Positions 1 to 36,660 of a stretch of 36,660 nt of DNA are shown piece after piece; positions within the stretch are counted from its first letter, which is position 1; the number at the start of each line of letters is the position of its first letter. Position numbers and translations under genes: made by a program. A model generated the notes under the pieces. That model was not told the DNA's origin. It did not search any database and saw nothing but the letters and a program-made list of their open reading frames with translations. The stretch is taken from the UHGV virus genome UHGV-0183637; one strand, written 5' to 3'. The DNA comes from a virus.

Positions 1-491
1 TCATGGGAGATACCTTCCATCAGGCAACCATCACCCATAAACACATAAGTGAAGTGATCGACAATCTCATGATCCGGCTGGTTAAACTGCGCCGCCAGCG
101 TGCGTTCTGCTATCGCCAGTCCGACTGCGTTCGCCAGCCCCTGACCCAGCGGCCCCGTGGTGGTTTCCACACCCGGCGTATAGCCAATCTCCGGGTGACC
201 TGGTGTTTTTGAATGTAGCTGACGGAAGTTCTTCAGCTCTTCCAGCGGCAGGTCATAACCGGTCAGATGCAGCAAACTGTAGAGCAGCATCGATGCGTGA
301 CCGTTAGAGAGAATAAAGCGGTCGCGATCATACCAGGTCGGGTCGGTGGGGTTATGTTTAAGAAAATCGTTCCACAACACTTCGGCAATATCGGCCATGC
401 CCATCGGCGCGCCGGGATGACCAGAATTGGCTTTTTGCACCGCATCCATACTGAGCGCGCGAATCGCATTGGCAAGGTCTTTTCGGGACAT
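1..491 (-). CDS. tktB: Transketolase, N-terminal part (gene continues beyond window start)
   Basis: Minus-strand translation from ATG (complement of 489-491) reads [40 protein letters not shown]...[11 protein letters not shown], a recognisable transketolase N-terminus. Open to the window edge, so absent from the ORF track. Sits 19 bp downstream of the transaldolase gene, as in the talA-tktB operon. Confidence 0.85.
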
Positions 492-510
492 AGAACACTC
501 CGTGGCTGGT

Positions 511-1116
511 TTACAGTTTGGCGGCAAGAAGATCTTCCAGTTTGCGTTGATCGACAGCGAACAGGCGGATGCCTTCAGACAGTTTTTCTACCGCCATCGC
601 ATCCTGATTGTGTTCCCAACGAAATTCCGCTTCGCTCATAGGGGTAGGGCGCGGGAAATGCTGAGAAGGCGGGATTAATTTACGTACCACCGGCGAGACT
701 TTTTCCTGCAACTCTTTCAGCAAGTTCGGCGCGATGGTCAGACGGTCACAACCGGTTAAAGCGAGGATTTGCTCGGTACGGCGGAAACTTGCGCCCATCA
801 CGATGGTTTCGTAACGGTGCTGTTTATAGTAGTCGTAGATATTGCGTACTGATTTGACGCCCGGATCTTCTTCTACCACATATGGGTCCATTGGTTTGCG
901 CGCCTGATACCAGTCATAAATACGGCCCACAAACGGTGAAATCAGAAAAACGCCTGCTTCTGCGCAGGCTCGTGCCTGAGCAAAGGAAAACAGCAGCGTC
1001 AGATTGCAATTAATACCTTCTTTTTCCAGCTCTTCTGCCGCGCGAATTCCTTCCCATGTCGAAGCCAACTTGATCAGAATGCGTGACTTCTCAACGCCCT
1101 GCTGCTGGTACAAATC
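511..1116 (-). pseudogene. talA: Transaldolase, 5'-truncated by prophage insertion (C-terminal ~200 codons intact)
   Basis: Track ORF 511..1236 matches transaldolase from [43 protein letters not shown] to the C-terminal AAKL. The first ~40 residues of the ORF ([21 protein letters not shown]...) are not transaldolase-like and are read through the prophage end. Confidence 0.8.
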
Positions 1117-1125
1117 TGTGGGGTA

Positions 1126-1147
1126 GTGATCAATTCTGGGCGGAGTT
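1126..1147 (+). repeat. Putative transposase end-binding site, copy 1 (core TTCTGGGCGG)
   Basis: GTGATCAATTCTGGGCGGAGTT; core repeated at 1208 and 1259 in direct orientation, within 160 bp of the inferred prophage end. Confidence 0.45.
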
Positions 1148-1201
1148 CGTGCAGCCTGGTAGAACCTGCAAGCCTTGTGTGGCGCGGGGTGTGGTGATTT
1201 A

Positions 1202-1222
1202 GTGTGATTCTGGGCGGATTTG
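1202..1222 (+). repeat. Putative transposase end-binding site, copy 2
   Basis: GTGTGATTCTGGGCGGATTTG; core TTCTGGGCGG at 1208..1217. Confidence 0.45.
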
Positions 1223-1254
1223 TGAGAAATGACCAAAAACGCTTTTTTTTGCGC

Positions 1255-1274
1255 TTTTTTCTGGGCGCTTTTGA
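1255..1274 (+). repeat. Putative transposase end-binding site, copy 3 (degenerate)
   Basis: TTTTTTCTGGGCGCTTTTGA; core TTCTGGGCGC at 1259..1268. Confidence 0.35.
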
Positions 1275-1428
1275 TCTGGTTCTGCTACAAACTTAACGGG
1301 TTTTAAATGCTTTTAAAAAGTGTTTTATCCTTGCCCGTTTTCCTCAATTTGTTCTCATCTGTTGTGTTCGCTTTTGTTGTGGTTATTGCTGATTAGCTAA
1401 CAGCACACGCCCCGCCAAAACGAGGCGC

Positions 1429-2055
1429 TCATGCTGATTTCTTGTTTACAGGCTTAGTTTCTTGCTCCGGTGTGACGGGAACGCGATCACCTGGTGTTCC
1501 TGCTCGGATACAGGATTTGGCGCGTTGCAAAATCTCTTTGTCAGTTTCTTCATTACCAGCCAATGCCACGCAAATGGCCTCTTTTAGAGAGTCCCTTATG
1601 TTTAAGTTACGTATAACAGTTTCTATGTCTGTTTCTACTGACGTAGCCAGCCGATTCAAAATCCCTTTTACACCAATTTCTGATGCTGCTATCGCTAACG
1701 CTTTTCGATCCTTACTACTCACAAATCCTAACAATGAAACGATTAACGCAACAGAATCATCGTCGCAATCGAACTTTGGTTCGATTTTTTCATAATTATT
1801 CGAATCATTGCCTTGTGGTTGTTCTCCTGTCAGTAGCCACATAAGTGAAACACCACAGGCATCGGCAACCCTTGCTGCGCTATCAATGGTTGGGTAACTA
1901 TCTCCCCTTAGGTATTTCCTGACAGATGCTTCAGATAAGCCACTACGGCGAGCAATCTCACTTTTGTTTAGCCCCCCCATCGCTTTTTCCAGTCTTTCGC
2001 CAAAGCGTACTATTTGCTCATTATGAAAAGTACGATCATGTTTAATTGATGTCAT
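1429..2055 (-). CDS. Prophage repressor, XRE/lambda-CI-type HTH with uncharacterised C-terminal domain
   Basis: 208 aa. N-terminal HTH segment LNKSEIARRSGLSEASVRKYLRGDSYPTIDSAARVADACGVSLMWLLTGEQ. Leftward-transcribed and divergent from ner-A-B, the position of Mu c. GGGAGA RBS-like sequence upstream on the minus strand. No obvious S24 peptidase motif in the C-terminal half. Confidence 0.8.
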   Translation of the reverse strand: MTSIKHDRTFHNEQIVRFGERLEKAMGGLNKSEIARRSGLSEASVRKYLRGDSYPTIDSAARVADACGVSLMWLLTGEQPQGNDSNNYEKIEPKFDCDDDSVALIVSLLGFVSSKDRKALAIAASEIGVKGILNRLATSVETDIETVIRNLNIRDSLKEAICVALAGNEETDKEILQRAKSCIRAGTPGDRVPVTPEQETKPVNKKSA

Positions 2056-2237
2056 AGCGTACTATTCTCCCAATCTTGTTGATATACAAAGAAAATTTCA
2101 GTGAATCGTACTTTTGTGCTGATCTTAATAAAAGTACGATTATTTTCTTGACTTCGTACTTTGGTTCGATCTATCCTTTATCACATTCGATAATCGAATT
2201 TGATTATCGATTTCGATAAACGTGAGAGGATCACACA
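2056..2237. promoter_or_regulatory. Divergent early promoter/operator region between repressor and ner
   Basis: Perfect 12-bp inverted repeat AATCGTACTTTT (2104..2115) and AAAAGTACGATT (2130..2141) with 14-bp spacer. Further CGTACT(T/A)TT copies at 2058 and 2155 and AAAAGTACGAT at 2026 inside the repressor 5' coding region. Cluster of TCGAT-containing repeats at 2165..2217. Confidence 0.55.
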
Positions 2238-2507
2238 ATGCAGTTGTTGAGACAAGATCTAACCGACCTGTTTGTTCGTCGCGGTCATGACTGGTCAGCA
2301 ATGGCGATTCAAACGGCGTTAAAAAATAAAGGGATTGATTTACCCTCGCTGGAAAAAGCACAGGGATTGAAACCCGGTTCCATGCGGAATGTGTTTTATC
2401 GACCGTGCTCCAAATACGAACAGGTAATTGCCCAGGCTGTTGGCGTAACGCCTGATGTGATTTGGCCAAGTCGCTATTTGCATGAGACATCGCAAATAGC
2501 GGTGTAA
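2238..2507 (+). CDS. ner: Ner-like DNA-binding transcriptional regulator
   Basis: 89 aa ending ...GVTPDVIWPSRYLHE, matching the conserved VIWPSRY signature of Mu Ner and E. coli Nlp. GAGAGGA RBS 7 nt upstream. Sits directly upstream of the transposase gene. Confidence 0.85.
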   Translation: MQLLRQDLTDLFVRRGHDWSAMAIQTALKNKGIDLPSLEKAQGLKPGSMRNVFYRPCSKYEQVIAQAVGVTPDVIWPSRYLHETSQIAV

Positions 2508-2516
2508 GGTGGAATC

Positions 2517-4559
2517 GTGTGGTTTGTAGTGCGGGATTGCCTGGGATTATCCGGTTTTCCATCAGCAGAAAAAAACATCCGGGCACGTCTGGATCGTCTT
2601 GCTGAAAATAACCCGGAATGGAAGCGCAAGCGTGAAGGCACCAAAGCATTCGAGTATCGCATCGACTGCCTGCCCGCTGAAGCGCAGAAAGTTTTACGTA
2701 AGCGCCTGACCCATCAGGTCCTGGAAGATGCACAACTGCCCGCCGTAGTTGAGCAGAAAGCAGTTAAAAACGTCGCCGTTCGCGATGAACTGGAGGTGAT
2801 GGTCAAATGCCCGGAGCTGGCATTACGCGAAGTCCAGTCACTGACCGACAAGCAAAAGGCCATCGCTGATGCGCGGATATTGCTGGCTACTGAAGTGCAT
2901 AAGCTGCGCGAGTATGCCGGAATGACCAGGAAGGCCGCTTTAAAGCACATCGTTGATGGTGTGCGCATGGGGGCGTTACCTGACCGCATTATCGAAGCAG
3001 CGAATACTGCAAATGCACGTCAGGGAAAGCGAACCGGTGTCAGCACCGGCAGCCTGGATAGCTGGTACTCCAGCTGGGTGATGGCGCGCGGTGATGCCAA
3101 TCAGTTACTGGCGTTACTGGCTCCCGGTCATCATAAGGGAACACCGTGGGAGCAGGTCTGGTGGTTGAGCGATTTCTTTATGTTCTATCGCTCATGGAAG
3201 CGCCCGACCGTTGAATACGCGTATCGCGAGTTTTCAGCCTGGTGGCATGAAAAACACGCGAATGATGCGGGAATGCTGGCGGCACTGCCTTCAGTTCACG
3301 CAGTAAGACGGGTGTTAAGCAGCGTCCCGGTGATTGTTAAAGAGCGTTTCCGCTCCACCGGTTCAGCCTGGCGTTCGCTCAATCCCTTTGTGCGGCGCGA
3401 CTGGACATCGCTACCGGTTAATGCGGTATGGGTCGGAGATGGTCACTGTATGAAAATGACCGCGTTTAACCCCCTGACCGGCAATATTTTCCGGCCAGAA
3501 GTGACGCTGGTTATGGATGCGGGGCAGCGTTTTGTTGTGGGATGGTCACTGTCCCTGTCGGAGAACGTGATAGCTGTTGCTGATGCGTTGCGTTACGGCA
3601 TGGCGCAGCACGGGATACCGCTGATTTATTACTCCGATAACGGGGGCGGTGAAAAAAACCGGGTTCTTGATGCCGATATTACCGGGATTCTCCCCCGGCT
3701 GGGTGTGGAACATCACACGGGGATACCAGGTAACCCGCAGGGGCGCGGGGTGATTGAAAGGCTTAACAAGGAAATTCCCCGGGATGTGGCCCTGAGTTTC
3801 CAGACGTACTGCTCAAAGGGAGCAGACAAGGAAACCGTAATGATGCAGCAACGGATTATGCAGTCAGCCATTAAGGCCACCCACAAAGGGAAAGAACTGA
3901 CAAAACGGCAGGTTAAGGCGAGGGATGAAGTCCCCACCTTTGAGCAACTGATGGCAGCCATAGAACTGGAGGTCAGACGCTATAACAACCGGCCACACAG
4001 CAGCCTTCCCCGCAAAGAGGATGGCGAATATTACAGCCCGGCAGCGTATCGCCGGAAACTGATAAAAGAGCAGAATGTTGAAATTGATTTCCTGTCGCCG
4101 GAAGAACTGCATGAAATGTTCAGACCGGAAGTGACGCGCAAAACATTTCGCGGGGAAATTCAGTTATTCAACAATATTTATTACTCGTATGAGCTGGCCG
4201 CAGAGCACGGGAATGAAGTCAGGGTCAGTTACGATATTCATGATGCAAACAGCGTCATTGTCCGGCGGGCTGATGGCTCTTATATCTGCGATGCCATCTG
4301 GAACGGTAACAAGGTTGATGCCTTCGCTAAACCAGTTATCGAGCAAAAACTGGAGAAACGCGTCAGAGGCCGCATTGCACGGGCCGCGCAGAAAATCGAA
4401 GAGGCTAAACGCGAGCTTACCCCGGCTATTACGCAGAAGCCTGAGTTTAATCTGGGATATGGACTGGAACGCCAGGAGAAAAAGGAAAAAGAAGAACTTT
4501 ATTTATTCGCATCTGAACGCGAGCGCAATTTAAAGAAAAACGGCACAAACAACCGTTAA
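2517..4559 (+). CDS. Mu-type DDE transposase (MuA-like)
   Basis: 680 aa, GTG start after an AAGGTGGA RBS. N-terminus M-WFVVRDCLGLSGFP parallels MuA MELWVSPKECANLPGLP (enhancer/operator-binding domain). Central region WVGDGH...LVMDAGQRFVVGW...YYSDNGG is consistent with a Mu-family DDE core. Confidence 0.9.
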   Translation: MWFVVRDCLGLSGFPSAEKNIRARLDRLAENNPEWKRKREGTKAFEYRIDCLPAEAQKVLRKRLTHQVLEDAQLPAVVEQKAVKNVAVRDELEVMVKCPELALREVQSLTDKQKAIADARILLATEVHKLREYAGMTRKAALKHIVDGVRMGALPDRIIEAANTANARQGKRTGVSTGSLDSWYSSWVMARGDANQLLALLAPGHHKGTPWEQVWWLSDFFMFYRSWKRPTVEYAYREFSAWWHEKHANDAGMLAALPSVHAVRRVLSSVPVIVKERFRSTGSAWRSLNPFVRRDWTSLPVNAVWVGDGHCMKMTAFNPLTGNIFRPEVTLVMDAGQRFVVGWSLSLSENVIAVADALRYGMAQHGIPLIYYSDNGGGEKNRVLDADITGILPRLGVEHHTGIPGNPQGRGVIERLNKEIPRDVALSFQTYCSKGADKETVMMQQRIMQSAIKATHKGKELTKRQVKARDEVPTFEQLMAAIELEVRRYNNRPHSSLPRKEDGEYYSPAAYRRKLIKEQNVEIDFLSPEELHEMFRPEVTRKTFRGEIQLFNNIYYSYELAAEHGNEVRVSYDIHDANSVIVRRADGSYICDAIWNGNKVDAFAKPVIEQKLEKRVRGRIARAAQKIEEAKRELTPAITQKPEFNLGYGLERQEKKEKEELYLFASERERNLKKNGTNNR

Positions 4560-4577
4560 TTTAAAAGGTATTTAATT

Positions 4578-5471
4578 ATGAGTTTAATTACGCAATTAAA
4601 TGACGTAATGGCCCGTCGCGGCTATACGCAAACCCACGTCGCCCGTGCTATTGGTCGTAGCAGCGCCGTTATCAACCAGTATTTACAGGGTAAATATCAG
4701 GGCGATATGGCTGATATTGAAGAACGCATTTCTGCCTTTGTGACCCGTGAGCGGGAAAAGGAAAACAGCCGCCGTATTAAAGCGAAATTTGTTGCCACCG
4801 GTATGGCTGCCAAAGGACTGGAGGTGTTGGCCTATGCTCACCTGGAATGTGAAATCTGCGTACTGTATGGCGCGGCAGGTCTTGGCAAAACAATGATTCT
4901 GCGTGAATACGCCGCCAGAAACCGGGATGCGGTCCTGATTGAAGCCGACCCGGGCTATACAGCCAGAACACTGCTTGAGGAGTTGTGCCGCCAGCTGGGG
5001 GTAAAGGTTCGCGGCAACATTCACGAACTGATAGATGCCTGTGTGCGCGAACTGCGTGATTCCGGTCGCCTGCTGATGGTGGACGAGGCTGAACTGCTCC
5101 CCTATCGCGCACTGGAGGTTCTGCGTCGTCTGCATGACAAAGCGGGTATCGGGGTTGTCCTGGCGGGTATGCCTCGTCTTCTGATTAACCTTAAGGGGCG
5201 TCGTGGTGAGTTCGCCCAGTTATACAGCCGTGTGGCGCTGGCGCTTAACCTGGGCGATACGTTGTCGCAGGAAGATTTTAACCAGATAGCTACCGGGTTG
5301 ATGCCGGAAGCAGCAGAACCGGAAATCAGCGAGGCGCTTTACGCACGCTCGCTGGGTAATGCCCGCCGCCTCTTCAAACTGGCGCGCGGTGTGTACCGGA
5401 TTTGTGATATCAGCGATGCACCGGTCAGTGTGCAGGCCATTGATAAATTCGCAGAAATGTTAATTCACTGA
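4578..5471 (+). CDS. Transposition ATPase / target DNA activator (MuB-like AAA+)
   Basis: 297 aa. N-terminal HTH-like segment (GYTQTHVARAIGRSSAVINQY), Walker A GAAGLGKT, Walker B LLMVDEAE. Immediately downstream of the transposase gene. Confidence 0.85.
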   Translation: MSLITQLNDVMARRGYTQTHVARAIGRSSAVINQYLQGKYQGDMADIEERISAFVTREREKENSRRIKAKFVATGMAAKGLEVLAYAHLECEICVLYGAAGLGKTMILREYAARNRDAVLIEADPGYTARTLLEELCRQLGVKVRGNIHELIDACVRELRDSGRLLMVDEAELLPYRALEVLRRLHDKAGIGVVLAGMPRLLINLKGRRGEFAQLYSRVALALNLGDTLSQEDFNQIATGLMPEAAEPEISEALYARSLGNARRLFKLARGVYRICDISDAPVSVQAIDKFAEMLIH

Positions 5472-5710
5472 TGGAGAACAAGACGATGGACAAGCAGACC
5501 ATTAACGCCGTCCGTTCCCGTGCCCGTGTGGCCATCCACACCACCGGCGGTCGTGTAACGGGGCAACATCACCGTTTACCTGTGGTTTATGCCTGCCCAC
5601 CTGTGGGTGGTCCTGTATGGCCGGTAACGGAAATCATCCAGACATTCAGTGGCCTGCGTCGTGTGGTTAAAACGTCCTGTATCGACGGCTGCACCGTCGT
5701 ATGGCAGTAA
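5471..5710 (+). CDS. Hypothetical early protein
   Basis: 79 aa; start overlaps the B stop (TGATG), suggesting translational coupling. No recognisable motif. Confidence 0.45.
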   Translation: MENKTMDKQTINAVRSRARVAIHTTGGRVTGQHHRLPVVYACPPVGGPVWPVTEIIQTFSGLRRVVKTSCIDGCTVVWQ

Positions 5711-5725
5711 AACGAGGAACTTAAA

Positions 5726-5881
5726 ATGTCATTAGAGCTTGAGTTAACTTTCAGCCTGGACAGGCCAGGTAAACCGGAGAAAACCGTCGCGACGTATCAG
5801 TTGCCGCCTGATGTCACGGGAGAGCAGGTTTTCCGACATTATCATAAAAACTCACTGTTTTATGAACGAAATTATTTTTAA
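5726..5881 (+). CDS. Hypothetical small protein (51 aa)
   Basis: ATG at 5726, stop TAA at 5879..5881; MSLELELTFSLDRPGKPEKTVATYQLPPDVTGEQVFRHYHKNSLFYERNYF. Fills an otherwise uncovered gap on the coding strand; below the ORF-track length cut-off. Confidence 0.3.
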   Translation: MSLELELTFSLDRPGKPEKTVATYQLPPDVTGEQVFRHYHKNSLFYERNYF

Positions 5882-5907
5882 ATCGTTTGATTTCAAAGGA
5901 GAAAAAC

Positions 5908-6123
5908 ATGGCGGTTAAGTTAGAAGTAATTATCTATACCAATGAAAAAGGCGCGACTTTTACCCGGATTACAGGGAGTTATTCGAAGGATGGCGCTTCC
6001 AAAAGGGAGCTTCAGGTGGCAACAGGATTACATGATGTTATCAAGGAAGCACTGAGAAATGACTATAACGGCGTGAATCTTTTTTCTGAAAACGTTGCGC
6101 CTCGCGCACATAACACAAATTAA
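5908..6123 (+). CDS. Hypothetical early protein
   Basis: ATG at 5908 preceded by AAGGAG (the track's TTG start at 5887 is less likely); 71 aa. Confidence 0.5.
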   Translation: MAVKLEVIIYTNEKGATFTRITGSYSKDGASKRELQVATGLHDVIKEALRNDYNGVNLFSENVAPRAHNTN

Positions 6124-6152
6124 TCTGTAAATATCACTGAGGTAATTTAATT

Positions 6153-6797
6153 ATGACGACTGAAAATAAAGTTAAGCAATATACAAAAAATAAAGTGCAG
6201 GAAGGCTACTGGGTTGATGCCCGTGGTGTGATGACGCCTGAAAGTCTTATCAAAGATATTGACCGCGACCGTGAGCAGTTGGTCGGTGAGCTTGTGGAGA
6301 TGGTGATTGCTGCCTCCGCCTCACTGCGTGAACTGAAACTGCGTGCGTTTGGTGATATTCAGGCATTTATTGACCTGTCAGCGGAGAAATACGGCGCTGT
6401 GAAAGGCGGTAAAAAAGGGAATATCACGCTTTACAGCTTTGACGGGCGTTACAAGATTCAGCGCGCCATGCAGGACCGTATTGCGCTTGATGAACGCATT
6501 CAGACCGCGAAGGCACTGATTGATGACTGCCTGGCTGACTGGACGGAAGGTGCACGCCCAGAAATCAAAGCCATCATCAGTGAGGCATTCAGCACGGACA
6601 AGGAAGGCAACATTAACACCGGGCGCGTTCTGGCTCTGCGTCGCCTCGAAATTGAGGACGAACGCTGGAATAACGCCATGACGCTGATTGGTGAAGCCGT
6701 CCAGGTAATTGGCAGCAGAAGTTATATCCGCGTGTATGAGCGCGTCGGTGATTCTGCTGAATACCGCGCAATCCCGCTTGATATTGCAGGGGTCTAA
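6153..6797 (+). CDS. Conserved Mu-like early-region protein (possibly DUF3164-like)
   Basis: 214 aa, balanced composition, same strand and position as Mu semi-essential early genes. Family assignment is from memory only and is tentative. Confidence 0.65.
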   Translation: MTTENKVKQYTKNKVQEGYWVDARGVMTPESLIKDIDRDREQLVGELVEMVIAASASLRELKLRAFGDIQAFIDLSAEKYGAVKGGKKGNITLYSFDGRYKIQRAMQDRIALDERIQTAKALIDDCLADWTEGARPEIKAIISEAFSTDKEGNINTGRVLALRRLEIEDERWNNAMTLIGEAVQVIGSRSYIRVYERVGDSAEYRAIPLDIAGV

Positions 6798-6798
6798 C

Positions 6799-7032
6799 AT
6801 GCATCAGGATATCAAAGAGTACAGAGCCGGGAACCGTTGCGCGGCGTATTCGCTGGGCGCGTCCAGAGCAGAACAACGCGGCGATTATGCCGAGGCTGAA
6901 AAGCTGTGGCGTAAGGCAGCGCAAAGTCCATGTAGTACCCTGCGCCGCATCTGGGCGGAACATCGTGCAGAGTTCTGTGCTAATGCTCACCTGAAAGGAT
7001 GGAAGCCGATTCATGAACGCGAAACGCTTTAA
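6799..7032 (+). CDS. Hypothetical small protein
   Basis: ATG at 6799 directly after the stop of the previous gene; MHQDIKEYRAGNRCAAYSLGASRAEQRGDYAEAEKLWRKAAQ... The track ORF 6709..7032 extends upstream through the previous gene in another frame. Confidence 0.5.
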   Translation: MHQDIKEYRAGNRCAAYSLGASRAEQRGDYAEAEKLWRKAAQSPCSTLRRIWAEHRAEFCANAHLKGWKPIHERETL

Positions 7033-7204
7033 TCAGTTATATCCGCCTGGTACTCGTTTCATGCACATTGCACATCAGGCGGTGCGTGGTGGTCGGGTGG
7101 TAAAAACTGTTGCACCGGCCAGAGATTTTAAATGTGGTTGTGTGGTTGAAATTAATGTCGAGCCTTATTTCGTTAAAGTCGAGACACTGAAAGCAGCGCA
7201 TTAA
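7013..7204 (+). CDS. Hypothetical small protein
   Basis: 63 aa; overlaps the previous ORF by 20 nt. Confidence 0.4.
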   Translation: MNAKRFNQLYPPGTRFMHIAHQAVRGGRVVKTVAPARDFKCGCVVEINVEPYFVKVETLKAAH

Positions 7205-7234
7205 TTTAATTCAATTTTAATTGTTATTTAAAAC

Positions 7235-7267
7235 AGGCGTAAACCCGCCGGGGCTGACTTACGCCTG
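7235..7267 (+). repeat. Conserved intergenic stem-loop H1 (GGCGTAA...TTACGCC) followed by TGAAT
   Basis: CAGGCGTAAacccgccggggctgacTTACGCCTG then TGAATCTGGAG and the start codon. Near-identical copy at 8311, structurally equivalent copy at 7693. Confidence 0.55.
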
Positions 7268-7284
7268 AATCTGGAGAAATGAAA

Positions 7285-7671
7285 ATGAGTGTTACCGTTA
7301 TCAATGAAATGCTCGGGCGTACATTTAAAGAAGTAGTTAAGACTGAAAACGATGAACTTGTTTTTCGTGGTGATTATTCCCGGGGAGTATGGGGAACCGT
7401 GTTTACATTTTTCCACTTTCAGGAAGGCTGCGAAAAAGTCTGGATTGAGGACATCGTCGGAGACCTTGACGACCTGAAAGATGAACCGCTGACAGAGGCT
7501 GAAGTGGTTACCGAAGAATGTGATGTCGGGGAAGGTCATCAGACATGGAGTTTCTTTAAGTTCGGCACATCAAAAGGCTGTGTAGTCGTCAGATGGTGCG
7601 GTGAGAGCGAGGGCTTTTATTCTGAGTGCGTTTCACTGAAGCGGGAATTAACTGACGTCTTCGATTTTTAA
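7285..7671 (+). CDS. Hypothetical protein, AT-rich accessory gene
   Basis: ATG at 7285 (alternative 7279), 8 nt after GGAG; 128 aa; lower GC than the surrounding phage genes; no recognisable family. Confidence 0.6.
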   Translation: MSVTVINEMLGRTFKEVVKTENDELVFRGDYSRGVWGTVFTFFHFQEGCEKVWIEDIVGDLDDLKDEPLTEAEVVTEECDVGEGHQTWSFFKFGTSKGCVVVRWCGESEGFYSECVSLKRELTDVFDF

Positions 7672-7692
7672 CTCTGACTTCGTTTTTTTATG

Positions 7693-7715
7693 GCGCAGGT
7701 AAACAGGTCTGCGCC
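7693..7715 (+). repeat. Conserved intergenic stem-loop H2 (GGCGCAG...CTGCGCC) followed by TGAAT
   Basis: GGCGCAGgtaaacaggtCTGCGCC then TGAATTAAGGGGA and ATG at 7736; stem sequence differs from H1/H3 but pairing is preserved. Confidence 0.5.
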
Positions 7716-7735
7716 TGAATTAAGGGGATTTGTAT

Positions 7736-8281
7736 ATGAAAGATAAAGTCTGGGAATTTATTGTTACTCCTGAAGGTTTTGCTGTCCGTTCATCTGGGAA
7801 GTTAACCAATGTAACGTTATGGGCGTCATCATTGCTGGGCCATCTGGGTGCACCTGGCGATTTTATGTATGTGGTACTTGATGCGCAGATTGCCGGGAAT
7901 GCTATGGCCAGTAAGGGGGCTTATATTCAGGGGGATTTGTTCGCCATGATGGCGAATGACACAGCCGCGCTGTATATCGCCACACGGAACATACTGACAA
8001 GAATATCCATGATGTCTGACTGTAAGGATATGGTAGACCTTGCATACATCCTTGAAGATGATTTGCTCACTATTTCAGGCGTGCAGGAATCCCTCCCGCG
8101 TCAGCTGCGGTTTATTGACCTGATGGAGTCATATAAAGATAAGCCTGATTTTTTTCAGATTCGATTCAGCGGGATGGAACTGCTGGATGAATATTATCCG
8201 CTGGATTCGATTGCCCGTGATGTGAAGGCGTTCGTAAAGTCTGTTGACCGTCATTACCGGAAAGCTGAACGTCGTAGTTAA
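7736..8281 (+). CDS. Hypothetical protein, AT-rich accessory gene
   Basis: ATG at 7736, 7 nt after AAGGGGA (track TTG start 7730); 181 aa; no recognisable family. Confidence 0.6.
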   Translation: MKDKVWEFIVTPEGFAVRSSGKLTNVTLWASSLLGHLGAPGDFMYVVLDAQIAGNAMASKGAYIQGDLFAMMANDTAALYIATRNILTRISMMSDCKDMVDLAYILEDDLLTISGVQESLPRQLRFIDLMESYKDKPDFFQIRFSGMELLDEYYPLDSIARDVKAFVKSVDRHYRKAERRS

Positions 8282-8310
8282 TAAGTCTGTTTTTAATTTT
8301 ATTTGTATAT

Positions 8311-8340
8311 GGCGTAAACCCGCCAGGGCTGGCTTACGCC
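8311..8340 (+). repeat. Conserved intergenic stem-loop H3 (GGCGTAA...TTACGCC) followed by TGAAT
   Basis: GGCGTAAacccgccagggctggcTTACGCC then TGAATCTGAGGAAG; near-identical to H1. Confidence 0.55.
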
Positions 8341-8419
8341 TGAATCTGAGGAAGTTTATTTATGAATATCGCCAAGCAAAAAAAATTCGCCCGCGAAATT
8401 AATCTGACAATCGTTTGTT

Positions 8420-8638
8420 TTAATCGTCTTGCGACCAGTTTTCAATCGACAGCAGATGTTCATCCAGCGCCGCAGCCAGAACGAACTCCCCACGTTCCTG
8501 AAGGCCGTGCTGGAAGTTGCGTAATTCAGAATCCAGGGCGCTGAGGTTCAGACAGCCATTTTCTGAAAGCTGTTTAACCAGAAAGCTCCACGCAGCTTTG
8601 TTAGCAGTAATTGCTGCCGCAATTTCATCATCAATCAT
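8420..8638 (-). CDS. Small acidic protein on the opposite strand (72 aa)
   Basis: Minus-strand ORF with AGGAG RBS about 7 nt upstream and host-like codon usage (CTG, GAA, GCG rich). 13 Asp/Glu versus 4 Lys/Arg, C-terminal ...IENWSQDD. One of only two minus-strand genes inside the prophage. Confidence 0.6.
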   Translation of the reverse strand: MIDDEIAAAITANKAAWSFLVKQLSENGCLNLSALDSELRNFQHGLQERGEFVLAAALDEHLLSIENWSQDD

Positions 8639-8726
8639 TTTTTAACTCCTGATTGGGCATGTTGGGGCAGCGATTATGACAAGTGTCTTGCGGTTATAAG
8701 TTGATCAAAAACAATGAGTTACAACC

Positions 8727-9437
8727 ATGAAAGATAAATACATTGCCAAAATCAAAAAACTGTTACGCCTTGCCAGAGGAACATCAAGCCCGGAAGAAGC
8801 CGCTAACGCTATTGCAAAAGCCCAGGCCTACATGCGCCAGCATGGCATCAGCGAAAACGACGCGGAATTGTTCGACATTCAGGAAGCTGCCAGCGCGGGT
8901 GCGCCGAGTGATGCCAGTACGCCGCCGCGTTATATGCACATCCTGTGTGACCTGGTCTGTAAAGCCTTCGGTGTCGAGTGTTACATCTCCGGCGAATACC
9001 GGGCTTCTGGTTCACTCAAACGTTACGTGCGTTTTTATGGTCCTGACAGCCGCCCGGAGATTGCGGCCTACGCGTTTGATGTGCTTTCCCGTCAGATGAT
9101 GGCTGAACGTAAAAAATATCAGGATAAACACTGCAAACGTTGTGGTCCGTCCACGCGGGTAGCCCGTGGCGACCAGTTCTGCGAAGGCTGGGTCTTTGGT
9201 GCCCGTGATGTCATTGCGGTGTATGACGTCTCCCCGGAAGAAAAAAGCCGCCTTGAGCTTTACAGAAAGAACCTGCACAGCACTAAGGGGTTGCGCGACG
9301 GGGATATGCGCACAGCTAAAGCGTGCCGGGGTGCAGAGTTTGCCGCTACAGCCGGTTTTATCGCCGGGAAAAACGCCAGGCTGCATCAGGGGGTTAATGG
9401 TCAGAGCAACAGACCGCTGGCACTGGGGAGGGTGTAA
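8727..9437 (+). CDS. DUF2786-like phage protein
   Basis: 236 aa; N-terminus KIKKLLRLARGTSSPEEAANAIAKAQAYMRQHGI resembles the conserved N-terminal helix of DUF2786-family phage proteins (from memory). Confidence 0.65.
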   Translation: MKDKYIAKIKKLLRLARGTSSPEEAANAIAKAQAYMRQHGISENDAELFDIQEAASAGAPSDASTPPRYMHILCDLVCKAFGVECYISGEYRASGSLKRYVRFYGPDSRPEIAAYAFDVLSRQMMAERKKYQDKHCKRCGPSTRVARGDQFCEGWVFGARDVIAVYDVSPEEKSRLELYRKNLHSTKGLRDGDMRTAKACRGAEFAATAGFIAGKNARLHQGVNGQSNRPLALGRV

Positions 9438-9439
9438 CG

Positions 9440-9667
9440 ATGGCTTTTAAACTTCTCAGTGTTACCGAAGCAATATACCAGCCGCCCGGAGAACGCCACG
9501 AATACAGGATGAATGACGGTAGCGCGGTGGTTGAGTTCCCCGGATATCCGGGGGCTTCCCGGTGGCGGTTCTATGACAGTGCGGGACGCCGGATTATTAA
9601 AAGAACCGTGCACAACGCCATGAAAGCCGCTGTAGAACGTCACAAAAGAAGGTTTAACTGCAAATGA
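9440..9667 (+). CDS. Hypothetical small protein
   Basis: 75 aa; GGGAGGG RBS upstream; first of four tightly coupled small ORFs. Confidence 0.55.
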   Translation: MAFKLLSVTEAIYQPPGERHEYRMNDGSAVVEFPGYPGASRWRFYDSAGRRIIKRTVHNAMKAAVERHKRRFNCK

Positions 9668-9888
9668 ATATTGAATTTTATGACTACGGAGTCACCGCAA
9701 AAATCATTGTTACCTGCTGGTTCTGGGAGTTCCGCCGCTATTGCCGGGTTGTGGATGCGACGCTGTTTGTGGCTCCTGAAGTGCGCCACCAGAGTGGCGG
9801 TGGCCTTTTAATGAAAACCGTCATCACCGGTAAAACGGTTCCGATGTTACGGGCGTTTAAAGTGGCAAAACAGGAGGCTGCACAATGA
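9664..9888 (+). CDS. Hypothetical small protein
   Basis: 74 aa; ATGA start/stop overlap with the preceding ORF. Confidence 0.5.
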   Translation: MNIEFYDYGVTAKIIVTCWFWEFRRYCRVVDATLFVAPEVRHQSGGGLLMKTVITGKTVPMLRAFKVAKQEAAQ

Positions 9889-10076
9889 GTAACGAGCACA
9901 TCCATCATTATCAGCGTGATGGGTCAATTTTCATATGCCAGCGTTGCGGCACAGCAAAGCATCGTAATGGTAAATACTGGTGGGCCGGTCGCTATTCAGA
10001 ATCTGAACCACCATGTGGTGATGATGTTGTGGGGCAGGATGCGTGGTTTGAAACTGCAAAAAGCGAGGAAGGATGA
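9885..10076 (+). CDS. Hypothetical small Cys-containing protein
   Basis: 63 aa; ATGA overlap with the preceding ORF; CQRCG plus a further Cys suggest a possible zinc-ribbon. Confidence 0.5.
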   Translation: MSNEHIHHYQRDGSIFICQRCGTAKHRNGKYWWAGRYSESEPPCGDDVVGQDAWFETAKSEEG

Positions 10077-10077
10077 G

Positions 10078-10257
10078 ATGAAAAACCGTAAAGCAAGACT
10101 GCTGATAGCAAAGCCAGGGCAGCGTATCCGTATCTCAAACAGGCTTGTTATTCGTTATGCGCCTTCTGGCCTTGCACGATGGTTACCAACGCATTTTTAC
10201 GGTGCCGGGCGACGTAGAAGTGCAGCACAAAACCGCTGGAAAAATCACGGTATGTAA
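10078..10257 (+). CDS. Hypothetical small basic protein
   Basis: ATG at 10078 after AGGAAGGA, immediately after the previous stop; 59 aa, Arg/Lys rich. The track ORF 9916..10257 is the same frame extended upstream. Confidence 0.45.
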   Translation: MKNRKARLLIAKPGQRIRISNRLVIRYAPSGLARWLPTHFYGAGRRRSAAQNRWKNHGM

Positions 10258-10269
10258 AGGCGGTACCAG

Positions 10270-10680
10270 GTGAAGAAAATGATTTTTGTGGCGGCATTGC
10301 TGACCATTACCCAACAGGCGCAGGCTTCAGCAGTTATTGTGGCATCTACTGCTGCGACCACTGCTGCCGCAGCTGCTGCGAACTCTGCGAATATCGCAAA
10401 CCAACAGGCACAGCGTGCTGCTAATGCATCAGCCAGTGCTCTCCCGATTTCTGTTAAGGACAGTAAGCAAAATCTGGGGTTCATAACGTGCGGTAAGCGT
10501 TCTTCTGAAGCTGTAGGCTCACTGGGATGTACGGTATATGGCGACAGTGAGAGCAGAGAAATTCCATGGAAAACGTGGCCCGGATACGTTCTTGGCTCGA
10601 AGCTCCCGGCCAGTTATGAGGTAAACGCTGTGTCGTTTGACCACTATAACGGTGTGGCAACTGTCTATTTCACATACTGA
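10270..10680 (+). CDS. Secreted alanine-rich protein (signal peptide)
   Basis: N-terminus MKKMIFVAALLTITQQAQA then ASAV...; low-complexity Ala/Thr/Asn stretch; C-terminal half has two Cys. Confidence 0.6.
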   Translation: MKKMIFVAALLTITQQAQASAVIVASTAATTAAAAAANSANIANQQAQRAANASASALPISVKDSKQNLGFITCGKRSSEAVGSLGCTVYGDSESREIPWKTWPGYVLGSKLPASYEVNAVSFDHYNGVATVYFTY

Positions 10681-10779
10681 GTCCCGGCATGAAATTTTCT
10701 GAATCACGGAGTAACAACTCGATGAAAACTATCACCGTAACGGTTGAAATCGACGTTCCTGATAACGCGGGGTGAAAAT

Positions 10780-11031
10780 ATGAGATGGGTTGACCTTTTT
10801 ATTATCGCTCTGATTGTTACGGGTATTGCGCTTTGTGTGACAACTAACAAGGCTTCTGATGATGCGAAAAATGGGCATTGCGTGGTAAAGAGAAATTTCA
10901 TCAAAACCATTACGCATTGTGATGATGGAAGCGCCACCATGACCGACGGAGATAAGTTTATTTATTGCTCTGCGGGGAAAAATGGCACGCCATCCTGTCA
11001 TGAAGTGACGCTCGGTGATGGTGATAAATAA
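10780..11031 (+). CDS. Small membrane-anchored Cys-rich protein
   Basis: ATG at 10780 (MRWVDLFIIALIVTGIALCVTTNK...), N-terminal hydrophobic anchor then a soluble part with five Cys. Confidence 0.55.
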   Translation: MRWVDLFIIALIVTGIALCVTTNKASDDAKNGHCVVKRNFIKTITHCDDGSATMTDGDKFIYCSAGKNGTPSCHEVTLGDGDK

Positions 11032-11064
11032 TTCACCATATTGAGTAGATAATAACCATGTGTA

Positions 11065-11108
11065 GACCAAAACATATGTTTTGGTCTGCCAAAAGTAATG
11101 TTTTGGTC
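11065..11108. promoter_or_regulatory. Tandem dyad operator-like sites (perfect 22-bp palindrome plus half-site repeat)
   Basis: GACCAAAACATATGTTTTGGTC (11065..11086) is a perfect palindrome; second imperfect site gCCAAAAGtaATGTTTTGGTC (11088..11108) about 22 bp centre to centre; immediately upstream of ATG 11112. Confidence 0.5.
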
Positions 11109-11111
11109 ATT

Positions 11112-11390
11112 ATGAAAATTGAACAAATCGGAATGGCAGCCTTCCGGCAGCAGGCTGAAAGCGGTGGCGTGGATGAGTTCGTCGTGCAGCGGTTCGGTGG
11201 TGTGTATCACCTCTTCGCTGTGAATCGCCACGCCGGGGTGTCCTATTTTCTACAGGAACGCCGTGGCGATTACAAGACGTGGCTGTCTCTTGACCGTGCC
11301 GCCGCGTTCCTGTCGGGGATTGGTGTTTCACGTTTTACCGTGCGTTTTGAGGATAACAAACATGCTGAAAAAGATGATCGGAGCCATTAA
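11112..11390 (+). CDS. Hypothetical protein
   Basis: ATG at 11112 directly downstream of the palindromic sites; 92 aa; weak RBS; overlaps the GemA-like start by 29 nt. Confidence 0.45.
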   Translation: MKIEQIGMAAFRQQAESGGVDEFVVQRFGGVYHLFAVNRHAGVSYFLQERRGDYKTWLSLDRAAAFLSGIGVSRFTVRFEDNKHAEKDDRSH

Positions 11391-11760
11391 AGCCGGTCAG
11401 GCGTATCTGGGGTGGGATGATGCCCTTTATCGTCAGACGCTGGCCCGCCTGACCGGTAAAACCAGCACCACACGCTGCAACCTCGATGAACTGCGCATCA
11501 TCCGGGAATACATGCATGAACAGGGATTTCCGCGTAAGGCACCCGCCGGTAAAGGTCGCCGCCCCCGTGTTGCAATGAGCAGAAAATCGATATTATCCAA
11601 AATTGAAGCGTTGCTGGCTGATGCCGGTCGTTCCTGGGCGTATGCAGAAGGACTGGCATCTCACATGTATAAGCAACATGTGATCGAATGGCTGACAGAT
11701 GATCAACTGTTTGGGGTGATGGTGGCGCTGGTTAAAGATTCAAGAAGGAGAAATCAATGA
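11362..11760 (+). CDS. GemA-like regulatory protein (Mu gp16 family)
   Basis: ATG at 11362 after GAGGA; MLKKMIGAIKAGQAYLGWDDALYRQTLARLTGKTSTTRCNLDELRIIREYMHEQGF resembles the GemA family and sits upstream of the Mor/C-family gene, as in Mu. Confidence 0.7.
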   Translation: MLKKMIGAIKAGQAYLGWDDALYRQTLARLTGKTSTTRCNLDELRIIREYMHEQGFPRKAPAGKGRRPRVAMSRKSILSKIEALLADAGRSWAYAEGLASHMYKQHVIEWLTDDQLFGVMVALVKDSRRRNQ

Positions 11761-12233
11761 TGAAAAAATGGTTGTTTTGTTTAGTAGGAGTTATTTTCTC
11801 TTGTTCTGCGCTGGCTCAGACAGAGGAACAGGCGCAAAAAGAACTGAAACGTTATCAGGATATGAAGCCATTGGCTGAACAGATGCTTCGGGAAAGTGGA
11901 AAACTTTATTACGCTATGCCAGCGGCAGCATCGCAGTACCAGCAGGGGAATATTGAAGAGTGGAAGAATATCAAAAAAGGACTAAAACAACTGGATGAAC
12001 AGGCCAGTAAACTGGGGGACGACCCGCTTGATCCTGTGTATGGTTCCTGCATAAAAATGAAAAACCAGCTACAGGATTACTGGTCTAACGTTATCAGGGA
12101 TGACAGGCAGTTTCTGGAACGTTCAAGAAATCAGTTTAAAGAATATCGTATGGATTGTTTTGATTCGTTTGTTTTTGGTAAAGAGCAAATAGAATCAAGA
12201 AAAGGCCTGGTTATTCTAGACCTGACTAAATAA
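11757..12233 (+). CDS. Secreted (periplasmic) protein of unknown function
   Basis: ATGA overlap with the GemA-like stop; signal peptide MMKKWLFCLVGVIFSCSALA then QTEE; AT-rich codon usage; followed by a rho-independent terminator. Confidence 0.65.
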   Translation: MMKKWLFCLVGVIFSCSALAQTEEQAQKELKRYQDMKPLAEQMLRESGKLYYAMPAAASQYQQGNIEEWKNIKKGLKQLDEQASKLGDDPLDPVYGSCIKMKNQLQDYWSNVIRDDRQFLERSRNQFKEYRMDCFDSFVFGKEQIESRKGLVILDLTK

Positions 12234-12245
12234 GACTTAGTTTAG

Positions 12246-12270
12246 CCCCTGCCATGCAGGGGATTTTTTT
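12246..12270 (+). terminator. Rho-independent terminator
   Basis: CCCCTGC-cat-GCAGGGG stem-loop followed by ATTTTTTT. Confidence 0.7.
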
Positions 12271-12275
12271 GTGGT

Positions 12276-12304
12276 CTGTACAGGCGATCATGTATGGCTA
12301 TAAT
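12276..12304 (+). promoter_or_regulatory. Putative promoter of the Mor/C-family gene (-10 TATAAT at 12299..12304, weak -35)
   Basis: Perfect TATAAT hexamer 30 nt upstream of the start codon; no good TTGACA 17 bp upstream, consistent with an activator-dependent promoter. Confidence 0.35.
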
Positions 12305-12333
12305 AACAGTAAGTTACTACCGGAGACGCCATC

Positions 12334-12801
12334 ATGCAGACCTTCAGTGAAACAGATCTTCGCGATGCGCAGGCACTGCTGCCCGATTCCGTGCAGCAAC
12401 TGATTAGCGTGATTGGCTTCCCCGCCCTGACCCGGTTAATCCGTTCTTTTGGTGGCGTGACGTTAAGCGGTAAAACCGGCGCACACGCCGAACGAACCGG
12501 CGGTGTCCATGCCCTGTTACATGATGTGCTGACCGAAGACGAAATCAACAAACTGATCCGCTTTCTTGGCGGTGCACCGTTTTACATTCCCCGTTGCGAT
12601 CATGCGTTACGTGCCCTGCGTAACACCCGTTTTATGGCTGATTTACAGCAGCATGTAAAAGACGGATGCTCACACCGGCAGGCGCTGGCACTGCTCTGTC
12701 CCCGTTACGGGATTTCAGACCGGTATGCATGGCAACTGATACACCGACGACAAAAACAGACTTCGCTGAAAAGCCCCACCCAGGTGGGGCTTTTTGATTA
12801 A
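12334..12801 (+). CDS. Mor/C-family transcriptional activator
   Basis: 155 aa; FLGGAPFYIPRCDHALRALRN matches the GG..YIPR signature of Mu Mor/C, with a C-terminal HTH (YGISDRYAWQLIHRR). GGAGA RBS 7 nt upstream. A GC-rich stem-loop plus T-run overlaps the 3' end. Confidence 0.8.
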   Translation: MQTFSETDLRDAQALLPDSVQQLISVIGFPALTRLIRSFGGVTLSGKTGAHAERTGGVHALLHDVLTEDEINKLIRFLGGAPFYIPRCDHALRALRNTRFMADLQQHVKDGCSHRQALALLCPRYGISDRYAWQLIHRRQKQTSLKSPTQVGLFD

Positions 12802-12828
12802 TGAGACTAAGAAAAAAGGAGGCACGAA

Positions 12829-13116
12829 ATGATGAGTTCTGACACCAATATCGACTACGCAGCACTCGGTGAATATACCGCATTTTCAGACAAGGCCCGG
12901 GATGCAGCCCGTCGCCGACATGCTGAGATGTGTAATTTATCCAGTTATCTGGCGAGACAGGCCCAAAGCCCGGAGTCAGAAACGAATCATAATGAAGTGC
13001 TGTCAGCCGTAAACAGAATGATTGACGCAGAACGGGAAATGCGTAATGCCGTGGAAAGAGCTAACCTGCTGGCGCGGGCATGTTATAAGCCACCATTAAA
13101 ACTCGCTTCTCTTTAA
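12829..13116 (+). CDS. Hypothetical protein
   Basis: Strong RBS AAGGAGG; 95 aa; charged, probably helical. Confidence 0.55.
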   Translation: MMSSDTNIDYAALGEYTAFSDKARDAARRRHAEMCNLSSYLARQAQSPESETNHNEVLSAVNRMIDAEREMRNAVERANLLARACYKPPLKLASL

Positions 13117-13143
13117 CCCATCCAGATAATCAACCTGCCGGGG

Positions 13144-13156
13144 GTGCTGAACACCC
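13144..13156 (+). promoter_or_regulatory. Conserved 13-mer GTGCTGAACACCC, copy A (putative late promoter/activator site upstream of the lysis genes)
   Basis: Exact 13-mer shared with 20702 and 32651; the extended dyad GGGTG-CTGAA-CACCC and following CAGCAGTACCC resemble copy B. Confidence 0.5.
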
Positions 13157-13303
13157 CCAGCAGTACCCACCACACCAGACCGTTTACCCTGTCCACTCAG
13201 ACCACAAGGCACCTTAAGGGATAGCGCCCTGCAAAAGGCTTTTGTGCCTTTGACAGGGTGTTATTTACGGGCCGTCAGTGGCTCAGATTTACAGGAGAAA
13301 CTC

Positions 13304-13717
13304 ATGTCTGAACCCTTATCAGGCGGCGGAGCTGTGGCAGTCACCATCGGTGGTGCCAGTGTGTTTGGTCTTCTCACCAATACCGATTTCGGGGTTGTGG
13401 TGGGCGCGTTTGCCGGGGCGCTTTTTGTTGTCACGCAGCAGAAAGAAATCCCGGTATGGCGAATGGCTATTCACCTGCTCGTCGCGTTTGTGGTTGGCGT
13501 TCTGGGGGCTGGCGTGGCTGCGTCACTGATGCAGTGGCTGACCCACTACAACGACAAGCCGCTCGATGCATTGTGTGCGGTCGGTGTCTCGGCATTATCC
13601 ATCAAGATACTGACCTTTTTTTATCAGCAGGAAATCAAAGTCCTGCTCGGTATGTTCTCAAAACTGTTCAACCTCGTATCAAAGTTGTGCGGTGGAGGGG
13701 GTGAAAATGGAAAGTAG
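13304..13717 (+). CDS. Holin-like multi-pass membrane protein
   Basis: ATG at 13304 after CAGGAGA; 137 aa with several Gly/Ala/Val-rich hydrophobic segments; first gene of the lysis cluster. Confidence 0.55.
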   Translation: MSEPLSGGGAVAVTIGGASVFGLLTNTDFGVVVGAFAGALFVVTQQKEIPVWRMAIHLLVAFVVGVLGAGVAASLMQWLTHYNDKPLDALCAVGVSALSIKILTFFYQQEIKVLLGMFSKLFNLVSKLCGGGGENGK

Positions 13718-14003
13718 CTTTGCCGGTATTGTGAACGTCTGGCTGTGTCTCGCCATTGTGCTGGGGTTGTTTATGTATCGCCGCCACGGCGCAGCGCATA
13801 AACCAATGATTACCTGGCTGGCGTACTGGCTGATGCTCGGCTACGGCGTCATCCCGCTCCTCTGGCTGACGGGGTCACATACGCACTCCAGCTGGCTGGC
13901 GGTGGCACTGAATCTGGTTTTCTGTGCGCTTATCGTGTGGGCGCGCGGGAATTTGTCAAAAATCCTTTCGTTACTGAGGCATCCACATGAAATCAAAAGA
14001 TGA
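13707..14003 (+). CDS. Small membrane protein (holin/antiholin-like)
   Basis: ATG at 13707 after GGAGGGGG; 98 aa with about three predicted transmembrane segments; overlaps the endolysin start. Confidence 0.55.
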   Translation: MESSFAGIVNVWLCLAIVLGLFMYRRHGAAHKPMITWLAYWLMLGYGVIPLLWLTGSHTHSSWLAVALNLVFCALIVWARGNLSKILSLLRHPHEIKR

Positions 14004-14532
14004 CATTTTTGATGAAGTCCTGGGCAAAGAAGGCGGTTACGTCAATCACCCGGATGATAAGGGCGGCCCGACCAAATGGGGCATTACGGAAAAAGTCGCC
14101 CGCGCCCACGGATACCGTGGCGATATGCGTGAGTTAACCCGCGAACAGGCGCTGGATATCCTTGAAGCCGATTACTGGTATGGCCCGCGATTTGACCAGG
14201 TCGCCGCATTATCCCCTGATATTGCCGCAGAGCTGTGTGATACTGGTGTGAATATGGGGCCAACCGTGGCGTCCAGAATGCTTCAGCGCTGGCTGAACGT
14301 TTTCAACCTGCGCGGCAGGCTGTACCCGGATATGGATACAGACGGACGCATCGGACCTCGCACCATCAGTGCATTGCGCGCCTTCCTGAATAATCGCGGT
14401 CAGGACGGTGAGCGGGTGATGCTGACGGCCCTGAACTGCACGCAGGGTGACCGCTATCTGGAACTGGCAGAGAAACGCGAGGCTAACGAATCGTTTGTTT
14501 ATGGCTGGCTGAAGGAGCGCGTGGCGGTATGA
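13987..14532 (+). CDS. Endolysin, GH108-type with peptidoglycan-binding domain
   Basis: N-terminus EGGYVNHPDDKGGPTKWGIT matches the GH108 signature as I recall it; 181 aa; located between membrane proteins and a small lipoprotein. Confidence 0.8.
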   Translation: MKSKDDIFDEVLGKEGGYVNHPDDKGGPTKWGITEKVARAHGYRGDMRELTREQALDILEADYWYGPRFDQVAALSPDIAAELCDTGVNMGPTVASRMLQRWLNVFNLRGRLYPDMDTDGRIGPRTISALRAFLNNRGQDGERVMLTALNCTQGDRYLELAEKREANESFVYGWLKERVAV

Positions 14533-14711
14533 CGCGTCAGCACTGGACACACAGAACGCCACGTAAAGCCGCGCGCTGTGTTCTGGCCCTGTTTCTGGTG
14601 ATGTTGCTTCCGGTGGGATGCACAGACATTAACAGGGCGGGCCAGCTGTTTGACGCGGCGGCGCAGGTCTGCCGGATTGTTGACGGCATCCGGCAGTGCT
14701 CACAGAACTGA
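14529..14711 (+). CDS. Small lipoprotein-like protein (possible spanin component)
   Basis: 60 aa; hydrophobic CVLALFLVMLLPVGC followed by a soluble tail; ATGA overlap with the endolysin stop. Confidence 0.4.
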   Translation: MTRQHWTHRTPRKAARCVLALFLVMLLPVGCTDINRAGQLFDAAAQVCRIVDGIRQCSQN

Positions 14712-14732
14712 TTTTTTTAAGGTTTTGCACAA

Positions 14733-15053
14733 ATGAAACAAAAAGAAAACACCGCGATTGCACTGGTGGAAGCCGCTGTTCCCGGGCGTCCCTTTAAGTT
14801 CGGACTGACGCAGGTTGTGGCTTTGCACGTCAGCGGAGAATGCGGGGAAATTAAAGCCCGTACCCAGTATGCAGATGGTGAAAACCGTTATCTGGTTTAT
14901 TACCAGGACGCCCGCAAGGCAGCACAGCTGAAATGGTTTGGCGAGTCCATGCTGGAAATGATTGAGGATATCCGCCATCCCGGAATGCCTGTATTTGCAG
15001 TCACCGAACTACCTGATGGCGCAACGGTTTCAGATACCCGGAAGGGCGTTTGA
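14733..15053 (+). CDS. Hypothetical protein
   Basis: 106 aa; between lysis and terminase genes. Confidence 0.55.
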   Translation: MKQKENTAIALVEAAVPGRPFKFGLTQVVALHVSGECGEIKARTQYADGENRYLVYYQDARKAAQLKWFGESMLEMIEDIRHPGMPVFAVTELPDGATVSDTRKGV

Positions 15054-15553
15054 TGGCGTGGTCACAGGATATCAGGGACAAAGTCCGTAACGGGTACATC
15101 TTTGACCAGCTTCCGCTGGATATCGTCGCCATGAAGTACGCCGTGCCGCACGACACCGCGCGGCGCTGGAAAACGCAGGCGATGAAGAACGGCGACGACT
15201 GGGACAAGCTGCGAGCCGCGCACGCGCTCGCCGGTGACGGGCTGGAAAGTGTCGCCCGCACCGTGCTTATCAGTCTGGTGGTGAAGTGTCAGACGACGCT
15301 TGAACGGCTGAACCAGAACCCGGACATCCCGCCGCAGGAGTCCGTCGAACTGCTGGCGAGTCTGTCTGACAGTCTCAGTAAGGCGGTGGCTAGCAGCAAA
15401 AAAATCCTGCCGGAAACCGACCGGCTCGCCACGGCACTGGAAGTGGTGCAGCGGCTCGGCGCGTTCATCAAGGAGCGTCACCCGGCACAGTATGCCCCGT
15501 TTCTTGAGGTGCTCGAAGGCTTCGCTAAAGAGCTTGAGGATAATTTCAGTTAA
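15050..15553 (+). CDS. Putative terminase small subunit (Mu gp27-like)
   Basis: 167 aa immediately upstream of the terminase large subunit; N-terminal region looks DNA-binding. Call is by position and size. Confidence 0.5.
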   Translation: MMAWSQDIRDKVRNGYIFDQLPLDIVAMKYAVPHDTARRWKTQAMKNGDDWDKLRAAHALAGDGLESVARTVLISLVVKCQTTLERLNQNPDIPPQESVELLASLSDSLSKAVASSKKILPETDRLATALEVVQRLGAFIKERHPAQYAPFLEVLEGFAKELEDNFS

Positions 15554-15605
15554 CCACAGCGGCCCGGTTTTCCGGGCCGTCTGATATTTGTATACCAGGT
15601 GTGAC

Positions 15606-17246
15606 GTGGCAAAACGTAAACTTTCCATTAAAGAGTTTCAGAGAAGCTTACAGGAGTACATCGCCAACCTCCGCCAGACCATTGAGGCTGAATGTCTGGG
15701 GTTCGATGTTAACCCGCAGGCCACACAGGCCCGCCGGGCGGCAGTCTGCGACCCGGTGACGGGCTACGATTATTTTGTCGAAAACTATTTCCCGCACTAC
15801 GTCCGCAACCCGGCAAAAAGCGAGCTGCATAAATACCTGTTCATCCGTCTGCCACAGGTTGTGGCAAGCCCGGACCCGGAGAACGACGCCATCGCCGCCC
15901 CCCGTGGTGAAGCAAAATCCACGCTGGTGACTCAGTTGTTTACCCTGTGGACCATTATCCGGGGTATTAAGCATTATCCGGTCATCATTATGGACAGTAT
16001 CGACCAGGCTTATCCGATGCTGGAAGCCATCAAGGCTGAACTGGAATTTAACCCCCGTTTAAAAAACGATTTCCCGGAAGTGTGCGGGCAGGGTCGCGTC
16101 TGGCGTATGGGGACCATCGTCACGGCCAACAATATCAAGGTGACGGTTGCCGGTAGTGGTAAAAAGCTGCGTGGCCTGCGCCACGGTCCGTACCGTCCTG
16201 ACCTGGTCATCCTCGACGACATCGAGAACGACGAGATGGTGCGTAACCCGGAGCAGCGCGACAAGCTGCATGACTGGCTCACCAAAACCGTGATGCCGCT
16301 GGGTGAGGCTGGCGGTAAAACCGATATTATTTATATCGGGACCATTCTGCATTACGACTCCGTACTGTCGCGCACACTCAATAACCCGATGTGGAAAACA
16401 GCCCGCTTTAAGGCCGTTATTCAGTGGCCTGCCAATATGAAGCTGTGGGACGAGTGGGAAGAACTCATCCGCAACAAACAGCCGGAAGCGGCGGAGGCAC
16501 TTTACCGGCAGAACGAAGCCGAGATGCTCGCCGGGTCGGTGGTGTCATGGGCGGCGCGCCCCCTGCTGGCACTGATGAAAATCCGTGTCCGTGACGGTCA
16601 CGACACCTTTGATTCTGAATACCAGAACGACCCGGTCAGCGGTGAAGACGCGCTGTTTGCGGGCTGCATTAAGTTCTGGGTTAACCGTCTTGATGAATGG
16701 GTGTTCTACGGCGCTGTTGACCCCAGTCTCGGGAAGAAGAATAAAAACCGCGACCCGTCGGCCATTCTCGTGGGGGGCTTTAACCGTTTTACCGGCATTC
16801 TGGATGTGGTTGAAGCCGATATCCGCCGACGTCTGCCGAATAAACTTATTGAAGACGTGATTAAGTATCAGCGGGAATACCACTGTCTGTGCTGGTCGTT
16901 TGAGTCCGTTCAGTTTCAGGAGTTTCTGCGTACCGTGCTGGTTGAGCGTTCGGCGGCGCTGGGCGTGCCGGTTCCGGCGCTGCCGGTCATCCCGCTGGAG
17001 GATAAGGCGCTGCGCATTGAGTCCCTTCAGCCGCATATGGCCAATGGCCTGATTCGTATCAGCCACACACATCAGACGCTGATTGACCAGCTGCGCCACT
17101 ACCCCAAAGCCGACCACGATGATGGCCCGGACTGTCTGCACATGCTGTGGACACTGGCGGTGTCGCGCAGCGCAAAATTTCAGATACACACCCCACGCAG
17201 CACCGGGCGTGACTGTGGCGGACGTTTTGGTTCAGGAGGATGGTAA
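15606..17246 (+). CDS. Terminase large subunit (Mu gp28-like)
   Basis: About 547 aa; GTG at 15606 after AGGTG (track TTG start 15588); size and position upstream of the portal gene; acidic motifs (LVILDDIEND) consistent with an ATPase/nuclease. Confidence 0.8.
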   Translation: MAKRKLSIKEFQRSLQEYIANLRQTIEAECLGFDVNPQATQARRAAVCDPVTGYDYFVENYFPHYVRNPAKSELHKYLFIRLPQVVASPDPENDAIAAPRGEAKSTLVTQLFTLWTIIRGIKHYPVIIMDSIDQAYPMLEAIKAELEFNPRLKNDFPEVCGQGRVWRMGTIVTANNIKVTVAGSGKKLRGLRHGPYRPDLVILDDIENDEMVRNPEQRDKLHDWLTKTVMPLGEAGGKTDIIYIGTILHYDSVLSRTLNNPMWKTARFKAVIQWPANMKLWDEWEELIRNKQPEAAEALYRQNEAEMLAGSVVSWAARPLLALMKIRVRDGHDTFDSEYQNDPVSGEDALFAGCIKFWVNRLDEWVFYGAVDPSLGKKNKNRDPSAILVGGFNRFTGILDVVEADIRRRLPNKLIEDVIKYQREYHCLCWSFESVQFQEFLRTVLVERSAALGVPVPALPVIPLEDKALRIESLQPHMANGLIRISHTHQTLIDQLRHYPKADHDDGPDCLHMLWTLAVSRSAKFQIHTPRSTGRDCGGRFGSGGW

Positions 17247-17249
17247 TTA

Positions 17250-18845
17250 ATGGCACAGCTTGTTGATATTTACGGACGCCCGCTGAAACGTGAGGCACTC
17301 AAAACCACGCAGTCGGTCAGAGTGGCGGAACGGCTGCGCATTTATCCAGACCACCCGTCGCGTGGTCTGAACATCAGAAAACTGCCGCGCATTCTGGAAG
17401 CTGCCGAACGCGGTTATCTTCCGGCGCAGGCGATGCTGTTTGCGGATATGGAAGAACGTGATGGCCATCTGTTCGCTGAAATGGAAAAGCGCAAAAAAGC
17501 GTTGCTGACGCTGGACTGGTCGGTGGAGCCGCCCCGCAATGCCTCGAAGGCAGAAAAGGAGCTGGCTGCCGCCGTGGATGAATGGCTGCACGGCATCCCG
17601 GACATGGAGGACATCATCCTCAACGGGATGAGCAGTGTCGGTTATGGCTTCAGTTGTCAGGAAATCAGCTGGGCGTTCGTGGATAAAACGTGGTTACCGG
17701 ATGCGGTGACGCTGCGACCGCATAACTGGTTTATTACCCTGCCGGAACACAATGACGAACTCCGGCTGGATGACGGCAATCGTGGGGAAGATGGTAAAGA
17801 CGGTTCCGCGCTGTGGCCGTTCGGCTGGCTGGTTCACCGTTACAACGCCCGGTCGGGGTTCCTGGGTTCGTCTGGTCTGTTTCGTGTACTGGTCTGGCCG
17901 TATCTGTTCAAAAACTTTGCGCTGCGTGATATGGCAGAATTTCTGGAGATTTACGGTCTTCCGGCGCGCATTGCTTACTATGCACAGGGCACCAGTGACG
18001 AGGACCGGGACAACATTCTTGAGGCGCTGGTCAATCTGGGGCATGAAGCGGTGGCAGCCCTGCCGCAGGGTAACGAAATTGAGTTCAAGGAGGCCGCATC
18101 CGGCGGACCGGAGGCGTTCATGTCGATGGTGGAATGGGCAGAGCGTACCACCTCAAAAGTGATTCTGGGCAGTACGCTGACCAGCCAGGCCGACGGTAAA
18201 ACCTCCACCAACGCGCTGGGTAATGTGCATAACGAGGTCAGGCACGACATTCTGGCCGCCGATGCGCGCCAGCTGTCCGGCATGTTCAGCAGCCTGATAC
18301 AGATGATGGCCAGCCTGAACGGCTGGCAGGATATCCCGCCACGCCGTCTGCCGCGTCTGGTGTTTGATGTGCAGCAGGAGGCCGACATTAAGGGCGTGGC
18401 GGAAGCCGTCAGCGTGCTGGTCAACAATGTGGGAATGAAGGATATCCCGGTGTCGTGGGTACGCAAAAAAACCGGTATCCCCACACCGAAAGACGGCGAA
18501 GAGGTACTGGTGCCGGTGGCACAGCGTCTCCCTGTGCAGGCGGGCCTCAGCCAGCTGCGTGAGCGGCTGAATGTTGCCGCGCTCAGTCAGCAGGACAACG
18601 GGGAGGACGACCCGGCACAGCGCGCCATCGACCGGGCAGAGCTTCCGGCAGAGGCCATCGCGCAGGGGATGAACGAACTGGTGGCCCCACTGGTGCAGGC
18701 CATACAGGAAGGCCGGGATGCAGACGAGGCCATGAACGTACTGGCGGAAGCCTGGCCGGAGCTGCCGGATGACACGCTGCGGCAGTTGCTGACGCAGGCA
18801 TTCTTTGTGGCGGATATCTGGGGGCGACTGAATGCCGACAGCTGA
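17250..18845 (+). CDS. Portal protein (Mu gp29-like)
   Basis: 531 aa directly after the terminase gene and before the F-like head morphogenesis gene. Confidence 0.8.
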   Translation: MAQLVDIYGRPLKREALKTTQSVRVAERLRIYPDHPSRGLNIRKLPRILEAAERGYLPAQAMLFADMEERDGHLFAEMEKRKKALLTLDWSVEPPRNASKAEKELAAAVDEWLHGIPDMEDIILNGMSSVGYGFSCQEISWAFVDKTWLPDAVTLRPHNWFITLPEHNDELRLDDGNRGEDGKDGSALWPFGWLVHRYNARSGFLGSSGLFRVLVWPYLFKNFALRDMAEFLEIYGLPARIAYYAQGTSDEDRDNILEALVNLGHEAVAALPQGNEIEFKEAASGGPEAFMSMVEWAERTTSKVILGSTLTSQADGKTSTNALGNVHNEVRHDILAADARQLSGMFSSLIQMMASLNGWQDIPPRRLPRLVFDVQQEADIKGVAEAVSVLVNNVGMKDIPVSWVRKKTGIPTPKDGEEVLVPVAQRLPVQAGLSQLRERLNVAALSQQDNGEDDPAQRAIDRAELPAEAIAQGMNELVAPLVQAIQEGRDADEAMNVLAEAWPELPDDTLRQLLTQAFFVADIWGRLNADS

Positions 18846-19998
18846 CGATGTTGACCTGGGTTATGCGTACACCCTGAAACCGGAAGAAGCGATTAAGTAT
18901 TTCGAAAGCAAGGGATACGTTATCGGCTTCCGCTGGCACGATGTGAAGGACATCGCACACGCCCGGGCGTTCACGGTGGCGGGCGTGCTGAAACTGGATG
19001 TGCTGAAGGATATCCGTGATGGCCTGACGGCGGCACTGGCTGACGGCGGGACGTTCCGGGAGTTTGCTGCACAACTGGAGCCACTGCTGGAATCAAAAGG
19101 CTGGCTGGGTAAACGGCTGATTGTGGACGAGGACACCGGCGAACTGCACGGCAGGCAGCTGATGCCGCGCCGGTTACGCACGATATTTGATACCAACATT
19201 CAGTCGTCATATAACGCCGGGCGTTATCAGCAGCAGATGGCGAACGTGGCCGACCGGCCTTATTTTGAGCGCGTGGCAGTGATGGACCTTCACACCCGCC
19301 CGAAACACGCCGCCCTGAACGGTTTTACCGCCCGGGCGGATGACCCGCTCTGGACGTATTTCTACGCGCCGGACGGATACGGATGCCGCTGCCGTATCCG
19401 GGCGCGTTCGGCGTCTGATGTGGAGAAATACGGCCTGACGGTGCAGAGCAGCGAGGGGCGACTGGTTGAGGTTGAGCAGGAATATGGCCAGCCAGGCCAG
19501 ACCATCAGAACAATGGGGCTGAAGATGCCGGACGGCTCCGTGTATACCGCTGACCCGGGCTTCGGTTTTAACCCCGGCAAAGTGGCATGGCAGCCGGAAC
19601 TGGAAAAATACGATTACCGCAGCGCCCGCCAGTATGTCACCGGCACCCTGACCGGGCCGGACTTTGCCCGGGGGCTGGCGAACGTCAGCGAACTGGATGC
19701 GCGCCAGCGGTATCCACTGGCCATCCGTTCGCCGGAACAGGTCGCCGCCACGGGCGCTGCACGACAGACGGTAAACCTTACGGCTGACGTCATGAAGCGC
19801 CTCAGTGCAACAGACACGCCCCCGACCGCCGCCGACTATGTGCTGATGCAGCAGACCATCGAACGGGCGGAGCATGTCACGCAGGACGGCAACGCGTGGC
19901 GATATGCGTTACAGTCGGGCGACAGCTGGTCAGTGGCGACGGTTGAGGATGACGTGCTGACAGACTGGGTTATGCAGGACACCCCGGAGGCATCATGA
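18832..19998 (+). CDS. Head morphogenesis protein (Mu F / gp30-like)
   Basis: 388 aa; overlaps the portal stop; position and size match Mu F. Confidence 0.8.
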   Translation: MPTADDVDLGYAYTLKPEEAIKYFESKGYVIGFRWHDVKDIAHARAFTVAGVLKLDVLKDIRDGLTAALADGGTFREFAAQLEPLLESKGWLGKRLIVDEDTGELHGRQLMPRRLRTIFDTNIQSSYNAGRYQQQMANVADRPYFERVAVMDLHTRPKHAALNGFTARADDPLWTYFYAPDGYGCRCRIRARSASDVEKYGLTVQSSEGRLVEVEQEYGQPGQTIRTMGLKMPDGSVYTADPGFGFNPGKVAWQPELEKYDYRSARQYVTGTLTGPDFARGLANVSELDARQRYPLAIRSPEQVAATGAARQTVNLTADVMKRLSATDTPPTAADYVLMQQTIERAEHVTQDGNAWRYALQSGDSWSVATVEDDVLTDWVMQDTPEAS

Positions 19999-20546
19999 GC
20001 AGCGGTAAACTGGATATTAAGATTGATTTAAGCGCGTATAACACCACGCTGGGGAAACTGATTAGTTCCGTGAAGGACCGGCGCGACCTGATGACGGCGC
20101 TTGCAGGCTCCATGCTGGATGCGGTTGAGACTAACTTTGAACAACAGGGTCGCCCGAAATGGATGGGCTGGAGTCCGGCTTATGCGAAGCGACGCGGCCC
20201 CGGGCAAATCCTTCAGAAGTCCGGGCGACTGGCTGCCAGTATCCGCTCTGCGGTTAACAATAACGAAGCCACGGTCGGGACAAACGTCCGTTATGCCCGT
20301 ATCCACAACGAAGGCGGCGAAATCCGCCATCAGGCACGGACGCAGAACCTGTATTTTAAACAGTACAAAAACGGCAGCGTCAGCAGCCGTTTTGTGAAAA
20401 AGCGCAACAGTAATTTTGTGCAGAGCGCAACGGTCGGAGCGTATACAGTCAACATGCCCGCGCGTCCCTTCCTTCAGCTTGTGCAGGACGACATCGACGA
20501 GCTGGAGAACACCGCAAACCGCTATTTTGCGCGTGTGATTGACTGA
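19995..20546 (+). CDS. Virion morphogenesis protein (Mu G-like)
   Basis: 183 aa; ATGA overlap with the F-like gene; Mu G position. Confidence 0.75.
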   Translation: MSSGKLDIKIDLSAYNTTLGKLISSVKDRRDLMTALAGSMLDAVETNFEQQGRPKWMGWSPAYAKRRGPGQILQKSGRLAASIRSAVNNNEATVGTNVRYARIHNEGGEIRHQARTQNLYFKQYKNGSVSSRFVKKRNSNFVQSATVGAYTVNMPARPFLQLVQDDIDELENTANRYFARVID

Positions 20547-20701
20547 ATGACCAGAAACGCGCTGTAATCGCCTGTGACAACATAAACGCCTCACGGATGA
20601 GGCATAACAGCACTGCACCCCGTAAATGCTGTCAGAATCGTTTTTAAAAGGGTTTTAAAAACGGTTTTATTTCCCCTTTTATCCTTTCGCGTTATGGCAG
20701 G

Positions 20702-20714
20702 GTGCTGAACACCC
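20702..20714 (+). promoter_or_regulatory. Conserved 13-mer GTGCTGAACACCC, copy B (putative late promoter upstream of the protease/scaffold gene)
   Basis: Exact 13-mer in a 200-bp intergenic gap inside the otherwise compact head operon, 33 bp upstream of ATG 20747. Confidence 0.5.
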
Positions 20715-20746
20715 TCCACAGTACCCCGTGCTCCCCTTCCGTCATC

Positions 20747-21871
20747 ATGCCGCGTATGAAGATGAACATTGCGGCATTAAGCCTCGAAATCACCAAAGCA
20801 ACCCACAGCGAAATCCAGCTGTTTCCGGCAGGCGAGTTCAGCGCAGTGGATGGTCGCCCACATACCGATGAAGTCGAAAGCGGTAAATGGGTGCTGACTG
20901 CCGAACTGGCCGCGCAGCTTGTCGCACAGGTGGCAGCCCGTACCACGCCTTTTGTCATTGATTACGAACATCAGACGCTGCGCGCCGTAAACAACGGCAA
21001 GCCCGCCCCGGCGGCGGGCTGGTTCAGCCAGGTGGAATGGCGTGAAGGTGTGGGCCTGTATGCCATCGGTGTGGAGTGGACGGAGAACGCGGCGGCCATG
21101 ATTGCCGCCGGTGAGTACAAATTTATTTCCCCTGTTTTTGCCTACAACAAGCGCGGCGAAGTGCTGGAGCTGTTACATGCTGCGCTGACCAATACCCCGG
21201 CGCTGGACGGTATGGACGCGGTCATGCTGGCTGCGGCCAGTCGTCTGGCGAGTCTGTCAACTGAAACGGAGACCACAACGGTGGATGAAGAACTGTTAAA
21301 CAATTTGCTTTCCGACCTGCGCTGGATGCTTAACCTCCCGGTGACCTCAACGGCGGAAGATATCAAAAACGAGCTGCAAAAGGTCGTTGACATGATTTCG
21401 AACGGTCAGGGAACGGCGGCGGCATCCGTCAGCCTGCTGGCCCTGCTGAATCAGAAAGACGAGCAAATCGCCAGCCTGTCAGCAAATGCCTATGACCCGA
21501 CGAAGCATATCCCTCTGACGGCATATGAAGAACTTCAGGGGCGTTATGCCGCACTGGCGCAACAGTCCGGTGAGGCCGAAGCCGGGGCACTGATTCAGGC
21601 GGCGCTGTCTGACGGACGCCTGCTTCCGGTACAGGAAGACTGGGCGAAAGATTACGCCAGCCGCGATATCAACGGTTTTAAAACATGGCTGGAAAAAGCG
21701 CCGAAAATTGACGCGCTCAGTCAGACCCAGACCGGCGGCAAGCCACCCAAAACGCCGTCGCCTGCCCCGGCGCAGATTAAAACCGGCGATGACGTCGATG
21801 TCGATATCGCCATTTGTTCAATGATGGGCGTCGATCCAGAGGATGTCGCCCGTTACGCAGGAGACGAGTAA
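20747..21871 (+). CDS. Head maturation protease/scaffold protein (Mu I-like)
   Basis: ATG at 20747 (the track's GTG at 20702 lies inside the promoter-like 13-mer); about 374 aa; position between G-like and major head genes. Confidence 0.75.
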   Translation: MPRMKMNIAALSLEITKATHSEIQLFPAGEFSAVDGRPHTDEVESGKWVLTAELAAQLVAQVAARTTPFVIDYEHQTLRAVNNGKPAPAAGWFSQVEWREGVGLYAIGVEWTENAAAMIAAGEYKFISPVFAYNKRGEVLELLHAALTNTPALDGMDAVMLAAASRLASLSTETETTTVDEELLNNLLSDLRWMLNLPVTSTAEDIKNELQKVVDMISNGQGTAAASVSLLALLNQKDEQIASLSANAYDPTKHIPLTAYEELQGRYAALAQQSGEAEAGALIQAALSDGRLLPVQEDWAKDYASRDINGFKTWLEKAPKIDALSQTQTGGKPPKTPSPAPAQIKTGDDVDVDIAICSMMGVDPEDVARYAGDE

Positions 21872-22267
21872 ATGGATCGCAATACCCCCTACCGTGACGG
21901 CGAACTGAATCCGGTGCCGGTTGCCGCTACGACCGAAATTTTTGGTGGTCATATGGTGGCCGTTAACGCATCCGGTTATGCCGTTCCGGCCAGTGCCACG
22001 GCCTCACAGATTACGCTGGGCGTGTCTGATGGCTGGGTGGATAACAGCAAGGGCAGCAATGGCGACGCCACCGTTCTGGTGCGTTGTGGCAAAGCCTTTC
22101 TGATGGCGAACAGTACCTCAGACCCGGTCACGCAATCGCAGGTTGGTCAGGAATGCTACGTGGAAGACAGCGTGACCGTGGCAAAAACCGACAACAGCAG
22201 CGCCCGTCCTGTCGCCGGGAAAGTGATCGGCATCGGTGACGATGGCGTCTGGATTCATTTCAGTTAA
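21872..22267 (+). CDS. Hypothetical head protein
   Basis: 131 aa between the I-like and major head genes. Confidence 0.6.
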   Translation: MDRNTPYRDGELNPVPVAATTEIFGGHMVAVNASGYAVPASATASQITLGVSDGWVDNSKGSNGDATVLVRCGKAFLMANSTSDPVTQSQVGQECYVEDSVTVAKTDNSSARPVAGKVIGIGDDGVWIHFS

Positions 22268-22277
22268 GGAGCAAAAC

Positions 22278-23186
22278 GTGTTAGTCAACGTTAAAAACGT
22301 CAAACAGATTTTTATCAATCTGAAGGCCACCTTCCAGAAAGCCTTCGACCAGTCACCAACTGACTGGCAGAAGGTGGCAATGGAAGTGCCATCAAACGGC
22401 AAGGAGAACGACTACAGCTGGTTAAGTCGTTTCCCGAAAATGCGCGAGTGGATTGGTGACAAGGTCGTCAAATCACTGGCGGCATTTAACTACACCATCC
22501 GTAACAAGGACTGGGAAGCCACGGTTGAAGTCGATCGTAACGACATCGAGGACGACCAGATTATGGGCTATGCCCTTCAGGCAAAAGGCGCCGGACAGTC
22601 GGCGGCAGAACTCCCGGCAGATATTGTGGCGTCCCTTATCAGTAACGGTTTTACCAATCCCTGTTACGACGGTCAGATGTTCTTTGATACCGACCACCTG
22701 GTCGCCGGTAAATCGGTGTCCAACAAAGGTACCAAAAAACTCAAAGTTGGCTCGCTTGCCGAGGCGAAAGCCTCCTACGGTGCCGCCCGTACGGCCATGC
22801 GTAGTCTGAAAGATGACGAAGGCGCATCCCTCAAAATTCGCCCGAATCTGCTGGTTGTGCCACCGGCGCTGGAGGATGACGCGAACTACCTGATGACCGC
22901 CGAGAAGTTCCCGGACGGCACGCCGAACCCGTACCGCAATACCGCCGAAGTGCTGGTGATGCCGGAGCTGGCGTCGGATTCTGCGTGGTTCCTGTTTGAC
23001 ACCACCAAACCGGTGAAACCGCTGATTTATCAGCTGCGTAAAAAGCCTGTTTTTGTGGAGCAGACGGACTACAACAGCGACAACGTGTTCAAGCGTAAGA
23101 AGTTCCTGTTTGGTGCCGAAGCGCGCTGTAACGGCGGTTACGGCTTCTGGCAGATGGCATTTGGTTCAGATGGTACGACGGAGTAA
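22278..23186 (+). CDS. Major head subunit (Mu T-like)
   Basis: GTG at 22278 after AAGGAG (track start 22236 is upstream in frame); about 302 aa; position and size of Mu T. Confidence 0.8.
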   Translation: MLVNVKNVKQIFINLKATFQKAFDQSPTDWQKVAMEVPSNGKENDYSWLSRFPKMREWIGDKVVKSLAAFNYTIRNKDWEATVEVDRNDIEDDQIMGYALQAKGAGQSAAELPADIVASLISNGFTNPCYDGQMFFDTDHLVAGKSVSNKGTKKLKVGSLAEAKASYGAARTAMRSLKDDEGASLKIRPNLLVVPPALEDDANYLMTAEKFPDGTPNPYRNTAEVLVMPELASDSAWFLFDTTKPVKPLIYQLRKKPVFVEQTDYNSDNVFKRKKFLFGAEARCNGGYGFWQMAFGSDGTTE

Positions 23187-23189
23187 TGC

Positions 23190-23531
23190 ATGGAAAAGGT
23201 GATTGAAATTACCGCCCGCCGTGAGGGTTTTCGCCGCTGCGGTGTGGCACACAGCGCAACCACGAAGGCATGGCCTGCGGATGCGTTCACCCCGGAACAG
23301 CTGGCGGTGCTGAAGGCTGACCCCATGCTGATTGTGGTGGAGCGTGATAAAGCGTCCGGCCAGAACGACGCGGACCAAAGTGATGAACTGGTCGCACAAC
23401 TGGATGCCGAACGCCAGAAAGTCAGCGAACTGACGGCGCAACTGGAAGAAGAACGCCAGAAAGTCAGTGAACTGACCGCACAGCTGAACGCCGCACAGAA
23501 AACACAAAAAGCGGACAAAAAGGAGAAGTAA
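23190..23531 (+). CDS. Hypothetical head-associated protein with coiled-coil C-terminus
   Basis: 113 aa; C-terminal half contains a tandemly duplicated 14-aa unit ERQKVSELTAQL(EE/NA). Confidence 0.6.
   Translation: MEKVIEITARREGFRRCGVAHSATTKAWPADAFTPEQLAVLKADPMLIVVERDKASGQNDADQSDELVAQLDAERQKVSELTAQLEEERQKVSELTAQLNAAQKTQKADKKEK
23409..23492 (+). repeat. Tandem direct duplication, 2 x 42 bp, inside a coding sequence
   Basis: GAACGCCAGAAAGTCAG(C/T)GAACTGAC(G/C)GC(G/A)CA(A/G)CTG... appears twice back to back with a few substitutions. Confidence 0.6.
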
Positions 23532-23534
23532 CCC

Positions 23535-23966
23535 ATGTCTTACGCCACACCGGAACAGTTCATCAGGGCGTTCAGTGAACGAGAGGCACGCACACTGACG
23601 GATGAAGACATGACGGGATTCATCGACGAAGAAAAGCTGGCCTCCGCGCTTGCGCGCGCCAGTGCCCAGATTGATGGCTATCTGGTGGGGCGTTACCGGA
23701 CCCCGTGGCCTGACAGCCCGGGGATTCTGGTGGGTTACTGCTGCGATATCGCCCGTTACCACCTGGCGACCGATTACCGTATCTGCTCAGAAGAAATTCA
23801 GATGCGCTACCGGGACGCCATCCGCTTTCTGGAGAAAGTCGCGGCAGGACAAATCAACCTCGGGCGGGATACGTCCGGCAGCGTGATCCAGTCATCGTCA
23901 CAGGTGCGTATCCGCTCCGGCTCCCGTCAGTTCGGGCGTGAGTCCACGCGGGGAGGTGCATTCTGA
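23535..23966 (+). CDS. Mu gp36-like protein (DUF1320)
   Basis: 143 aa; position after the major head gene; resembles the gp36 family (from memory). Confidence 0.65.
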   Translation: MSYATPEQFIRAFSEREARTLTDEDMTGFIDEEKLASALARASAQIDGYLVGRYRTPWPDSPGILVGYCCDIARYHLATDYRICSEEIQMRYRDAIRFLEKVAAGQINLGRDTSGSVIQSSSQVRIRSGSRQFGRESTRGGAF

Positions 23967-24616
23967 TTACTGACATTGAACGGGCGCTGGTTGAGCGTCT
24001 GCGCTGTGGTCTGGGGCATATGGTGCAGGATGTCCGCACCTATGCCGGTGAACTGGATGAAGACCCGGGCCGGATTGTTCGCAGCCTTCCGGCAGCCTGG
24101 GTGACGTTCGGCGGCATCGTGAAAACCGAACGCTATTCCACGTCACGCCGGAAATACATTGCCACCGGACGCTTTGTGGTTGTGGTGGGTGATTACAACA
24201 CCCGCAGCGAACAGAGCGCCAGACAGGGAGGCACCGTCCGGGATGAGGTCGGTACAAACCTGCTGGTTGAATCCGTCCGTCGCCTGCTGACCGGTCAGGA
24301 TTTGGGGCTGGAGATTGATTATTTCGAACCCGGGCGGGTCAGGACGCTGTTTAACACCGGCGTGGCAGAGCGGGCAATGTCCGTGTTTGCCTGTGAGTTC
24401 GATACCCGCTGGGTGGAGCACGCGCTGGAGAATGGCAAATGGCCGGAGCGCGGCGCAGAAGCGGATCGTCTCTTCAACCGCTACCACGGCAGGCTGTCAG
24501 ACCCTGACCCGGAACTGCTGAACCTTGGCATCCGGTACCAGATGCAGGACAGCGACGCTGAAATATCAGGGCTGACTGAATTAAGAGAGCAACAGCATGA
24601 ACAAAATGAAGGTTAA
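23966..24616 (+). CDS. Mu gp37-like protein (DUF1834); start codon uncertain
   Basis: The track ORF starts at ATG 24020, but the frame is open and protein-like (ITDIERALVERLRCGLGH) back to the stop of the previous gene, with only ATT/CTG as possible starts there. Confidence 0.65.
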   Translation: MTDIERALVERLRCGLGHMVQDVRTYAGELDEDPGRIVRSLPAAWVTFGGIVKTERYSTSRRKYIATGRFVVVVGDYNTRSEQSARQGGTVRDEVGTNLLVESVRRLLTGQDLGLEIDYFEPGRVRTLFNTGVAERAMSVFACEFDTRWVEHALENGKWPERGAEADRLFNRYHGRLSDPDPELLNLGIRYQMQDSDAEISGLTELREQQHEQNEG

Positions 24617-24839
24617 GGCGGCTTCCGGGATGAAGTTCCCGATGGAGGATAACGCCCGGAAATACATCACCACGGAAGCGGTGACTGTTGAGAACACCGC
24701 TTATTACCGGCGCGCCGTTCAGGACGGTGACCTGATTCTGGTGAAGGATGAACCTGAAGCCACCGAGGTGGCTGAACAGGACGCCGTGCAGGTAAAAGCG
24801 AAGGCGAAGAAAGAGAAACAGGTGGGTTCCAATGAGTGA
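24597..24839 (+). CDS. Hypothetical small protein (Mu gp38 position)
   Basis: 80 aa immediately upstream of the sheath gene, overlapping it by 8 nt. Confidence 0.6.
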   Translation: MNKMKVKAASGMKFPMEDNARKYITTEAVTVENTAYYRRAVQDGDLILVKDEPEATEVAEQDAVQVKAKAKKEKQVGSNE

Positions 24840-34709: not shown

Positions 34710-35590
34710 TGCAGAATTTAATGACTCCGGTTAATACACCGGACAAGTTATTTCATGATGGTGACCCGACTCAGGGGATAGAGGGAACCATTGTTACCGC
34801 TGAATATATGAATAATCATCAGGAAGCAACGCGCGATTTGCAGCAGGAGGTGATTAACGTCCTTAAAGAGGCTGGCGTAACCCCGGATCCGAAAAAACAA
34901 AACCAGCTGGTTGAGGCGCTGACCTCGTTTATTGGCCAGAAAGTCCCGGATGCATCGCTGACGCAAAAAGGCGTAGTGCAGCTTAACAGTGCTGTTAACA
35001 GTGAATCAGAAACAGAAGCAGCCACGCCCAAAGCGGTAAAAATTGCGATGGATAACGCAAATGCCAGACTGGCAAAAGACCGTAACGGCGCAGATATCCC
35101 GAATAAACAATTGTTTCTGGATAACATCAGCGGTGTGCCGAAAGCGCGTAAGGTCAACGGCATGGCCCTGACTTCGGATATCACCATCAACAGCATCAGC
35201 GGCAACGCCGGAACGGCAACCCGCCTTCAGACGGCCCGCAGGATTAATAATGTGCTCTTTGACGGCTCCGGCGATATCACGATTTCTGCGGGAATGTCAC
35301 AAACTGAAGGTGACAACCGTTACCAGCAAAAAAACACGGCGTCAAAAGCCGGTAATGGCTGGTTTAAGGACACGTCCACCGGGGTGATTATTCAGTGGGG
35401 GTATCTCGGCAATGCCGGTGCCGGGCTGACGTTTCCGATATCATTTCCGTCAGCATGTACCAGCATCACTATTACCAACGCATATACCCGTGCTGATTAC
35501 TCTATTTCCCTGAAATCATTATCAGCAGCAGGTGCGACATTCAACAGCGAGAATAACGGCGTTATGTACTGGACAGCGATAGGGTATTAA
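34709..35590 (+). CDS. Tail fibre protein
   Basis: 293 aa; contains ...SETEAATPKAVKIAMD..., the ATPKAVK-type motif common in enterobacterial phage tail fibres. Confidence 0.8.
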   Translation: MQNLMTPVNTPDKLFHDGDPTQGIEGTIVTAEYMNNHQEATRDLQQEVINVLKEAGVTPDPKKQNQLVEALTSFIGQKVPDASLTQKGVVQLNSAVNSESETEAATPKAVKIAMDNANARLAKDRNGADIPNKQLFLDNISGVPKARKVNGMALTSDITINSISGNAGTATRLQTARRINNVLFDGSGDITISAGMSQTEGDNRYQQKNTASKAGNGWFKDTSTGVIIQWGYLGNAGAGLTFPISFPSACTSITITNAYTRADYSISLKSLSAAGATFNSENNGVMYWTAIGY

Positions 35591-36024
35591 TGATGACTAT
35601 TTATTTCAGCCCATCAACAAACGGTTTTTATCATTCTGACCTTCAGAATGATTATGAAAATGCGGGAACGTGGCCTGGTGATTTACAGAAAATCACGGAT
35701 GAAGAATATCAGAGACTGTTACAGGGTCAGACTGACGGTTTTATTATTGTATCCGGCGAAAACGGATATCCGGTATTAAAAGAACCCGTAATTAACTGGC
35801 AGCAGAAAGCGGAAACGCAACGCCAGCACCTGCTGGCTGAAGCAAGGGAAATCACCTCCGACTGGAAAATCGAGCTGGAGCTGGGCACCATCAGCGATGC
35901 AGACAAGGGACGCCTGACACAGTGGATGATGTATATCAGGGAGGTAAAGGCGCTGGATTTAAGTCAGGTCAGTGATAAATCTTCCTTTGATTTAATTCAG
36001 TGGCCGGAAAAACCTGACGTGTAA
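35590..36024 (+). CDS. Tail fibre assembly protein
   Basis: 144 aa; start overlaps the fibre stop; N-terminus MMTIYFSPSTNGFY typical of fibre assembly chaperones. Confidence 0.8.
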   Translation: MMTIYFSPSTNGFYHSDLQNDYENAGTWPGDLQKITDEEYQRLLQGQTDGFIIVSGENGYPVLKEPVINWQQKAETQRQHLLAEAREITSDWKIELELGTISDADKGRLTQWMMYIREVKALDLSQVSDKSSFDLIQWPEKPDV

Positions 36025-36032
36025 AACAATAA

Positions 36033-36058
36033 CGGTCGCTTTCTGGCGACCGTTTTCA
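36033..36058 (+). terminator. Rho-independent terminator
   Basis: CGGTCGC-tttctg-GCGACCG followed by TTTTCAGTT. Confidence 0.6.
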
Positions 36059-36071
36059 GTTCAGAGGTTTT

Positions 36072-36660
36072 ATGTCTGTATTGATCTCAGGGGCGCTTAT
36101 TAATGGCGCTGGCGTTCCGATGGCGGAATGCAAAATTTATTTAGATGCACTGGTTAATACCAGTGAAGTGGTTATTGAATCATTTGCGGTTATTGAAACC
36201 GATGCGGCGGGACAGTATGCCTTTGAGGCGCAAAAAGGCAAATACACCGTACACATCAAGCAAAAGAACGGCCCCAAGTGCTGTGTGGGTGACATTTCGA
36301 TTTACGACGATTCAAAGCCCGGCACACTGAATGATTTTCTGACCGCCCCCGATGAAGGCGACCTCAAACCCGACGTGGTGAAACGCTTCGAGGAAATGGT
36401 GGCGCAGGCGCAGCAGAGCGCGGAAGCGGCAGCGGAAAGCGAGCGGCTGGCAGAACAGCACGTTACTGATGCGCAGAAGATTAAGGATGACTGTCAGACG
36501 CTGGCGAATAACGTACAGCAGAATGCAGAGGCCGTTGCCGAAGACAAAAAGCAGGTGGCGTTACTGGCATCATCAGCTTCGCAGGATGCGGCCCGCGCAG
36601 AGCAGGCCGTTAAGGACGCAGACAAAATCGTCGATAAGGCTGTTGATAAACTCGGTGAAG
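36072..36660 (+). CDS. Side tail fibre protein, N-terminal part (lambda Stf-like; continues beyond window end)
   Basis: ATG 36072, open to the window end; MSVLISGALINGAGVPMAECKIYLDALVNTSEVV...IYDDSKPGTLNDFL parallels the lambda Stf N-terminus, followed by an Ala/Gln/Glu-rich repetitive region. Absent from the ORF track because no stop lies in the window. Confidence 0.8.
   Translation, partial: MSVLISGALINGAGVPMAECKIYLDALVNTSEVVIESFAVIETDAAGQYAFEAQKGKYTVHIKQKNGPKCCVGDISIYDDSKPGTLNDFLTAPDEGDLKPDVVKRFEEMVAQAQQSAEAAAESERLAEQHVTDAQKIKDDCQTLANNVQQNAEAVAEDKKQVALLASSASQDAARAEQAVKDADKIVDKAVDKLGE

Follow-up and report, generated by a model that had tools for sequence, protein, structure and literature searches.

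How would a temperate phage open the outer membrane of its host if its lysis genes include no recognizable spanin pair? The question is raised by the lysis cassette of the virus genome UHGV-0183637, analyzed here as a stretch of 36,660 nucleotides (the window). No spanin was recognized in 91 of the 677 phages of Gram-negative hosts (about 13%) surveyed by Kongari et al. (2018; PMC6139136, Table 1 of that study), and only one alternative way for spanin-less phages to breach the outer membrane has been described so far, the disruptin of phage phiKT.

Gene content and setting of the lysis cassette

The cassette consists of four overlapping genes on the plus strand (Table 1), flanked in a Mu-like prophage by the Mor gene on one side and by packaging genes (DUF1804/TerL) on the other. 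The best explanation for the region is a late lysis operon of a temperate Mu-like phage of the D3112/BcepMu type. A nucleotide search of isolated phages with the cassette gave no match, suggesting a Mu-like phage without a cultured representative. The successive overlaps of holA with holB (11 nt) and of holB with the endolysin gene (17 nt), together with the ATGA at 14529-14532 in which the endolysin TGA and the lipo60 ATG are shared, indicate one coupled four-gene unit. Two holin families thus lie beside a late-region gene for a peptidoglycan hydrolase, the arrangement by which holin-endolysin cassettes are recognized. The original prediction, which had placed two multi-pass membrane proteins ahead of a GH108-type endolysin and a small lipoprotein ORF behind it, is borne out in gene order, coordinates, and overlap.

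Table 1. Genes of the lysis cassette and the gene that follows it, with positions in the window
Gene	Positions	Strand	Length	Family matches	Features
holA	13304-13717	+	137 aa	PF16931 Phage_holin_8	about 4 TMDs
holB	13707-14003	+	98 aa	PF05449	3 TMDs; class-I-like topology
endolysin	13987-14532	+	181 aa	GH108 (PF05838) and PG_binding_3 (PF09374)	soluble
lipo60	14529-14711	+	60 aa	phrog_7528	predicted prolipoprotein
orf106	14733-15053	+		phrog_1935 (E 1e-36)	cytoplasmic; without TMD

Both membrane proteins match holin families. The holA product matches Phage_holin_8 (Pfam ID PF16931; E 2.3e-21) and phrog_198, annotated as "holin" (E 2.6e-39); a hydrophobicity scan finds four hydrophobic segments, and the predicted topology is N-in/C-in. 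The holB product matches the "putative 3TM holin" family (Pfam ID PF05449; E 2e-18) and phrog_217, again a "holin" (E 4e-31). Its predicted topology is N-out/C-in, with a basic first loop and a basic C-terminal tail, and its homologues bear a holin annotation in D3, SPN1S, and Klebsiella prophages. We propose that holA, which sits 5' of holB in nearly all loci of the main family described below, is a holin or antiholin partnering holB. A literature search found no experimental studies of PF16931 or PF05449 holins. Two alternative-frame ORFs within holA and holB (13278-13529 and 13456-13704) were discarded, since their hydrophobic stretch is not kept in the phiP27 counterpart.

The GH108 assignment of the endolysin is supported by its matches to both domains, the catalytic one (Pfam ID PF05838) with an E value of 7e-27 and PG_binding_3 (Pfam ID PF09374) with 4e-26. 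The enzyme is closely related to the solved muramidase Sen1395 (PDB ID 6V3Z; E 8e-107), with about 85% identity by hand count on the printed alignment, and likewise to TtsA (PDB ID 6V40). A weak match to the NCBIfam family "holin-associated N-acetylmuramidase" was found as well. Its 181 residues contain no hydrophobic segment, and the N-terminus (MKSKDDIFDEVLGKEGGY) is hydrophilic, so that neither a SAR anchor, which the original prediction had also failed to see, nor a signal sequence is present. By these features, the endolysin is of the canonical soluble, holin-dependent type rather than a SAR endolysin.

The gene downstream of the cassette, orf106, has no Pfam match, is found in a subset of loci only, and is truncated in E2348/69; it is probably not a lysis protein. 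It often follows lipo60, in Mu-like and phiP27-like phages alike.

lipo60, a conserved gene in the Rz/Rz1 slot

The lipo60 product begins with a basic n-region (codons 1 to 16), followed by a hydrophobic core and the lipobox LLPVG/C, with the codon for Cys31 at nt 14619-14621. The signal peptide contains the sole hydrophobic segment (residues 14 to 34), and the C-terminus (...DGIRQCSQN) is polar. The predicted mature part comprises 30 residues (Cys31 to Asn60), 29 of them beyond the lipid-modified Cys. It contains no Pro, is predicted to be helical, and carries two conserved Cys residues (C48 and C57). The AlphaFold2 model is a single helix of low confidence (pLDDT 67), which is uninformative on the Cys48-Cys57 region. 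With a net charge of about 0 and moderate amphipathicity (muH 0.49, equalled by 13% of shuffles), the mature part does not resemble a membrane-lytic peptide. The residue at position +2 after the lipobox Cys is Thr in lipo60 and Val, Ala, Ser, or Gly in its homologues, and Asp in none of them.

The lipobox check suggested by the original prediction has a mixed outcome: the signal and the Gly-Cys are there, but Pro at position -3 departs from the usual consensus [LVI][ASTVI][GAS]C. We take this Pro to fall outside the PROSITE rule PS51257, and processing may therefore be slow or absent. A canonical LLVG/C lipobox is found in 41 lambdoid variants of lipo60. In an alignment of 25 sequences, G30 and C31 are invariant and C48 and C57 are present in at least 90%, while all four are invariant in an alignment of 17 sequences; C48 and C57 are kept even in distant family members. 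On these features, lipidation, sorting to the outer membrane, and formation of a disulfide may be expected for lipo60.

The family of lipo60 is small and enterobacterial (PHROG 7528, listed as phrog_7528, "unknown function"; E 4e-43), and 287 IMG/VR stretches encode a relative. Profile searches against Pfam, NCBIfam, and PDB gave no meaningful relative of lipo60. For lipo60 and six homologues, Pfam yielded no family at E values of up to 10, colicin lysis proteins included, apart from a chance match of one homologue to a BRCA2 repeat (E 0.19). A profile search across 1.84 billion representatives recovered 21 members of the family and no tie to known spanins, and our literature search returned no experimental work on a lipo60-type lipoprotein.

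lipo60 is nevertheless a real gene under purifying selection. In 88 loci, the ORF is intact, with 60 residues and ATG as its first codon. The overall dN/dS is about 0.2 to 0.27, which rules out a chance ORF or a remnant. For codons 2 to 9, it falls to 0.11 to 0.14. Such constraint on the predicted cytoplasmic n-region goes beyond what is usual when a sequence serves for export alone; it suggests an interaction on the inner-membrane side and hints at a function there that an outer-membrane role would not cover. It is also one of the reasons to consider lipo60 a late envelope protein with no disruptive effect on the outer membrane, acting instead in holin timing or lysis inhibition, or in receptor masking or superinfection exclusion like T5 Llp and Cor, in a phage that is simply spanin-less.

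The neighborhoods of the family bear on this alternative. We compared 89 main loci, or about 100 with the distant members, with flanks of up to 4 kb per locus. Across the 89 loci, the gene order is holA, holB, a GH108 or M15 endolysin, and the lipo60 homologue (lipo), with holA present in nearly all. At 55 of these loci, lipo adjoins the endolysin gene with either a 4-nt overlap or a gap of 13 to 15 nt. The distant members are preceded by a lambda-S-type holin (Pfam ID PF05106) and a GH108 or M15 enzyme, and two of them (L092 and L093) have, about 1.7 kb upstream, a protein with a PF16931 domain. In every locus examined, lipo thus lies 3' of a holin-endolysin unit, in combination with three holin and two endolysin families, and the family is found in phages with contractile Mu-like, lambda-J-type, and other tails. 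With holins, endolysins, and tails changing around it, lipo tracks the lysis function and not a given partner or tail type.

The position of lipo60 is the Rz/Rz1 slot of related phages. In D3112, Rz-like spanins sit between the endolysin and the DUF1804 gene; BcepMu carries an Rz/Rz1 pair in the embedded arrangement; and in SPN1S and one Klebsiella prophage, which have homologous holA and holB genes, Rz/Rz1 lies directly 3' of the endolysin. The Stx phage GER2 carries Rz, and its lipo is reduced to a frameshifted remnant. A small membrane ORF, S57, is found 5' of Rz in GER2, whereas about 27 phiP27-like loci have it 5' of lipo.

Cassettes of the lipo60 type lie beside toxin genes in the Stx2e phage phiP27, the Stx2k phage phiSTEC1575, and LT-II prophages, and these medically relevant converting phages raise the possibility that the cassette affects toxin release. 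Toxin genes flank the cassette in the loci L098 and L100.

In view of these neighborhoods, we hold a late envelope protein without outer-membrane action to be rather unlikely. A mature part that seems too short and too bland for a fusogen, the 13% of phages without a recognizable spanin, and the character of the lysis-gene surroundings as an accessory-gene hotspot, with toxin genes next to the cassette in the two loci just named, are all consistent with it. However, the gene occurs alongside three or more holin families that are unrelated to each other, and alongside two families of endolysins; this makes a specific regulatory partner unlikely, and the range of tail types does the same for a receptor-specific role. 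Furthermore, lipo60 is translationally coupled to the endolysin and not separately expressed, it sits exactly where the relatives have Rz/Rz1, and lipo has degenerated in the only Rz-bearing carrier. If lipo60 had no outer-membrane action, these widespread prophages would be truly spanin-less and lipo60 a new kind of lysis accessory.

The published phiP27 pair and the search for a spanin partner

The original prediction allowed for an unrecognized component in the outer-membrane step. lipo60 is not entirely new in this respect, as its phiP27 homologue is already catalogued as a putative o-spanin. Kongari et al. (2018; PMC6139136, BMC Bioinformatics 19:326) list it as a singleton "o-spanin" (coordinates 20706-20861, 51 aa), paired with a 64-aa "i-spanin". 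The phiP27 protein is a true homologue of lipo60, with 58% identity across all 60 residues, and shares the lipobox region, the two conserved Cys residues, the mature length, and the holA/holB pair upstream. It differs in its location: some 490 nt separate it from an M15 endolysin, and a gene on the opposite strand lies between the two, whereas lipo60 overlaps a GH108 endolysin in the window.

Its catalogued i-spanin partner is probably spurious. The 64-aa ORF starts with TTG, belongs to no PHROG family, is antisense to a family-supported gene (phrog_36812), and occurs in only 4 of the 89 loci; it is absent from the window. Its rarity and antisense position rule it out as a conserved partner. 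The published 51-aa start of the o-spanin drops nine conserved N-terminal codons that are under selection, so that the phiP27 assignment would be corrected both in its i-spanin call and in its o-spanin start.

We nevertheless considered whether lipo60 is the o-spanin of a true two-component spanin whose partner was missed. This partner could be a phage membrane protein, for example, holA, a short ORF without annotation, or a protein of the host inner membrane or periplasm. Apart from the catalogue entry, this is suggested by the presence of holA with lipo60 in nearly all main-family loci, by small ORFs with one TMD (of the S57 family and other kinds) directly 5' of lipo in about 27 loci, and by nested spanin genes that had been missed earlier, for example, in LambdaSo (bioRxiv 10.1101/2024.01.23.576932).

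The search for such a partner gave no candidate. In a six-frame hydrophobicity scan of the window, no ORF on the plus strand combined an N-terminal TMD with a periplasmic domain other than two accessory genes of the early region, tm83 (10780-11031; Cys-rich, with an N-terminal TMD) and sp158 (11757-12233; helical, with a signal peptide). Both were rejected, being variable in sister prophages and absent from the complete Escherichia coli prophage tcmA_3, which has the same cassette. Five representative i-spanins served as tblastn queries (the lambda-type Rz of GER2, the Rz of SPN1S, a Klebsiella i-spanin, BcepMu gp23, and D3112 gp22), and none gave a match better than an E value of about 1 in the window, the tcmA_3 prophage, or phiSTEC1575-Stx2k. 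Neither an i-spanin nor a second lipoprotein was found in the window or in the complete sister prophage, whose RefSeq annotation lists no spanin. The canonical i-spanin/o-spanin pair that would have contradicted the original prediction is therefore found in neither of them, and among the roughly 100 homologous loci, no conserved i-spanin lies beside lipo.

A hidden partner also fits poorly with the gene arrangement, and we consider a two-component spanin quite improbable. In the 55 loci with adjoining genes, there is no space for a partner between the endolysin and lipo, and the interchange of GH108 and M15 enzymes excludes one nested within the endolysin. The distant members have no holA/holB beside lipo and use the PF05106 holin instead, and the sequences of holA and holB offer short periplasmic loops only. 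The window has no S57-type ORF, and no more than about 15 residues of such ORFs lie outside the membrane.

Proposed role and comparison with known systems

Taken together, the data lead us to favor lipo60 as an orphan outer-membrane lysis lipoprotein that acts without a phage-encoded inner-membrane subunit, a reading to which we assign a probability of about one half. In the proposed mechanism, holB, a class-I-type holin with 3 TMDs, and holA, a co-holin or antiholin with 4 TMDs, would build up in the inner membrane and then trigger, freeing the soluble GH108 muramidase from the cytoplasm to degrade the wall. The lipo60 prolipoprotein would cross the inner membrane through Sec and receive its lipid at Cys31; given the Thr at +2, it would then reach the outer membrane and sit in the inner leaflet. 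The 30 mature residues would be helical and probably cross-linked via Cys48 and Cys57. Once the wall is gone, lipo60 might bridge or perturb the apposed membranes or directly destabilize the outer membrane, taking the place of Rz/Rz1. We infer this outer-membrane role from the position and conservation of the gene. A 30-residue mature lipoprotein is too short for an intact periplasm, which argues against the mechanism. In addition, spanins are dispensable for lysis by lambda in agitated, low-Mg2+ culture, and the phage could thus simply do without an outer-membrane disruptor.

More tentatively, and with the odds somewhat against it, the lipoproteins of PHROG 7528 and the phiP27 type might form a new class of single-component outer-membrane disruptors: orphan lipoproteins of the outer membrane with some 30 mature residues, two conserved Cys, and a conserved signal peptide that may itself be functional. 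In prophages of Enterobacteriaceae that are Mu-like, phiP27-like, or lambdoid (Stx- and LT-II-converting), they would take over from the Rz/Rz1 complex and require no inner-membrane subunit from the phage. The lipo60 family is a compact and testable candidate for spanin-independent disruption of the outer membrane.

The bacteriocin-release lipoproteins (BRPs) of colicin systems suggest a variant of the favored reading, in which lipo60 would permeabilize the outer membrane indirectly by activating the host phospholipase OmpLA, possibly aided by a stable signal peptide. BRPs have a mature part of 27 to 35 residues, so that lipo60 belongs to the same size class, and both are expressed with envelope breakdown. 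BRP signal peptides are stable and functional; the conserved lipo60 signal peptide, n-region included, recalls this, and Pro at position -3 could delay its processing. Unlike lipo60, however, BRPs are generally known for a mature part that lacks Cys and is not predicted to be helical. lipo60 also has no sequence relationship to them, their Pfam family presumably being Lysis_col (PF02402), and is part of a holin-endolysin cassette. With its holin and endolysin already in place, a phage needs a fast, terminal disruption, and we give the OmpLA route a slim chance.

Like the Rz1-type o-spanins of lambda, D3112, BcepMu, and SPN1S, lipo60 encodes a small predicted lipoprotein from the last gene of the lysis cassette; it has Cys residues in the predicted periplasmic part and no Asp at +2, as expected of an o-spanin. 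In contrast to them, no i-spanin gene is embedded, overlapping, or adjacent, and there is no sequence similarity. The predicted mature part has 30 residues compared with at least 40 in o-spanins such as Rz1, and is Pro-free and predicted to be helical, whereas Rz1 is Pro-rich and unstructured. This length would fall in the shortest class of Kongari et al. (2018; PMC6139136).

Like lipo60, the unimolecular spanin of the T1 gp11 type fills the spanin slot with one gene, whose product starts with a lipoprotein signal, but lipo60 lacks the C-terminal TMD and its mature part is far too short for the periplasm. The disruptin gp28 of phiKT, which is presumably not a lipoprotein, differs from lipo60 in that the latter has an export signal, a net charge of about 0, and moderate amphipathicity. 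gp28 is described as a cationic, antimicrobial-peptide-like disruptor of the outer membrane (bioRxiv 10.1101/515445). It and lipo60 would both be small proteins that act alone in place of spanins in a phage without a spanin pair.

Lysis cassette and prophage setting

The window is nearly an entire Mu-like (transposable) prophage, in which TerL is followed by portal, Mu-F-like, protease, gpT-type capsid, tail sheath, tape measure, and baseplate genes. Its lysis cassette comprises two holin genes (holA and holB), an endolysin gene, and the predicted lipoprotein gene lipo60, all on the plus strand and each overlapping its neighbor. The cassette is 95% identical to that of tcmA_3, a complete E. 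coli sister prophage inserted between melR and melA, and about 94% identical to that of EPEC E2348/69; in RefSeq, both holins are annotated as "phage holin family protein", the endolysin as "glycoside hydrolase family 108 protein", and lipo60 as "hypothetical protein".

Features of the window, with positions in nucleotides
Feature	Position	Strand	Description
MuA-type transposase ORF	2517-4559		
AAA ATPase ORF	4578-5471		
tm83	10780-11031	+	83 aa; N-terminal TMD, Cys-rich tail, five Cys in all, phrog_8391
sp158	11757-12233	+	158 aa; signal peptide, possible lipobox VIFSC, no family match
Mor activator	12334-12801		PF08765, phrog_836
Hairpin	13135-13163		perfect 13-bp, GC-rich
holA	13304-13717	+	137 aa; PF16931, phrog_198; four hydrophobic segments
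holB start motif	13701-13709		GTG-AAA-ATG
holB	13707-14003	+	98 aa; PF05449 "putative 3TM holin", phrog_217
Endolysin	13987-14532	+	GH108 and PG_binding_3 domains
lipo60	14529-14711	+	60 aa; start ATG within ATGA overlap with endolysin stop codon
lipo60 basic n-region	14529-14576		MxR[KQ]HWTHRxPRxAA[KR]
orf106	14733-15053		phrog_1935, no TMD
DUF1804 protein	15050-15553		
TerL	15588-17246		

Neither the holins nor the endolysin is unusual. The original prediction placed two multi-pass membrane proteins before the endolysin, and both fall into holin families. The basic first loop and basic C-terminal tail of holB indicate a predicted N-out/C-in, class-I topology. Its start, which would read Met-Lys-Met if the GTG is used, recalls the lambda S107/S105 dual-start motif; this motif is not kept in phiP27 holB, and the Shine-Dalgarno spacing favors the ATG. 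The endolysin was correctly predicted to be of the GH108 type without a SAR anchor: no hydrophobic segment is found along the whole protein, which means that a SAR or signal anchor is lacking and that the enzyme is holin dependent. It resembles the crystallized muramidase Sen1395 (PDB ID 6V3Z; E = 8e-107, about 85% identity as counted by hand from the alignment), another close relative being the typhoid toxin muramidase TtsA (PDB ID 6V40). The endolysin is swappable, in that the gene flanked by holB and lipo60 encodes either a GH108 muramidase or an M15 peptidase (compare the window with loci L019-L029 and L003, the phiP27 locus) in both Mu-like and lambdoid backbones, suggesting recombination joints at the gene boundaries.

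Upstream, the 187-nt gap from orf95 to holA holds a hairpin of the CTGCCGGGGGTGC...GCACCCCCGGCAG type, without a T-run on the plus strand, which may serve in regulation or RNA stability where the late lysis operon begins. Downstream of lipo60, orf106 (phiP27, L003 3807-4154) occurs in a subset of Mu-like and phiP27-like phages, is truncated in E2348/69, and has no Pfam or PDB relative.

The predicted lipoprotein gene lipo60

The small lipoprotein-like ORF predicted to be coupled to the endolysin by an ATGA overlap is a real gene. It matches phrog_7528 end to end (E = 4e-43), its relatives are encoded by 287 IMG/VR stretches, and the ORF is intact, with 60 codons and ATG at codon 1, in 88 loci. 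The dN/dS ratio is 0.27 between Mu-type and lambdoid-type copies, 0.21 within the lambdoid type, and 0.11 to 0.20 for the mature part. Unexpectedly, codons 1 to 9 show a ratio of 0.11 to 0.14, implying that the true start is M1 and not the internal Met of the 51-aa phiP27 annotation. Constraint on the basic n-region of the signal peptide is as strong as that on the mature peptide, and no overlapping gene accounts for it. With 21 representatives at 50% identity in a set of 1.84 billion proteins, the family is small, and every organism named by a source is an enterobacterium (Escherichia, Salmonella, Citrobacter, Cronobacter, Yersinia, and Lelliottia); no relatives were found in Pfam, NCBIfam, or PDB.

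The protein reads MTRQHWTHRTPRKAAR-CVLALFLVMLLPVG-C31-TDINRAGQLFDAAAQVC48RIVDGIRQC57SQN. Across a 25-sequence alignment, G30 and C31 do not vary, and C48 and C57 are kept in at least 90% of the sequences; the latter two are invariant in a 17-sequence alignment. The n-region, hydrophobic core, and Gly-Cys are consistent with a prolipoprotein, and Thr at +2 implies no inner membrane retention signal. Lambdoid copies carry the canonical lipobox LLVG↓C, whereas Mu-type copies, including that of the window, carry LLPVG↓C, with Pro at -3 outside the usual consensus, so that lipoprotein processing is likely across the family, judging from sequence, but unproven for the window copy. The mature part (30 residues, Cys31-Asn60) is Pro-free, moderately amphipathic, of net charge 0, and predicted to be helical, with hydrophobic residues at heptad-like spacing and two conserved Cys, features that suggest a disulfide-stabilized oligomer rather than a lytic peptide.

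Search for a spanin partner

That no two-component spanin pair is visible also stands, as does the overall reading, none being found by hydrophobicity scan, lipobox scan, or i-spanin queries. Besides the cassette, the six-frame hydrophobicity scan of the window gave only tm83 and sp158, which we rejected as early-region accessory genes for envelope proteins with no annotated function; their presence varies among sister prophages, and tcmA_3, whose cassette is the same, has neither. No second plausible lipoprotein appeared in the lipobox scan of the window. Five representative i-spanins had no match in the window, tcmA_3, or the complete phiSTEC1575-Stx2k genome, and neither of the latter two contains an annotated spanin.

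We compared 89 loci from the window, E. coli genomes, phage records, three GTDB genomes, and 80 IMG/VR contigs. All of them have the order holA-holB-endolysin (GH108 or M15)-[optional insert]-lipo. In 55, lipo follows the endolysin directly, overlapping GH108 by 4 nt or starting 13 to 15 nt beyond M15, which leaves no space for an extra gene; elsewhere, inserts of 250 to 870 bp contain opposite-strand genes or single-TMD ORFs of 37 to 75 aa (the S57 family, phrog_4493) and no i-spanin-like gene. Divergent members (37 to 50% identity; Lelliottia and metagenomic contigs) follow a lambda S-type PF05106 holin and a GH108 or M15 enzyme, again with no adjoining i-spanin. In one of these divergent loci, L094, a 144-aa phrog_6169 protein with an N-terminal TMD lies 245 nt downstream; no other locus showed it. 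A cryptic partner for lipo60 is unlikely in our view.

One pairing has been published. PhiP27 was assigned a "separated" two-component spanin made up of a 64-aa i-spanin (20348-20542) and a 51-aa o-spanin (20706-20861), each a singleton family, the pair having the shortest combined periplasmic length in the spanin census, 62 residues (Kongari et al. 2018, PMC6139136). Of the two, the o-spanin is homologous to lipo60 (58% identity), and its published start leaves out nine selected N-terminal codons. The i-spanin (L003 3170-3364) has a TTG start, an antisense overlap with a 90-aa phrog_36812 ORF, and no PHROG family; because its segment occurs in only 4 of the 89 loci, the call is probably spurious. 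We conclude that the phiP27 pairing is unsupported and the lipoprotein an orphan. Lipo60 is a catalogued, uncharacterized "o-spanin" that is probably mis-paired and looks like an orphan.

The neighborhoods vary in other respects. S57 ORFs (37 to 57 aa, C-terminal TMD; L004 3326-3499, L005 2130-2282, and about 27 IMG/VR loci) lie directly upstream of lipo in phiP27-like phages, are absent from the window, and may be an uncharacterized lysis accessory. In some lambdoid prophages, the cassette lies between a pertussis-like toxin on its upstream side and LT-II heat-labile enterotoxin genes on its downstream side (L098 1555-2295 and 4932-6075; L100 394-1625 and 3416-4556), an arrangement that parallels the upstream location of stx2e in phiP27 and of stx2k in phiSTEC1575; Rac-SA53 (L100) lacks lipo. 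In L090 and L091, a Q antiterminator, PF05106 holin, M15 endolysin, lipo homologue, and one hydrolase gene lead straight into tail and baseplate genes, head genes being absent; this could be a deleted prophage or a tailocin-like cluster that uses the lipo cassette.

Proposed role in outer membrane lysis and comparison with Rz/Rz1 phages

In the proposed mechanism, the holin(s) would trigger and the soluble muramidase would cross the holin lesion and degrade the wall, both ordinary steps, after which lipo60 would act as a stand-alone outer membrane lysis lipoprotein, a reading to which we give a probability of about 0.5. One route to the breach, as a sub-variant, would resemble the bacteriocin-release lipoproteins and act through the host phospholipase OmpLA, which we consider very unlikely. 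None of the models accounts for the selected cytoplasmic n-region. It is doubtful, though possible, that lipo60 is instead a non-disruptor, serving as an accessory or regulator in a phage that truly lacks spanins. The finding is moderately interesting and directly testable.

D3112 has the same Mor ... DUF1804-TerL backbone as the window and carries its Rz-like spanin pair between its endolysin and DUF1804 genes. BcepMu, too, carries Rz/Rz1, as an embedded pair. Homologous holA/holB pairs are found in SPN1S and Klebsiella prophage ST16-OXA48phi5.3, both of which have Rz/Rz1 directly after the endolysin. In Stx phage GER2, an S57 ORF directly precedes Rz, and lipo is kept only as a frameshifted remnant farther downstream. 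The comparisons with D3112, SPN1S, ST16-OXA48phi5.3, and GER2 indicate that lipo60 has the position and genetic coupling of the outer membrane disruption function.

Follow-up and report, generated by a model that had tools for sequence, protein, structure and literature searches.

In the Mu-like Pseudomonas siphophage JBD30, the gene that follows the major head gene encodes gp39, a 113-residue 'minor capsid protein'. In approximately 5/12 of the particles, gp39 homotrimers occupy the threefold and quasi-threefold axes of the capsid, which is of the Mu type with T=7 (PMC11445458). Residues 1-52 of gp39 are disordered, while the ordered part combines a sheet of three strands with a helix and a hairpin stapled by a disulphide; the fold has been likened to the β-tadpole of T4 Soc, both proteins forming trimers at threefold sites (PMC11445458). 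In the cryo-EM study of phage Mu itself, gp35 was listed as probably structural yet left unresolved, the capsid was described as having no cement proteins, and gp36 was given the role of adaptor (PMC11915804).

We analysed a viral DNA of 36,660 nucleotides (UHGV virus genome UHGV-0183637; this whole stretch is hereafter called the window), which contains a gene in the position of Mu gene 35. A sequence-only reading of the window had pointed to an in-frame 42-bp tandem duplication in this gene, regarded it as possibly recent and length-variable between strains, and placed it in a predicted coiled-coil segment. We describe below the locus, the repeat and the encoded protein, and then weigh what the protein might do on the virion.

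The gene and its prophage setting

The whole window corresponds to a complete Mu-like transposable prophage, with genes for a repressor, MuA-like and MuB-like proteins, portal, F, G, protease/scaffold I, tape measure and further late functions. The gene that carries the repeat (23190..23531 on the plus strand, stop codon included) is preceded by a GGAG motif about 7 nt 5' of its ATG and encodes a 113-residue Mu gp35/HI1506-related protein, with a FluMu_N domain and a match to phrog_6188 (E 1e-51); the length of the host protein was therefore correct in the sequence-only reading, as was its assignment to the head region. Indeed, the gene starts 3 nt past the stop codon of its upstream neighbour, which encodes the Mu-like major head protein gpT (22236..23186, plus strand; Pfam Mu-like_gpT, E 8e-95; phrog_371, major head protein), and stops 3 nt before the gene for the Mu gp36 head-tail adaptor (23535..23966, plus strand; Pfam Phage_Mu_Gp36, E 4.5e-33; phrog_195, head-tail adaptor), which is itself followed by the gp37, DUF2635, sheath and tube genes. 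The same order, with one gene between gpT and gp36, is found in SfMu, in Klebsiella phage ST405-OXA48phi1.1 and at the loci L028, L029 and L031. Since SfMu gp35 occupies the same slot between T and gp36 and also matches FluMu_N (40.8 bits), the 113-residue protein is the equivalent of gp35.

Among 12 distinct 342-bp alleles of the gene, 28 of the 42 variable sites fall at codon position 3, and this concentration identifies the plus-strand frame 23190-23531 as coding. Long ORFs that run over the region on the minus strand were considered and set aside as shadows, the third-position variation fitting the plus-strand frame.

Upstream of gpT, the Mu-like protease/scaffold gene gpI (20702-21871) is followed by a gene for a 131-residue protein (21872..22267, plus strand; phrog_1731, 'virion structural protein', E 4e-56), which might be a second decoration or cement protein. 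In Klebsiella phage ST405-OXA48phi1.1, the gene in the equivalent slot, between the gpI-like and head genes, is annotated as a 'capsid stabilizing protein', a match of position and not a comparison of homology. The 131-residue neighbour gave only faint hints in Pfam and no relative in the PDB, and no NCBIfam model matches it, the 113-residue protein, JBD30 gp39 or SfMu gp35.

Of 5426 complete E. coli genomes, 55 contain the gene, under the RefSeq name 'HI1506-related protein'; the best match, that of UMNF18, is 99.4% identical over the gene, and E2348/69 carries the 110-residue allele. In a collection of isolated phages, positions 20000-26000 of the window had no nucleotide match, and protein comparison returned just four weak matches to the N-terminal domain.

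The tandem array: identity, age and copy number

TRF reported, at 23385..23493 of the plus strand, a tandem array of 2.6 copies with a period of 42 bp (77% matches, score 141). In the register of the sequence-only reading, the full units lie at 23409-23450 (GAACGCCAGAAAGTCAGCGAACTGACGGCGCAACTGGAAGAA) and 23451-23492 (GAACGCCAGAAAGTCAGTGAACTGACCGCACAGCTGAACGCC) and encode ERQKVSELTAQLEE and ERQKVSELTAQLNA, respectively; in the TRF register they lie at 23385-23426 and 23427-23468 and are followed by a partial unit. The array as a whole is translated as ELVAQLDA-ERQKVSELTAQLEE-ERQKVSELTAQLNA. Because the upstream ELVAQLDA is a partial unit, there is a third in-register copy and the array is somewhat longer than first reported; a repeat search found the three in-register copies, starting at 23385, 23427 and 23469.

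The two full units are identical at 34 of 42 nucleotides (81%) and at 12 of 14 residues, so that the qualification 'near-identical' given to them earlier applies to the protein and not to the DNA. The first 12 codons contain four differences, all of them synonymous, and the last two codons differ non-synonymously (EE versus NA). An identity of 34/42 at a lag of 42 was reached in none of 200 shuffles, which rules out a chance or artefactual origin of the repeat, and no second site across the whole window attains it. Together, the TRF result, the 34/42 match and the shuffle control leave the in-frame 42-bp tandem repeat at 23409-23492 firmly established. A perfect 17-mer, GAACGCCAGAAAGTCAG, is common to both units (at 23409 and 23451); it has no further copy in the rest of the window, and the unit has no dispersed copies.

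We then compared the units with each other and with those of homologues. Over their first 12 codons, units 1 and 2 show 4 differences at about 8.7 synonymous sites (pS ~0.46) and none at about 27 non-synonymous sites; pS in the N-terminal domain is 0.05-0.08 among E. coli alleles. The same four synonymous differences between units recur in most of the 113-residue alleles examined. The two-unit end, ERQKV..LT..LE. ERQKV.DLTAQLEA followed by KKGK, is kept in homologues down to about 38% identity (alignment A1), with E74, L81, L85, E88 and L95 nearly invariant (same alignment, to 38-40% identity), and homologues at 38-42% identity end in ERQKVSELTTELEG-ERQKVTDLTAQLEA-ATKKGK. The 110-residue allele classes of E. 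coli, Salmonella and Citrobacter and a 104-residue E. albertii protein have two units each, the second being more diverged (27-30/42). As judged from these comparisons, the array is old and is under purifying selection at two full units in the lineage of the window. The duplication is thus not a recent one, given the synonymous divergence of about 46% between units, its recurrence across alleles and the conservation of the end to about 38% identity.

The history of the array nevertheless appears to have been eventful at its 3' side. Between the window and the 110-residue alleles, pS is 0.05-0.08 in the N-terminal domain, 0.19-0.25 in unit 0 plus unit 1 and 0.52-0.64 in unit 2: the 3' unit and the tail are far more divergent between the 113- and 110-residue classes than the remainder of the gene, and, by this measure, look recombinant between allele classes. 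Identities between units, such as the 35/42 shared by unit 3 of L028 and unit 2 of L020, suggest orthology at the level of the single unit. The divergent 3' unit and the unit-level orthology together point to gain, loss and exchange of units on an old scaffold, and not to a single fresh duplication.

Copy number is close to fixed among close relatives. All 55 complete E. coli genomes with the gene have a 342-, 333- or 330-bp form, each with two units (the 330-bp form has no QLNA), and two units were found in all the IMG/VR alleles read. A degenerate DNA pattern for two units matched 16 viral and 7 metagenome contigs (23 matches), and a pattern for three units matched no viral or metagenome contig, a zero count that is a lower bound on variation since the pattern is strict and misses units of the L036 type (GCC for ACN). 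A scan of genome contigs yielded three loci only, two of them distant, and is of little use for copy counts.

Departures from two units do occur. The E. coli assembly GCA_026723045.1 (L036), whose contig begins inside the gene, has a perfect extra 42-bp unit (85-126 being identical to 127-168). Copy number is 3.4 in L028, an 86%-identical relative, and 4.9 (at 86% match) in the more distant relative L029, both genes lying in the slot between gpT and gp36; P0028 has three units, on a 687-bp contig that is too short to show its neighbours. Among 60 homologues from a large protein search, the longest in-register chain comprised two units in 37, three in 5 and five in 1. E. coli proteins of 127-129 residues (P0008, P0015 and P0019) had been taken as candidate three-unit alleles and proved to be frameshifts in the A-rich tail that run past the stop codon into the gp36 gene.

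Copy number, as far as these sequences go, is something that shifts only rarely between related prophages. The earlier suggestion of a length-variable locus is borne out by L036, L028, L029 and P0028 and fails among close relatives, which are fixed at two (55/55 genomes; 23/23 pattern matches); the identical two-copy arrangement that had been named as the mark of an ancient feature is largely what close relatives show. A variable-number tandem repeat or contingency locus was discarded on account of this near-fixed copy number, to which L036 is the sole exception among close strains, and a phase-variation locus because unit identity is only 81% and 42 is divisible by three. Not being a hot variable locus, the array is of little use for telling strains apart or for inferring recent adaptation.

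Protein architecture and kinship with JBD30 gp39

The protein begins with an alpha/beta domain of the FluMu_N type (aa 1-53; 23190..23348, plus strand), delineated by AF2, Foldseek and hhalign and putatively the capsid-docking domain. Residues 8-50 match Pfam FluMu_N (PF17891) with 32.5 bits, against a gathering cut-off of 25.8 (E 7e-8). Modelled alone by AF2, the domain reached a pLDDT of 93, with strands at 3-9, 14-16, 19-21, 26-29 and 47-53 and a helix at 35-43, and Foldseek matched the model to HI1506 (2OUT) with a probability of 1.00, a TM score of 0.63 and an rmsd of 3.1 Å over 56 columns. In the full-length AF2 model, built on a 31-sequence alignment, the alpha/beta domain (3-53) is followed by a single predicted helix of 58 residues (54-111). 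The pLDDT is 86-91 across the repeats and dips to 64-68 in an acidic/polar linker at the start of the helix (aa 54-65; 23349..23384, plus strand), which is also the most variable part of the protein among alleles (7 of 9 variable sites are amino-acid-changing). The protein closes with a lysine-rich tail, AQKTQKADKKEK (aa 102-113; 23493..23528, plus strand), in which K110 and K113 are nearly invariant in alignment A1 and small indels distinguish alleles (QKTQKADKKEK versus QKADKKEK). A Lys-rich tail closes most representatives of the family.

Each 14-residue unit (ERQKVSELTAQLEx) amounts to two heptads. In the best register, the a/d positions are occupied by L,L,E,V,L,L,E,V,L,L, with Glu at every fourth core position, and the 3.5-residue hydrophobic periodicity has a power of 0.91 versus 0.45 +/- 0.23 in shuffles (p ~0.04), a modest signal. 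The coiled-coil segment predicted from the sequence was thus recovered as an AF2 helix with heptad phasing, at this modest level of significance. A single alpha-helix of the ER/K type was rejected: the charged fraction (33%) is too low, and there is a clear V/L stripe. Both the modest heptad signal and the recurrent core Glu weigh against the stalk model favoured below.

A set of links connects the N-terminal domain to JBD30 gp39. In the PDB, gp39 (chain 8RKC_B) bears the name 'Mu-like prophage FluMu N-terminal domain-containing protein'. The Pfam FluMu_N model matches gp39 with E 9.3e-5 and 22.5 bits, below the cut-off of 25.8, and a protein 76% identical to gp39 (P0216) carries PF17891 and the RefSeq name 'HI1506-related'. 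When the two families were compared as profiles by hhalign (A2 versus A3), residues 4-50 aligned with residues 56-102 of gp39 over 47 columns (92.8%, E 3.8e-7). The aligned stretch is the whole ordered domain of gp39, the register places the predicted hairpin 14-21 on the Cys67-Cys72 hairpin, and the order of secondary structures in our model agrees with the published description of gp39. It is from the name, the Pfam match, P0216 and the hhalign alignment that we infer a capsid decoration role for the N-terminal domain; by this homology to gp39, the 113-residue protein is probably a capsid decoration protein.

Foldseek searches of the PDB with the full-length and N-domain models (E <= 10) returned 2OUT and not 8RKC, and searches of the PDB and BFVD gave no meaningful match beyond 2OUT and one FluMu_N protein of an uncultured phage. 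The subfamily profile matched gp39 in the PDB weakly (14.4 bits). A local HMM made from 225 N-terminal domains gave 16.1 bits for gp39 and 16.6 for SfMu gp35, the best of 5000 shuffles reaching 14.1; as this HMM is not discriminating, the Pfam model and the profile-profile comparison are needed. In the hhalign register, the capsid-contacting residues of gp39 (E91, S95, D96 and K100) align with A39, A43, D44 and I48, only the Asp being kept. The capsid proteins of JBD30 and of the window are 33-43% identical and not colinear, and co-variation of the contact residues with the capsid protein is possible. The absence of 8RKC from the Foldseek results, the weakness of the subfamily profiles and the conservation of one contact residue in four are points against decoration.

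The N-terminal domain is common to 968 representative clusters, and 141 of the 142 representatives examined match FluMu_N; the 113-residue protein is an ordinary member of this known family. Distal to the domain the family is highly diverse: coiled coils of widely differing length, low-complexity arms, HeH motifs and other small motifs are all found there. Adjacent internal repeats are present in 63 of 202 family proteins, with periods of 8 to 42 residues, and relatives of JBD30 gp39 have a 33-residue tandem duplication in the disordered arm. The accessible literature holds no mention of HI1506, FluMu_N or PF17891 and nothing relevant on coiled-coil repeats in Mu-like capsids; nor does it, the JBD30 paper included, connect gp39 with Mu gp35 or HI1506.

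A candidate capsid stalk, its alternatives and known systems

On balance, we favour the explanation that the array is old and builds the helical stalk of a gp35-type head protein that sits on the capsid as a trimer. The protein comprises three parts: the conserved FluMu_N domain, a predicted helix built from the repeats, about 58 residues and roughly 8-9 nm long, and the Lys-rich tail. The 42-bp repeat encodes this periodic alpha-helical stalk at two heptads per unit, the a/d positions being filled by V/L, L, L and a conserved Glu. The N-terminal domain would dock the protein on the capsid, and the three helices of a trimer would pair into a coiled-coil stalk projecting from the shell, with the basic tail at its tip. 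Units may be gained or lost by slippage or by unequal recombination between 42-bp copies and, because 42 bp correspond to two heptads, each such event would leave frame and heptad phase intact. In standard coiled-coil geometry, two heptads span about 2 nm, and the gain or loss of one unit would shift the length of the stalk by this amount.

The distal part varies two- to three-fold in length within the family, on capsids built from a similar gpT of 300 residues. Given this variation, it is unlikely that the distal part is fitted into the capsid lattice, and a coiled-coil trimer projecting from each decoration trimer would be the simplest model.

A wider and more tentative proposal, which we hold as possible but not likely, is that FluMu_N proteins (Mu gp35, HI1506 and about a thousand clusters at 50% identity) form a general, modular family for display on capsids. 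The 50-residue domain would anchor trimers on threefold axes and a hypervariable distal module would point outward, being here a trimeric, repeat-built coiled-coil 'head fibre' whose tip is basic, and in other members a HeH motif, a small domain or a disordered arm. Such modules would evolve mainly by in-frame tandem duplication, and adhesion or capsid stabilisation would be served by adjusting the length of the fibre two heptads, or about 2 nm, at a time.

Some further observations go against decoration. The capsid of Mu has no cement density, and the authors of that work suggested a connector-related role for gp35 (PMC11915804). The order of domains is reversed relative to JBD30 gp39, so that the helices of a trimer might fail to converge, and the 131-residue 'virion structural/capsid stabilizing' protein might itself occupy the threefold sites.

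Two alternatives concern the site of action of the protein, and either would leave the reading of the repeat unchanged. The protein might be associated with the neck or connector, or be a head completion protein in contact with DNA, FluMu_N lying near the portal and the helix and Lys tail (or HeH in relatives) binding the end of the packaged DNA. We consider this unlikely. In its favour, the gene is directly 5' of the adaptor gene gp36, the suggestion made for Mu gp35 goes in this direction (PMC11915804), and HeH motifs are found in relatives (5 of 142 representatives; Pfam HeH, E 5e-9 in P0104), the tails being mostly basic. Yet the homologous domain is on the threefold axes of the capsid in JBD30, the sole relative whose virion has been resolved; the JBD30 connector consists of portal, adaptor and stopper only, with DNA touching neither adaptor nor stopper (PMC11445458); and the Mu connector maps contain no extra protein (PMC11915804). 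Alternatively, a scaffold-like or chaperone coiled coil could act in head assembly and be lost afterwards. A coiled-coil protein encoded in the head module, a weak Pfam Phage_scaffold match in 3 of 142 representatives, the existence of frameshifted and truncated alleles in prophages and the failure to see the protein in Mu virions (PMC11915804) would all suit such a factor, which we nonetheless judge improbable, since a protease/scaffold gene, gpI, is already present upstream, the Phage_scaffold matches probably reflect generic coiled-coil similarity, and JBD30 gp39 is found on mature capsids and is absent from procapsids (PMC11445458). In favour of a role in DNA contact, one may add that nucleic-acid binding was reportedly proposed in the structure paper on HI1506.

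The other alternatives bear on the repeat itself. A recent tandem duplication, creating a locus of strain-variable length in this prophage lineage, is a very improbable origin and is largely refuted for the allele of the window: perfect 17-bp repeats 42 bp apart do offer a substrate for slippage, and L036 with its perfect extra unit and the relatives with 3.4 and 4.9 copies attest that units can be added, but the divergence of the units at synonymous sites, repeated from allele to allele, and the two-unit end, conserved to 38% identity and found in every one of the E. coli genomes and pattern matches counted above, oppose it. That the repeat acts as a DNA or RNA element (an array of binding sites, a regulatory RNA or a recoding signal) can practically be discounted. 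Beyond the existence of a direct repeat, nothing argues for it; Rfam, promoter-like and terminator-like scans of 22900-24100 were all empty, the 17-mer occurs nowhere else in the window, variation between alleles falls at third codon positions with amino acids kept, and direct repeats do not fold on themselves, the inverted repeats nearby being short only.

Taken alone, such a repeat is nothing unusual for a coiled-coil protein. The main gain is that the uncharacterised 'HI1506-related' or Mu gp35 proteins of many Mu-like prophages become tied to a decoration protein already visualised on capsids by cryo-EM, and that the distal part of the FluMu_N family is found to be built and resized through tandem duplication. 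If the stalk model is true, Mu-type heads would carry natural display scaffolds of adjustable length, and the model would help to explain an ORF that the structural work on Mu left unassigned.

The system most like the present one is that of JBD30 gp39 (PDB 8RKC/8RQE). Both proteins are 113 residues long, and in each case the gene lies between those for the major head protein and the adaptor in a Mu-like phage. They share the FluMu_N-type domain of about 50 residues, and both bear a variable extension that contains Lys and changes through tandem duplication. They differ in that gp39 has its disordered N-terminal arm before the domain, whereas in the protein of the window the domain comes first and the helix follows; the arm of gp39 is rich in Pro, Thr and Asp and disordered, whereas the extension considered here is a predicted coiled coil; and the cysteines of the hairpin disulphide, like most capsid-contact residues, are not kept in the latter. 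Binding to the capsid, seen by cryo-EM for gp39, is a putative property of the protein of the window.

HI1506, the FluMu gp35 of Haemophilus influenzae (NMR structure 2OUT), shares the fold of the N-terminal domain (TM 0.63; profile E 4.7e-6) and the equivalent gene slot in a Mu-like prophage; it is said to continue with an unstructured linker and a small three-helix C-terminal domain, unlike the long repeat-built helix found here. The gp35 of Mu and SfMu shares the slot between T (gp34) and gp36 as well as FluMu_N, but its C-terminal module is a different globular motif (GEPKVKAVSAALG...) and has no 14-residue repeats. T4 Soc, for its part, has no detectable sequence relationship with the protein and no coiled-coil stalk.

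Outside phage heads, the nearest parallels are the streptococcal M proteins and the stalks of trimeric autotransporters, in which in-frame tandem repeats correspond to whole heptads, so that a change in the number of units resizes the rod and keeps its register. The loci that encode these proteins are highly strain-variable and immune-selected; by contrast, the array of the window is near-fixed in close relatives and its units have diverged.

Mosaic 3' end and frameshifted or truncated alleles of the gene

The 3' end of the gene for the 113-aa FluMu_N/HI1506-related head protein (23190-23531, plus strand) is mosaic. We compared positions 23451-23531 of the window, i.e. the second full 42-bp unit and the Lys-rich tail, with positions 3001-3333 of the homologous loci L016/L020. 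When the window allele is set against the 110-aa alleles, the synonymous difference is 0.05-0.08 in the N-domain but climbs to 0.52-0.64 in the second unit, and the tails of these alleles differ by a 9-bp indel (QKTQKADKKEK versus QKADKKEK). Taken together, the synonymous jump and the tail indel suggest that a recombination junction lies inside the 42-bp repeat array. The tail of L036, an E. coli assembly with an extra 42-bp unit, contains a 12-bp mini-repeat, AAAGCGGACAAG. Elsewhere in the window, TRF reported two short tandem repeats: one of period 22 (2.0 copies) at 28272-28314, inside the tape-measure gene (27093-29456), and one of period 18 (2.1 copies) at 36170-36207, close to the right end.

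Frameshifts or truncations were observed among the E. coli homologues (P0008, P0015, P0019, P0024, P0029, P0032, P0051 and P0057). The E. coli forms of 127-129 aa arise from a shift of frame within the A-rich codons of the Lys tail, with the stop codon being read through into the start region of gp36 (...GEVTHVLRHTGTVHQGVQ). These frameshifted or truncated alleles reflect either sequencing errors or gene decay in resident prophages. The Trabulsiella odontotermitis gene (L003 and L027, positions 3001-3308) is probably a frameshifted copy: query residues 1-107 were matched at 72% by tblastn, and the ORF read from the start codon ends after 34 aa. Two of the 57 places where E. coli genomes carry the 113-aa protein gene lie on plasmid records of about 249 kb (NZ_OZ547097.1 and NZ_OZ547049.1), indicating that the type of Mu-like prophage found in the window also resides on large plasmids.

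The major head protein and the ORF upstream

Alignment of the product of the gpT major head gene (22236-23186) with the Pfam Mu-like_gpT model showed that the window protein departs from the colinear order of Mu-type gpT: residues 23-165 correspond to model positions 2-149, residues 188-243 to positions 232-287, and residues 247-313 to positions 152-218. Because the last two matches are out of model order, two segments, each about 60 aa long, have exchanged places relative to SfMu gp34 and JBD30 gp38, both of which are colinear with the model. The same split match pattern was observed in the homologues from L028 and L029, relatives with 3.4 and 4.9 repeat copies, and from locus L031. The exchange may represent a circular-permutation-like rearrangement within an HK97-fold capsid protein.

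Between the protease/scaffold gene and gpT lies a 131-aa ORF (21872-22267), which hits phrog_1731, a family described as 'virion structural protein'. The positional counterpart of this ORF in a Klebsiella phage is labelled 'capsid stabilizing protein'. No gene occupies this position in Mu, SfMu or JBD30. The ORF product could be another cement or decoration protein. Since its end overlaps the listed GTG start of gpT by 32 nt, and since gpT homologues are called at 300-302 aa, the actual gpT start is probably downstream of that GTG.

Domain architecture of FluMu_N relatives

Among the relatives of JBD30 gp39 (family A3), P0203-P0211 are distinguished from L035:3591-3932 by a 33-aa tandem duplication (TEKPKDDTLPDSTD...AKP) within the N-terminal arm, which is disordered. 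P0228 has a small domain of the ERD-AW type ahead of the arm. Some family representatives (P0061, P0063, P0065, P0073, P0077 and P0152) contain two tandem FluMu_N domains, followed in many such members by a C-terminal domain with the motif 'GKPKV.A.E...V...ERD.AW'. SfMu gp35, the FluMu_N protein of the Mu slot, also bears this motif at its end.

Follow-up and report, generated by a model that had tools for sequence, protein, structure and literature searches.

A CTG codon overlapping the gp36 stop as the probable start of a gp37-like tail terminator gene in a Mu-like prophage lineage of E. coli

The gp36/gp37 junction of a Mu-like prophage

The window, by which we mean the whole 36,660-nt stretch of viral DNA analysed (UHGV virus genome UHGV-0183637), carries an apparently complete Mu-like transposable prophage as judged from Pfam matches and the gene listing. 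The host of this prophage lineage is E. coli. The following genes were assigned:

1429-2055, minus strand: HTH repressor, early gene
2517-4559: MuA-type transposase, early gene, full length
4578-5471: MuB-like ATPase, early gene, full length
17250-18845: Mu portal (Portal_Mu), head gene
18832-19998: Mu F, head gene
20702-21871: protease I, head gene
22236-23186: major head protein T, head gene
23190-23531: FluMu_N protein, directly before the gp36-like gene
23535-23966, plus strand: gp36-like head-tail adaptor, 143 aa, ending GCA TTC TGA; Pfam Phage_Mu_Gp36, 114.5 bits; PHROG 195, head-tail adaptor
23963-24616, plus strand: gp37-like predicted tail terminator, full gene of 217 codons plus stop; Pfam Phage_Mu_Gp37, 159 bits
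24597-24839: DUF2635, tail gene
24832-26253: tail sheath, tail gene
27093-29456: tape measure gene, tail gene

Further tail genes in the window encode a DNA-circularisation protein and baseplate J, and all structural and transposition genes that were checked are full length. The gp37-like gene lies between the gp36 adaptor gene and the genes for DUF2635 and the tail sheath, an order that is the same in all loci fetched. The longest DUF2635 ORF (24597-24839) overlaps the final 20 nt of gp37, and its start differs among RefSeq genomes, which carry 201-, 210- and 234-nt models, so that the operon holds a second unsettled start. Further downstream, two ORFs (26637-27038 and 27035-27193) closely precede the tape measure gene and resemble a tail-chaperone pair; in contractile and long-tailed phages such a pair is usually made by programmed frameshifting.

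The gp36-like frame, as read from the sequence, is closed by the TGA at 23964-23966. The gp37 frame (positions congruent to 2 modulo 3) is open from 23942 and contains no ATG, GTG or TTG before the ATG at 24020, which is where the automatic ORF listing, built on canonical starts, begins the gp37 ORF. From 23942 its codons read GTC CAC GCG GGG AGG TGC ATT (23960) CTG (23963) ATT (23966) ACT GAC. The initial annotation was therefore right that the apparent N-terminus of gp37 lacks a canonical start. It had the frame opening directly after the gp36 stop; the frame is indeed open there, but it opens at 23942, 22 nt before that stop. The two near-cognate codons that it took to be the only ones available, ATT 23966 and CTG 23963, are both present, but a third, ATT 23960, had been missed. 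The CTG overlaps the gp36 stop as CTGA (23963-23966), a four-base overlap of the NTGA type. Since the 26-codon open stretch is in itself unremarkable, with a chance expectation of (61/64)^26 ~ 0.3, the question of the start had to be settled by homology. The features of the junction are:

23939-23941, plus strand: in-frame TGA closing the gp37 frame upstream, from sequence reading
23950-23958, plus strand: Shine-Dalgarno (SD) site GGGGAGGTG, whose core GGAGGTG (23952-23958) is complementary to the 16S rRNA 3' end
23960-23962, plus strand: in-frame ATT, an unlikely alternative start
23963-23965, plus strand: CTG, proposed gp37 initiation codon, aligned with the TTG or ATG start of homologues in near-identical context
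23966-24019, plus strand: codons 2-19 (ITDIERALVERLRCGLGH), most of helix alpha-1 and the stretch that looked start-less
24020-24022, plus strand: first in-frame ATG, coding for a conserved Met inside the protein (residue 20 with the CTG as residue 1), where helix 1 ends

The gp37 N-terminus and the start codons of its relatives

The gp37-like protein matches Pfam PF08873 (Phage_Mu_Gp37) with 159 bits against a gathering cut-off of 25, and positions 2-148 of the 149 in the model align to residues 2-150 counted from CTG 23963. We aligned the protein with homologues from a second E. coli prophage, a Klebsiella phage, Haemophilus phage SuMu and a Mannheimia phage, and found that conservation begins at the residue directly after the CTG: I2, E6, A8, R12, L13, G16 and G18 are invariant, and E6, R12, L13, G16 and G18 are still invariant among 61 sequences. 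This is the opposite of a pattern in which homologues begin at the equivalent of 24020 and leave the upstream 18 codons unconserved, which the initial annotation had named as the case against an upstream start. An AlphaFold2 (AF2) model built on the homologue alignment (mean pLDDT 83.8) places residues 2-20 in helix 1 with a pLDDT of ~96. On these grounds the 18 codons before ATG 24020 are predicted to be real coding sequence. The profile alignment, the invariant residues, the modelled helix 1 and the loss of that helix from a product begun at ATG 24020 together place the N-terminus at the CTG.

A Foldseek search with the AF2 model gave the Mu terminator structures 9khy and 9lj8 as the best PDB matches (E = 4e-8 and 1.3e-7; TM 0.47-0.64), followed by further terminators of phages and tailocins, among them T5 p142, lambda gpU and the pyocin R2 collar. 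It was this fold search that connected the protein to Mu gp37; a PDB sequence search with a six-sequence profile returned no match at E<=1, and NCBIfam holds no model for gp36 or gp37. In Mu, gp37 is the hexameric tail terminator, present in six copies per virion, and gp36 is a dodecameric adaptor (PMC11915804). The gp37-like gene is thus predicted, from the modelled fold, to encode the tail terminator of the Mu-like prophage. PHROG phrog_490 labels the gp37 family 'portal protein', as do the RefSeq records of the SuMu and Mannheimia phage copies (NC_019455, NC_028766); the fold search instead points to a tail terminator, and the portal proper lies at 17250-18845, so this label looks like a propagated misannotation.

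The start codons of the homologues fall at the position of the CTG. It is occupied by ATG in SuMu, in the Mannheimia phage and in other Pasteurellaceae phages and prophages, and by TTG in most Enterobacterales relatives, where it usually overlaps the gp36 stop as TTGA; in most homologues the stop/start overlap is kept as TTGA or ATGA, so that the geometry for the coupling or re-initiation named in the initial annotation is conserved. A non-canonical initiation codon, one of the explanations offered in the initial annotation, gains support from this agreement. The nearest relatives read GGAGGTGCATT-TTG-AT where the window reads GGAGGTGCATT-CTG-AT. Citrobacter braakii (86% protein identity) has ggggaggtgcattTTGatt against ggggaggtgcattCTGatt in the window, and the context in C. 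freundii (81% protein identity) is ggggaggtgcgttTTGatt. The CTG would accordingly be a TTG start altered by one T-to-C transition, a change that is silent in gp36, where the last sense codon goes from TTT to TTC and Phe is kept. A blastn search of the junction against the phage collection gave no match and tblastn was needed; phage Mu itself was not recovered by tblastn at E<=1e-5. In a Trabulsiella odontotermitis contig (L047, JNGH01000102.1, ~540-605), the gp37 homologue is annotated from an internal Met although a TTG stands at the homologous start; the called gp36 of that contig (138-560) extends beyond the TTG, so the junction differs there, which may reflect an indel or a mis-called start.

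Within the E. coli lineage the CTG is fixed. Matches to the 601-nt junction region at >=95% identity occur in 55 complete E. coli genomes, and the exact 34-mer 23940-23973, which includes the CTG, occurs at 49 places in 47 E. coli genomes. In four further E. coli genomes the sole difference is a synonymous G-to-A change at 23948, and the CTG is kept. Altogether it is present in 52/52 complete E. coli genomes checked, with 51 intact copies. In IMG/VR the CTG is found in all 21 loci at >=89% protein identity, whereas a canonical start, in the same position or within a few codons upstream, is seen in every locus at <=82%; a diverged contig at 83% identity (L045) likewise has CTG. We built a neighbour-joining tree from the first 567 nt of the gene, in which all CTG copies group as a single clade inside the TTG copies (bootstrap 154/200 for the CTG clade including L045, 200/200 for the E. 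coli clade), and a single origin of the CTG is the simplest reading of this tree. One copy, in E. coli C5 (L014, NZ_CP010122.1, 244-1458), has an IS3-family element 8 nt upstream of the CTG, which is kept; the insertion removes the SD and the 3' end of gp36, and this prophage is clearly inactivated.

Proposed initiation at the CTG and its alternatives

The CTG lies 6 nt from the end of GGAGG. At -12.3 kcal/mol, the predicted SD/anti-SD duplex is the strongest of 26 late-gene starts and within the top 0.11% of window positions. The SD site is also common to the TTG relatives, and the segment that contains SD and CTG, GGGGAGGTGCATTCTGAT, is invariant in all CTG copies. The RNA fold of 23900-24040 was indistinguishable from shuffles (z = -1.08), and no start-hiding or frameshift-stimulating structure is claimed. 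CUG is a poor initiator, belonging to the codons against which IF3 discriminates (bioRxiv 10.1101/063800; PMC2268962). In E. coli reporters it reached 1-2% of the AUG level, in the class of AUU, AUC and AUA, while AUG, GUG and UUG gave 10-100% (bioRxiv 10.1101/063800).

We propose that the very strong SD (GGAGGTG) would position ribosomes at the CTG, where initiator tRNA would pair with CUG via a first-position mismatch, as at UUG and GUG, so that the protein would begin with fMet. As the CTG overlaps the gp36 stop, the CTGA overlap would deliver ribosomes ending gp36 onto the start site, and coupling or re-initiation probably raises initiation at the CTG. In E. coli, re-initiation depends on initiator tRNA and IF2, and in the presence of an SD excess IF3 inhibits it less (PMC2268962). 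With RRF active, a coupled reporter lacking an SD lost all downstream reading once its AUG had been changed to AUA (PMC9955659). Coupling of that kind did not tolerate the near-cognate AUA, so coupling alone would not be expected to rescue the CUG, and the strong SD is probably the main compensating element. The output of gp37 is expected to be low, and a weak start is plausible for a terminator that is needed at six copies per virion. Among the late-gene ORF starts listed in the window, 20/26 are ATG; set against these, the prevalence of TTG at gp37 in the relatives suggests that low translation of this gene may be an old trait. We put at roughly three in four the probability that gp37 coding starts at CTG 23963 and not at ATG 24020, that this CTG comes from a TTG, and that initiation is at CUG.

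Initiation might instead take place at the in-frame AUU at 23966 or, less likely, at 23960, giving a product one residue shorter or longer. AUU and CUG initiate at a similar level in E. coli, 1-2% of AUG, and the infC and pcnB genes of E. coli use an AUU start (both from bioRxiv 10.1101/063800); ATT 23966 sits 9 nt past GGAGG, which is a workable range. Nevertheless, it is the CTG that corresponds to the TTG or ATG with which all relatives start. Of the codons named in the initial annotation, CTG 23963 is thus the homologue of the ancestral start. ATT 23966 encodes the conserved Ile2, a residue that homologues possess directly after a start codon of their own, and the diverged CTG copy L045 has ATC here. 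For the ATT at 23960 the spacing of 3 nt from GGAGG is too short, and none of the homologues begins at that codon. We consider AUU initiation unlikely, and CUG itself is probably the codon that is decoded.

Translation from ATG 24020 would yield a terminator of 198 aa that is truncated at its N-terminus. No canonical start precedes this ATG, and annotation of it is common: on identical DNA, RefSeq starts the gene at the CTG in 27/47 genomes ('DUF1834 family protein', e.g. WP_077781769.1, WP_071791946.1) and at ATG 24020 in the other 20/47 ('phage protein Gp37', e.g. WP_000249531.1). The truncated product would nonetheless be without helix 1, with its high pLDDT and seven invariant residues, and the SD before this ATG is weak (-4.7 kcal/mol). 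The Met at 24020 is internal, and the homologues from the Klebsiella phage, Trabulsiella (L021) and Martelella have Leu instead. Upstream of this Met the 18 codons stay open, and change among CTG copies is mostly synonymous there. A start at ATG 24020 is therefore very unlikely. The shorter model, found in the 20/47 genomes and in all Prodigal-type calls, drops helix 1 of the tail terminator, and a homology-based start correction would mend the gp37 annotation.

If the start codon had simply been lost by mutation, gp37 would be dead and the prophage in decay. As a start, CTG is very weak, and some copies are degraded, as in C5 with its IS3 element. The gene is, however, under constraint: pairwise omega among CTG copies was 0.06-0.50, with p<0.03 for a value below 1 in all pairs. 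Over codons 2-19, E2348/69 and L045 differ by 6 synonymous and 0 non-synonymous changes, a result that depends on L045 sharing the CTG by descent (77% bootstrap); within the tight E. coli clade the N-terminal 18 codons show 2 synonymous and 3 non-synonymous changes, too few to speak to selection. A haplotype table of all CTG copies gives ~8 synonymous events in the N-terminal stretch, and non-synonymous changes are confined to D5E and the H19 position, both variable family-wide. The ~70 intact copies checked at the junction are all free of stops there, and the eight full-length gp37 copies analysed contain neither frameshifts nor premature stops.

The copies also lie at different sites and interrupt different host genes. 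Prophages were found inside fliH (OkiPb01701), scpC (TUM1881) and eutC (E2348/69) and beside fadR (M8); copies are also carried on 249-kb plasmids of isolate AF34, and there are two per genome in STEC316 and AVS0151. These varied insertion sites are the pattern expected of an active Mu-type element, and the genes of the window that were checked are full length, as noted above. Taken together, the selection and mobility data argue indirectly against a dead gp37 gene, which we consider highly improbable. A literature search on the E. coli Mu-like prophage (E2348/69, eutC insertion) found nothing relevant. The tail-fibre modules at the right end of the prophage vary between copies (L039-L042, four E. 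coli genomes). The C-terminal ~30 residues of gp37 (~24520-24613) are mosaic among near-identical prophages, with three endings in eight copies. The C-terminal hairpin of Mu gp37 touches the last sheath ring (PMC11915804), and the variation may co-vary with the sheath.

A gp36-gp37 fusion made by programmed -1 frameshifting in the 22-nt overlap 23942-23963 is scarcely credible. The gp37 frame is indeed -1 relative to gp36 and open for 7 codons before the gp36 stop, and the G-run G GGA (23951-23954) could in principle permit a single-tRNA slip. The gp36-frame codons ACG CGG GGA GGT GCA TTC TGA, however, contain no X XXY YYZ heptamer, and the local RNA fold, as given above, is not significant. 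In Pasteurellaceae homologues a stop closes the gp37 frame 1-3 codons before the start, which rules out fusion as a conserved mechanism. Moreover, the adaptor (12 copies) and the terminator (6 copies) belong to separate lines of assembly, one for the head and one for the tail (PMC11915804). A sequencing or assembly error at 23963, raised in the initial annotation and favoured only by the rarity of CTG starts, is excluded by the identical CTG in 52 E. coli genomes from many laboratories and platforms, 21 IMG/VR contigs and one Logan contig, that is, in more than 70 independent assemblies.

Starting from the preferred reading, initiation at the CTG, one may ask whether the weakening of the start from ATG (Pasteurellaceae) through TTG (most Enterobacterales) to CTG (the E. 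coli lineage) is an adaptive dosing device. A very strong SD and a stop-start overlap accompany the start throughout this series. If the idea were true, synthesis of the terminator would be kept to a small, constant share of that of the adaptor. Since IF3 rejects codons of the CUG type, tail completion would also be sensitive to the IF3/IF2 balance and physiology of the host, like the AUU in infC. We regard this idea as doubtful.

Comparison with known systems

CTG starts are very rare in bacteria, and read as a CUG start the gp37 codon is a further example of a rare, established kind of weak start codon. The case is unusually clear and traceable because it concerns an essential virion gene, because TTG stands at the same place in Citrobacter relatives (81-86% identity) and because the CTG is kept across a mobile lineage. 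Among the papers searched we found none describing the gp37 CTG start, and no N-terminal sequence, mutagenesis or start-site profiling for it. The main value of the finding lies in the correction of the annotation and in a natural case of TTG-to-CTG change.

The closest structural counterpart is Mu gp37 (gene K; 9khy/9lj8), with which the window protein shares the Pfam family, the position between the gp36 adaptor gene and the sheath gene, and the Foldseek fold (E = 4e-8), although sequence identity is only ~15%.

With respect to the start codon, the nearest parallels are hda and yfjD, the confirmed CTG starts of E. coli K-12 and the only two reported as confirmed there (EcoGene 3.0, PMC3531124). 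As in gp37, a conserved N-terminus lies upstream of the first canonical start in these genes, the CTG is properly spaced from a ribosome-binding site, and the start was predicted from conservation before testing. In contrast, hda and yfjD are chromosomal and their starts were proven by mutagenesis, whereas gp37 is an essential phage structural gene whose start is predicted from sequence. The gp37 CTG further differs from both in overlapping an upstream stop and in having a TTG ancestor that is visible in close relatives.

The AUU starts of infC and pcnB resemble the gp37 CTG in being near-cognate, giving low translation and being sensitive to IF3 discrimination. In infC the AUU is used for autoregulation by IF3. 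We know of no such regulatory loop for a phage terminator, nor of any indication of one, unlike in infC.

Stop/start coupling has been studied at overlaps such as ATGA and TAATG, including the coat-lysis junction of RNA phage GA (PMC9955659; PMC2268962), and the gp37 junction likewise has a four-base overlap. The studied models restart at AUG, and AUA in the setting without an SD abolished restart, whereas gp37 combines a CUG with a very strong SD. The gp36/gp37 junction offers a convenient natural setting in which to measure how far a CUG start can be compensated by a strong SD together with a stop-start overlap.
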